DNA from: a virus
Lineage: Duplodnaviria > Heunggongvirae > Uroviricota > Caudoviricetes
IMG/VR virus record: IMGVR_UViG_2585427777_000007
Direction: 5' to 3' (one strand)
Length of the DNA stretch: 7,111 nucleotides
Part shown: in pieces, positions 1 to 7,111 of the stretch
How positions within the stretch are numbered: position 1 is the stretch's first letter
Layout: the number at the start of each line of letters is the position of its first letter
Position numbers and translations under genes: made by a program
The notes under the pieces: generated by a model
The model's database searches: none
Seen by the model: only the letters and a program-made list of their open reading frames with translations
Told to the model about the DNA's origin: nothing

Positions 1-477
1 CCGGTGGATGACGCAGTCTCCCTGCTGACACGGGGTGGCAGACTGAGCTGTAAGTTTCGACTGTCAGGCGCACTGACCAACAACCAGTTCGGTCTGGGAA
101 TTTATCTGTATACCGATGTAGCGTTACCTGACGTCGTGGCGATGACCGGGACTGGTAACCCGTTCCTGATGTCGTTCTTCACCCAGACCACAGGCGGCAA
201 ACTGAATCTGATGCATCACAAGAAAGCCGGAAACACAAAGTTGGGCGAGTTCGGGAATTACAGTAACGACTGGCAGACGCTGGAGCTGGTGTTCACCGCC
301 GGCAGTGCCACGGTTACTCCGAAACTGAATGGAGTGGCTGGCCCGGCATTCCAGGTCATAAAAGACAGTCTGACACTGGGGCTGAATGCGCTGACGTTAA
401 CTGATATCACTAAAAATGCCGCGTACGGCGTCGATATCGGCAGCCTGGTGCTGGAAATCAATAATCCCGCAGCATAA
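1..477 (+). CDS. hypothetical protein, 5'-partial (frame open to window start); not recognisable as a P2 lysis or tail protein
   Basis: Reading frame is open from base 1 to TAA at 475-477 (ORF track calls GTG at 4). A 23-bp gap containing AGGAGA precedes the ATG of the next gene, so it is co-oriented and probably co-transcribed with the tail module. The translation is Gly/Thr/Asn/Leu-rich and protein-like, but I cannot place it in a family. Confidence 0.45.
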   Translation, partial: PVDDAVSLLTRGGRLSCKFRLSGALTNNQFGLGIYLYTDVALPDVVAMTGTGNPFLMSFFTQTTGGKLNLMHHKKAGNTKLGEFGNYSNDWQTLELVFTAGSATVTPKLNGVAGPAFQVIKDSLTLGLNALTLTDITKNAAYGVDIGSLVLEINNPAA

Positions 478-500
478 GGAAGAGCAGGAGAGCAAAACAG

Positions 501-968
501 ATGCTTAAGACAAACAGTCTGCGAGAGTCCATGCTTCATGGGTGTCGGTGGTGCCAGGCTAATCCCGAGAAATTCACCATTTTCGTGGAGAGCGGCAACA
601 TTGAAACGACCGGGGAAACGCCCTCGTTTGTTTACCGCTATCAGATGGTGATGTTTGTCATGGATTACGCCGGAGAGCTGGACGACCTCACGCTGCCGCT
701 GCTGGCGTGGTTATCCGAAAATCAGCCACAGTTGTTGCTCAACCCTGAGCGTAATCAGGACATCAAATTCTCCGCCGTTATCAATGACGATGACAGCGCC
801 GATCTCCTGTTTACGCTCCCCCTGCGGGAACGCGTTCGCGTCACGCGCAGCAGTCAGGGCACACCGCAGGCAGAACACCTGCCAGAGCCAAAACCCCGCC
901 TGCCATCTTCCGAAGGCGACTGGTCGCATATATTCCAGGATGTGACGTGGGGTGAAAGCGATGGATAA
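501..968 (+). CDS. R: phage tail completion protein, P2 gpR-like
   Basis: ATG at 501 with AGGAGAGCAAAACAG upstream. 155 aa, with a central ...LPLLAWLSENQP... segment as I recall in the gpR family. Sits immediately upstream of S-V-W-J-I-H in the canonical P2 order. Assignment is from gene order and motif recall, not a search. Confidence 0.7.
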   Translation: MLKTNSLRESMLHGCRWCQANPEKFTIFVESGNIETTGETPSFVYRYQMVMFVMDYAGELDDLTLPLLAWLSENQPQLLLNPERNQDIKFSAVINDDDSADLLFTLPLRERVRVTRSSQGTPQAEHLPEPKPRLPSSEGDWSHIFQDVTWGESDG

Positions 969-1596
969 GGCATTCACCCGCGTGGATGAAACCTTTGAGG
1001 CCATCCGCGACAGCCTGAATCAGCAGGCCATCAATAACATCGCCAGAAAGCTGGCACAGGATTTACGTCGCGCCCAGCAGGCACGTATCCGGTCACAGAA
1101 AGCGCCGGACGGGACCGCATGGACACCACGCAGACGCCGCGTAACCCGGATACAGGAGCGCATTCGCTTTATCTGGAATAACGAAGCACGCACGCTGAAA
1201 AACTGGCATCACGACACGGGGAAATACGGGCGAACCATTACCGGGTGGGATGAGGATAAAAACAGCATCCGCACGTTTTACCGGGATGACATCGACCGTT
1301 TTCTGGAAATACGCACCCGGCGCATCAACCAGGACAGCACAAAGCGCGTCCCCATGTTCGTAAAACTGCGCACCGCCCGCTACCTGAAAGCCCGTGCAGA
1401 TGCCTCCGGTGTGACGGTGGGTTACAGCGGCGTGGCCGCACGTATTGCACGCGTTCATCAGTTCGGTGAGCGCGATCAGGTTGCGCCGGGCATTTTCACC
1501 GATTACCCGGTACGTGAGCTGCTGGGTATCAGCCAGGCAGATGAGCGCCTGATTTATAACACGGTGCTGGGCCGGATTGCGGAGGCTGTACGGTGA
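961..1596 (+). CDS. S: phage virion morphogenesis / tail completion protein, P2 gpS-like
   Basis: ATG at 961 overlaps the R stop (ATGGATAA); the ORF track's alternative in-frame GTG is at 952. Motif RRAQQARIRSQKAPDGTAWTPRRRR matches the basic Q-rich/PDGT-W segment typical of the gpS family. Ends at TGA 1594-1596, overlapping the V start. Confidence 0.7.
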   Translation: MDKAFTRVDETFEAIRDSLNQQAINNIARKLAQDLRRAQQARIRSQKAPDGTAWTPRRRRVTRIQERIRFIWNNEARTLKNWHHDTGKYGRTITGWDEDKNSIRTFYRDDIDRFLEIRTRRINQDSTKRVPMFVKLRTARYLKARADASGVTVGYSGVAARIARVHQFGERDQVAPGIFTDYPVRELLGISQADERLIYNTVLGRIAEAVR

Positions 1597-2174
1597 GCGC
1601 AGAACTCATGCGACTGCTGAGCAACATCATCCGCACCGGGATCATCTCTGAAGTTGATGAGAAGTCCTGGCGCGTGCGCGTTCGCAGCGGCGAACTGGAA
1701 ACAGGCTGGTTGCGCTGGAACACCACGCGCGCGGGAGCCTTCAATGTGTGGCTGCCGCCATCACCAGGCGAACAGGTGGTAATTGCCTGCATTGGCGGCA
1801 ACCCGGAAACCGCCATGATAATTGGCAGCCTGTGGAGTGATGCCAGTCCGGCCCCCGGCAAAAGCCTGAAAGAAATCGTGGTCAGCGCGCCGGATGGCGC
1901 GGTGTTCCGCTACGACGCAGACGCTGGCGCACTGAGCGCCAGCGGCATGAAAACAGCCACCCTGCAGGCATCCGTCAGCGTGACATTGGATACGCCCGTC
2001 GTGGAATGCACAAACCTTCTGAGAACAGCGACGCTTGACGTCACAAAAGGGGGAAAGATGAGCGGCAATATCACGCACAGCGGCGGCAATTTCACCTCAA
2101 ACGGTATCACAGTGCATACGCATAAACACGGTGGCGTTAAAGGTGGCAGCGATTCGACAGGAGGCCCGCAGTGA
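1593..2174 (+). CDS. V: baseplate assembly protein V (central spike/hub), P2 gpV-like
   Basis: GTG at 1593 overlaps the S stop (GTGA), with GGAGG 8 bp upstream. N-terminal ...IRTGII...W..W.T.RAG... and C-terminal ...KGGKMSGNITHSGGNFTSNGITVHTHKHGG... match the conserved gpV spike pattern. Lies directly before W-J-I. Confidence 0.85.
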   Translation: MSAELMRLLSNIIRTGIISEVDEKSWRVRVRSGELETGWLRWNTTRAGAFNVWLPPSPGEQVVIACIGGNPETAMIIGSLWSDASPAPGKSLKEIVVSAPDGAVFRYDADAGALSASGMKTATLQASVSVTLDTPVVECTNLLRTATLDVTKGGKMSGNITHSGGNFTSNGITVHTHKHGGVKGGSDSTGGPQ

Positions 2175-2521
2175 CAACCCGCTACACAGGAATGAATCCG
2201 GACGGGACGGGAAACCTGAACGATACGGAGCACCTGAAACAGTCAGTCAGGGACATCCTGACCACCCCGCTGGCCAGCCGGGTTATGCGACGGGAATATG
2301 GCAGCCTTGTACCTGATTTGATTGACGAACCCATGAATAACACCACGCGTCTGCAATGCATGAGTGCTGCCGTGATTGCGCTGACACGATGGGAACCCCG
2401 CATTGCCCTGGACGCCATCGACGTTGTCTGGAAGGCAGGAGGCCGCGCCGGGGTGACGCTGTCGGGCACTGTCATGCAGACCATGCAGAATGTTGAGTTA
2501 ACCATCACGCTGAGGGAGTAA
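2171..2521 (+). CDS. W: baseplate protein W (GPW/gp25 family)
   Basis: GTG at 2171 overlaps the V stop (GTGA), with AGGAGG upstream. 116 aa. N-terminus MTTRYTGMN...DILTTPLASRVMRREYGSL closely resembles P2 gpW as recalled. Confidence 0.85.
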   Translation: MTTRYTGMNPDGTGNLNDTEHLKQSVRDILTTPLASRVMRREYGSLVPDLIDEPMNNTTRLQCMSAAVIALTRWEPRIALDAIDVVWKAGGRAGVTLSGTVMQTMQNVELTITLRE

Positions 2522-2524
2522 ATC

Positions 2525-3421
2525 ATGCCTGCTGTTGACCTTTCCCAGTTACCGGAACCCGCCATCATCGCGAAGCCTGATTTTGAGGCAATTCTGGCTG
2601 ACACAAAGGCCATGATGATTGCGTCCTATCCTGCCGAACAGCGTGAAGCCGTCTCCGCCGCGCTGGAGCTGGAATCGGAACCCCTGAACGTTATCGCTCA
2701 AACCATGTCTTTTCGTGAAATGCTGTTACGCCAGCGGGTCAATGAGGGGGCACGCGCCTGCATGTTAAGCCACAGCGCCGGGACAGACCTGGACAACCTC
2801 GCGGGCAATATGAACACAAAGCGCCTGACCATCACTCCGGCAACAGATACCACCGACGCAGTGATGGAAAGTGACACCTCGCTGAGACTGCGGGCGCAGC
2901 GGGCGTACGATGGCCTGAGTGTTGCTGGCCCGTCAGGTGCATACGAGTATTTTGCCCGCAGCGCCAGCGGTCTGGTGCGTGATGCGCGGGCTATCAGTCC
3001 GTCTCCGGCAAATGTGACGGTTTCCATCCTGTCCACTGAAGGCGACGGCACAGCAACGGAGGCGTTGCTTAATACCGTTCGCGCCGTTCTGAATGCAGAG
3101 GATACCCGCCCGGTGGCCGACCGCCTTACTGTACAGAGCGCCAGAATCGTGACATGGCGGCTGAATGCAAAACTGTACTTTTACCCCGGCCCGGAATCCG
3201 AACCTATTCTGGCGGCGGCTGAATCGTCGTTCAGGAAGTGGCTGGCTGAGCAGGGGCTTATCGGTCAGGACGTGGCGTTGTCCGCCATTGCTGCCGCACT
3301 GCATGTGCACGGTGTGCAACGCGTGGAGATAATCGAACCCACACAGAATATGGCCATCAGCGACATACAGGCGGCGCGCTGTGAGTCATTCACCATCAGC
3401 GAAGGTGGACGCAATGAGTAA
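2525..3421 (+). CDS. J: baseplate assembly protein J (wedge)
   Basis: ATG at 2525 with GAGGGAG 7 bp upstream. 298 aa. Conserved segments (MPAVDLSQLPEP..., ...MESDTSLRLRAQRAYDGLSVAGPSGAY..., ...RPVADRLTVQSA..., ...HVHGVQRVEI...) match the gpJ family. Confidence 0.85.
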   Translation: MPAVDLSQLPEPAIIAKPDFEAILADTKAMMIASYPAEQREAVSAALELESEPLNVIAQTMSFREMLLRQRVNEGARACMLSHSAGTDLDNLAGNMNTKRLTITPATDTTDAVMESDTSLRLRAQRAYDGLSVAGPSGAYEYFARSASGLVRDARAISPSPANVTVSILSTEGDGTATEALLNTVRAVLNAEDTRPVADRLTVQSARIVTWRLNAKLYFYPGPESEPILAAAESSFRKWLAEQGLIGQDVALSAIAAALHVHGVQRVEIIEPTQNMAISDIQAARCESFTISEGGRNE

Positions 3422-4022
3422 TTCGTTGTTACCACCATCAGCCAGCAATTTCATGCGTTGTGCCGAAGCCGTCGGAACACGCATTACAGACATTCCGGTA
3501 GACCTCAACACGTTGTGGTCGCCGGACACCTGCCCGGTGCATCTGCTGCCTTATCTCGCCTGGGCGTTTTCCGTTGACCGCTGGGATCGCAACTGGCCGG
3601 AAGAGACAAAGCGACAGGTAATTCGTGATGCATGGCTGATACACCGACACAAAGGGACCATCAGCGCACTGCGAAGAGCCGTGGAGCCTCTCGGCTACCT
3701 GATTGAAGTAAAGGAGTGGTGGCAACTCAATGAGGAGCCTGGGACATTTCGCATTGTTGTCGGAGTACTTGATCAGGGCATCACCGATGAAATGTATCAG
3801 GAACTTGAGCGCCTTATTGCGGATGCAAAACCAGTAAGTCGCCATCTGACGGGGCTGGCGATCAGCCTGAGTGTGAACGGAAAGATTTTCGTTGGTACGG
3901 GATGCTATTACGGCGACGCCCTGACGGTTTATCCCTACACCCCGGAGTCCATTATTGTCGAAGGGGATTATTTCCCTGCCCCGGCCATTCATTTAATTGA
4001 TAATCTGAGAGTAAACGCATGA
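3414..4022 (+). CDS. I: tail/baseplate protein I
   Basis: The ORF track frame starts at GTG 3381, but the ATG at 3414 overlaps the J stop (ATGAGTAA) and gives an MSNSLLPP... N-terminus like P2 gpI. Conserved ...WSPDTCPVHLLPYLAWAFSVDRWD... and ...ERLIADAKPVSRHL... segments. Stop TGA 4020-4022 overlaps the H start. Confidence 0.8.
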   Translation: MSNSLLPPSASNFMRCAEAVGTRITDIPVDLNTLWSPDTCPVHLLPYLAWAFSVDRWDRNWPEETKRQVIRDAWLIHRHKGTISALRRAVEPLGYLIEVKEWWQLNEEPGTFRIVVGVLDQGITDEMYQELERLIADAKPVSRHLTGLAISLSVNGKIFVGTGCYYGDALTVYPYTPESIIVEGDYFPAPAIHLIDNLRVNA

Positions 4023-5833
4023 CAGTGAAATACTACGCCATTCTGACTAATCAGGGCGCGGCACGACTGGCTAACGCGACGATGCTCGGCAGTAAGCTGA
4101 ATCTGACGCGAATGGCCGTTGGTGATGCAAATGGTGTGTTACCAACACCAGACCCTGCACAAACAAAACTGATTAACCAGAAACGCATTGCACCGCTGAA
4201 TCTTCTGAGTGTTGACCCTAACAATCAGAGCCAGATTATTGCGGAGCAAATCATCCCTGAAAGCGAGGGAGGATTCTGGATCCGTGAGATTGGTCTTTAT
4301 GATGATAAAGGTGTACTCATTGCGGTGGCAAACTGCCCGGAAACGTACAAACCGCAGTTGCAGGAAGGCAGTGGACGCACCCAGACTATCCGCATGATTC
4401 TGGTTGTCACGAACACCGAAGCCATCACGCTGAAAATCGACCCGTCTGTGGTTCTGGCAACCCGCAAATATGTGGATGATAAAATATCAGAGCACGAGCA
4501 GTCACGACGTCACCCGGACGCCTCGCTGACCGCAAAAGGCTTTGTTCAACTTAGCAGCGCCACCAACAGCACCTCTGAAACGCTGGCCGCAACACCGAAA
4601 GCGGTTAAGGCTGCATATGACCTGGCTAACGGGAAATATACCGCTCAGGATGCGACTACGGCACGAAAAGGCCTTGTTCAACTCAGTAGCGCCACCAACA
4701 GCACCTCTGAAACGCTGGCCGCCACACCGAAAGCGGTTAAGGCTGCATATGACCTGGCTAACGGGAAATATACCGCTCAGGATGCGACTACGGCACGAAA
4801 AGGCCTTGTTCAACTCAGTAGCGCCACCAACAGCACCTCTGAAACGCTGGCCGCCACACCGAAAGCGGTTAAGGCTGCATATGACCTGGCTAACGGGAAA
4901 TATACCGCTCAGGATGCGACTACGGCACGAAAAGGCCTTGTTCAACTCAGTAGCGCCACCAACAGCACCTCTGAAACGCTGGCCGCCACACCGAAAGCGG
5001 TTAAGGCTGCATATGACCTGGCTAACGGGAAATATACCGCTCAGGATGCGACTACGGCACGAAAAGGCCTTGTTCAACTCAGTAGCGCCACCAACAGCAC
5101 CTCTGAAACGCTGGCCGCCACACCGAAAGCGGTCAAGGCTGCATACGATCTGGCAAACGGAAAACAACCGGCAGATGCCACGCTCACTGCTCTGGCAGGA
5201 CTTGCCACTGCAGCAGATCGGTTGCCTTATTTTACCGGAGCAGACCGCGCAGCGCTGGCAACCCTTACAGCTATTGGTCGCGCTATTATCGCTAAGGGCA
5301 GTATAAAAGATGTCCTCAATTACCTTGGTTTAGGAGAAGGCTCGGCGCTACCCGTTGGTGTGCCTGTTCCGTGGCCCACCGCCACACCGCCAGCAGGCTG
5401 GTTAAAGTGCGACGGGCGCGCCTTTACAAAAGAACAATATCCTGTTCTGGCCAGAGCCTACCCGACCCTCCGTCTTCCTGATTTACGCGGTGAGTTTATC
5501 CGTGGATGGGACGACGGGCGCAAAGTTGATACGAGGCGTTCATTGCTAAGTGGTCAGGCTGCAACATTTATTCGTACAGCTTTGCAGGATTATTACGGTT
5601 ACGATCTGAATACTAATGTCAAAGTAGGTATCGCTTTTGCTACTGCTGATTCTGTTATAACCGTTGGAAACCCAGCTAATCCTAAAGCAGGAAATAATAG
5701 CGATTATGTTCCTGCATCAGCAGATAACTCCATAATGGGTACTCAAAGGACAGCGGAGGATAATTTTACCGGGGCATGGATATCAATGCGCCCCCGCAAT
5801 GTTGCGTTTAATTACATCGTAAGGGCCGCATAA
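4019..5833 (+). CDS. H: tail fibre protein H (P2-like N-terminal anchor, tandem fibre repeats, tail-collar-like domain, variable receptor-binding tip)
   Basis: ATG at 4019 overlaps the I stop (ATGA). 604 aa. N-terminal ~160 aa (...MAVGDANGVLPTPD...GGFWIREIGLYDDKGVLIAVAN...EHEQSRRHPDASLTAKGF) match the P2 gpH constant region. Then five copies of ...VQLSSATNSTSETLAATPKAVKAAYDLANGK..., the phage tail fibre repeat. The C-terminal ...PAGWLKCDGRAFTKEQYPVLARAYP...LPDLRGEFIRGWDDGR resembles a tail-collar domain, followed by a divergent tip ending RPRNVAFNYIVRAA. Confidence 0.9.
   Translation: MTVKYYAILTNQGAARLANATMLGSKLNLTRMAVGDANGVLPTPDPAQTKLINQKRIAPLNLLSVDPNNQSQIIAEQIIPESEGGFWIREIGLYDDKGVLIAVANCPETYKPQLQEGSGRTQTIRMILVVTNTEAITLKIDPSVVLATRKYVDDKISEHEQSRRHPDASLTAKGFVQLSSATNSTSETLAATPKAVKAAYDLANGKYTAQDATTARKGLVQLSSATNSTSETLAATPKAVKAAYDLANGKYTAQDATTARKGLVQLSSATNSTSETLAATPKAVKAAYDLANGKYTAQDATTARKGLVQLSSATNSTSETLAATPKAVKAAYDLANGKYTAQDATTARKGLVQLSSATNSTSETLAATPKAVKAAYDLANGKQPADATLTALAGLATAADRLPYFTGADRAALATLTAIGRAIIAKGSIKDVLNYLGLGEGSALPVGVPVPWPTATPPAGWLKCDGRAFTKEQYPVLARAYPTLRLPDLRGEFIRGWDDGRKVDTRRSLLSGQAATFIRTALQDYYGYDLNTNVKVGIAFATADSVITVGNPANPKAGNNSDYVPASADNSIMGTQRTAEDNFTGAWISMRPRNVAFNYIVRAA
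4535..5164 (+). repeat. tandem array of 132-bp (44-codon) repeats inside H: 4 full copies plus 1 truncated/diverged copy
   Basis: Unit starts at 4535, 4667, 4799, 4931 and 5063. Copies 2-4 (4667-5062) appear identical base for base by eye. Copy 1 differs at about 4 positions. Copy 5 diverges after about 85 bp and runs into unique sequence. Confidence 0.9.
5313..5338. other. candidate site-specific invertase crossover site (hix/gix/cix-like) at the H constant/variable junction
   Basis: TCCTCAATTACC TT GGTTTAGGAGAA is a 26-bp imperfect palindrome around an ACC-TT-GGT core. It resembles, from memory, the AAACC-NN-GGTTT core of Din-family sites, and it sits exactly where cassette homology begins. 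Not verified against a consensus. Confidence 0.3.
5327..5525 (+). repeat. direct repeat copy 1 (about 200 bp, roughly 90% nt identity to 5841-6040): conserved 5' part of the tail-fibre C-terminal cassette
   Basis: Aligns to 5841-6040 with scattered mismatches, from ggtttaggagaaggctcggcgct... through ...ggatgggacgacgggcgcaa. Encodes GEGSALPVGVPVPWPTATPPAGWL...LPDLRGEFIRGWDDGRK in both copies. Confidence 0.85.
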
Positions 5834-5852
5834 AAACGTTGGTTTGGGGGAA
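5827..5852. other. candidate site-specific invertase crossover site, second copy, immediately after the H stop codon
   Basis: CGCATAAAAACG TT GGTTTGGGGGAA has an AAAAAC-G-TT-GGTTT core at the start of the second cassette, in the same orientation as the 5313-5338 site. Not verified against a consensus. Confidence 0.3.
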
Positions 5853-6040
5853 GGCTCGGCGCTGCCCGTTGGTGTACCTGTTCCGTGGCCCACTGCCACA
5901 CCGCCAGCAGGCTGGTTACAGTGCAACGGAGCTACGTTCACCAAAGAACAATATCCTGTTCTGGCCAGAGTCTACCCGACCCTCCGTCTTCCCGATTTGC
6001 GCGGTGAGTTTATCCGTGGATGGGACGACGGGCGCAAGAT
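5841..6040 (+). repeat. direct repeat copy 2 (partner of 5327-5525)
   Basis: Same alignment as above. The offset between copies is 514 bp, so recombination between them would fuse the second cassette to H in frame. Confidence 0.85.
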
Positions 6041-6317
6041 TGACGAGGGGCGTAAGTTGCTTTCATGGCAGAAAGGTACACTGGTCGGCGGTCATGACGA
6101 TAACGATTCTTCGCTTGATATCTCGTACATGAGTAACGGAAATAATATTGACTATGGCGGCGATAAGGTGTTTGCGGGGAATTACCGTAGCGATTATTTG
6201 TGGTACGTAATTCTGGGTGGAACAAACAGTCGCGCAAAAGCCGAATTAAACGGAGCATTCTTTAACATAACCCGCCCCCGCAATATCGCGTTTAACTATA
6301 TCGTGAGGGCGGCGTGA
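5844..6317 (+). CDS. silent alternative tail-fibre C-terminal cassette (tail-collar-like domain plus different variable tip); no ATG or RBS
   Basis: Frame is open from 5823 to TGA 6315-6317; the ORF track's start at 5844 is a TTG with no Shine-Dalgarno. The first ~65 aa are about 90% identical to H residues ~441-505, the middle is unrelated, and the last 14 aa (RPRNIAFNYIVRAA) are again conserved. It is in a different frame from H, so it cannot be made by read-through. Confidence 0.7.
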   Translation: MGEGSALPVGVPVPWPTATPPAGWLQCNGATFTKEQYPVLARVYPTLRLPDLRGEFIRGWDDGRKIDEGRKLLSWQKGTLVGGHDDNDSSLDISYMSNGNNIDYGGDKVFAGNYRSDYLWYVILGGTNSRAKAELNGAFFNITRPRNIAFNYIVRAA

Positions 6318-6323
6318 TACCGT

Positions 6324-6938
6324 TCAACTGGCAAGTGCCAGTGGCGCTTCCGGCCAGCTGATTTCAGGTGCCGTGCTGATATCCAGTGCGTTCAGCTCGT
6401 CGATATAATCCAGCACGGCGTTCAGTTTTGCCGTTTCTTCTGGTGTCAGACTGCGACCAGCACGCAGTTTGAGGTTGATAAGATCGACTGACGCCATCGC
6501 CTGTTTCACCCGTTGCTGGCGTTGCTGTCTGGCAACCTCCAGTTCTGCGGCTCGCTGCCGTTCAGTATCGGTTACCCACGCCTCACCGTTCCAGGTATCC
6601 CATGGCGTGGCTGGCTGTTTTGTGGTGGTGTCCGCCGGGTAATCACCCGGTTGGGTAATCAGAACAGGGTTACCGTTCTCCGTGCTGTATACCGTCTCGC
6701 CGCGGTGATCAGGCACATGCTCCCACCCGTTCAGCGTGGCAGTCCGGCAAACCACGTAACCCGAAATTGCCTCCGGCGGTGCATCGGCGCACGAATGTGC
6801 CGGAGTACCCACCCCAAGGGCGAGATACTCCACAGAGGATGAGGTGTATTCCCGGGTTTCCTCGTCATAGTGATATACAGTGATATCGCCCGCTACAGTG
6901 GCGATACCGTTTTCATCCAGAACTGCAGTGTTACTCAT
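6324..6938 (-). CDS. tail fibre assembly protein (Tfa chaperone, lambda Tfa / P2 gpG family)
   Basis: 204 aa. ATG is the complement of 6936-6938, with GAGGG 7 nt upstream on the - strand. C-terminal ...YIDELNALDISTAPEISWPEAPL and central ...W.HV.DHRGETVY.....NGEAWVTDTE... parallel lambda Tfa (...RVDTSTAPDIEWPAVP; ...DHRGKTVY...WNGTAWVKDTE) as recalled. Convergent with the silent cassette, with only 6 bp between the two stop codons. Confidence 0.85.
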   Translation of the reverse strand: MSNTAVLDENGIATVAGDITVYHYDEETREYTSSSVEYLALGVGTPAHSCADAPPEAISGYVVCRTATLNGWEHVPDHRGETVYSTENGNPVLITQPGDYPADTTTKQPATPWDTWNGEAWVTDTERQRAAELEVARQQRQQRVKQAMASVDLINLKLRAGRSLTPEETAKLNAVLDYIDELNALDISTAPEISWPEAPLALAS

Positions 6939-7111
6939 TAAACTGCCCTCACAATGTAATTAAGTGCAATGCTACGGGGTCTGACAGTGATACCCTTCGC
7001 ATACCCGCTTCTGATAGAGGTCAGAATAGTAGCCTGCATACCATTGTCTGACATTGCCATGACAGGATTGCTGAATGTTGTCCCGTCCGGCATTTTAAAG
7101 CTGCCCTCACG
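6938..7111 (-). CDS. 3' end of a third tail-fibre C-terminal cassette (- strand), 5'-partial at window edge; stop overlaps the Tfa start (TAATG)
   Basis: The - strand frame is open from the window edge to TAA (complement of 6938-6940) and ends ...GITVRPRSIALNYIVRAV, homologous to the last 14 aa of H and of the silent cassette. There is an internal ATG at the complement of 7091-7093. It lies directly upstream of, and is coupled to, the - strand Tfa. Confidence 0.5.
   Translation of the reverse strand, partial: REGSFKMPDGTTFSNPVMAMSDNGMQATILTSIRSGYAKGITVRPRSIALNYIVRAV

What the first reader, a model, noticed from the sequence alone, without database searches (positions are those of the whole stretch)
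1..477. Unrecognised ORF where P2 would have its lysis accessory genes, directly upstream of R
In P2 the gene preceding R is lysB/lysC. This at least 158-aa product (...GLGIYLYTDVALPDVVAMTGTGNPFLMSFFTQTTGGK...LVLEINNPAA) does not resemble Rz-like spanins and looks like a beta-rich soluble domain. It is closely linked to R (23 bp, with an RBS), so it is probably late-expressed. It may be a moron or a novel virion or accessory protein.
Basis: partly seen in the sequence, partly recalled or inferred. Interest (0 to 1): 0.4.

Follow-up and report, generated by a model that had tools for sequence, protein, structure and literature searches.

The report
Sialic-acid esterase gene tail in P2-like prophage
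The "unrecognised ORF" is the last 158 codons of a known prophage-borne sialic-acid O-acetylesterase (NanS-p family), carried as an extra cargo gene between the lysis genes and tail gene R of a P2-like E. coli prophage, so it is ordinary, though its P2-specific N-terminal domain is a small new lead.

Summary
Window 1-477 (+) is an ORF open at the window edge, 158 codons, stop at 475-477. A 23-nt spacer with a Shine-Dalgarno site follows, then gene R.

It is not a novel protein. The window start is 100% identical to E. coli MS8345, where the complete ORF is 626 aa. Its domains are DUF1737, a SASA esterase domain (E 3.8e-122 to NanS, PDB 3PT5) and DUF6645. The window holds only DUF6645, the lectin-like jelly-roll C-terminal domain solved for phage phi24B NanS-p (PDB 6YP6; sequence E 3e-30, Foldseek top hit).

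P2-type holin, endolysin, lysB and lysC all lie upstream. The gene is therefore an addition between lysC and R, not a replacement of the lysis genes. Its ATG overlaps the lysC stop, and no promoter or terminator signal exceeds chance. Phage P88 lacks the gene. 375-376 of 5,426 complete E. coli genomes, including O104:H4, carry it.

One lead is new. The N-terminal 68 aa are a variant found only in P2-type contexts, and they persist in a distant P2-like lineage, while the rest of the gene recombines with lambdoid copies. A 2026 preprint shows DUF1737 anchors this protein to the phi24B capsid. A virion role here is possible but untested.

The parts
1..477 (+). 3' end (codons 469-626 plus TAA) of a 626-codon nanS-p-type gene. 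This part encodes most of the C-terminal lectin-like jelly-roll domain (Pfam DUF6645).
   Evidence: ORF and translation. 100% identical to MS8345 L002:15001-15477, which is the end of CDS WP_001545861.1. DUF6645 E 1.5e-20. PDB 6YP6 'NanS-p' E 3e-30. Foldseek top hit 6yp6, E 9e-10, TMq 0.74.
25..357 (+). Core of the DUF6645 Pfam match (fragment residues 9-119). It holds the positions aligned to three of the four aromatic residues of the proposed glycan site of phi24B NanS-p: F498 (nt 88-90), Y503 (nt 103-105), F528 (nt 178-180). The fourth is Leu594 (nt 376-378).
   Evidence: Pfam coordinates. Residue mapping through alignment A3. Site residues Y510/Y515/Y540/F611 come from PMC10462455.
478..500 (+). 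23-nt intergenic spacer with a Shine-Dalgarno-like AGGAG (486-490), 10 nt before the R start codon. No terminator.
   Evidence: Sequence. Promoter and terminator scan not above shuffled expectation.
501..968 (+). P2-type gpR (tail completion/terminator), the downstream neighbour in the same late operon. Its first ~42 nt differ from phage P88; from 543 on it is 95-98% identical to P88-like phages.
   Evidence: PF06891 E 3.8e-39. PHROG 65 'tail terminator'. Megablast hits start at 543. Junction alignment.

Best explanation
Window 1-477 encodes the C-terminal carbohydrate-binding-type jelly-roll domain of a NanS-p-family sialate O-acetylesterase. The full protein (626 aa) has three parts: an N-terminal DUF1737 domain, an SGNH/SASA esterase domain that removes the 9-O-acetyl group from Neu5,9Ac2-type sialic acids, and this lectin-like domain, which probably targets the enzyme to sialoglycans such as mucin. 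The gene is cargo (a moron) inserted between lysC and R in the late operon of a P88-like (Xuanwuvirus, Peduoviridae) prophage. Its ATG overlaps the lysC stop codon, and it has no promoter or terminator of its own, so it should be made with the lysis and tail-completion proteins late in infection and released at lysis. Shown here: the homology, domain architecture, conserved catalytic blocks, genomic position and distribution. Inferred: the enzymatic activity, the glycan binding and the timing of expression.
For: Identity and completeness:
- Window 1-560 is 100% identical to MS8345. There the CDS is 1,881 nt, intact, and flanked by lysC and gpR.

Architecture and homology:
- DUF1737 (residues 4-53), SASA (75-271) and DUF6645 (477-587).
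- Residues 69-388 match E. coli NanS (PDB 3PT5) at E 3.8e-122. Residues 431-623 match the phi24B NanS-p C-terminal domain (6YP6) at E 3e-30.
- 77-83% amino-acid identity to the copies of Stx2 phage 86, phage 434 and JLK-2012, and 52% to 933W NanS-p.
- The SGNH-type blocks GQSN (S82), GG184-185, QGE242-244 and RPTH (H368) are invariant across the panel. RPTH is the variant already noted for Stx2 phage 86.
- Foldseek with the fragment model puts 6yp6 first, then LamG, galectin and CBM66 jelly rolls.

Function of the family (literature):
- Prophage NanS-p enzymes are active Neu5,9Ac2 esterases that support growth on O-acetylated sialic acid and act on mucin. [quoted passage not shown]

Context:
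- P88 has lysB/lysC followed directly by R. The breakpoints are mapped, and the ATGA overlap with lysC is shown.
- No promoter or terminator signal above chance.
- Present in 375-376 of 5,426 complete E. coli genomes, including O104:H4 C227-11 and 2011C-3493.
Against: - No activity, expression or binding data exist for this allele, and I could not read the O104:H4 paper (Saile 2018) to confirm that it was one of the five alleles tested.
- RefSeq names it only 'DUF6645 domain-containing protein', and NCBIfam has no model hit.
- One of the four aromatic residues of the proposed glycan site is Leu here and two are Tyr-to-Phe changes, so ligand specificity may differ.
- Several copies in IMG/VR are truncated or internally deleted, so the gene is dispensable for the phage.
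- The AF2 model of the fragment is low confidence (pLDDT 56.8).
Confidence: 0.88

Rival explanations
1. It is a virion component that complements rather than excludes the enzyme reading. The N-terminal DUF1737 docks the protein onto hexamers of the P2-type major capsid protein gpN, so the particle displays an esterase plus lectin. That could aid adherence to or penetration of mucus, or de-O-acetylation of surface glycans, as reported for gp84 on the phi24B capsid. The window's domain would then be the outermost glycan-binding tip.
For: - Preprint 10.64898/2026.04.10.717836: full-length gp84 (NanS-p) is present in fresh phi24B virions. Its DUF1737 forms a hexamer in the central hexon pore, with a hairpin-loop Tyr42 as anchor.
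- The first 68 aa here are a distinct DUF1737 variant. tblastn finds it in only 3 of 50,697 phage records, all P2-type by their flanking genes (two filed under Peduoviridae), whereas the full-length protein hits 353 records.
- In E. coli genomes the variant occurs in 376 genomes, the same number as carry the lysC-gene junction.
- All 30 IMG/VR loci with it are P2-type.
- A distant P2-like lineage (MCP 62% identical) has the gene at the same site. Its N-terminus is 52% identical, but the hairpin loop EPG[TV]PWYLMQAMV is conserved.
- The body recombines freely with lambdoid copies while the first ~400 nt stay 100% identical among P2-type copies.
- The gene sits among structural late genes.
- The predicted beta-alpha-beta-loop-beta topology matches the preprint's description (low confidence).
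Against: - There are no virion proteomics or cryo-EM data for any P2-like phage carrying it.
- To my knowledge, solved P2/P4 capsid structures show no such decoration, but P2 itself lacks the gene.
- Exclusive linkage of the N-terminal variant to P2-type prophages could simply reflect one ancient insertion inherited with the phage.
- The residue aligned to Tyr42 is Thr43.
- phi24B binding was specific to the flat central hexon of a T=9 lattice, which a T=7 capsid lacks.
- Decayed copies exist.
- The supporting paper is an un-reviewed preprint.
Confidence: 0.3
2. It is a functionless passenger: a leftover of illegitimate or homologous recombination between a lambdoid prophage and a P2-like prophage in the same cell, drifting towards loss.
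For: - The body is a patchwork of segments 98-100% identical to lambdoid copies.
- Truncated and internally deleted copies occur (L014 218 aa, L030 273 aa, L024/L029 286 aa).
- P88 and about 64% of the E. coli genomes that match this lysB/lysC segment do without it.
Against: - The ORF is intact (626 aa) in MS8345 and in O104:H4.
- The junctions are precise and translationally coupled.
- All catalytic blocks are conserved.
- A 656-aa intact orthologue sits at the same site in a P2-like phage whose capsid protein is only 62% identical. That indicates long-term retention.
Confidence: 0.07
3. It is a standard P2-family lysis accessory protein (LysA/LysB/LysC) or a head/tail completion protein.
For: Only its position next to R in the late operon.
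Against: - No Pfam or PHROG hit to any lysis or morphogenesis family.
- The real holin, M15 endolysin, DUF2570 LysB and LysC lie upstream.
- P88 assembles without it.
- There is strong homology to NanS and NanS-p.
Confidence: 0.01

Closest known systems
NanS-p, the prophage-borne sialate O-acetylesterases of Stx and other lambdoid phages (933W L0105/z1466, phi24B vb_24B_21/gp84, Stx2 phage 86 gp03, phage 434 gp71)
   Same: Same three-domain architecture, DUF1737-SASA-DUF6645. Residues 69-626 are about 80% identical to the 434, JLK-2012 and Stx2-86 copies. The catalytic blocks match, including the RPTH variant. The C-terminal domain is homologous to PDB 6YP6. It lies in a phage late region next to lysis genes.
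   Different: It sits in a P2-type myovirus late operon between lysC and R, instead of downstream of Q/stx and upstream of holin S in lambdoid phages. The N-terminal 68 aa are a separate DUF1737 variant, 21-30% identical to the lambdoid ones with a different hairpin loop. The C-terminal domain is the Stx2-86/434 type, only about 36% identical to the crystallised phi24B type.
E. coli chromosomal NanS (YjhS), the 9-O-acetyl-N-acetylneuraminate esterase, PDB 3PT5
   Same: The catalytic domain is homologous over its whole length (E 3.8e-122, residues 69-388).
   Different: The NanS chain aligns only to residues 69-388 and has no counterpart of the DUF1737 or DUF6645 domains. Vimr's review likewise describes a 'short' K-12 form. 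The window itself contains none of the NanS-homologous part.
phi24B gp84 as a capsid-decorating protein (bioRxiv 10.64898/2026.04.10.717836)
   Same: Homologous protein with an N-terminal DUF1737. The predicted topology is the same: beta-alpha-beta-hairpin-beta (low confidence).
   Different: A different capsid: P2-type gpN, which is T=7 from general knowledge, against phi24B T=9. The anchor loop differs in sequence and length. No virion data exist for the P2-type protein.
P2-family morons (for example P2 orf30, the TO-region genes tin/old/fun, and cdt-V in P2-like prophages)
   Same: A non-essential cargo gene in an otherwise conserved P2-type genome, variably present among close relatives. 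P2-like prophages carrying cdt-V are cited in PMC8065619.
   Different: The insertion site, lysC to R inside the P_O-type late operon, is not one of the classical P2 moron sites I know of (my own knowledge). It has no promoter or terminator of its own.

Membership tests
NanS-p (prophage sialate O-acetylesterase) | Three-domain architecture: N-terminal DUF1737, central SASA esterase domain, extra C-terminal domain | tested here: met
   Pfam on the full 626-aa protein: PF08410 E 3.3e-7 (30.5 bits, cutoff 24), PF03629 E 5.5e-13, PF20350 E 1.9e-19. The window itself contains only the last domain.
NanS-p (prophage sialate O-acetylesterase) | Catalytic domain homologous to NanS, with the family's variant SGNH blocks (GQSN ... 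G ... QGE ... R-x-x-H) | tested here: met
   3PT5 E 3.8e-122. S82/N83, G184/G185, Q242-G243-E244 and H368 are invariant in alignment A3. RPTH is the variant reported for Stx2 phage 86 in PMC10462455.
NanS-p (prophage sialate O-acetylesterase) | C-terminal lectin-like jelly-roll domain homologous to vb_24B_21 residues 423-645 (PDB 6YP6) | tested here: met
   phmmer E 3e-30 over residues 431-623. Foldseek top hit 6yp6, E 9e-10, TMq 0.74, on a low-confidence model.
NanS-p (prophage sialate O-acetylesterase) | Aromatic residues of the proposed carbohydrate-binding site (Y510, Y515, Y540, F611 in vb_24B_21) | tested here: inconclusive
   The aligned residues are F498, Y503, F528 and L594. Three of four are aromatic and one is Leu. 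The mapping assumes 933W numbering equals phi24B numbering (both 645 aa).
NanS-p (prophage sialate O-acetylesterase) | Encoded in the late region of a prophage | tested here: met
   It lies between lysC and gpR of a complete P2-type prophage. This is a different phage type from all described examples, which are lambdoid.
NanS-p (prophage sialate O-acetylesterase) | Esterase activity on Neu5,9Ac2 or mucin O-acetyl sialic acids | not testable with these tools
   Activity is reported for all EDL933 and O104:H4 prophage alleles tested, according to review PMC8065619. I could not check whether this allele was among them, because the primary papers are not held.
DUF1737 capsid-decorating proteins (phi24B gp84 type) | N-terminal DUF1737 domain with a helix, a three-stranded sheet and an anchoring hairpin loop | tested here: inconclusive
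   The Pfam match is above the cutoff. AF2 gives E6-11, H14-26, E29-38, loop 39-45, E46-53, but at pLDDT 54.7. The residue aligned to Tyr42 is Thr43, and the loop carries W45/Y46 instead.
DUF1737 capsid-decorating proteins (phi24B gp84 type) | Physical presence on the capsid | not testable with these tools
   Only indirect support: the N-terminal variant is strictly linked to P2-type phage genomes.
P2 lysis accessory proteins LysB/LysC (Rz/Rz1-like spanins) | Homology to the DUF2570/LysB or LysC families; nested gene pair after the endolysin | tested here: not met
   No such Pfam or PHROG hit. The real DUF2570 and LysC genes are annotated immediately upstream.

The most novel reading that the evidence does not exclude
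DUF1737 may be a modular capsid-docking domain that has been retuned to different HK97-fold capsids. In the examples examined, the N-terminal variants fall into three groups: P2-type prophages, the 434/JLK-2012 lambdoids, and the 933W/Stx2-86 Traversvirus phages. The P2-type variant (hairpin loop EPG[TV]PWYLMQAMV) would dock a sialate esterase plus lectin onto P2-type gpN hexons. That would make these P2-like phages display a mucin-directed enzyme on their capsid. The window's domain would be the exposed glycan-binding tip of that decoration.
Probability: 0.3. Interest if true: 0.55.

Novelty: new member of a known kind. Interest (0 to 1): 0.27.

Why it matters
For genome annotation, RefSeq labels this gene only as a 'DUF6645 domain-containing protein' in about 7% of complete E. 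coli genomes, including the O104:H4 outbreak clone. It can be named a NanS-p-type sialate O-acetylesterase. nanS-p copy number has been linked to growth on O-acetylated sialic acid from mucin, so P2-like prophages should be counted as carriers alongside Stx and lambdoid phages.

For phage biology, the enzyme body is shuffled between phage families while the N-terminal domain stays specific to the P2 type. That pattern gives a concrete, cheap test of the recent claim that DUF1737 is a capsid anchor. It also tests whether temperate gut phages of different morphotypes all display mucin-active enzymes on their heads.

Tried and rejected
- NCBIfam scan of the full protein gave no family.
- The search for homologous proteins with the fragment, the N-terminus and an N-terminal profile returned almost only partial proteins from contig ends. 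This multi-copy gene breaks assemblies, so these searches gave little on distribution or architecture beyond a few DUF1737+DUF6645 short forms.
- A genome-contig scan with a P2-type N-terminal profile found no relative among the GTDB species representatives.
- Megablast of the distant L036 locus against the phage collection found nothing, so its host stays unknown.
- AF2 models of the window fragment and of the N-terminal domain were low confidence (pLDDT 56.8 and 54.7). I used them only for topology and for a Foldseek check that agreed with the sequence result.
- The promoter and terminator scan was not above shuffled expectation.
- The primary papers Saile 2016, Saile 2018 and Rangel 2016 are not held, so I could not confirm that the O104:H4 P2-type allele was assayed.
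- I considered and rejected three readings: spanin or lysis accessory protein, tail or head completion protein, and chance ORF.

Full report
**1. The observation**

On the + strand, frame 1 is open from base 1 to a TAA at 475-477. That gives 158 codons, reading ...PVDDAVSLLTRGGRLSCKF...LVLEINNPAA. The GTG at position 4 reported by the ORF lister is only mechanical, because the ORF runs off the window edge.

After the stop come 23 nt (478-500) with AGGAG at 486-490, and then the ATG at 501. The gene starting there is P2 gpR (PF06891, E 3.8e-39). It is followed by S, V, W, J, I and the tail fibre gene.

**2. What the ORF is**

The fragment matches Pfam DUF6645 (E 1.5e-20). It also matches the C-terminal ends of two long PHROG families of unknown function (E 8.8e-78 and 3.7e-62).

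Megablast against phage genomes splits the first 1,000 bases cleanly in two:
- Bases 1-462/477 hit only Stx-converting and lambdoid phages, inside a gene annotated 'SASA family carbohydrate esterase'.
- Bases 543-1000 hit only P88-like, P2-type phages.

Against complete E. coli genomes, the whole 1,000 bases are found joined in 375 of 5,426 genomes. Eight of these are 100% identical, and O104:H4 outbreak strains match at 99%.

In E. coli MS8345 the window's first 560 bases are identical, and the complete gene is 1,881 nt, or 626 aa. Its features are:
- Pfam domains: DUF1737 (residues 4-53), SASA (75-271) and DUF6645 (477-587).
- Residues 69-388 match E. coli NanS (PDB 3PT5) at E 3.8e-122.
- Residues 431-623 match chain 6YP6 'NanS-p', the crystallised C-terminal domain of phi24B vb_24B_21, at E 3e-30.
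- The protein is 77-83% identical to the copies in Stx2 phage 86, phage 434 and JLK-2012, and 52% identical to 933W NanS-p.
- The family's variant SGNH blocks are invariant in the panel: GQSN with S82, GG184-185, QGE242-244 and RPTH with H368. RPTH is the variant already noted for Stx2 phage 86.

An AF2 model of the window fragment is low confidence (pLDDT 56.8), because the domain is truncated and the alignment is shallow. It is nearly all beta strand. Foldseek places 6yp6 first (E 9e-10, TMq 0.74), followed by LamG, galectin and CBM66 jelly rolls.

The window therefore holds the lectin-like jelly-roll domain of a NanS-p-type sialate O-acetylesterase.

**3. Genomic setting**

The MS8345 locus is a complete P2-type prophage. 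The gene order is: portal, terminase, scaffold, P2-family capsid protein, small terminase, head completion protein, X, holin, M15 endolysin, DUF2570 (LysB), LysC, this gene, R, S, V, W, J, I, H and so on.

The lysis accessory genes are thus present, and this gene is an addition between lysC and R. Phage P88 (Xuanwuvirus) has the same genes but goes straight from lysB/lysC to R.

Aligning the junctions gives these details:
- The left breakpoint lies inside the 3' end of lysC.
- The new gene's ATG overlaps the lysC stop, as ATGA, with GGGAG upstream.
- On the right, the 23-nt spacer and the first ~42 nt of R differ from P88. After that, identity to P88-like phages returns to about 95-98%.
- Promoter-like and terminator-like matches in the region are no more frequent than in shuffled sequence.

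From established knowledge of P2, O through S form a single late transcript. The gene should therefore be transcribed with the late operon and translated in coupling with lysC. This is inference, not shown here.

**4. How it most likely works**

The NanS-p literature reports the following:
- The prophage copies are active Neu5,9Ac2 esterases.
- They allow growth on O-acetylated sialic acid and remove O-acetyl groups from mucin glycans.
- Franke et al. [quoted passage not shown]

By homology, I assign the same mechanism here. The esterase is made late, is released at lysis, and is targeted to sialoglycans by the domain encoded in the window.

Of the four aromatic residues proposed for the phi24B glycan site, three are aromatic here (F498, Y503, F528) and one is Leu594. 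Binding specificity may therefore differ.

**5.

The N-terminal domain is not the lambdoid one. The evidence is as follows.
- Residues 1-68 are 21-30% identical to the 434/JLK-2012 and 933W/Stx2-86 variants. They carry a longer hairpin, AYEPGTPWYLMQAMV.
- tblastn of these 68 aa against 50,697 phage records finds three hits, all 100% identical and all in P2-type genomes. The full-length protein hits 353 records.
- In complete E. coli genomes, the N-terminal DNA occurs in 376 genomes. The lysC-to-N-terminus junction also occurs in 376, whereas the gene as a whole matches in 1,722 genomes at 5,823 places.
- About 36% of the genomes that match this lysB/lysC segment carry the insertion.
- All 30 IMG/VR contigs that encode the variant have P2-type neighbours: gpN, L, X, lysB and lysC upstream in all 30, a matching holin and endolysin in 26, and R, S and V downstream wherever the contig reaches that far.
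- Four of those contigs belong to a much more distant P2-like phage, with capsid protein 62% and gpR 57% identical and a different lysozyme. It has an intact 656-aa orthologue at the same site. Its N-terminus is 52% identical, SASA 71%, and the C-terminal domain only 35% identical to this one. The hairpin EPG[TV]PWYLMQAMV is conserved.
- At the DNA level, four P2-type copies are 99-100% identical over the first 400 nt and then diverge to 69-91%. Lambdoid copies are 49-54% identical at the start but up to 98-100% identical in body segments.

So the body is exchanged with lambdoid copies while the N-terminus stays with the P2-type phage.

A 2026 preprint reports that phi24B gp84, the same family, is a capsid-decorating protein. 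Its DUF1737 sits as a hexamer in a hexon pore, anchored by the hairpin Tyr42, and the full-length protein is present in fresh virions. A low-confidence AF2 model of the P2-type N-terminus has the same beta-alpha-beta-hairpin-beta order.

This makes a virion-display role plausible here. Linkage by descent from one old insertion would explain the same distribution, and there are no virion data. I put this reading at about 0.3.

**6. Comparison with what is known, and novelty**

The protein passes every sequence-level membership test for NanS-p. Activity could not be tested.

It differs from described members in three ways:
- the host phage type, a P2-like myovirus rather than a lambdoid phage;
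- the insertion site, lysC to R;
- the DUF1737 variant.

I found no paper in the searchable library that mentions NanS-p in a P2-like phage. Vimr 2013 and others do note 'long' nanS paralogues in many non-Stx prophages. The O104:H4 strains studied by Saile et al. 2018 carry this very locus. Their paper is not held, so I could not check whether this allele was one of the five assayed.

I rate it a new (undescribed) member of a known kind, of low to moderate interest.

**7. Limits**

- The window contains only the C-terminal domain. Everything about the rest of the protein comes from genomes identical to the window over its first 560-1,000 bases.
- Some copies in metagenome-derived contigs are truncated or carry an in-frame deletion that fuses the SASA 'SAFTQ' to the C-terminal 'FFTQ'. 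The gene is therefore dispensable for the phage.

Noticed in passing
window 4534-5164 (inside tail fibre gene 4019-5833): A 132-nt tandem repeat, 4.8 copies at 98% match, encoding a 44-aa repeat (...KGLVQLSSATNSTSETLAATPKAVKAAYDLANGKYTAQDATTAR...). The MS8345 fibre is 560 aa against 604 aa here, a difference of 44 aa that would fit one repeat unit (not checked by alignment).
   Followed up: partly
window 5792-5833 and 6938-6979; ORFs 5844-6317 (+), 6324-6938 (-), 6938-7093 (-): A 42-nt inverted repeat (74% complementary) brackets an alternative fibre C-terminus, a tail-fibre assembly gene on the opposite strand, and a reversed fibre-end fragment ending ...NYIVRA. This looks like a Gin/Cin/Pin-type invertible host-range segment. 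MS8345 has a 'recombinase family protein' just downstream (L002 22904-23503), and its segment is arranged differently from the window.
   Followed up: partly
L036-L039 (IMG/VR), for example L036:6001-7971: A distant P2-like phage (capsid protein 62% identical, different lysozyme-type endolysin) carries an intact 656-aa NanS-p-type gene at the same lysC-R site, with a C-terminal domain only 35% identical to the one here. There is also a ~400-nt gap before R. No match in the phage collection, and the host is unknown.
   Followed up: partly
L024:5019-5876 and L029 (286 aa); L030 (273 aa); L014 (218 aa): Decayed or shortened P2-type copies. L024 and L029 have an in-frame deletion joining the esterase motif 'GGSAFTQ' to the C-terminal 'FFTQTTDGK'. 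The result is a DUF1737 plus half-SASA plus half-DUF6645 chimera that lacks the QGE and His catalytic blocks.
   Followed up: partly
L005 (ON470599.1 vB_EcoM-569R5) and L006 (PV468777.1): Deposited P2-like phage genomes end in the middle of this gene, where it is annotated 'hypothetical protein' or left as a misc_feature. The cause is probably that the multi-copy nanS-p body breaks short-read assemblies. The many 'partial' database proteins fit the same explanation.
   Followed up: no
L002:13597-15477 and equivalents in RefSeq: PGAP names the protein only 'DUF6645 domain-containing protein', although the central domain matches NanS at E 3.8e-122. The same family in phage records is variously called 'SASA family carbohydrate esterase', 'DUF1737 domain-containing protein', 'yjhS' or 'hypothetical'. 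The annotation is inconsistent.
   Followed up: yes
window 501-542: The first ~42 nt of gene R, plus the spacer, diverge from P88-like phages, while the rest of R is 95-98% identical. The right-hand recombination boundary of the insertion therefore lies inside the 5' end of R, not in the intergenic spacer.
   Followed up: partly

Follow-up and report, generated by a model that had tools for sequence, protein, structure and literature searches.

Why a tail fibre gene should be followed by further versions of its own 3' end, one of them silent and another on the opposite strand, is the question raised by this locus. The window, i.e., the whole stretch of DNA that was analysed, is one entire draft contig of 7,111 bp (JOST01000117.1) from a P2-like E. 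coli prophage; the contig therefore stops at 7111, inside an array of tip cassettes with which the V-W-J-I-H late operon ends. The locus is read here, with a probability of about 0.9, as a tail-fibre host-range switch with three sites and three cassettes, driven by a serine invertase of the Din (Hin/Gin/Cin/Pin/Min) type and present in one of its four isomers. This reading is based on the crossover sites, the in-frame fusions, the invertase beside the array in relatives and the other isomers found in otherwise identical prophages. The expressed tip, the silent tip in direct orientation, the convergent Tfa and the third tip on the opposite strand, which the initial annotation had placed at 5313-7111, were all found there by means of ORFs, Pfam, DNA repeats and protein comparison (Table 1).

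Table 1. Features of the tail fibre locus (positions in the window).
Feature	Position	Strand	Evidence
H, tail fibre gene: constant part (to ~5324) and in-frame tip t1	4019..5833	+	604-aa ORF, Pfam
Crossover site s1, H constant/variable junction, core TT 5325-5326	5313..5338	+	P1 cix match, pattern test
Tip cassette t1, expressed; 169 aa from site	5324..5833	+	repeat/protein comparison, 2XGF match
Crossover site s2, core 5839-5840, direct relative to s1	5827..5852	+	cix match, pattern test
Tip cassette t2, silent in the window's isomer; 159 aa from site	5838..6317	+	Collar domain; without constant part
Tfa, only tail fibre assembly gene, 204 aa	6324..6938	-	Pfam Caudo_TAP, E=3.5e-28
Tip cassette t3, 3' end only (last 57 codons)	6938..7111	-	ORF running off the contig end

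The product of H comprises a Phage_tail_fib N-terminus, five Phage_fiber_2 repeats and a Collar domain (Pfam), and an identical protein is present in a complete P2-like prophage. A terminator-like hairpin was observed after gpU, where it separates the convergent late operon from the cassette array. Within H, t1 is built of a collar N-block, a variable middle and a RPRNVAFNYIVRAA end, and both of its ends match structure 2XGF, the T4 gp37 tip. The ORF of t2 was called at 5844-6317 (+). At the DNA level, a direct repeat of 226 nt (5322-5547 versus 5836-6061, 88%) and direct similarity between the cassette 3' ends (5789-5840 versus 6273-6324, 81%) were found, and the 3' ends of t1 and t2 are inverted repeats of 6938-6979 (74%). 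Between the proteins encoded by t1 and t2, the N-block has 63/72 positions in common, the middle 19/72 and the C-end 13/14. The complete t3 of the relative L006 agrees with t1 and t2 at 65-68/72, 21-36% and 10-11/14, respectively; in relatives, t3 measures 172 aa and starts at the inverted site s3, which adjoins the invertase gene. Conserved tip ends around unrelated middles were thus confirmed (C-end 10-13/14), while the collar-like start, previously credited to two of the tips, is in fact common to all three, that of t3 lying beyond the contig end. A single collar domain is probably made up of the conserved N-block together with the conserved C-terminal ...NIAFNYIVRAA. The cassette 3' ends are conserved at the protein level, as shown by many synonymous differences among their 14 conserved codons. 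A role of these ends as recombination signals in the DNA was rejected for this reason, and also because their overlap with the outer half of the next site is confined to the stop and the 1-2 codons before it. An NCBIfam search of the tips and Tfa assigned no family. A survey of the cassette family covered 40 loci, with 2 to 9 cassettes each and at least 16 tip types.

At each cassette start, a 26-bp cix-like site is located inside the reading frame (...NYLGLGEGSALPVG...). Site s1 reads TCCTCAATTACC-TT-GGTTTAGGAGAA and site s2, whose outer half overlaps the final codons and stop of t1, reads CGCATAAAAACG-TT-GGTTTGGGGGAA (26 bp each); the site pattern matched the window twice versus 0.34 matches expected. 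The P1 cixR/cixL crossover is annotated at the TT core, and around this core cix (...ACC-TT-GGTTTAAGAGAA) can be compared with s1 (...ACC-TT-GGTTTAGGAGAA) and s2 (...ACG-TT-GGTTTGGGGGAA): in addition to the TT core, the cassette-side halves agree with curated P1 cix at 11/12 positions for s1 and 9/12 for s2. The published e14 repeat, AAACCTTGGTTTGGGAGAAGG, is the same motif. Only s1 and s2 fall within the window, as direct repeats; s3, inverted relative to both, is present in three genomes with the window's arrangement, i.e., L001, L006 and the orthologous prophage of EPEC O127:H6 E2348/69. Use of s2 is seen in relatives, the s2-s3 block being inverted in L002 relative to the window.

From these sites, the following mechanism is proposed. 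The invertase would exchange DNA at the 2-bp TT core, and presumably between inverted sites only. Exchange between s2 and s3 would flip the block containing t2, Tfa and t3, and exchange between s1 and s3 would flip everything. With C for the constant part, slashes for the sites and arrowheads for direction, the predicted isomers are A, that of the window (C/t1> /t2> <tfa <t3/), B (C/t1> /t3> tfa> <t2/), C (C/t2> <tfa <t3/ <t1/) and D (C/t3> tfa> <t2/ <t1/); from these four isomers, therefore, one constant shaft would receive one of three receptor-binding tips. In L006, the nested inversions measure 2,129 and 1,615 bp. The system is a multi-site one, with more than two sites, overlapping invertible segments and three alternative C-termini.

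When t2 or t3 was joined to the constant part and translated, the reading frame was kept in both cases, and complete E. coli genomes contain each of t1, t2 and t3 fused in frame to the H constant region. The constant-t2 fusion occurs as contiguous DNA in E. coli MS10860 (100.0% over 740 nt), with 17 further one-piece matches among the 40 matches listed. The constant-t3 fusion, followed by Tfa, occurs in U13A (98.8% over 778 nt), with 10 further one-piece matches among the 40 listed. These counts are of one-piece matches among those listed in the junction searches of E. coli genomes (ecoli_genomes); the totals of places covered to at least 80% (103 and 327) overcount true fusions, because the search joins nearby pieces into one place.

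Other isomers were found in closely related prophages. Positions 1-5316 of the window are 100.000% identical to L002, in which the order is t1> t3> tfa> <t2 <t1', and 99.944% identical to L004, in which it is t2> <tfa <t3 <t1. The presence of other states in backbones that are 100% and 99.94% identical implies recent switching. The arrangement is accordingly not fixed across related genomes, a possibility that the initial annotation had named as contrary to its proposal of a multi-site, Min-like shufflon seen in one isomer; three sites, three tips and other isomers in backbones identical over 5,316 nt bear out that proposal, and its alternative of a rearranged or degenerate switch found no support. 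Frameshifted cassettes were also observed in some relatives, e.g., in t3 of L004 and in H of L005.

The invertase, expected beyond 7111, is indeed present in relatives with the same arrangement, as a Cin/Gin-like gene directly after the inverted s3. A 199-aa serine invertase (Resolvase+HTH_7) follows the array in L002, L004, L005, L006 and EPEC, and an invertase is also found in L001, i.e., in every relative that extends far enough; in the window's genome, it would lie off the contig. With Cin, this enzyme shares 73.7% identity, with Gin 71.5%, and it carries the RVSTN catalytic motif; its NCBIfam search returned sub-threshold matches only. L006 shows the window's arrangement at 99.3% identity, and its invertase starts 411 bp past the window end. 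Projected from L006, the window's invertase gene would start about 0.4 kb beyond the contig end; likewise, s3 and the start of t3 are putatively assigned to the window's genome from the relatives. The remaining cassettes that had been predicted beyond 7111 are limited to the remainder of t3 in L006 and L001, the closest same-state relatives, where no further cassette follows, but a fourth cassette does exist in L002. Inversion may depend on Fis and on an enhancer. Synonymous codon identity reached 0.59 inside the region homologous to the P1 enhancer (cin nt 19-90) versus 0.43 elsewhere (one-sided p~0.02, with 7 representatives only).

While our comparison documents alternative orientations across genomes, their coexistence within a culture comes from the literature on the EPEC orthologue. 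In EPEC O127:H6 E2348/69, a P2-like prophage carries an invertible "shufflon" for which four coexisting variants were identified by sequencing and PCR (Goldberg et al., 2014, Genome Med 6:112, PMC4272514). The published inversions (NC_011601.1, 1891695-1893703 and 1892127-1893703) were roughly 90% and 49% forward in single-colony cultures (PMC4272514). Site cores were located at 1891695, 1892134 and 1893696 of NC_011601.1, and coincide with these two inversions. The EPEC prophage resembles the window in its R-S-V-W-J-I-H region (97% DNA identity over 4.2 kb), in the accession of its gpU protein, which is the same, and in its layout, which is that of state A with the same site motif (H with its tip, a silent direct tip, then Tfa and a tip in reverse, then the invertase). 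Its invertase shares 198/199 residues with that of the window's relatives, and it has three sites, four variants and three alternative C-termini like the window's system. It differs by its tips (T6-, T5- and T8-like, versus T0, T1 and T2 in the window), by a Tfa that is divergent on alignment and by fewer shaft repeats in H (521 aa versus 604 aa). The claim of a host-range switch of the Gin/Cin/Pin/Min type is therefore upheld by the cix-like sites, the in-frame fusions, the invertase of relatives and this orthologue.

It could be argued that nothing more than tandem and inverted duplication of the fibre 3' end is seen here, the cassettes being inert and devoid of any switching function. Apart from the presence of repeats, nothing speaks in favour of this explanation, which we regard as highly improbable: the middles are unrelated, the ends are conserved as protein despite many synonymous differences, the fusions are in frame with constant-t2 and constant-t3 junctions in complete genomes, isomers are present in identical backbones and the EPEC orthologue was demonstrated by experiment. 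A switch frozen in the window's genome, with an invertase or s3 missing or defective and the array left as an inert relic in state A, would fit with a contig that stops short of both elements, with the frameshifts mentioned above and with state A being by far the commonest in complete genomes (151 records match at least 80% of window positions 5200-7111). It is nevertheless unlikely, as the variable parts of L006, the closest same-state relative, are 100% identical to those of the window and are followed by an intact invertase, nearly identical backbones occur in other states, and the EPEC reference sequence is also in state A, yet its locus switches.

The origin of the isomers deserves separate attention. 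The 44 nt that follow the core are unlinked to tip identity across strains, the leader of t1 being AGGAG in the window and GGGGG in L002, L004 and L006. Such mosaicism just inside the sites needs exchange or conversion inside the collar repeat; therefore, leaders are also shuffled within the 226-bp collar repeats, by homologous exchange or by gene conversion, and isomers compared across genomes do not, by themselves, prove an origin by the invertase. Downstream of the leader, t1 and t3 are near-identical (97% over 216 nt). Hence the explanation that the isomers arise mainly from RecA-dependent homologous recombination between these repeats (~226 bp, 88-97% identical), with an irrelevant or inactive invertase. 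However, a conserved, intact Cin/Gin-like invertase flanks every array, each cassette opens with a cix-like site that has the TT core, and the constant-t2 junction of MS10860 is 100% identical over 740 nt to that predicted for exchange at the site. Besides, variants at ~50:50 and 90:10 in single-colony EPEC cultures would suggest a process far faster than RecA acting on short, diverged repeats. We consider this explanation quite improbable, and inversion by the Din-type invertase is retained as the more likely source of the isomers.

Among known systems, P1 C/Cin, Mu G/Gin and e14 P/Pin share with the window's system the invertase family (72-74% aa identity to Cin/Gin), the 26-bp site architecture and the cix-type TT core; as in the window's relatives, their invertase gene abuts one site. 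With sites inside the fibre ORF, inversion in all of them swaps the fibre C-terminus. In Mu and P1, there are two sites and two long Sv segments, and each segment is accompanied by a Tfa of its own (U and U'), whereas here three sites, short gp37-like collar tips (144-172 aa) and one Tfa are found; the canonical Mu G/P1 C layout, with an assembly protein of its own for each tip, does not apply. The archetype is the Min multiple-inversion system of plasmid p15B (Sandmeier et al., 1990, PNAS 87:1109; Iida et al., 1990). There, a Din-family serine invertase reportedly lies beside overlapping invertible segments with alternative fibre 3' ends, and the crossover sites number more than two and stand in both direct and inverted orientation, as in the window's system. 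The comparison of cassettes with this system was made by way of the loci of P1-like plasmids and the notes of the P1 record. p15B is a P1-type plasmid prophage with six sites and many more isomers, whereas in the window's system three sites would give four isomers, and the prophage is chromosomal and P2-like. Among the 40 loci surveyed, P1-like plasmids carry arrays of this cassette family with as many as 9 members, t1 among them at ~94%, in replacement of P1's C segment, and it is at the C segment position that the notes of the P1 record place homology to p15B. The R64 shufflon (Rci) similarly exchanges the C-terminal ends of one protein by multi-site inversion; its recombinase is of the tyrosine type, and the protein concerned is the pilV adhesin of a conjugative pilus, whereas the enzyme of the window's relatives is a serine recombinase (Resolvase+HTH_7).

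In this locus, several tips are accompanied by only one Tfa, which is often antisense. Each array carries one Caudo_TAP gene, always 3' of t3, which it adjoins in the same orientation in all relatives surveyed; it is antisense to the H/fibre operon in 2/4 isomers, including the window's. Sigma-70 promoter scans, whose scope did not extend to Ogr-dependent late promoters, gave results at or below shuffle expectation and detected no Tfa promoter, and a PDB sequence search with Tfa returned nothing meaningful. One rather doubtful suggestion is that the shared collar could be a universal docking module letting one Tfa fold at least 16 tips, the s2 x s3 inversion doubling as an on/off switch of Tfa supply. 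If so, A and B would not differ in the tip expressed, which is t1 in both states, but in fibre competence; alternatively, within the same suggestion, t1 and t2 would be Tfa-independent.

The system is already known, real but ordinary: the window adds no new principle, since the principle goes back to Mu, P1 and p15B, and was shown for this prophage family in EPEC. Its practical value concerns annotation and assembly. Indeed, silent cassettes are routinely labelled "phage tail protein" or partial pseudogenes, and draft assemblies break within the array, as the present contig does; once the three-site geometry is recognised, one can list the four isomers and the three tips available for receptor binding, and predict where the invertase should lie. 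The catalogue of at least 16 interchangeable gp37-like tips, with one collar and one site, could serve studies of receptor specificity and the engineering of fibres or tailocins. For the temperate phages themselves, such a locus is a bet-hedging host-range device, whose phage progeny would be mixed in host range.

The whole window corresponds to one draft contig of 7,111 bp (JOST01000117.1 of GCA_000713855.1), in which the late genes R, S, V, W, J, I and H of a P2-like prophage are present. The constant part of the fibre gene H is followed by three alternative tip cassettes (t1, t2 and t3) and by the gene of the tail-fibre assembly protein (Tfa). Both contig ends are intragenic, in a DUF6645-domain gene at the left (1–477) and in t3 at the right, and position 7111 lies neither at a crossover site nor at a collar repeat, the collar being the conserved start (N-block) of each tip. 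Since matching genomes have a median of three such places, the genome may also contain tfa-t3 in a second prophage copy. The shaft of H is encoded by a 132-bp tandem repeat (4534–5164; 4.8 copies, 98% match) giving the Phage_fiber_2 repeats. H comprises 521 aa in enteropathogenic E. coli E2348/69 (EPEC) and 664 aa in strain AR_0015, against 604 aa here, and a further relative (L006) has fewer copies of the repeat; the shaft length is therefore variable.

Features of the tail-fibre array in the window
Feature	Position	Strand	Description
H fibre gene	4019–5833	+	604 aa; Phage_tail_fib N-terminus, five Phage_fiber_2 repeats, Collar domain (Pfam)
s1, crossover site starting t1	5313–5338	+	TCCTCAATTACC-TT-GGTTTAGGAGAA, fibre reading direction
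s2, crossover site starting t2	5827–5852	+	CGCATAAAAACG-TT-GGTTTGGGGGAA, fibre reading direction
Second Collar-containing ORF (t2)	5844–6317	+	Start 10 nt after H
Tfa gene	6324–6938	-	Caudo_TAP
3' part of t3 ORF	6938–7111	-	Last 57 codons, leaving contig

The initial annotation had described 5313–7111 as cassettes with repeated ends and unrelated middles, and the DNA repeats and the tip protein comparison agree in confirming it. A 226-nt direct repeat of 88% identity (5322–5547 and 5836–6061) was found, and the 3' ends of the three cassettes are mutually related at 74–81%. At the protein level, t1 and t2 have in common 63 of 72 residues in the N-block, 19 of 72 in the middle and 13 of 14 at the C-terminus. 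The collar-like start had been attributed to two tips, which holds for t1 and t2, but the count has to be raised, as t3 has it too, its start being located beyond the contig end. Indeed, the complete t3, taken from a relative, shares 65–68 of 72 N-block residues and 10–11 of 14 terminal residues with the other tips, with an unrelated middle (21–36%). Besides, t1 (5324–5833) matches the solved receptor-binding tip of T4 gp37 (PDB 2XGF; E=1e-15 for the whole match), its N-block being aligned with the gp37 collar region and its C-terminal NVAFNYIVRAA with the final NIAFNYIVRLA, the latter stretch being weak by itself. Presumably, as the gp37 chain in 2XGF goes out to the tip and returns, both ends are part of the collar. 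A relationship of t1 to the "short tail fiber" chain 9cuy was also observed. The 14 conserved C-terminal codons show many synonymous differences between cassettes, and constraint therefore acts on the protein. The overlap of a cassette 3' end with the outer half of the next site is limited to the last codons and the stop.

Each cassette starts with the motif (C/G)TTGGTTT(A/G)GG(A/G)GAAGG. When the window was searched with the core and inner half of cix, the Cin crossover site of phage P1, allowing up to three mismatches, s1 and s2 were the sole matches (2 vs 0.34 expected by chance). The curated P1 sites read TTATCCAATACC-TT-GGTTTAAGAGAA (cixR) and CAATCCTAAACC-TT-GGTTTAAGAGAA (cixL), with the annotated crossover inside TT. 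The published repeat of e14 is the same motif; gix, the Gin site of Mu, resembles s1, s2 and cix, with TC in place of TT at the core. The sites fall within the reading frame (...NYLGLGEGSALPVG...), and translation of the predicted fusions indicates that exchange at the core would join the constant part of H in frame to t2 or t3.

The anticipated invertase past 7111 was indeed encountered in relatives, where a serine invertase adjoins the array; the contig of the window ends before it and before s3, the inverted site of t3. In AR_0015 (98.7% identity over 5200–7111, same arrangement), the t3 ORF is complete (170 aa) and ends at the inverted site; next come a 190-aa recombinase and then chromosomal ybjC. 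In L006, which is 99.3% identical to the last 2.2 kb and arranged likewise, the distances between sites are 2,129 and 1,615 bp, and the start of the invertase is located 411 bp past the 7111-equivalent. Projected from L006, the s3 core and the invertase ATG would be expected ~343 bp and ~411 bp past position 7111, respectively. The invertase of P2-like relatives (199 aa, Resolvase and HTH_7 domains, RVSTN catalytic motif) shares 73.7% identity with Cin and 71.5% with Gin. The stretch homologous to the annotated P1 enhancer has a synonymous identity of 0.59 vs 0.43 in the rest of the gene (p=0.02, with only seven representatives), which is no more than suggestive of an enhancer within the invertase gene.

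With s1 and s2 direct and s3 inverted, the array would give four isomers: A, the arrangement of the window; B, with t1, t3 and tfa followed by inverted t2; C, with t2 joined to the constant part and tfa, t3 and t1 inverted; and D, with t3 and tfa followed by inverted t2 and t1. The state of the window was found in 151 records. In strain MS10860, 99.944% identical upstream, the order is t2 followed by inverted tfa, t3 and t1, and the constant-to-t2 junction is the one predicted from site exchange (100% over 740 nt). A constant-t3-Tfa arrangement occurs in strain U13A at 98.8%. Among the 40 matches listed for each junction, the constant-t2 and constant-t3 fusions are each in one contiguous piece in at least 18 and at least 11 genomes, respectively. 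States A and C were observed directly in genomes, and B only as a variant with an extra t1 copy. This variant, L002, has an identical H protein (604 aa) and is 100.000% identical over the first 5,316 nt; its order (t1, t3, tfa, then inverted t2 and t1'), compared with the window, implies that the s2-s3 block is inverted. It carries two t1 copies (11299–11817 and 13441–13954; 98% identical to each other's template), one expressed and the other inverted and adjoining the invertase, hence four cassettes and four sites in total. As inversion alone is unable to yield two t1 copies, either a duplication or an unequal exchange involving different isomers must have taken place.

Homologous exchange also has to be weighed. 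The ~44 nt inside each site (5339–5382 and 5853–5896, and the same positions in the loci L001–L036) occur in several mosaic variants unlinked to the following tip; for instance, the t1 leader reads AGGAG/GCTACCC in the window vs GGGGG/GCA(C/T)TGCC in AR_0015, L002, MS10860 and L006. Homologous exchange or gene conversion in the collar repeats thus acts besides site-specific inversion, and database isomers by themselves are therefore no proof of an invertase origin. Site-specific inversion is nevertheless the main mechanism, in view of the conservation of the invertase, the similarity of the sites to cix, the MS10860 junction that matches the prediction exactly, and the high frequencies of variants in EPEC cultures. 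The reading of the array as an invertible tail-fibre switch is upheld by the sites, the in-frame fusions and the isomers in near-identical backbones.

Some loci depart from this scheme. In MS10860 (7358–7840), the annotation splits t3 into a short hypothetical protein and a partial pseudogene, and in U13A (4953–6560) the H-t3 fusion ORF ends early; these disruptions are either sequencing errors or silent-cassette decay. In one IMG/VR contig (L010), a Min-type invertase is followed by t3 and tfa, after which comes another constant part, with t2 and inverted tfa and t3. In another (L017), the outer half of the t3 site is similar to the constant region of a second fibre (GTTCTTGATTACC), inverted. 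Each of the two structures may reflect a chimeric assembly or an inversion involving two fibre genes.

Each array has one Tfa, always 3' of one tip (t3). In states A and C, tfa runs antisense to the H operon. A gap of 6 nt separates its stop codon from the convergent stop codon of t2 (6317–6324). A scan for a sigma-70-like promoter of the inverted tfa detected none. A 12-bp hairpin is located downstream of gpU (L002 14607–14636), with the convergent late operon on one side of it and the invertase on the other.

The system is already known, the Min system of p15B having reportedly been described in 1990 and that of the EPEC P2-like prophage in 2014. For the latter, cultures from single colonies of E2348/69 were sequenced, and the large and small inversions were ~90% and ~49% forward, respectively (Goldberg et al., 2014; PMC4272514). 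The EPEC locus (NC_011601.1) shares 97% identity with the window over 4.2 kb and has the same state-A layout, differences being confined to the tips and Tfa. Its site cores (1891695, 1892134 and 1893696) are consistent with the published inversion boundaries, its 199-aa invertase shares 198 of 199 residues with that of L002, and its gpU is the same protein as in MS10860 and U13A.

The tips of 40 loci fall into at least 16 types. P1-like plasmids have arrays of up to nine cassettes in place of the C segment, where the notes of the P1 record put homology to p15B. Related cassettes, including t1 at 94%, were observed in these plasmids (L025–L036). In AR_0015 (7640–11895), t1, t2, tfa and t3 are 98–99% identical in a different prophage backbone adjoining ybjC, with a differing invertase (84% aa identity). 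The array is a module that has been passed from one phage type to another.

Follow-up and report, generated by a model that had tools for sequence, protein, structure and literature searches.

The 7,111-nt stretch of viral DNA analysed here (the window) carries, with a probability of about 0.9, the leftmost two-thirds of a multiple-inversion switch of the Min type that exchanges the C-terminal receptor-binding tip of the tail fibre of a P2-like E. coli prophage. Under the mechanism that we propose, three 26-bp crossover sites would take part: site 1 in the tail-fibre gene H (+ strand), site 2 over the stop codon of tip 1 (+ strand) and site 3, inverted and outside the window, next to the invertase gene. 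A Gin/Pin-like serine invertase would recombine site 3 with either site 1 or site 2 and, after a flip of the array, site 1 with site 2. With Hc denoting the constant part of H and T1 to T3 the alternative tips, four isomers would arise, namely I (Hc-T1 T2> <tfa <T3, the state of the window), II (Hc-T3 tfa> <T2 <T1), III (Hc-T2> <tfa <T3 <T1) and IV (Hc-T1 T3> tfa> <T2). The analysis establishes what the sites are, that the geometry keeps the fusions in frame, that isomers I–III and an array resembling isomer IV exist in nature, and that breakpoints lie at the sites. That sites 1 and 2 point the same way is normal for arrays of this kind and is no sign of switching by deletion.

Crossover sites in the window

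A sequence-only reading had called two hix/gix-like 26-mers in direct orientation at positions 5313–5338 and 5827–5852, and both are indeed present, with the central TT on the + strand in each case. Site 1 (site a; 5313–5338, + strand, TCCTCAATTACC TT GGTTTAGGAGAA, central TT at 5325–5326) lies within H at the junction of its constant and variable parts. Site 2 (site c; 5827–5852, + strand, CGCATAAAAACG TT GGTTTGGGGGAA, central TT at 5839–5840) contains the H stop codon, TAA, at 5831–5833. The core that the two sites had been said to share, ACC-TT-GGTTT-GG-GAAGG, is slightly off, as the TT is preceded by ACC in site 1 and by ACG in site 2. Both sites have the format of the Din family, with 26 bp made up of imperfectly symmetric 12-bp half-sites around a 2-bp core; the core dinucleotide in this family is AA/TT, or GA for gix. 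For comparison with the published site table, the minus-strand readings were used (TTCTCCTAAACC AA GGTAATTGAGGA for site 1 and TTCCCCCAAACC AA CGTTTTTATGCG for site 2).

A weight matrix was derived from 16 published hix/gix/cix/pix/mix/bix sites (Table 3 of PMC3241671). Among all 26-mers of the window on both strands, site 2 (32.7 bits) and site 1 (29.7 bits) rank first and second; the next unrelated position scores 2.2 bits, and the maximum over 200 dinucleotide-type shuffles is 21.9 bits. When the p15B mix sites are removed from the matrix, site 1 scores 26.8 bits, which is inside the published range, whereas site 2 scores 17.1 bits against a shuffle maximum of 18.6 and is not significant alone. 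The hix/gix-like call thus stands above background for both sites when all published sites are used, but only for site 1 when the mix sites are withheld. Since site 2 scores so low without the mix sites and yet has only one mismatch to mixN''O' (and two each to mixMr''N', mixO''P' and mixP''Q'), it is recognisable specifically as a Min-type site and not as a generic hix/gix site. A search with a generic palindromic consensus returned site 1 as its sole match (three mismatches, with 0 such matches expected by chance) and missed site 2, for which the published mix sites were needed. A strict AAACCNNGGTTT search of the loci gave no match, because the outer halves are degenerate. Both 26-bp sites are real crossover sites of a Din-family DNA invertase.

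Cassettes and reading frame

In the window, genes V, W, J, I and H form a P2-like tail module, which is chromosomal in all close relatives; the locus module is also present on a 92.5-kb phage-like plasmid. The H open reading frame spans 4019–5833 on the + strand, and its constant part, Hc (4019–5326), ends at the central dinucleotide of site 1; depending on the genome, this one Hc continues into tip 1, 2 or 3. The tip 1 cassette (5327–5833, + strand), which is the one expressed in the window state, consists of a conserved block (5327–5547), a unique part (5548–5826) and the stop codon, and matches the Pfam family Collar (PF07484, E 2.3e-16). Tip 2 (5841–6317, same strand as H) is silent in the window, does not need a start codon of its own and also matches Collar (E 1.4e-15). 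It is followed on the minus strand by tfa (6324–6938), which codes for a tail-fibre assembly chaperone (Caudo_TAP, PF02413, E 3.5e-28) and is annotated in relatives as tail fiber assembly protein WP_000072166.1. Co-oriented with tfa is the 3' part of the silent, inverted tip 3 cassette (6938–7111, minus strand), an open reading frame ending in ...LNYIVRAV, the 5' part of which lies past the end of the window.

A direct repeat (5322–5547 and 5836–6061, 88% identity, spacing 514) begins at both sites, as had been proposed. The claimed offset of 514 bp is also correct, and 514 mod 3 = 1 is the frame difference between H and the silent cassette, such that joining 4019–5326 to 5841–6317 gives the predicted in-frame H-tip 2 fusion, an open frame of 1785 nt. 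Because the inner half-sites encode the starts of the tips (GLGEG...), exchange at the 2-bp core always yields an in-frame H-tip fusion. This would explain mechanistically how a single prophage with only one tail-fibre gene can present any of three receptor-binding tips, and the three tips are expected to give different host ranges. This is relevant to host-range prediction and also to annotation, in which silent cassettes are now labelled pseudogenes or 'partial' genes.

Third site and invertase in relatives

In relatives, the tip 3 cassette runs on to an inverted site (9381–9406 in locus L001, 10442–10467 in locus L003) and then to a recombinase gene. Placed from these relatives, site 3 lies ~400 bp beyond the 3' end of the window in inverted orientation, and the Gin-like invertase gene beside it is found 70–100 bp past the inverted site in every relative examined. 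The gene product, 190 or 199 aa long, has Resolvase and HTH_7 domains and matches Mu Gin over its full length (3uj3/4m6f, E about 1e-91). Of the two explanations offered earlier for the direct sites, that inverted partners exist or that switching occurs by deletion, the former is therefore borne out. To the two direct sites of the window the relatives add one inverted site, strain MS8345 has four sites, and IMG/VR contigs contain 5–8 such sites in series, spaced 439–514 bp apart. The same cassettes and invertase were found on three different phage backbones. The recombinational enhancer on which Fis acts is ~65 bp long, contains two Fis sites and lies in the 5' part of the invertase gene, near one site (PMC3798978), and the invertase of this prophage would be expected to depend on Fis and an enhancer. 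Such an enhancer would be situated beyond the window, in a gene whose conservation as coding sequence would confound its recognition from sequence.

Rearrangements among E. coli genomes

A count of junctions covered 5,426 complete E. coli genomes. Hc leads into tip 1 in 53 of them, into tip 2 in 72 and into tip 3 in 235; after the outer half of site 2, at the end of tip 1, 86 genomes have tip 2 and 54 have tip 3. E. coli MS10860 (99.6–100% identity to the window) represents state III; its H gene corresponds to window positions 4019–5326 plus 5841–6317 with 3 nt mismatches, and tip 1 is kept in inverted orientation. Tip 1 is likewise retained inverted beside an H-tip 2 fusion in C9 and 10034292-3, and such a fusion accompanied by an inverted tip 1 is what two inversions produce. 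All of isomers I, II and III thus occur in nature, as does the IV-like array of MS8345.

C7, inverted in silico exactly at a site 2-type and a site 1-type core, becomes C9 with 0 mismatches over 10,460 nt; the corresponding operation at sites 1 and 3 turns p11A into p11B, again with 0 mismatches (10,475 nt). When the p11 breakpoints are shifted 30 nt inward, mismatches appear. In C7/C9 the crossover can be placed no more finely than between the core and +78 nt; it lies within ~25 nt of the core in p11A/p11B and within ~40 nt in L015/L013. The C7/C9 and p11A/p11B pairs provide comparative support for strand exchange at the sites, to which published PCR and sequencing data on a homologous locus in EPEC can be added. 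Assemblies of actively inverting regions may contain consensus artefacts and, across such loci, represent snapshots of a mixed population. U14A/U13A was rejected as a clean inversion pair, as inversion leaves 8 clustered mismatches and the exchange is not cleanly reciprocal; gene conversion or an artefact of polishing may account for these mismatches. Because site 3 and the invertase gene lie outside the window, and no complete genome in the E. coli collection agrees with the window in sequence and state together, we infer from the relatives that the invertase of this prophage is active.

Relation to known systems

The switch type and its architecture are already known from plasmid p15B and from a closely related EPEC prophage. 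Goldberg et al. (2014) described a three-repeat, four-variant invertible tail-fibre locus in a P2-like prophage of EPEC E2348/69 (NC_011601.1, 1891695–1893703; PMC4272514), where paired-end sequencing and PCR revealed four coexisting variants with three alternative C-termini, all four inversion isomers being present together within single-colony cultures (PMC4272514). That paper describes 215-bp inverted repeats and does not tie the breakpoints to 26-bp Din/mix sites (PMC4272514). The EPEC prophage is 96.7% identical to the window at the nucleotide level over V-W-J-I and the start of H, and its invertase is 99% identical to that of MS10860, the closest relative of the window. The site core ACCTTGGTTTGGGGGAAGG is common to both, as is the layout, which consists of a site in H (+), a site at the tip-1 stop (+), tip 2, tfa (-), tip 3 (-), an inverted site and the invertase gene. 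They differ in the tip alleles (45–55% aa identity), in the chaperone (59% identical) and in the length of the first cassette unit, which is 439 bp in EPEC and 514 bp in the window.

The Min multiple-inversion system of plasmid p15B was reportedly described by Sandmeier et al. in 1990 and 1992; the site sequences used here are those tabulated in PMC3241671. Like the present locus, it combines a Din-family serine invertase with more than two 26-bp sites in both orientations, and its cassettes are alternative tail-fibre C-termini. In p15B the sites span the stop codon of the cassette before them, with an outer half CGTTTTTATGC/T; correspondingly, site 2 overlaps the TAA and has a CGTTTTTATGCC-like outer half, and site 1 resembles mixQ''R' (GGTAAT...). 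The p15B system differs in having six sites, compared with three in the window system and four in MS8345, and the window belongs to a chromosomal P2-like prophage and not to p15B or a P1-type plasmid prophage.

The Mu G/Gin, P1 C/Cin, e14 P/Pin and Salmonella H/Hin segments have a homologous invertase and 26-bp sites with a 2-bp core, and tail-fibre C-termini are also swapped in frame in Mu, P1 and e14. These segments, however, have two inverted sites, two states and a chaperone for each tip, whereas the window system has only one chaperone gene and owes its third tip and two additional states to an extra direct site. In the R64 shufflon, several sites in both orientations likewise shuffle C-terminal cassettes of one gene, but Rci is a tyrosine recombinase acting on sfx sites; membership of the shufflons was rejected, since the recombinase of the window system is a serine invertase.

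Alternative explanations and cassette loss

RecA-type homologous recombination between the conserved blocks that follow the sites, with no role for the 26-bp sites themselves, is a highly improbable source of the isomers. In its favour, the blocks (206–221 bp) are 88–99% identical, a mosaic patch comprising the first ~45 nt past the core has been swapped among tips, and the difference between U14A and U13A is non-reciprocal. However, the outer flanks are non-homologous, which confines new junctions to a short shared sequence at the block edge, and the p11A/p11B and L015/L013 crossovers fall at the extreme edge of the 220-nt block. Moreover, the sites match published, functionally defined mix sites, a Gin-like invertase gene always adjoins, and the EPEC variants reach tens of percent per single-colony culture, which we would place far above expectation for RecA-mediated inversion between 215-bp repeats of 92% identity. 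That site 2 is an unused ancestral relic, with sites 1 and 3 alone forming a two-state, G-segment-like switch, is barely credible. Its outer half does depart from the generic hix/gix consensus, as reflected in a score not above shuffles once the mix sites are removed, but the mismatch-free C7/C9 inversion uses a site of this type, the genomes counted above include junctions of the same outer half with both tips 2 and 3, and the 'small' inversion in EPEC, which proceeds via the equivalent site, amounts to 49 +/- 37% (PMC4272514).

Switching by deletion, in which recombination between direct sites 1 and 2 would excise the 514-bp tip-1 cassette and leave an irreversible H-tip 2 fusion, is very unlikely. 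The fusion arithmetic is correct, and two-cassette loci that lack tip 1 (Hc-T2> <tfa <T3) are found in strains 510016, Iso00225 and A20. Once exactly the 514 bp between two direct cores are taken out of 10034292-3, it matches Iso00225, which occupies the same integration site, with 1 mismatch over 6,349 nt; the endpoints lie within about -30 to +10 nt of the core. Low-rate deletions by Gin were reportedly observed by Plasterk in 1983, as cited in PMC11850598. Deletion cannot, however, yield the H-tip 2 fusions with an inverted tip 1 in MS10860, C9 and 10034292-3, where that tip is kept, and the EPEC isomers coexist. In addition, the Fis/enhancer invertasome aligns sites for inversion, a restriction lost only in Fis-independent mutants (PMC3798978), and viral contigs retain arrays with as many as 8 direct sites. 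The same exact 514-bp difference also results when sister chromosomes, one in state IV and the other in state II, undergo homologous exchange. The 514-bp indel was therefore rejected as proof of site-specific deletion, because isomer exchange leads to the same product and also predicts the four-cassette array of MS8345, in which two 100% identical tip-1 units represent the reciprocal product of a IV/II exchange. The tip-1 cassette, as a precise 514-bp unit, has been lost or gained in nature, which may have happened by either route.

In addition to acting in overlapping inversions, the invertase sites may double as a cassette-exchange platform, with integron-like precise excision or gain of single ~0.5-kb tips at the 26-bp sites. 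Although we consider this unlikely, it would account for the exact 514-bp indel between otherwise near-identical prophages, for arrays of 2, 3, 4 and up to 8 cassettes, and for the sharing of cassettes and invertase among three phage backbones.

Two direct Din-family crossover sites flank the expressed tail-fibre tip

Tail and baseplate genes of a P2-like prophage make up the window: V at 1593–2174, W at 2171–2521, J at 2525–3421, I ending at 4022 and the tail-fibre gene H at 4019–5833. A 5′-truncated homologue of the H tip (tip 2, 5841–6317) follows H on the same strand. Two further features are encoded on the minus strand: a tail-fibre assembly chaperone gene (tfa, 6938–6324; Caudo_TAP in Pfam) and the 3′ end only of a third tip (7111–6938). 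The Pfam Collar domain is present in all three tips. An in-frame tandem repeat occupies the H shaft at 4534–5164 (4.8 copies of 132 bp, or 44 aa, 98% matching), and the range of H lengths among relatives, 1566 to 2004 nt, suggests variation in its copy number and hence in fibre length.

A reading of the sequence alone had placed two direct, hix/gix-like 26-bp sites on either side of the expressed tip. Using a weight matrix built from 16 published hix, gix, cix, pix, mix and bix sites (PMC3241671, Table 3), these two rank first and second among all 26-mers of the window on both strands, scoring 32.7 (site 2) and 29.7 bits (site 1), as compared with 2.2 bits for the next unrelated position and 21.9 bits for the best of 200 shuffled windows. 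Site 1 (5313–5338) reads TCCTCAATTACC TT GGTTTAGGAGAA, and site 2 (5827–5852), within which the H stop codon lies (5831–5833), reads CGCATAAAAACG TT GGTTTGGGGGAA. Since the central TT is on the plus strand at both, the sites are direct repeats, as proposed. Read on the minus strand, site 1 (TTCTCCTAAACC AA GGTAATTGAGGA) resembles mixQ''R' and cixR, and site 2 (TTCCCCCAAACC AA CGTTTTTATGCG) differs from the p15B Min site mixN''O' at one position and from three other mix sites at two. When the mix sites were left out of the matrix, site 1 was still significant at 26.8 bits but site 2 was not (17.1 bits versus a shuffle maximum of 18.6), indicating that site 2, whose outer half is degenerate, belongs specifically to the Min type.

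Homology between the cassettes starts 3–4 nt ahead of the core, the central 2 bp of the site (5322–5547 and 5836–6061, 88% identity, spacing 514). This offset does match the frame difference between H and the silent cassette (514 mod 3 = 1), and joining 4019–5326 to 5841–6317 gives an open gene of 1785 nt.

Relatives carry a third, inverted site and an invertase gene

Approximately 150 complete E. coli genomes have at least 80% of the 5000–7111 region. In every relative inspected, tip 3 continues into a third site, which is inverted and reads GAGAGATAAACG or AAAACGAAAACG followed by TT GGTTT[A/G]GG[A/G]GAA; 70–100 bp beyond it lies a gene for a recombinase of 190 or 199 aa. The product has Resolvase and HTH_7 domains and over its full length matches the Mu Gin invertase of solved structure (E about 1e-91). 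Site 3 and the invertase gene are outside the window and are known here from these relatives.

A second P2-like backbone, present at several chromosomal positions (loci L001, L010 and L012 versus L003), carries one and the same invertase (WP_000904922.1) and chaperone (WP_000072166.1). Both are also encoded by a 92.5-kb non-mobilizable phage-like plasmid, so the switch behaves as a transferable module. The invertase of the window's own backbone differs from WP_000904922.1 (86% identical, 199 aa).

Inversion isomers are found among relatives

With two sites in direct and a third in inverted orientation, four isomers are possible. With Hc as the constant part of H, T1–T3 as the tip cassettes and arrowheads for orientation, these are state I, the arrangement of the window (Hc-T1 T2> <tfa <T3); state II (Hc-T3 tfa> <T2 <T1); state III (Hc-T2> <tfa <T3 <T1); and state IV (Hc-T1 T3> tfa> <T2). 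State I thus has H-tip1 expressed and tfa antisense.

Strain MS10860, at 99.6–100% identity to the window, is in state III, and its annotated H equals the predicted H-tip2 fusion except for 3 nt, all in the tandem repeats and 132 nt apart. Water isolates C7 (state II) and C9 (state III) came from one sampling site and have the prophage at one locus; in-silico inversion of C7 at the cores of its site 2-type and site 1-type sequences gives C9 with no mismatch in 10 460 nt. Likewise, p11A (state I) becomes p11B (state II), and vice versa, when the segment between the cores of sites 1 and 3 is inverted, with no mismatch in 10 475 nt. Shifting the p11 breakpoints 30 nt inward creates mismatches, which places the crossover no more than about 25 nt from the core; as there is no homology outside the sites, each new junction has to form at the extreme edge of the shared block. 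When split junction queries were run against 5426 complete genomes, Hc was joined to T1 in 53, to T2 in 72 and to T3 in 235, and the end of tip 1 was followed by T2 in 86 and by T3 in 54. From these comparisons and published work on a homologue, the sites appear to be in use as crossover points.

The draft genome of Escherichia sp. MOD1-EC7003 (L016–L018) is broken into contigs of 1.0–1.7 kb that both start and end at these sites, as expected where a culture holds several inversion isomers.

Strain U14A differs from U13A by an inversion and eight clustered mismatches. Two versions occur of the first ∼45 nt past the core (window 5327–5371; loci L003, L004, L005 and L009), GGTTTAGGAGAAGGCTCGGCGCTACCC and GGTTTGGGGGAAGGCTCTGCATTGCC, and the tip to which each is attached varies between genomes. 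Comparison of the window's tip-1 unit with that of MS8345 and MS10860 shows 10 differences, all between +6 and +45, followed by 469 identical nt; the eight U14A/U13A mismatches sit in this same patch. Gene conversion could account for these differences, as could a short-read polishing artefact of mixed-orientation cultures.

Switching is very probably by inversion rather than deletion

Direct sites had been taken to imply either inverted partners or switching by deletion. Site 3 provides the inverted partner. Deletion between the direct sites is a very improbable switch: in MS10860 the H-tip2 fusion coexists with tip 1, retained in inverted orientation next to the invertase gene, which implies two inversions and not a deletion. 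Moreover, in the Fis/enhancer invertasome the sites are brought into alignment for inversion, a restriction lost only in Fis-independent mutants (PMC3798978). The sequence-only reading thus holds for the sites, their orientation and the in-frame fusion; of its interpretation, the inverted partner is supported and the deletion switch is not.

Nevertheless, two-cassette loci without tip 1 occur in strains 510016, Iso00225 and A20. If exactly the 514 bp separating two direct site cores is removed from strain 10034292-3, the Iso00225 sequence results, with one mismatch in 6349 nt; the endpoints fall within about −30 to +10 nt of the core, and the prophages of the two strains share one irp2-adjacent location. 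This difference is compatible with occasional site-specific deletion, without proving one, and deletion may be a rare side reaction. However, an identical tip-1-less product would result if sister chromosomes, one in state IV and the other in state II, underwent homologous exchange. The reciprocal product of that exchange would be an array of four cassettes in which tip 1 is present twice, as in MS8345 (L009 4607–7275), whose four-site array is Hc-T1> T3> tfa> <T2 <T1′, the two 514-bp tip-1 units being inverted and 100% identical. The MS8345 array arose either as this reciprocal product, with two inversion isomers as partners in the exchange, or through chimeric assembly.

A known kind of switch with different tip alleles

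We conclude that the element is a tail-fibre switch of the Min kind known from p15B, working by multiple inversion on three tips. It is an allelic version of an already known system, demonstrated experimentally in the homologous P2-like prophage of EPEC E2348/69, where three homologous repeats, a large (1891695–1893703) and a small (1892127–1893703) inversion and three alternative C-termini were described, and four PCR-validated variants coexist in single-colony cultures (Goldberg et al. 2014, PMC4272514). Both systems combine a pair of direct sites with a single inverted one; the EPEC backbone is 96.7% identical to the window over V-W-J-I-H and its invertase is 99% identical to that of MS10860, whereas the tip alleles differ (45–55% aa identity).

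Runs of direct sites are the normal anatomy of such arrays, as seen in IMG/VR contigs with 5–8 Min-type sites in series at spacings of 439–514 bp, some identical to published mix sites. Three of these contigs (L022, L028 and L034) have 7–8 sites in a single orientation at the same spacing, including sites identical to mixMI''L' and mixMr''N'; they probably represent Min regions like that of p15B, with numerous tip cassettes.

Mu and P1 have a separate chaperone for every tip. The switch in the window, in contrast, has a single tfa (6324–6938, minus strand) for three alternative tips, co-oriented with tip 3 only.

In RefSeq, silent tip cassettes of relatives are called pseudogenes ('incomplete; partial in the middle of a contig; missing N-terminus'; L001 7777–8256, L006 5132–5611 and L009 5132–5650), and that of U14A is labelled 'frameshifted'. 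Silent cassettes so labelled are functional cassettes awaiting joining to H.

Follow-up and report, generated by a model that had tools for sequence, protein, structure and literature searches.

Copy-number polymorphism and concerted change of an in-frame 132-bp tandem repeat in a P2 gpH-type tail-fibre gene of Escherichia coli prophages

A tail-fibre gene whose shaft region contains long, almost identical tandem units raises the question of whether such an array is real and, if so, how its units change in number, why they remain alike and what their turnover means for the fibre. We addressed this question in a 7,111-bp stretch of prophage DNA, which was analysed as a whole and is referred to here as the window. 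The 132-bp (44-aa) in-frame tandem array was confirmed. Tandem Repeats Finder reported one array in the window, at 4534-5164, with a period of 132, 4.8 copies, 98% matches, no indels and a score of 1199, in agreement with the four full copies and one partial copy proposed in an earlier note on this DNA. Counting by register places the unit starts at 4534, 4666, 4798, 4930 and 5062. Unit 1 (4534-4665, plus strand), a boundary unit, differs from the internal units at exactly four positions (4541, 4552, 4555 and 4591), where the same note had estimated about four; three of these differences are synonymous, and the fourth changes the amino acid (L to F). The internal units 2, 3 and 4 (4666-5061, plus strand, 396 nt) show no differences among their three 132-nt copies, exactly as the note had read them. 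It is also these units whose number differs between relatives and whose changes are concerted. Unit 5 (5062-5164, plus strand), the second boundary unit, runs into the linker: its initial 72 nt equal those of the internal units, five silent differences follow, and similarity is lost after about 5164. Because its initial 34 residues are identical, it forms a full fifth Pfam repeat at the protein level. The tract from 4592 to 5133 (542 nt) is perfectly periodic at 132, each base from 4592 to 5001 being equal to the base 132 positions further on, and would provide the substrate for out-of-register pairing. Since the units are identical across hundreds of bases, the array is not a chance pattern.

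With regard to the gene that holds the array in frame (4019-5833, plus strand, 604 aa), its domain architecture and surroundings identify it as the P2 gpH-type tail fibre of an E. coli P2-like prophage. Pfam matches comprise PF12571 (aa 1-150, 207.4 bits, spanning the full profile 1-150), five copies of PF03406 and PF07484 (aa 447-494). The first of these corresponds to the predicted N-terminal baseplate-attachment domain (4019-4468, plus strand). PF03406 (Phage_fiber_2), which has a gathering score of 22 bits, matched with 331.5 bits (E 2.4e-101) in five stretches, the best of which aligned aa 169-209 with profile positions 1-41 of 42. The Tail_P2_I gene (3381-4022) directly precedes the H gene, with an ATGA overlap, and the matches in gene order are P2_Phage_GpR, Phage_tail_S, Phage_base_V/spike, GPW_gp25, Baseplate_J and Tail_P2_I, followed by H; relatives are annotated in the same R-S-V-W-J-I-H order. 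The H gene is 87.1% identical at the DNA level to P2 gene H (NC_001895) over query positions 451-1119, which correspond to 4469-5137 of the window, and the exact H protein is present in NCBI as 'phage tail fiber repeat family protein'. Architecture, synteny and DNA similarity thus back the placement of the array in the H shaft that had been suggested earlier.

P2 gpH (NP_046775.1) is the closest point of comparison. It shares the PF12571 N-terminus and the position after gpI in the V-W-J-I-H module, and the same 44-aa unit is found from about residue 173, the first P2 unit (KGFTQLSSATNSTSETLAATPKAVKAAYDLANGKYTAQDATTAR) being one residue off unit 1 of the window. P2 gpH has two units (positions 1566 and 1698 of its locus, L010), which correspond to the first and last units of the window, whereas the window has five. 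In P2, a fixed C-terminal tip is followed by gpG, whereas the tip in the window is of the collar type and appears to be one of several cassettes that can be inverted. Classical work on P2 H and on the shuffling of tail-fibre motifs is that of Haggard-Ljungquist (1992) and of Sandmeier (1992 and 1994).

The only solved structures matching one repeat unit by sequence are those of the Mu tail-fibre protein S (5yvq, 8ju3 and 9ki1), and the Mu cryo-EM model was built for the N-terminus only (PMC11915804). Sequence matches of the collar tip to solved structures were found for T4 gp37 and a short tail fibre. An AlphaFold2 monomer of the 604-aa protein, based on a 20-sequence alignment, gave a mean pLDDT of 46.3 and a pTM of 0.29, with most of the repeats below 50. 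Pfam matches of TPR_20 and ARM_TT21 to the repeat were rejected, as no single stretch passes; they reflect the low-complexity, Ala/Thr-rich composition of the unit.

The number of units was found to vary among close relatives, defined here as E. coli prophages 97.6-99.4% identical over H gene query positions 1-1521. Five units are present in U13A, FDAARGOS_1077, 1450, MS10860 and U15A, although several five-unit genomes (U12A-U15A) share one study of origin and may not be independent; MS8345, AZ184 and 1434 have four units, and 300444 has three. A second lineage shows the same kind of change: BEN2908 (four units) and strain 746 (three units) are separated by a single indel of exactly 132 nt and three substitutions in 4.2 kb. 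Across 120 homologue clusters, three units were counted in 47, four in 43, five in 14, six in 15 and seven in one. Whatever their repeat number, 92 of the 120 clusters match aa 1-168 at 97% identity or more, and within this subset three (39), four (41), five (11) and seven (1) units occur. The comparison of related prophages that the earlier note had called for therefore revealed differences in whole units, and near-identical relatives with five, four or three units bear out its expectation of an unstable copy number. Among the papers searched, none dealt with copy-number polymorphism of PF03406 units in gpH.

Sequence change within the arrays was found to be concerted. Over positions 1-5331, the window and its closest relative, MS10860, differ at three sites only (4755, 4887 and 5019), all of which correspond to position 90 of the unit and affect each internal unit once. 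At position 58 of the unit, C is present in units 2-5 of the window, A in units 1-4 of FDAARGOS_1077, and a mosaic of A, C, A, A and C in U13A. In BEN2908 and strain 746, the internal units are identical inside each array, and 10 of 100 nt separate them from those of the window. When internal units of the window group are compared with those of the BEN2908 group, they show 9-11 differences per 100 nt, against none within arrays. The window unit differs from that of BEN2908 by 13 synonymous and 2 non-synonymous changes, and from that of P2 by 20 synonymous and 3 non-synonymous changes; at the amino-acid level, purifying selection on the unit is strong. As the differences between lineages are mostly synonymous, the identity within an array reflects recent homogenisation rather than constraint. 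Alignment of near-identical prophages thus establishes both copy-number polymorphism and concerted substitutions, and the single substitution common to all three internal units relative to MS10860 upholds the recent expansion or concerted evolution proposed earlier. Close relatives combining the same copy number with diverged third codon positions were also looked for, and none were found.

The explanation that we consider very probable is that the gene carries five PF03406 copies, of which the boundary units are old and the internal units young, the latter having been changed in number and homogenised by out-of-register pairing. The first and last units would be the old boundaries, and the internal units would be young copies that pairing between 132-bp units out of register repeatedly adds, removes and homogenises. 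This pairing could take the form of unequal crossing-over, with sister or co-resident copies as partners, or of replication slippage. Since a unit comprises 132 nt (44 codons), every gain or loss stays in frame, and the product would be a fibre protein longer or shorter by one 44-residue module per chain, the chains presumably being three, with the baseplate-binding N-terminus and the receptor-binding tip unaffected. We infer the mechanism of turnover, the trimeric state and the change of fibre length in fixed steps. Exact homology at the offset of one unit extends over 410 nt, well beyond the least that RecA-dependent recombination requires. In E. coli, tandem repeats lying close together are also reported by Lovett and colleagues to rearrange independently of RecA.

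It is also possible, although unlikely, that the internal units were replaced by recombination with a co-resident fibre gene of a P2-like, Mu-like or P1-like element and not by slippage. Opportunities for such exchange exist: in E. coli genomes that match the H gene, the number of matching places is 2 at the median and 18 at most, with about 1,000 of them on plasmids, and the repeat unit is also present in P1-like phage-plasmids and in Mu S. In addition, a clustered 8-nt patch at 5332-5371 indicates that short-patch exchange between homologous cassettes occurs in the H gene. Nevertheless, exact single-unit indels with near-identical flanks are explained most simply as events inside the array, and no donor sequence was identified for the internal units.

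Turnover inside the array, the explanation that we favour, would take place next to a second source of variation, as the adjacent tip cassettes are invertible, judging from the presence of the same segment in both orientations. A candidate DNA-inversion crossover site at 5320-5340 (plus strand; TTACCTTGGTTTAGGAGAAGG), unique in the window, marks the start of the exchangeable H tip cassette, and a related candidate site lies at 5835-5855 (AAACGTTGGTTTGGGGGAAGG); the right halves of the two sites are swapped in one related locus (L017). Homology between cassettes begins at the first site, as seen from the D1 repeat (5322-5547 versus 5836-6061). A promoterless alternative tip cassette of 157 aa with a collar domain (5844-6317, plus strand, PF07484) is 55% identical to the H tip and is annotated in relatives as a partial 'phage tail protein'. 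It is followed by the tail-fibre assembly (chaperone) gene (6324-6938, minus strand, PF02413), which is now inverted relative to H, and by the 3' end of a third tip cassette (6938-7111, minus strand), which is cut by the contig end and has a translation ending in RPRSIALNYIVRAV at its stop codon. The inverted repeat I1 pairs this third cassette with the 3' end of H. Positions 5834-7111 of the window correspond to L017 9442-8165 in reverse orientation, with 99.2% identity, and the assembly (tfa) gene is on the plus strand in four relatives (L001-L004) and on the minus strand in three (L005, L006 and L009). The serine invertase gene lies outside the window; it adjoins the cassettes in every relative with enough flank, annotated as 'recombinase family protein', and L017 10018-10617 matches Resolvase and HTH_7.

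Given this neighbourhood, the number of shaft repeats could be imagined as a selected, fast 'length dial', a contingency mechanism by which the reach of the fibre would be adjusted to a thicker or thinner O-antigen or capsule layer and which, together with the invertase-driven tips, would provide two independent axes of variation, reach and receptor. If so, the number of units would be matched to the depth of the O-antigen or capsule of the host. We consider this quite improbable. The polymorphism is common, with three, four, five and seven units behind nearly the same N-terminus, the gains and losses are all in frame, the purifying selection on the unit is strong, and the H gene already has a dedicated device for variation in its inversion cassettes. 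However, neutral turnover of a tolerated spacer gives the same pattern, and many homologues in other genera, where the census found mostly 0-1 units, function with so few.

An assembly artefact, in which a draft assembler mis-counted identical units so that the true copy number in the strain differs, is very unlikely. The concern about assembly collapse or expansion raised in the earlier note was reasonable, as the window makes up a whole contig of 7,111 bp in a draft assembly (GCA_000713855.1) and, judging from the fragmentation of this draft, the 542-nt periodic tract probably exceeds the short reads likely to have been used. The concern probably does not hold for this array, however. An independent assembly (GCA_964048345.1, 5.15-Mb contig) contains the same 5,833 bases with only eight synonymous changes, all outside the array, which is identical base for base, and this makes an artefactual copy number improbable. 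Moreover, five-unit arrays are also present in at least five complete genomes, and the H ORF remains intact.

The array gives rise to long ORFs in two other frames, namely one of 254 aa at 4542-5306 on the plus strand, whose translation is itself 44-aa periodic, and an antisense one of 221 aa at 4502-5167 on the minus strand. Their occurrence on both strands had been noted earlier as an artefact, and we rejected them as overlapping genes because they exist only by virtue of the repeat unit itself lacking a stop codon in one extra plus-strand frame and one minus-strand frame. An old, stable array whose identity is held by selection on the nucleotide sequence, for instance through RNA structure or an overlapping gene, is extremely improbable: the two ORFs could pass for such genes, but they need only a stop-free single unit, while units of different lineages vary freely at synonymous sites, near-identical prophages differ in copy number and, in one lineage, every internal unit has the same substitution.

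Neither the repeat family nor the gene family nor the invertible tip cassettes are new, and the locus reveals no novel type of system. A single copy of the repeat is present in Mu S (residues about 116-148), compared with five in the window. In Mu S/S' (invertible G segment), in P1 S (invertible C segment) and in the multi-inversion 'shufflon' of the P2-like prophages of E. coli E2348/69 (PMC4272514), as here, a constant N-terminal part is combined with C-terminal cassettes that can be exchanged, and a tail-fibre assembly gene and a serine invertase lie nearby. While these systems vary the tip by site-specific inversion, the array in the window would vary the shaft by homology-driven repeat number. 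PF03406 ('Pf2') modules are also contained in lambda Stf and in the collagen-like tail fibres EPclA-D of EHEC prophages, and the lengths of EPclA-D differ between prophage copies by whole repeats, in multiples of 3 (collagen) and 7 (coiled coil) (PMC3368898). However, the variable parts of these proteins are collagen and coiled coil and not PF03406, and both their N-terminal domain (PF08400) and their type of phage are different. Intragenic repeats of variable number are found in the group B streptococcal alpha C protein and in the shaft of the adenovirus fibre; such surface proteins have long, near-identical in-frame units, a copy number that varies in close relatives, concerted evolution and an exposed rod that changes in length. 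As these proteins and their hosts are unrelated to the fibre described here, the likeness is an analogy of mechanism and not homology. The variation in repeat number is therefore real but ordinary biology, known in kind.

Taken with the two units of P2, the counts indicate that a P2-type fibre shaft tolerates 2 to 7 modules and that module number shifts in the time taken for a few substitutions to accumulate per 5 kb. These properties could be of use in the design of chimeric P2 fibres or tailocins and where prophage genes serve as strain markers. With regard to annotation, the array yields two spurious long ORFs and is a spot where short-read assemblies can mis-count units, and fibre proteins differing solely in unit number fall into separate protein clusters. 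Finally, other Enterobacterales were found to have arrays of three to four units in which the units are diverged (4-33 differences per 102 nt), so such arrays can also persist without homogenisation.

The window contains a single tandem array, at 4534-5164 (Tandem Repeats Finder: period 132, 4.8 copies, 98% matches, 0 indels), which is read in frame by the 604-aa ORF 4019-5833 (+) and whose unit translates as KGLVQLSSATNSTSETLAATPKAVKAAYDLANGKYTAQDATTAR. Counted in register on this strand, units 2, 3 and 4 (4666-5061) are mutually identical, whereas unit 1 (4534-4665) differs from them at four bases (4541, 4552, 4555 and 4591), three of the four changes being synonymous. Unit 5 (from 5062) is identical over its first 72 nt and then shows scattered silent changes, with similarity being lost after approximately 5164. 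The perfect 132-nt periodicity spans 542 nt (4592-5133). The earlier note, which had described units 2-4 as identical and unit 1 as deviating by about four bases, was exact to the base, and the artefactual alternative-frame ORFs it had claimed on both strands were found at 4542-5306 (+) and 4502-5167 (-). Their translations are also periodic, and they arise solely from the lack of stop codons within one unit in the two frames concerned.

With regard to the identity of the gene, three Pfam families are represented in the H ORF, with PF12571 (phage tail-collar fiber N-terminus) covering aa 1-150, PF03406 ("phage tail fibre repeat") matching five times with 331 bits, and the collar domain PF07484 lying at aa 447-494. 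It is preceded on its 5' side by P2-type gpR, gpS, gpV (spike), gpW, gpJ and gpI, in that order, and P2 gene H matches window 4469-5137 (H query 451-1119) with 87% identity in megablast. Judged by these similarities, the array-bearing gene is a gpH-type tail fiber of a P2-like prophage. The window corresponds to the complete contig JOST01000117.1 of the draft E. coli assembly GCA_000713855.1, and the identical protein is already present in NCBI as "phage tail fiber repeat family protein".

Complete E. coli genomes with prophages 97.6-99.4% identical over H query 1-1521 (window 4019-5539) were found to differ in the number of units, with five in U13A, FDAARGOS_1077, 1450, MS10860 and U15A, four in MS8345, AZ184 and 1434, and three in 300444. 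The closest relative, MS10860, is 99.6% identical over the 96% of the window that matches. Over positions 1-5331, only three bases differ (4755, 4887 and 5019), all at unit position 90 (T/C), once per internal unit; thus, a single mutation spread to all internal units before any other change occurred in 5.3 kb. At unit position 58, the window has C in units 2-5, FDAARGOS_1077 has A in units 1-4, and U13A has the mosaic A, C, A, A, C, which is the pattern expected of out-of-register exchanges. BEN2908 (four units) and strain 746 (three units) represent a second lineage, in which about 10% of unit positions differ from the window; their loci are separated by one exact 132-nt indel and three substitutions in 4.2 kb, and their internal units are mutually identical. 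The window unit shows 13 synonymous and 2 non-synonymous differences from BEN2908, and 20 and 3, respectively, from P2. As the differences between lineages are mainly synonymous, the protein sequence is constrained but the DNA is not, and the identity within the array must then stem from recency or homogenization. The recent expansion or concerted evolution proposed in the earlier note is supported by the position-90 triplet, the position-58 mosaic and this synonymous divergence, as is the proposed instability of copy number by the five, four and three units of near-identical prophages and by the 132-nt indel.

These comparisons show that, in near-identical prophages, whole units are gained and lost in frame and substitutions are concerted. 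Mispaired homologous exchange or replication slippage over the 410 nt of exact offset homology would account for gains, losses and concerted change alike. Such tandem repeats are rearranged in E. coli by RecA-dependent and RecA-independent routes. Similar fiber genes elsewhere in the cell could also act as exchange partners, and such exchange may contribute; similar places per matching genome number 2 at the median and 18 at the maximum. An assembly artefact behind the copy number, as feared in the earlier note, is unlikely, since an independently assembled 5.15-Mb contig (GCA_964048345.1, locus L017) has the same array and matches window 1-5833 except for eight bases, all synonymous and outside the array (5332-5371), and since several complete genomes also hold five units. 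As the unit lies in the reading frame, each exchange or slippage event would add or remove 44 residues per chain in the shaft, leaving the baseplate-binding N-terminus and the tip unchanged. The AlphaFold2 model of the monomer had a mean pLDDT of 46.3, too low for use, and among solved structures the unit has its sole relative in the Mu tail-fiber S, which contains one copy.

P2 gpH has only two units, which are the counterparts of the first and last units of the window. P2 unit 1 shows 14 differences per 100 nt from window unit 1 and 17 per 100 from the internal units, a small margin; BEN2908 unit 1 is 7 per 100 from P2 unit 1 and 19 per 100 from BEN2908 unit 2. This correspondence and these distances indicate an array of two old boundary units around young internal ones whose number varies. 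All of the best 120 homologue clusters have a period of 44 aa starting near residue 173, with three (47), four (43), five (14), six (15) or seven (1) units; where the N-terminus is at least 97% identical to that of the window, there are three (39), four (41), five (11) or seven (1). Internal units are usually identical at the amino-acid level in 4- and 5-unit proteins. A longer-linker variant, with units spaced by 168 nt (56 aa) rather than 132 nt (44 aa), was observed in some alleles, at loci L013, L014 (2148, 2316, 2484) and L009 (5280, 5448) and in protein P0074, both spacings sometimes occurring within one protein. Across 80 Enterobacterales loci, sampled at one genome per species and with complete ORFs in 72, most homologues have no unit or a single one. 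Buttiauxella, Kosakonia, Enterobacter, Dryocola and E. albertii hold arrays of 3-4 units, with 4-33 differences per 102 nt between adjacent units, so old, diverged arrays exist too; an identical adjacent pair was found at only one other locus of this sample. The fast-turnover form is found mainly in E. coli prophages, which are densely sampled.

The repeat family PF03406, the gene family gpH and the neighboring inversion system were already established. Units of this type are known from P2, Mu, P1-like and lambda Stf-type fibers, and prophage fiber proteins vary in length by whole repeat units (PMC3368898). What is added here is a clean comparative demonstration of what appears to be very quick gain, loss and homogenization of these internal units, of which no statement was found in the searchable literature; specialists would expect such turnover from long identical in-frame repeats. 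The array is real, its interpretation as unstable and recently homogenized is supported, and it is known in kind. Selected tuning of fiber length to the host surface layer is possible, though of low probability, and, if true, would be the one reading to raise the interest of the array.

On the 3' side of the array, H runs into a multi-cassette DNA-inversion region (window 5320-7111; L017 7816-9442), with candidate crossover sites at 5320-5340 and 5835-5855. It comprises the H tip cassette (5322-5833, +), a promoterless alternative (orphan) tip (5844-6317, +), a tail-fiber assembly gene (6324-6938, -) and the end of a third tip (6938-7111, -). Window 5834-7111 corresponds to L017 9442-8165 in inverted orientation, the two prophages being otherwise identical, and a serine invertase adjoins the cassettes in relatives. 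A four-state "shufflon" of this kind has been experimentally demonstrated in a P2-like prophage (PMC4272514). The contig ends within this region, possibly owing to mixed orientations in the sequenced culture. The eight synonymous bases (5332-5371; L017 7314-7353), the sole differences in 5.8 kb, cluster just past the candidate crossover site, and the right halves of the two candidate sites (…TTTAGGAGAAGG and …TTTGGGGGAAGG) have traded places between the two genomes, a pattern suggestive of short-patch exchange between cassettes at or beside the crossover point. In the captured orientation (5834-6938), H has no tail-fiber assembly gene after it on the plus strand; the only such gene in the window is on the minus strand, where its partner is another, truncated tip cassette, so in this state the expressed tip may be without an adjacent chaperone.

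Several relatives showed further peculiarities. In E. coli 1434 (L007, ~5280-5413), a 1-nt insertion in one internal unit (GACCTGG to GACCCTGG) breaks the frame, so that the gene is annotated in fragments; either a sequencing error in a homopolymer or genuine decay could explain the insertion. The cassette regions of this prophage and of that in AZ184 (L008) both carry an IS66-family insertion. The FDAARGOS_1077 prophage (L003) is defective, since gpR through gpJ are absent and a truncated DUF1737 pseudogene adjoins gpI (3259-4504); it retains an intact five-unit H gene and the inversion module. Finally, window 4-477 encodes the C-terminus of a 626-aa protein (L017 579-2459) with DUF1737 (weak match), SASA (sialate O-acetylesterase-like) and DUF6645, which lies between the lysis genes and gpR, is a non-standard P2 gene for that place, and may be cargo or an accessory tail gene.

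Follow-up and report, generated by a model that had tools for sequence, protein, structure and literature searches.

Background

In phages Mu and P1 there are two tips, and each has a Tfa of its own; T4 gp38 and lambda Tfa are interchangeable. In the T4 fibre protein gp37, domain D10 (residues 811–881 together with residues 1010–1026) has the collar fold of gp12, and domain D11 (residues 882–1009) is inserted into it (PMC6957217). gp12 itself requires gp57A and no chaperone of the gp38/Tfa type (PMC3004832).

The locus considered here lies in a window of 7,111 nucleotides (the whole stretch of DNA that was analysed), taken from a virus of the Caudoviricetes (IMG/VR record IMGVR_UViG_2585427777_000007). 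A sequence-only reading of this window had noticed a 14-residue motif at the C-terminus of each of three tail fibre tips, and had offered three possible functions for it: a docking site for the Tfa chaperone, a trimerisation cap, or a 3' homology block that allows tips to be swapped. We argue that these 14 residues are very probably the final beta-strand of the phage tail collar domain, the fold found in T4 gp12 and gp37.

Organization of the three tips

Gene H (positions 4019–5833, plus strand) encodes a tail fibre of 604 aa with matches to Pfam Phage_tail_fib, Phage_fiber_2 and Collar; in it an N-terminal domain is followed by five 44-aa fibre repeats and then by tip1. Every tip opens with a block of 67 aa (..GLGEGSALPVGVPVPWP..LPDLRGEFIRGWDDGR) that is 89–95% identical between tips, and divergence is confined to the middle 79–92 aa, where identity is 22–38%. 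The tips had been described as otherwise divergent; this is not so.

In tip1 the opening block (YLGLGEGS...GWDDGR) forms the N-terminal half of a collar (5321–5521, plus strand; Pfam Collar, PF07484). It is followed by a variable insertion of 89 aa, presumably the receptor-binding part (5522–5788, plus strand), and by the closing-strand motif RPRNVAFNYIVRAA, which occupies the last 14 codons of gene H (5789–5830, plus strand; stop codon 5831–5833). Tip2, also on the plus strand, consists of a 67-aa N-terminal collar half (5835–6035; Pfam Collar and AF2 pLDDT), a variable insertion of 79 aa (6036–6272), marked by divergence between tips and by low pLDDT (38–48) in the monomer model, and the motif RPRNIAFNYIVRAA (6273–6314), with which the cassette ends (stop codon 6315–6317). 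Tip3 lies on the minus strand and is cut by the end of the window: its last 57 codons are present, comprising the C-terminal part of the variable insertion (6983–7111) and the motif RPRSIALNYIVRAV (6941–6982; stop codon 6938–6940). The full 170-aa cassette was read from positions 7739–8251 of the E. coli locus L001, which is 98.7% identical.

Across the three tips the motif reads RPR(N/S)(V/I)A(F/L)NYIVRA(A/V), and in the three pairwise comparisons 13/14, 10/14 and 11/14 residues are identical. Presence and coordinates of the three copies had been given correctly, but the pattern first proposed, RPRN[VI]A[FL]NYIVRA[AV], fails at tip3, where position 4 is S instead of N.

The motif as the probable closing strand of a collar domain

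All three tips match Pfam Collar (56.6 bits for tip1, 57.4 for tip2 and 57.9 for tip3 as read from L001; cut-off 24). The Pfam model has 57 positions and reaches the N-terminal half of the domain only, and this partial coverage lends the last strand the appearance of an orphan tag. The T4 gp37 tip (2XGF) was matched at E = 1.1e-15 with a single sequence and at E = 1.6e-22 with a tip2 profile; the profile match begins at gp37 residue 811 (residue 27 of the chain), and the C-termini of tip2 and of the gp37 tip align as RPRNIAFNYIVRAA / VKNIAFNYIVRLA (gp37 ends in ...NIAFNYIVRLA). Since D10 includes residues 1010–1026, the gp37 motif (residues 1016–1026) belongs to the collar. Homology to gp12 is weaker (E about 1e-5); the C-terminus of T4 gp12 is ETRPWNISLNYIIK (...RPWNISLNYIIK). 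The tip1 motif aligns with the C-termini of both T4 proteins.

The structure of tip2 was modelled with AF2 as a monomer of the presumed trimer, from an alignment of 88 sequences that includes diverse representatives; this model replaced an earlier, unusable one (pLDDT 46.5) built from a shallow alignment of 50 close homologues. The model is confident only for the N-terminal block and the final strand. At residues 11–50 pLDDT is 94–97, and a strand is modelled at residues 150–155, with a mean pLDDT of 92 for residues 151–157; over most of residues 83–133 pLDDT is below 50, and the middle part is unreliable. The best fold matches are gp37 and gp12.

That each cassette encodes one complete collar domain, split in sequence, is strongly supported: the chain runs through about 67 conserved residues, continues through the variable 79–92 aa out to the receptor-binding end and back, and finishes in the closing strand. 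The motif is conserved as a requirement of the fold, and so remains the same when the insertion varies. The predicted packing of the closing strand against the N-terminal half is supported by domain boundaries from the literature, by the alignment and by the pattern of pLDDT. Any insertion could be carried by the same scaffold because both of its ends lie in one small domain; the closing strand may in addition help to set the register of the three chains. The earlier proposal that the motif has a function independent of receptor specificity holds in general terms: the motif is an ordinary structural element of the collar – already known in kind – and no special tag.

Distribution of the motif

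The motif recurs in homologous tips: 107 of the 120 closest database homologues end in it, as do some 128 in a set of 148 diverse representatives, a degree of conservation well above chance. Tip2 is aligned over at least 80% of its length by 304 phage records, and sampled rows of these matches, among them T4, Ralstonia and Synechococcus phages, extend to residues 150–157. At a threshold of E <= 1e-3, matches were obtained to 18,676 representative proteins. Between LPDLRGxFxRG and the motif the insertion varies in length from 50 to 184 aa (median 80, n = 214).

Cyanophage collar proteins carry ETRPRNISLMYIIKT at the C-terminus. Residues 146–303 of the phiTE short tail fibre (9CUY, 554 aa) align with the entire cassette and end in ENRPKNIAVMYIIK, and in giant proteins with two to five tandem collar modules every complete module closes, within the chain, on ..RPRN(V/I/L)A...(I)(R/K)A. 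As phiTE and the giant proteins show, the motif is not tied to the end of a chain.

Tfa and the closing strand

The tfa gene (6324–6938, minus strand) encodes a tail fibre assembly protein of 204 aa, with a match to Pfam Caudo_TAP (PF02413) of 98.8 bits against a cut-off of 22.1. It lies directly downstream of tip3, its start overlapping the tip3 stop codon (TAATG), and the codons GTG AGG GCA of the tip3 motif contain its ribosome-binding site, GAGG. Translational coupling of tfa is to tip3 only, and co-orientation with tip2 is never possible. Comparison of the Tfa sequence with PDB chains gave no meaningful match; TfaMu (5YVQ) was not detected.

Could the motif, alone or with the rest of the collar, be a docking surface through which the single Tfa folds all three tips? 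We consider this unlikely, even though several observations point towards it. The stop/start overlap that connects a motif-bearing collar tip to a Caudo_TAP gene, seen here at tip3, recurs in a Yersinia P2-like phage and in mEp213, and the Erwinia and Xenorhabdus tips have a Tfa gene directly next downstream. When the insertions of the associated tips are unrelated, Tfas are still 55–65% identical over the N-terminal 125 aa but only 27–32% over the C-terminal ~80 aa, a contrast that fits recognition of a shared tip feature; the fibre-binding domain of TfaMu is the N-terminal one (PMC9608196), and T4 gp38 has been proposed to draw the C-terminal ends of gp37 together (PMC3004832). Tips of the tip2 and cas146 types have their own Tfa in other elements, and therefore probably need one.

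Against docking stands the fact that conservation of the motif is just as strong where a Tfa-type gene is neither close by nor needed: in T4 gp12, which depends on gp57A and not on gp38 (PMC3004832), and likewise in cyanophage collar proteins, in the STP4-a short fibre (a gp12 homologue) and in the internal modules of giant proteins. In all loci examined tfa follows a tip3-type cassette and no other. In the arrangement that fuses tip2 to H, tfa runs antisense to the late operon, and a crude promoter scan – a weak negative – found no sigma-70-like site to drive it in that state. Moreover, TfaMu binds the distal part of the fibre (PMC9608196), whereas the motif here is at the proximal base of the tip. 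Docking is not needed for conservation, since the motif closes collars that have no Tfa partner nearby; the conserved Tfa N-terminal domains nevertheless leave room for it. The variant residues of the tip3 tag (S4, L7, V14), considered as a mark of Tfa dependence, were set aside: in Erwinia, Xenorhabdus and Yersinia a Tfa gene also comes immediately after tips whose tag is canonical.

A related proposal, which we hold to be distinctly unlikely, is that the single Tfa is a generalist, expressed in either orientation of the segment, whose N-terminal domain recognises the collar (N-terminal block plus closing strand) and not the insertion. If true, one chaperone gene could serve three interchangeable tips, and the closing strand would be part of a universal chaperone handle, which would explain the interchangeability of T4 gp38 and lambda Tfa.

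Trimerisation and folding

Very unlikely, too, is that the motif is a trimerisation cap, or what is left of an intramolecular chaperone at the C-terminus from which folding is nucleated. Folding of fibres is believed to begin near the C-terminus (PMC3004832), and the C-terminus of each chain here returns to the trimeric collar. However, a stretch of 14 conserved residues falls far short of the known intramolecular chaperone domains (members of known families, of about 100 aa or more), the tips match no Pfam family except Collar, and the motif is found mid-chain as well. Against the cap speaks gp37, in which the corresponding residues belong to the collar domain, located where the tip begins at its base, and form no separate terminal cap (PMC6957217). 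A role of the motif in chain registration is possible.

Crossover sites and constraint at the DNA level

Two 26-bp crossover sites are present in the window. Site A, TCCTCAATTACC TT GGTTTAGGAGAA (5313–5338, plus strand), lies at the junction of the constant part of H and tip1; site B is CGCATAAAAACG TT GGTTTGGGGGAA (5827–5852, plus strand). Together with a third, site C in L001, they are located at the 5' ends of segments and fit TTC---AAAC- -A -GTTT---GAA, the Din-family consensus, which was taken from Table 3 of PMC3241671. The reverse complement of site B is identical at 24 of 26 positions to the p15B site mixMr''N' listed in the same table. In L001 tip3 is followed by a 190-aa protein with Resolvase and HTH_7 domains; the window ends before that position.

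Other genomes contain the products of recombination at these sites. Recombinant junctions at site A were found at 100% identity: other E. coli genomes contain one such match each for the predicted H/tip3 and H/tip2 junctions, and strains p11A and p11B differ by an inversion between sites A and C. Tip swapping occurs at 5' crossover sites of Din type (Min-like). The putative invertase would then connect the constant H shaft with any of the cassettes, using the site that immediately precedes the collar, where L/V-G-L-G-E is encoded. An overlap between the tag and a crossover site was considered and rejected: of the tip1 tag no more than the final 4 nt, followed by the stop codon, fall within the left arm of site B, which is degenerate.

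Within the tag, positions with the same amino acid in two tips have identical codons in 8/13, 4/10 and 3/11 cases, where codon usage by itself predicts 4.7, 3.4 and 3.8 (P = 0.05, 0.46 and 0.80), and the longest exact nucleotide run is 8–12 nt. In the 5' block the corresponding counts are 47/59, 54/64 and 49/62 (expected about 22), with exact runs of 38–85 nt. These data show that constraint on the tag acts at the protein level only. That the motif is retained as a 3' DNA homology block for tip exchange by homologous recombination is thus extremely unlikely: direct and inverted repeats of 35–52 nt are detected at the three ends, but these are only 74–81% identical, codon identity in the tag does not exceed what amino-acid constraint and codon usage predict, exact runs are far shorter than those of the 5' block, and the 26-bp Din sites at the 5' ends account for the isomers actually observed.

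Significance

As a discovery the motif carries little weight, being a known fold element that lies outside the short Collar model of Pfam. Its use is practical: it marks the true 3' boundary of the collar-type tip module, and together with the 5' GLGEG junction it delimits a self-contained unit of about 155–170 aa for host-range engineering. How tips 1 and 2 are supplied with a chaperone in an inversion system of three tips and one tfa is of modest interest for chaperone specificity.

Comparison with known systems

The closest likeness is to T4 gp37 (D10 collar, D11 needle and head; 2XGF): in both, an N-terminal collar half is followed by an inserted receptor-binding hairpin and a returning C-terminal strand, and nine residues of the motif, NIAFNYIVR, are identical. 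The variable insertion of tip1 corresponds to the D11 needle inserted in D10 (PMC6957217). In T4, too, a Tfa-type chaperone gene (gp38) follows in the genome. Unlike that of gp37, which is about 130 aa long, the insertion here is of 79–92 aa and is without a long His-rich iron-binding needle; and while the gp37 tip is the fixed end of a gene, the tip here is a swappable cassette on a P2-type fibre. The collar/receptor-binding domain of T4 gp12 (1OCY, 1H6W/5LYE) is more distant in sequence.

Like TfaMu (5YVQ), the Tfa of the window is a Caudo_TAP protein with two domains, one N-terminal and the other C-terminal and helical. In this clade it is the N-terminal one that is better conserved – the reverse of the pattern across Tfa families in general (PMC9608196).

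In its inversion system the locus resembles the Din-family segments (Min of p15B, Cin/C of P1, Gin/G of Mu and Pin/P of e14): 26-bp sites lie at the 5' ends of alternative 3' gene segments, and isomers occur in nature; in relatives a probable serine invertase is encoded beside the segment. There are more than two crossover sites, as in the multiple-inversion system Min of plasmid p15B. In contrast to the reference segments, the window contains neither the putative invertase gene nor the third site; and in contrast to Mu and P1, three tips are found here with one Tfa.

Collar domain and closing motif of the tips

The plus strand of the window encodes a P2-like tail module, in which the fibre gene H (4019-5833, plus strand; 604 aa) comes after the baseplate genes V, W, J and I. 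The H product has a Phage_tail_fib domain at its N-terminus, then five 44-aa Phage_fiber_2 repeats, then the Collar domain. Downstream of H lie a promoterless tip2 cassette (5844-6317, plus strand), the Caudo_TAP tail fibre assembly gene tfa (6324-6938, minus strand) and the 3' part of tip3 (6938 to the window end, minus strand). An E. coli chromosomal locus (L001), 98.7% identical across window 5200-7111, contains tip3 as a 170-aa cassette followed by a 190-aa serine recombinase (Resolvase and HTH_7 domains). The 44-aa repeats of the H shaft are encoded by a 132-bp tandem repeat (4534-5164; 4.8 copies, 98% identical); H in L001 is 664 aa long, and shaft length thus differs among relatives.

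The sequence-only reading had placed a conserved 14-residue tag at the C-termini of three otherwise divergent tips. The coordinates are correct for tip1 (RPRNVAFNYIVRAA, 5789-5830, plus strand), tip2 (RPRNIAFNYIVRAA, 6273-6314, plus strand) and tip3 (RPRSIALNYIVRAV, 6941-6982, minus strand), and the proposed pattern stands except in tip3, which departs from it at position 4. The tips do not, however, diverge everywhere else: besides the tag (71-92% identity between tips), the first 67 residues are 89-95% identical, with 22-38% identity over the middle 79-92 residues.

In each tip, the match to the Pfam Collar model (PF07484, 57 positions) takes in the N-terminal block and goes no further. Among solved structures, the T4 gp37 tip (2XGF) was matched by tip2 at E = 1.1e-15 and by a 50-sequence profile at 1.6e-22; the match starts at residue 811 of gp37 and aligns the last residues of both proteins (RPRNIAFNYIVRAA and VKNIAFNYIVRLA). 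T4 gp12 ends in ETRPWNISLNYIIK. In gp37, residues 811-881 and 1010-1026 together make up domain D10, whose fold is that of the gp12 collar; the needle D11 (882-1009) is inserted between the two stretches (PMC6957217). Given these boundaries and the alignment of the tip C-terminus with that of gp37, the motif is the strand that closes the collar as the chain returns from the receptor-binding end. An AlphaFold2 model of tip2, built on 88 sequences, gave pLDDT values of 94-97 for residues 11-50 and 92 for the terminal strand, the region between being unreliable; the contact between strand and core is inferred from the domain boundaries, the alignment and the pLDDT pattern.

The tip profile found matches in 18,676 representative proteins: in about 128 of the best 148 of these matches the motif is the C-terminal end, and the inserted stretch that separates the conserved parts is 50 to 184 aa long. 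The cassette also aligns to residues 146-303 of the 554-residue phiTE short tail fibre (9CUY). In the database proteins P0121, P0130, P0133, P0137, P0171 and P0225 (2-5 tandem collar modules) complete modules each end internally in ..RPRN(V/I/L)A...(I)(R/K)A, and the motif is not confined to chain ends. Three independent checks – internal occurrence, breadth and structure model – agree with its identity as closing strand; the feature was correctly observed and is an ordinary one, a strand that closes a known domain. Proteins with 2-5 tandem modules (those six plus P0129 and P0214; 570-1667 aa) carry a separate insertion in each module and a separate closing motif in each complete one; they resemble a series of receptor-binding units linked in a single chain.

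Tfa and alternative roles of the motif

A single tfa for three tips (window 6324-6940) is translationally coupled to tip3: its start codon and the stop of tip3 overlap in TAATG, and tag codons supply its ribosome-binding site, GAGG. Every cassette examined uses AGG, a codon rare in E. coli, for the arginine of ..IVRA.. (5822-5824, 6306-6308 and, on the minus strand, 6947-6949; cassettes of L004-L006, P1-like phage-plasmids). In tip3 this AGG forms part of the GAGG site; where no tfa lies downstream, it may be left over from a time when the cassette was linked to one. In P1-like phage-plasmids a Tfa differing by one residue follows a tip3-type cassette, other cassettes there lacking tfa: the tip3-tfa module has therefore been transferred between P2-like prophages and P1-like plasmids. 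In these plasmids (L004-L007) the pair adjoins a cin-like invertase, beside the Tfa-less cassettes.

It is conceivable that Tfa recognises a feature shared by the tips, as the N-terminal 125 aa are 55-65% identical across Tfas of tips with unrelated insertions (C-terminal ~80 aa, 27-32%). This clade reverses the pattern described for Tfa families in general, in which the C-terminal domain is the conserved one and the N-terminal domain varies (PMC9608196). Related tips elsewhere also have their own Tfa: in Erwinia, a tip2-type cassette at 70% identity, and, in phage mEp213, the type of cas146, a Tfa-less cassette of P1-like plasmids. However, conservation of the motif does not require recognition by Tfa, the tag is not separable from the remaining collar as the recognised feature, and the motif is kept in T4-like cyanophage collar proteins and one gp12 homologue with no Tfa gene nearby. 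Moreover, crossover sites A(+), B(+) and C(-) allow four isomers, none of which has tfa in the same direction as an H-tip2 fusion – tfa is then always antisense to the late operon, as in strain Iso00225 (L003) – and a promoter scan found no promoter-like site for tfa. Docking of Tfa on the tag is unproven and, for a collar-closing strand, unnecessary. That the tag serves as a cap is unlikely.

Nor is the tag a recombination block, a reading rejected on codon identity at same-amino-acid positions, compared with expectation from the window's codon usage (pairs 1/2, 1/3, 2/3): across the 14 tag codons, nucleotide identity at the tip ends shows no excess beyond the amino-acid constraint (identical 8/13, 4/10, 3/11; expected 4.7, 3.4, 3.8; P = 0.05, 0.46, 0.80; longest exact run 8-12 nt). 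For the 5' block (70 codons) the counts are 47/59, 54/64 and 49/62 (expected about 22; P<5e-5; longest exact run 38-85 nt).

Crossover sites and inversion

Three 26-bp crossover sites fit the Din-family consensus: site A (5313-5338, plus strand) at the H/tip1 junction, site B (5827-5852, plus strand) over the tip1 stop codon and site C (L001 8243-8268, minus strand), inverted, in front of tip3. A mix site of p15B (mixMr''N') is identical at 24/26 positions to the reverse complement of site B (Table 3 of PMC3241671), and the cassette-side half-site GGTTTGGGGGAA encodes G-L-G-E. As the crossover point immediately precedes the collar domain, each cassette carries the domain whole. Each of the two predicted junctions, H|tip3 and H|tip2, has a single match at 100% identity among other E. 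coli genomes, and A x C inversion is the exact difference between strains p11A and p11B. The order in p11B (L002) is H-tip3-tfa(+)-tip2(-)-tip1(-), and that in p11A (H20) is the same as in the window. Iso00225 carries H-tip2 but lacks tip1; a deletion between sites A and B, which are direct repeats, would give this state, and so would an ancestral two-tip form. Because Din-type sites are accompanied by natural junctions and isomers, the tip system is a Min-like multiple-inversion segment; two of its sites are in direct orientation, as in Min.

Follow-up and report, generated by a model that had tools for sequence, protein, structure and literature searches.

The stretch of DNA analysed here (the window, 7111 bases) carries P2-type baseplate genes V, W, J and I upstream of a tail fibre gene, and these baseplate and fibre genes show 94-97% identity to those of P88-like phages (Xuanwuvirus, Peduoviridae). 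Judged from its sequence, the host phage is a P2-like (P88-like, Xuanwuvirus) E. coli prophage. The following features lie in the fibre region of the window:

4019..5833, + strand: tail fibre gene, constant part and tip cassette 1 (c1) as now assembled, 604 aa (ORF list, Pfam)
5325..5340, + strand: core of crossover site 1, TTGGTTTAGGAGAAGG, where the constant part meets cassette 1 (pattern search, e14 match)
5839..5854, + strand: core of crossover site 2, TTGGTTTGGGGGAAGG, between the c1 stop and c2, direct with respect to site 1 (pattern search, context alignment)
5844..6317, + strand: tip cassette 2 (c2), silent, 157 codons (ORF list, Pfam Collar)
6324..6938, - strand: tfa, tail fibre assembly chaperone gene, 204 aa (ORF list, Pfam Caudo_TAP, RefSeq)
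6936..6952, - strand: terminal junction GTGAGGGCAGTTTAATG, comprising codons V-R-A-V, the stop, a GAGG run and the overlapping ATG (sequence reading)
6938..7111, - strand: last 57 codons and stop of the silent tip cassette 3 (c3) (translation; full cassette in AR_0015)
7091..7110, - strand: internal look-alike GTGAGGGCAGCTTTAAAATG, in the cassette frame (R)-E-G-S-F-K-M, within the variable receptor-binding part (sequence reading, repeat search)

Pfam analysis of the 604-aa fibre ORF recognized a Phage_tail_fib N-terminal domain (E=1.3e-61), five Phage_fiber_2 repeats and a Collar domain at residues 447-494. The Phage_fiber_2 repeats of the shaft are encoded by 4.8 tandem copies of a 132-bp unit (window 4534-5164, 98% matches), and their copy number and type vary among relatives: the fibre of E. 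coli MS10860 is 10 aa shorter overall, and the shafts of C7 and phage 503046 differ from that of the window in repeat units and lengths. The ORF at 5844-6317 (c2) likewise matched Collar (E=1.4e-15) and has in the window neither its own promoter nor its own 5' constant part, while in E. coli MS10860 the same cassette is joined to the constant part, giving a 594-aa fibre. The end of c2 is 6 nt away from the convergent stop of tfa, whose product matched Caudo_TAP (PF02413) with E=3.5e-28, above the cut-off, and is listed in RefSeq as WP_000072166.1, tail fiber assembly protein. In cassettes of the c1 type the stop leads straight into the next crossover site (…TAA/TGA AAACGTTGGTTT) and never into a tfa ATG, as observed at window positions 5330-6938 and in at least nine viral-contig loci (L064, L066-L068, L071, L073, L076 and L095 among them).

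On the - strand, the region 6938-7111 is open up to the window edge and reads REGSFKMPDGTTFSNPVMAMSDNGMQATILTSIRSGYAKGITVRPRSIALNYIVRAV*, i.e., REGSFKMPDG...NYIVRAV-TAA; the cassette tips end with ...RPR(N/S)IA(F/L)NYIVRA(A/V). The c3 stop TAA at 6940-6938 shares its last A with the tfa ATG (6938-6936), which gives TAATG at 6936-6940 and an overlap of one base, so that the Caudo_TAP gene follows immediately downstream of the tip stop. The earlier note had read this edge as the 3'-terminal part of a third tip cassette, stop/start-coupled to tfa, and the open frame, the TAATG and the Caudo_TAP match all agree with that reading. The - strand ORF at 6938-7093 (51 aa) at the window edge should be regarded neither as a gene nor as a mini-cassette, being the tail of a silent cassette of 170 codons. 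The terminal junction itself reads GTG AGG GCA GTT TAA (V-R-A-V-stop) and contains GAGG, a Shine-Dalgarno (SD)-like purine run located 8 nt before the tfa ATG, a position that suggests that it is the ribosome-binding site of tfa. The Rfam search of the window yielded 0 matches and thus no RNA element at the c3/tfa junction, and promoter-like and terminator-like matches over 5700-7111 were no commoner than in shuffles, with none at 6938-7111; an RNA element or terminator at this junction was rejected on the basis of the Rfam result and the shuffle-level motif counts.

In order to place the junction in a wider context, 98 loci were collected whose Collar tips are of the c3 type or related to it, comprising 18 loci of a c3 lineage with at least 95% amino acid identity (E. 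coli) and 80 diverged ones. A terminal junction of the GTNAGRGC type was present in 79 of the 80 diverged loci, and a stop overlapping the ATG of the next gene in 68 of these 80. The terminal junction GTGAGGGCAGTTTAATG, combining the last codons, an SD-like sequence and an overlapping stop/ATG, can therefore be regarded as a functional element common to the family. Within the c3 lineage, the 174 bases available in the window differ from c3 of MS10860 by one nucleotide (D to N). Amino acid differences among near-identical c3 copies cluster at 7060-7075 (- strand), in FS(N/D)P(V/A)(M/V/I)AMS; these codons are located just after the internal motif, and the window has N where every relative seen has D. 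This stretch may represent a receptor-contact loop.

The part past 7111, with the remainder of c3, the c3 crossover site and the invertase, was deduced from E. coli relatives that are 98.8-99.3% identical, as a 55-nt pattern containing the SNP peculiar to the window had no exact match in genome_contigs and a protein-based scan of the same collection was likewise negative. Four relatives were examined, namely E. coli AR_0015, MS10860, C7 and phage 503046; the module as such was found in approximately 800 complete E. coli genomes. AR_0015 matches the window over 5150-7111 in one piece (98.8%) and has the same arrangement, in the order constant part-c1, c2, tfa (-), a 170-aa c3 (-), site GAGATAAACGTTGGTTTGGGGGAAGG and a 190-aa recombinase. 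Its c3 is a full 170-aa ORF with a Collar domain, 113 codons longer than the part displayed in the window, and extends up to a pix-like crossover site. The earlier note had proposed extending the - strand frame in search of a full collar-plus-tip cassette and a crossover site, and had considered that stops just past 7111 without collar homology would mark a degenerate remnant. In AR_0015 a full Collar cassette and a crossover site do precede tfa on the - strand, and the frame meets no early stops but runs through the Collar domain to that site.

The other relatives displayed different arrangements of the same parts. MS10860 carries a P88-like prophage as in the window (99.3% identity) in another isomer, with the order constant-c2, tfa (-), c3 (-), c1 (-), recombinase and tail genes. 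In C7 and phage 503046, c3 is joined in frame to the fibre constant part (ORFs of 669 aa and 545 aa, respectively) and followed by tfa, which supports the earlier proposal that c3-tfa is a unit expressed after inversion; c2 and c1 are inverted beside the recombinase in C7, and c2 is inverted beside it in phage 503046. Near-identical DNA was thus found as constant-c1 (window, AR_0015), constant-c2 (MS10860) and constant-c3-tfa (C7, phage 503046). The tfa gene is antisense to the fibre operon in the isomer of the window and in MS10860, and only in the c3-ON isomers does it share the orientation of the expressed tip, with translational coupling between the two. The module of phage 503046 (L003 3367-6742, CP025887.1) is without c1 and consists of invertase, c2, tfa' and c3 fused to the constant part, a layout that a deletion between two directly repeated crossover sites would leave. 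Moreover, the three-cassette/tfa/invertase module is joined to two unrelated fibre constant parts (L001 10139-12148 and L004 2690-4684 as compared to window 4019-5320), one of them P2-H-like, MTVKYYAILTNQ..., in the window and MS10860, and the other, MIMGNLNETEKW..., in C7, AR_0015 and phage 503046. The fact that these have in common only the last ~60 codons before the crossover site indicates that the module moves between phage backbones. A related switch on a metagenomic contig (L005 1-4434, JGI 3300026383) contains three tip ORFs, two with Collar and one of 221 aa without a Pfam match; a 44-aa ORF follows the first cassette, and two complete tfa genes and an invertase of the resolvase type are also encoded there, which implies that multi-cassette versions with differing chaperone complements exist.

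The pattern search with the core TTGGTTTRGGRGAAGG returned two matches in the window, both in direct orientation, where 0 were expected by chance. These window sites are identical to the inverted repeat of the e14 P segment, TTGGTTTGGGAGAAGG, at 15 of 16 positions (PMC12529663). A third site, inverted, is present at the start of c3 in the relatives; when this copy is included, short crossover sites within the fibre ORF follow the pattern AAAC(C/G)-NN-GGTTT and at least one pair of them is inverted, as is characteristic of the Din family. Alignment of eight site contexts revealed that the left side depends on what adjoins the site there (the constant part, the end of c1 or the side of the invertase) and that the right side is common to all. 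A serine recombinase gene, located outside the window, accompanies the module in every relative examined (L004 6373-6945, L002 10123-10722, L001 7887-8459); it was recognized as Pfam Resolvase (E=8e-51) with HTH_7, and the recombinase of the closest relative matched the Gin structure 4M6F with E=2.4e-91 over 185 residues. Two further Din-family features are thus present: in the relatives, a small serine recombinase with a Resolvase catalytic domain and a C-terminal HTH next to invertible DNA and, at the fibre gene, alternative 3' segments on one constant 5' part. With three crossover sites, three tip cassettes and one tfa, the locus also displays the Min-like combination of more than two sites, one invertase and more than two isomers. 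Two direct sites and one inverted site allow four isomers, three of which were seen, and any one of these can be reached from another by a single inversion. The locus can accordingly be classified, by its site and gene arrangement, as a small multiple-inversion system of the Din family, and the isomers in different genomes suggest that its invertase is active.

The earlier note had drawn attention to a second copy of the junction sequence about 150 bp upstream on the - strand, which it took for a frame-shifted cassette-end/ATG junction. Its position at 7091-7110 is exact, and the first motif is the complement of 6936-6952, one nucleotide off the 6937-6953 given at the time. The recurrence and the change of frame were both confirmed: the exact 10-mer GTGAGGGCAG occurs at two places only in the window, 158 nt apart, and the frames of the terminal and the internal copy differ by one. 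In the c3 frame the second motif reads CGT GAG GGC AGC TTT AAA ATG, i.e., R-E-G-S-F-K-M, codons 114-120 of 170, and thus lies inside an intact cassette, so that its description as a second cassette-end/ATG junction does not hold. As to the proposed alignment of the two regions, the repeat search paired 6940-6952 with 7098-7110 (13 nt, 92%), and the likeness of the two motifs ends past ~16 aligned positions.

The statistical weight of this resemblance depends on the amount of sequence considered. When the 182-nt region is taken alone, a local exact 10-mer repeat arises in 0.8% of shuffles; for the whole window, the expected number of local 10-mer pairs (within 200 nt) is 1.7, at least one being found in 76% of shuffles, and six further such pairs are present in the window outside the tandem array. 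Gapped alignment of the 26-nt terminal junction with the c3 body resulted in a score of 25 over 16 columns, with P ~7e-4 against cassette-body shuffles and 0.02 against whole-window shuffles of both strands. The resemblance of the motifs is real but short, and given the amount of sequence scanned it exceeds chance only weakly. Two explanations of the second motif were discarded. A tandem duplication within c3 was rejected on the basis of the self-alignment of the cassette, in which no internal duplication was detected (DNA P=0.89; protein P=0.057), and a role of the motif as crossover site was rejected because it is without the core TTGGTTTRGGRGAAGG, both window matches of which lie elsewhere.

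Comparison among the collected loci was decisive. Internal GTGAGGGCAG was found in 18/18 loci of the c3 lineage with at least 95% amino acid identity and in the cassette body of 0/80 diverged loci, and the 8-mer GTGAGGGC was likewise found in none of these 80. The nearest diverged relatives, ~61% identical to c3, read CAGCAATATGATTTCAAAATG at the position of the motif; their codons in this part are GAT ATG CAG CAA TAT GAT TTC AAA ATG CC (DMQQYDFKMPD) or ...CAA TCT GGC TTT AAA ATG CC. F-K-M-P, and with it TTYAAAATG, is retained in them, and R-E-G is absent. Since the internal copy is confined to a near-clonal lineage and the terminal junction is family-wide, the former is best explained by a coincidence of codon choice. 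The internal motif would therefore be a short, lineage-specific look-alike within coding sequence, although the P of ~7e-4 for the targeted match leaves pure chance as its origin short of proof.

The view of the earlier note was that the second motif is a degenerate cassette-end/tfa-ATG junction, left as a scar of cassette exchange or as a remnant cassette end upstream of a 51-codon mini-cassette. This is in line with the exact 10-mer in common and the TTTAA..ATG with small indels, with the P of the targeted alignment, and with the likeness of the motif to the c2 end CGTGAGGGCGGC as well (12 nt, 92%); moreover, cassettes do swap segments, as seen from a frame-broken mosaic (L006 5985-6262) in which an unrelated cassette body, a 103-nt patch identical to c3, a 102-nt gap as compared to c3 and a c1-like end follow one another, indicating segment exchange between cassettes within a locus. 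However, the likeness is limited to the ~16 positions described above, and the V-R-A frame upstream of the internal motif, TMKIPLQTFVRAALKC (TMKIPLQTF), displayed no homology to RPRN.A.NYIVRAA and has a stop ~10 codons upstream (read by hand). The motif is in frame in an intact cassette and is part of full-length fibres in other genomes. Furthermore, c3 (170 aa) and c1 (167 aa) align collinearly without an added segment in c3, the internal motif being placed opposite TVGNPANPK in the variable part of c1, and the self-alignment gave no duplication signal. Together with the absence of the motif from all 80 diverged loci and the lack of R-E-G in the ~61% relatives, these results make a scar or remnant cassette very improbable, and this proposal of the earlier note was abandoned.

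The same mosaic may be considered from another side, as the motif could be a point of micro-homology at which cassettes recombine preferentially, in an illegitimate or homeologous manner, and could so contribute to mosaic tips. In the invertase-proximal cassette of L006 (GCA_902668635.1), the 103-nt patch identical to c3 ends exactly after GGCAGCTTTAA. Nevertheless, this is one case only, and it produced a cassette with a broken frame; what follows the patch does not start with the continuation of the terminal junction, and no other breakpoint at the internal motif was observed among the 98 loci, for which reason we consider such a hot spot very unlikely, if slightly less so than the scar. Still more improbable, and the least probable of these explanations, is a working internal translation start at the ATG at 7093-7091, from which the last 51 residues of the tip would be made as a separate peptide. 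Its architecture of SD-like purine run, A/T-rich spacer and ATG is the same as that of the genuine tfa start, and the Met is kept, within F-K-M-P-D, in relatives at 61-83% identity. Yet the SD-like GAGGG is missing where the Met is kept, these relatives reading CAACAATCTGGCTTTAAAATG or CAGCAATATGATTTCAAAATG, and at 10-11 nt GAGG stands farther from the ATG than it does in front of tfa. Moreover, the Met itself is absent from homologues that are further removed, and there is no known need for such a peptide. Taken in general terms, the idea that the internal look-alike is not neutral, either as a micro-homology point seeding mosaic tips or as a secondary SD and ATG start in the c3 lineage, is granted a very small probability.

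Taken all together, the window very probably ends inside a Gin/Pin-type (Din-family) inversion module that swaps the fibre tip of a P88-like prophage, with the second motif as a look-alike. In this layout, the constant 5' part of one fibre gene is combined with one of three 3' cassettes without promoters (c1, c2 and c3), each of which starts with a pix-like crossover site followed by a Collar domain and a variable tip. In the state captured by the window, c1 is placed on the constant part, c2 lies next to it in the same orientation, and tfa and c3 are inverted. The Gin-like serine invertase, encoded just past the right edge in relatives, would invert the DNA between oppositely oriented sites, and inversion between site 1 and the c3 site would give constant part-c3-tfa, with the chaperone gene co-transcribed and translationally coupled. 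The second motif would be fortuitous, arising from the codons R-E-G-S-F-K-M in one recent lineage, and would have no separate function. With three Collar-type tips this prophage family could present three receptor specificities, which would be relevant to host-range prediction and to the engineering of P2-like phages and tailocins. Beyond this, the region is mainly a matter of correct annotation, as host-range switches of this kind are familiar from Mu, P1 and e14.

That programmed inversions act on fibre genes is well documented (PMC9881135). The e14 P segment with Pin (pinE, pinQ, pinR) of E. coli K-12 resembles the window module in having a serine invertase and sites inside the fibre ORF, and inversion of its segment at the repeats TTGGTTTGGGAGAAGG by PinQ, PinE and PinR was demonstrated experimentally (PMC12529663). 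There, as here, inversion swaps the fibre 3' ends and tfa lies inside the invertible segment (PMC12529663). However, e14 possesses two sites and two cassettes with one tfa per cassette (tfaP, tfaE), as compared to three sites, three cassettes and one tfa here, and the window module, unlike e14, resides in an intact-looking P2-like prophage. The Mu G segment with Gin and the P1 C segment with Cin share with the present locus a constant 5' part, alternative 3' parts and a chaperone gene directly downstream of the tip gene; they are built symmetrically as Sv-U / U'-S'v, whereas here the cassettes are of the Collar-domain (PF07484) type and two of them are without a chaperone gene. P88 (Xuanwuvirus) is 95% identical to the window in the baseplate and fibre 5' part and its invertase, too, separates the fibre module from the tail genes, but it carries a classical two-cassette, two-tfa module (fibre-tfa / tfa-fibre' / DNA invertase) in place of the three-cassette, one-tfa, Collar-type module of the window. 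The Min system of plasmid p15B likewise combines one Din-family invertase with crossover sites and alternative fibre 3' segments that number more than two each, and forms several isomers; with six sites and many more segments it is larger than the window module. The two are likened here by architecture, six sites in p15B standing against three sites and four possible isomers in the window module. The name Min, as a multiple-inversion system, and its place in the Din family follow a work cited in PMC6906374. The kind of system is therefore known, and it is the three Collar-type cassettes with a single tfa that set this locus apart from Mu, P1, e14 and P88.

What the first reader, a model, noticed from the sequence alone, without database searches (positions are those of the whole stretch)
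6324..6938. The expressed fibre has no same-strand Tfa downstream; the only Tfa is convergent, 6 bp from the silent cassette stop
In P2, G (Tfa) follows H on the same strand. Here the + strand after H contains only a start-less cassette, and the stops at 6315-6317 (+) and 6324-6326 (-) leave a 6-bp gap with no room for a terminator. Either this Tfa is transcribed from a promoter on the far side, or this isomer is a low-fitness or off state, or the chaperone for the current tip is encoded elsewhere.
Basis: partly seen in the sequence, partly recalled or inferred. Interest (0 to 1): 0.45.

Follow-up and report, generated by a model that had tools for sequence, protein, structure and literature searches.

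The report
One flipping chaperone, three fibre tips
The "missing" tail-fibre chaperone is explained by a known kind of DNA-shuffling switch (Pin/Min type): the phage carries three interchangeable fibre tips and one chaperone gene, and the chaperone gene flips at every inversion, so this window is simply the arrangement in which it points the wrong way.

Summary
H (4019-5833) is followed by a start-less tip cassette (to 6317). A 6-bp gap follows, then a convergent Tfa gene (6324-6938, minus strand), which is coupled by an ATGA overlap to a third cassette on the minus strand.

This is isomer A of a Pin/Min-type multiple-inversion module. The module has three e14-pix-like crossover sites, three T4-gp37-like "collar" tips, one lambda/e14-type Tfa, and a Gin/Pin-like invertase just beyond the window. 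All four predicted isomers occur in E. coli genomes at 100% identity.

The one-Tfa design and the 5-6 bp convergent junction are family-wide (33 of 34 arrays). Nearly identical Tfas serve unrelated tips, so the chaperone appears generic and shared.

One question remains open. The tip convergent to the Tfa can never be co-oriented with it, yet such tips evolve under purifying selection. How the chaperone is supplied in Tfa-antisense isomers is unresolved, and no promoter was found. This is a new member of a known kind, of modest interest.

The parts
4019..5833 (+). Expressed tail-fibre gene H. It comprises the constant part Sc (to about 5325) fused to tip cassette Sv1.
   Evidence: Pfam Phage_tail_fib N-terminal domain 1.3e-61, Phage_fiber_2 repeats 2.4e-101, and Collar 2.5e-15. 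ORF.
5313..5338 (+). Crossover site s1 (TCCTCAATTACC TT GGTTTAGGAGAA; core TT at 5325-5326), at the Sc/Sv1 boundary.
   Evidence: Aligned with s2 and s3, and homology starts at the core. 15 of 16 bases match the e14 P-segment repeat TTGGTTTGGGAGAAGG reported in PMC12529663.
5325..5833 (+). Tip cassette Sv1, currently expressed. It has a collar domain, a variable head, and the C-terminal strand RPRNVAFNYIVRAA.
   Evidence: PDB 2XGF (T4 gp37 tip) E=1.5e-15, with collar and C-terminal strand matches. The 226-nt 5' block repeats at 5836-6061.
5827..5852 (+). Crossover site s2 (CGCATAAAAACG TT GGTTTGGGGGAA; core TT at 5839-5840), in direct orientation with s1.
   Evidence: Isomers built by cutting at this core are found in nature at 100% identity.
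5839..6317 (+). Silent tip cassette Sv2. It is start-less and in frame for fusion to Sc.
   Evidence: Pfam Collar 1.4e-15. It is fused to Sc in isomer D genomes and in E. coli MS10860 (L002).
6311..6324 (+). Relic left half of a crossover site, which includes the 6-bp gap 6318-6323. Homology to the Sv1 3' end plus the s2 left half stops exactly at the core TT (5840 aligns with 6324).
   Evidence: Direct repeat D3, 5789-5840 versus 6273-6324, 81%. Alignment. The junction is conserved in 33 of 34 arrays. The relic reading is an inference.
6324..6938 (-). The module's single tail-fibre assembly gene (Tfa), carried on the innermost invertible segment. It has its own Shine-Dalgarno sequence (GAGGG) inside the end of Sv3.
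   Evidence: Caudo_TAP 3.5e-28. 59% identical to e14 TfaE. Shine-Dalgarno and ATGA overlap.
6938..7111 (-). 3' part of silent tip cassette Sv3, cut by the window end and coupled to the Tfa by an ATGA overlap.
   Evidence: ORF ...RPRSIALNYIVRAV. The full cassette, site s3 and the invertase are seen in L001 and L003.

Best explanation
The window shows one isomer (A) of a Pin/Min-type multiple DNA-inversion module that sits at the end of the fibre gene of a P2-like prophage.

Three tip cassettes, all T4-gp37-like collar tips, each begin at an e14-pix-like crossover site. Sv1 and Sv2 lie on the + strand and Sv3 on the - strand. A Gin/PinE-like serine invertase lies just past the window. The module holds only one Tfa gene. 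It sits on the innermost segment [Sv2 -> <- Tfa <- Sv3], whose two end sites are inverted relative to each other.

Inversion needs oppositely oriented sites, so every inversion spans the Tfa and flips it. Two segments give 2! x 2 = 4 isomers:
- A: H-Sv1 expressed, Tfa antisense.
- C: H-Sv1 expressed, Tfa co-oriented about 0.5 kb downstream.
- B: H-Sv3 expressed, Tfa directly downstream with an ATGA overlap.
- D: H-Sv2 expressed, Tfa convergent.

The Tfa is a generic chaperone for collar-type tips, shared by all three cassettes. It is not a private partner of Sv3.

Shown here: the anatomy, the three sites, the four isomers in nature, the family-wide one-Tfa design, and the lack of head specificity in the Tfa.

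Inferred: that the Tfa acts in trans on Sv1 and Sv2. Also inferred: in isomers A and D it is supplied at low level by - strand transcription entering from the invertase side. In this lineage the late FI-U operon points at the array. In e14 the pin-proximal side is reported to be expressed.
For: Sites and layout.

All four predicted isomers are found as single 2,529-bp alignments at 100% identity in E. coli genomes. Genomes with at least 80% coverage number A 208, B 176, C 139, D 129. Sibling strains p11A and p11B carry isomers A and B at the same locus.

Invertase: E=1e-91 to Mu Gin (PDB 3UJ3/4M6F) and 83% identical to K-12 PinE.

Tips: PDB 2XGF, the T4 gp37 tip, E=1.5e-15.

One central Tfa in arrays of up to 9-10 cassettes.

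33 of 34 convergent junctions have a 5-6 bp gap.

Single collar-tip fibres are usually followed by a same-strand Tfa of this subfamily (67 loci). This includes Sv1-like heads (95% identical; L084-86) and Sv2-like heads (L009, L010, L008).

In 23 pairs the Tfa N-domains are at least 90% identical while the coupled heads are under 40% identical.

Convergent-position heads give pN/pS 0.21, against 0.27 for Tfa-coupled heads.

Literature: gp38/Tfa chaperones lie next to gp37-like tips, and lambda Tfa substitutes for gp38 (PMC9659904). The e14 repeat sequence, and the reported expression of the pin-proximal chimera StfE2 from the chromosome, come from PMC12529663.
Against: No sigma-70-like promoter or P2-type TGT-N12-ACA element was found that could drive the - strand Tfa.

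In the window's lineage a 12-bp-stem bidirectional terminator separates the convergent FI-U operon from the invertase.

The invertase-proximal spacer of this lineage lacks the ATG that e14 has.

Classical collar/collar segments keep two Tfas of the same subfamily, which suggests co-orientation matters.

About 16 collar-tip fibres have no Tfa within 700 bp, so some tips may not need one nearby.

The isomer counts may partly overlap between A and D and between B and C, because of the way the search tool joins alignment pieces.

Purifying selection on convergent heads could have acted while those heads sat in other array positions. The Sv2 cluster itself has too few substitutions to test (2.5 synonymous, 5.5 nonsynonymous).
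Confidence: 0.72

Rival explanations
1. The Tfa belongs only to the cassette that precedes it (Sv3). Sv1 and Sv2 fold without it, or with host or general chaperones. On this view isomers A and D are fully functional and no - strand expression is needed. The Tfa might also act as an extra adhesin cap only on Sv3 fibres.
For: The Tfa is physically and translationally coupled only to Sv3, by an ATGA overlap.

Sv2 can never be co-oriented with it, yet convergent-position heads are intact and under purifying selection.

About 16 collar-tip fibres have no Tfa within 700 bp.

No - strand promoter was found.
Against: Sv1-like and Sv2-like heads in simple loci are followed directly by a Tfa of this subfamily, and an Sv2-like head is the Tfa-coupled cassette in L008.

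Nearly identical Tfas pair with unrelated heads.

Every characterised gp37-, Stf-, S- or H-type fibre needs its gp38/Tfa-type chaperone (PMC9608196 and PMC9659904; also my own knowledge of P2 G, Mu U and P1 U).
Confidence: 0.2
2. Isomers with the Tfa antisense (A and D) are off or low-fitness states. The fibre is made without its chaperone, so the particles are poorly infective or not infective. The phage tolerates losing about half of its isomers, and the convergent cassette survives mainly because its crossover site is needed for inversion.
For: There is no promoter, no second Tfa and no terminator.

Classical Mu-, P1- and e14-type segments keep one Tfa per orientation, including collar/collar segments.

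Isomers are about equally frequent in lysogens, where nothing selects among them.
Against: Heads in the convergent position come from at least 4-5 unrelated families. All are intact, with pN/pS 0.21, similar to Tfa-coupled heads.

The one-Tfa design is conserved across many arrays and at least three phage backbones, which is hard to reconcile with a permanently dead cassette.
Confidence: 0.18
3. The arrangement is decay. A second Tfa, for the + orientation, was recently deleted from a classical two-Tfa G-like segment in a defective prophage, and the layout has no function.
For: The gap looks like a relic half crossover site, which implies a past rearrangement. Many such prophages are cryptic.
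Against: The same junction, with a 5-6 bp gap and the same Tfa C-terminus, recurs in 33 of 34 arrays with different heads and backbones.

All four isomers are still produced, and sibling strains differ in isomer.

The cassettes and the Tfa are intact. The rest of the P2-like prophage is complete in L160.
Confidence: 0.04

Closest known systems
Min multiple DNA-inversion system of plasmid p15B (Sandmeier, Iida, Arber and colleagues, 1990-1992). Cited from my own knowledge; the papers were not held in the library.
   Same: A Din-family serine invertase acts on more than two crossover sites, and several alternative 3' fibre-gene cassettes can fuse to one constant 5' part. The cassettes are related to e14. 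The isomer rule n! x 2 gives 4 here and reproduces the published 240 for five segments. The same module, with identical Tfa and invertase proteins, sits in a P1-like phage-plasmid.
   Different: There are three cassettes and sites here rather than six, and the host element is a P2-like prophage rather than a P1-like plasmid. I could not check whether p15B also carries a single Tfa. Its 3.5-kb size fits six cassettes plus one Tfa, but that is an inference.
Pin P-segment of the E. coli K-12 cryptic prophage e14 (stfP-tfaP / tfaE-stfE-pinE).
   Same: The invertase is 83% identical and the Tfa is 59% identical to TfaE. StfE is a collar tip ending RPRNIAFNYIVRAA. The crossover repeat TTGGTTTGGGAGAAGG matches s1 and s2 at 15 of 16 bases (PMC12529663).
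   Different: e14 has two sites, two cassettes and two Tfas, one per orientation. Its pin-proximal spacer supplies an in-frame ATG, which the window's lineage lacks.
Gin/G segment of phage Mu and Cin/C segment of phage P1.
   Same: Inversion swaps the C-terminal part of the fibre gene. The invertase is homologous to Gin (E=1e-91 to PDB 3UJ3). The promoter lies outside the segment.
   Different: Mu and P1 carry Sv-U and S'v-U' pairs, so a co-oriented Tfa always follows the expressed fibre. Here one Tfa serves three tips and is antisense in half of the isomers.
P2 H-G, and P2-like phages with a classical invertible segment (pro483, Peduovirus magyaro).
   Same: The baseplate and fibre operon V-W-J-I-H is the same, as are the H N-terminal domain and repeats. 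Those phages also carry an invertase after the fibre region.
   Different: P2 has a fixed H followed by G. pro483 and its relatives have two convergent Tfas. In the window's lineage the FI-U operon is also inverted relative to P2.
T4 gp37 tip with gp38, and lambda Stf with Tfa.
   Same: The cassettes share the gp37 collar and the C-terminal NIAFNYIVR strand (PDB 2XGF). The chaperone belongs to the lambda/HK97 Tfa family. Chaperones are interchangeable between tips (PMC9659904).
   Different: Those systems have a fixed fibre gene with the chaperone always directly downstream, and no inversion.
R64 shufflon (Rci).
   Same: It is a multi-segment inversion system that swaps the C-terminal ends of a surface adhesin.
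   Different: It uses a tyrosine recombinase, its target is the pilus adhesin PilV, and no chaperone gene is involved.

Membership tests
Din-family (Gin/Cin/Pin/Min) serine-invertase tail-fibre switch | A small serine DNA invertase encoded next to the invertible region. | tested here: met
   The invertase is not inside the window. In close relatives (L001, L002, L003, L160) it lies directly after site s3. It scores E=1e-91 to Mu Gin and is 83% identical to PinE.
Din-family (Gin/Cin/Pin/Min) serine-invertase tail-fibre switch | 26-bp crossover sites with a conserved half-site and an identical 2-bp core, located at the constant/variable boundary of the fibre gene. | tested here: met
   s1 is at 5313-5338 and s2 at 5827-5852. 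Both have core TT and right half GGTTT(A/G)GG(A/G)GAA. They match the e14 repeat at 15 of 16 bases.
Din-family (Gin/Cin/Pin/Min) serine-invertase tail-fibre switch | At least one pair of sites in inverted orientation. | tested here: met
   Site s3 is inverted. It lies beyond the window end and is seen in L001 (9241-9256), L003 and L160.
Din-family (Gin/Cin/Pin/Min) serine-invertase tail-fibre switch | Alternative orientations that actually occur. | tested here: met
   All four predicted isomers are found at 100% identity over 2,529 bp in natural genomes.
Din-family (Gin/Cin/Pin/Min) serine-invertase tail-fibre switch | A Fis-dependent recombinational enhancer in the 5' part of the invertase gene. 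| not tested
   The invertase lies outside the window and no Fis-site analysis was done.
Min-type multiple inversion (more than two sites) | Several tandem cassettes, each with its own site, whose isomer set follows n! x 2. | tested here: met
   Three sites and two segments predict four isomers, and all four are observed. Larger arrays of the same design appear in IMG/VR loci.
Caudo_TAP tail-fibre assembly protein (lambda Tfa / P2 G / Mu U) | Sequence membership in the family. | tested here: met
   Pfam PF02413, E=3.5e-28 over the full model. 59-62% identical to e14 TfaE and HK97 gp29.
Caudo_TAP tail-fibre assembly protein (lambda Tfa / P2 G / Mu U) | Encoded directly downstream of, and co-transcribed with, the fibre gene it serves. 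| tested here: not met
   Not met in this window, where the gene is convergent and 6 bp from the Sv2 stop. Met in isomer B and, at a distance, in isomer C.
Caudo_TAP tail-fibre assembly protein (lambda Tfa / P2 G / Mu U) | Required for folding or trimerisation of the fibre tip. | not testable with these tools
   This needs genetics or co-expression. Only comparative support is available.
T4 gp37-like collar receptor-binding tip | A collar domain, an inserted variable head, and a C-terminal strand that returns to the collar. | tested here: met
   Pfam Collar for H and Sv2. PDB 2XGF matches residues 6-70 and the C-terminal ...NVAFNYIVRAA strand.

The most novel reading that the evidence does not exclude
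The single invertible Tfa is a second switch layered on the tip switch. In this design every inversion toggles chaperone supply. A tip might therefore exist in two functional forms, Tfa-assisted or Tfa-capped versus Tfa-free. Alternatively, such arrays depend on convergent late transcription from both flanks; in this lineage the FI-U operon is inverted so that it points at the array. Either case would be a previously undescribed way of regulating fibre assembly by DNA inversion.
Probability: 0.1. Interest if true: 0.6.

Novelty: new member of a known kind. Interest (0 to 1): 0.35.

Why it matters
The finding shows that an apparently broken fibre/chaperone arrangement in a common prophage of uropathogenic E. 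coli is a working host-range shuffling device. Annotators should therefore read such "partial tail protein" ORFs as cassettes rather than pseudogenes.

It also sharpens a question about Pin/Min-type arrays that none of the papers I could access addresses. One generic chaperone gene that flips at every inversion somehow serves up to ten tips, including one tip that can never be co-oriented with it. The answer bears on engineering phages and tailocins with swappable tips, in particular on whether a chaperone must be supplied with each tip.

Tried and rejected
- Promoters for the - strand Tfa. Sigma-70-type scans of the window (5200-7111), L001 (6900-10000) and L160 (16700-19200) found none in the relevant place or strand, and fewer hits than shuffled sequence.
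- P2 Ogr-type TGT-N12-ACA elements. There are none in the window. The single hit between s3 and the invertase in L160 is within chance and is absent from other spacer families.
- A second Tfa elsewhere in the element. My Tfa profile finds only one in the complete prophages L160 and L002.
- A terminator in the 6-bp gap. None was found.
- Whether the inverted FI-U block is itself a programmed inversion. None of 5,426 genomes shows the canonical adjacency, and no flanking inverted repeats were found.
- PDB sequence search with the Tfa. It gave only noise, and Mu Tfa 5YVQ was not detected by sequence.
- NCBIfam gave no family for the Tfa or the cassette.
- The p15B, Mu and P1 primary papers and the Johnson review could not be retrieved, so statements about p15B rest on my own knowledge.
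- Papers on programmed inversions, carotovoricin and D6-like plasmids do not address the single-Tfa question.
- Exact isomer counts. The search tool joins collinear alignment pieces, so the counts at 80% coverage or more may overlap between A and D and between B and C. Only the single-piece 100% hits are unambiguous.

Full report
**Observation**

The window is the tail-module end of a P2-like prophage. It holds V (1593-2174), W, J, I and H (4019-5833) on the + strand. After the H stop comes a 157-codon + strand ORF (5844-6317) with a Collar domain and no credible start. Next is a 6-bp gap (6318-6323). Then comes a 204-codon - strand ORF (6324-6938) that is an unambiguous Caudo_TAP tail-fibre assembly protein (E=3.5e-28). 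It is 59% identical to e14 TfaE and 61.5% identical to HK97 gp29. Its ATG overlaps (ATGA) the stop of a further - strand cassette that runs off the window end (6938-7111). No terminator-like hairpin lies at the junction.

**What surrounds it**

An E. coli chromosome locus that is 98.7% identical over 5200-7111 (L001) and a metagenomic contig that is 99.3% identical (L003) show the rest. The third cassette (Sv3) runs back to a crossover site, followed by a serine recombinase gene on the + strand.

The three cassettes share a 5' block of about 230 bp. Homology begins at the same point in each: xxxxxAAAC(C/G) TT GGTTT(A/G)GG(A/G)GAAGG. These sites match the published e14 P-segment repeat TTGGTTTGGGAGAAGG at 15 of 16 positions (PMC12529663). 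In the window they are s1 (5313-5338) and s2 (5827-5852), in direct orientation. The third site, s3, is inverted and lies beyond the window.

The invertase of the window's own lineage (L160) scores E=1e-91 against Mu Gin and is 83% identical to K-12 PinE.

**Isomers**

I cut L001 at the three core dinucleotides and built the three other arrangements that inversion between oppositely oriented sites can produce. Each one, and the parental form, is found in complete E. coli genomes as a single 2,529-bp alignment at 100% identity.

| Isomer | Expressed fibre | Tfa position | Genomes at >=80% coverage |
|---|---|---|---|
| A | H-Sv1 | antisense | 208 |
| B | H-Sv3 | directly downstream, same strand | 176 |
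| C | H-Sv1 | co-oriented, about 0.5 kb downstream | 139 |
| D | H-Sv2 | convergent | 129 |

These counts may partly overlap between A and D and between B and C, because of how the tool joins alignment pieces. Sibling strains differ in isomer at the same locus: p11A has A and p11B has B, while C7 has B and C9 has D. So the switch is active.

Every allowed inversion spans the Tfa, so the Tfa flips each time. The count 2! x 2 = 4 follows the same rule that gives the published 240 (5! x 2) for p15B Min (my own knowledge).

**A family-wide design**

I collected about 157 IMG/VR loci holding relatives of the Sv1 or Sv2 heads and mapped collar cassettes, Tfas and invertases with profiles built from the window.

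- Single collar-tip fibres are usually followed at once by a same-strand Tfa of this subfamily (67 loci). These include heads 95% identical to Sv1 (L084-86) and heads 55-66% identical to Sv2 (L009, L010).
- Arrays with an invertase hold up to 9-10 cassettes and, with few exceptions, exactly one Tfa. It is always central: + cassettes, then the Tfa, then - cassettes.
- In 33 of 34 convergent cassette/Tfa junctions the gap is 5-6 bp, and the Tfa has a characteristic C-terminal ...LxxAS extension.
- Homology between the Sv1 3' end plus the s2 left half-site and the Sv2 3' end plus the gap stops exactly at the core TT. The 6-bp gap therefore looks like the relic of a crossover half-site. This is an inference.
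- The same module, with identical Tfa and invertase proteins, also sits in a P1-like phage-plasmid. That is the setting of the classical Min system.

**Is the Tfa private to Sv3 or shared?**

The cassettes match the T4 gp37 tip (PDB 2XGF, E=1.5e-15), both in the collar and in the C-terminal ...NIAFNYIVR strand. This tip family is reported always to have a gp38/Tfa-type chaperone directly downstream, and lambda Tfa can replace gp38 (PMC9659904; PMC9608196).

- Among 126 distinct cassette-Tfa pairs, 23 comparisons have Tfa N-domains at least 90% identical while the coupled heads are under 40% identical. In the 80-90% band, 71% of the heads are unrelated.
- An Sv2-like head is the Tfa-coupled cassette in another array (L008).
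- Some phages carry several collar fibres but only one Tfa.

These results favour a generic chaperone that recognises the conserved collar scaffold, and so a chaperone shared by all three tips. Two results point the other way. Classical collar/collar segments keep two Tfas of the same subfamily. About 16 collar fibres have no Tfa nearby.

**The residual puzzle**

Sv2 is welded convergently to the Tfa, so it can only be expressed when the Tfa is antisense. Heads in that position belong to at least 4-5 unrelated families, and all are intact. Pooled pN/pS is 0.21, against 0.27 for Tfa-coupled heads. This argues that Tfa-antisense isomers are productive. Two caveats apply. Heads may have been selected while in other array positions. 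The Sv2 cluster itself has too few substitutions to test.

I found no way for the - strand Tfa to be transcribed. There is no sigma-70-like promoter, no P2 late-promoter dyad, and no second Tfa in the complete prophage.

Two leads remain.

- In the window's lineage the FI-U late operon is inverted relative to P2 and points at the invertase and the array. This is a fixed gene order: none of 5,426 genomes shows the canonical adjacency. However, a 12-bp-stem bidirectional terminator intervenes.
- In e14 the pin-proximal side is reported to be expressed from the chromosome, giving the StfE2 phenotype in the cured strain (PMC12529663). However, the e14 spacer has an in-frame ATG that this lineage lacks.

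**Verdict**

The arrangement is one state of a Pin/Min-type multiple-inversion tail-fibre switch with a single, flipping, probably shared Tfa.

This is a new member of a known kind. How the chaperone is supplied in half of the isomers, and always for the convergent tip, remains open. It is testable with locked isomers and strand-specific RNA-seq.

Noticed in passing
window 4402-5193: The H shaft holds five tandem 132-bp (44-aa Phage_fiber_2) repeats that are 91-98% identical. Copy number varies between close relatives: the 99%-identical contig L003 lacks exactly 396 bp, which is 3 repeats. The long overlapping ORFs on other frames and strands here (for example 4502-5167 on the - strand and 4542-5306 on the + strand) are by-products of the repeats.
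   Followed up: partly
L160 18622-24207 and L002 17148-22720 (outside the window, same prophage lineage): The FI-FII-E-E'-T-U tail operon lies on the opposite strand to V-W-J-I-H. It reads toward the invertase and the array, whereas in P2, pro483 and P2-T22 it is co-directional. D and ogr remain on the + strand, behind a 158-bp divergent region. None of 5,426 E. coli genomes shows the canonical adjacency of this invertase and FI, and no flanking inverted repeats were found. It is therefore a fixed gene order, not a switch.
   Followed up: partly
L160 18585-18614: A perfect 12-bp-stem hairpin (AAAACCGCTAAT...ATTAGCGGTTTT) overlaps the invertase stop codon and lies 8 bp from the gpU stop. It looks like a bidirectional intrinsic terminator shared by the convergent invertase and the FI-U operon.
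   Followed up: partly
window 1-477: The first ORF is the 3' end of a gene of about 1.9 kb annotated as DUF6645. In the complete prophage it sits between the lysis genes (lysC) and the tail-completion genes, a position that is empty in P2. It may be a moron or an extra structural gene.
   Followed up: no
L001 7001-9895; L161 4365-8900: The inversion module is portable. Identical Tfa (WP_000072166.1) and invertase (WP_000904922.1) proteins occur in a chromosomal prophage next to ybjC and in a 93-kb P1-like phage-plasmid (pKY1497_2). The P2-like lineage of the window combines the same Tfa with a different invertase allele and a different site-to-invertase spacer.
   Followed up: partly
L164 4100-4185 (K-12 e14) and related loci listed: In e14-type spacers between the crossover site and the invertase start, the motif TGGCAT-N7-TGCT has the GG-N10-GC spacing of a sigma-54 -24/-12 element, about 25 nt upstream of the invertase ATG. 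It recurs in several spacer variants. The same spacer supplies an in-frame ATG that reads into the invertible segment (the StfE leader MPFACYFFIFINV).
   Followed up: no
L002 15424-15957 and 15826-15906; L160 17412-17930: RefSeq annotates silent cassettes inconsistently: as 'hypothetical protein', as 'phage tail protein, incomplete', or as pseudogenes missing an N-terminus. They are intact inversion cassettes, not decayed genes.
   Followed up: yes
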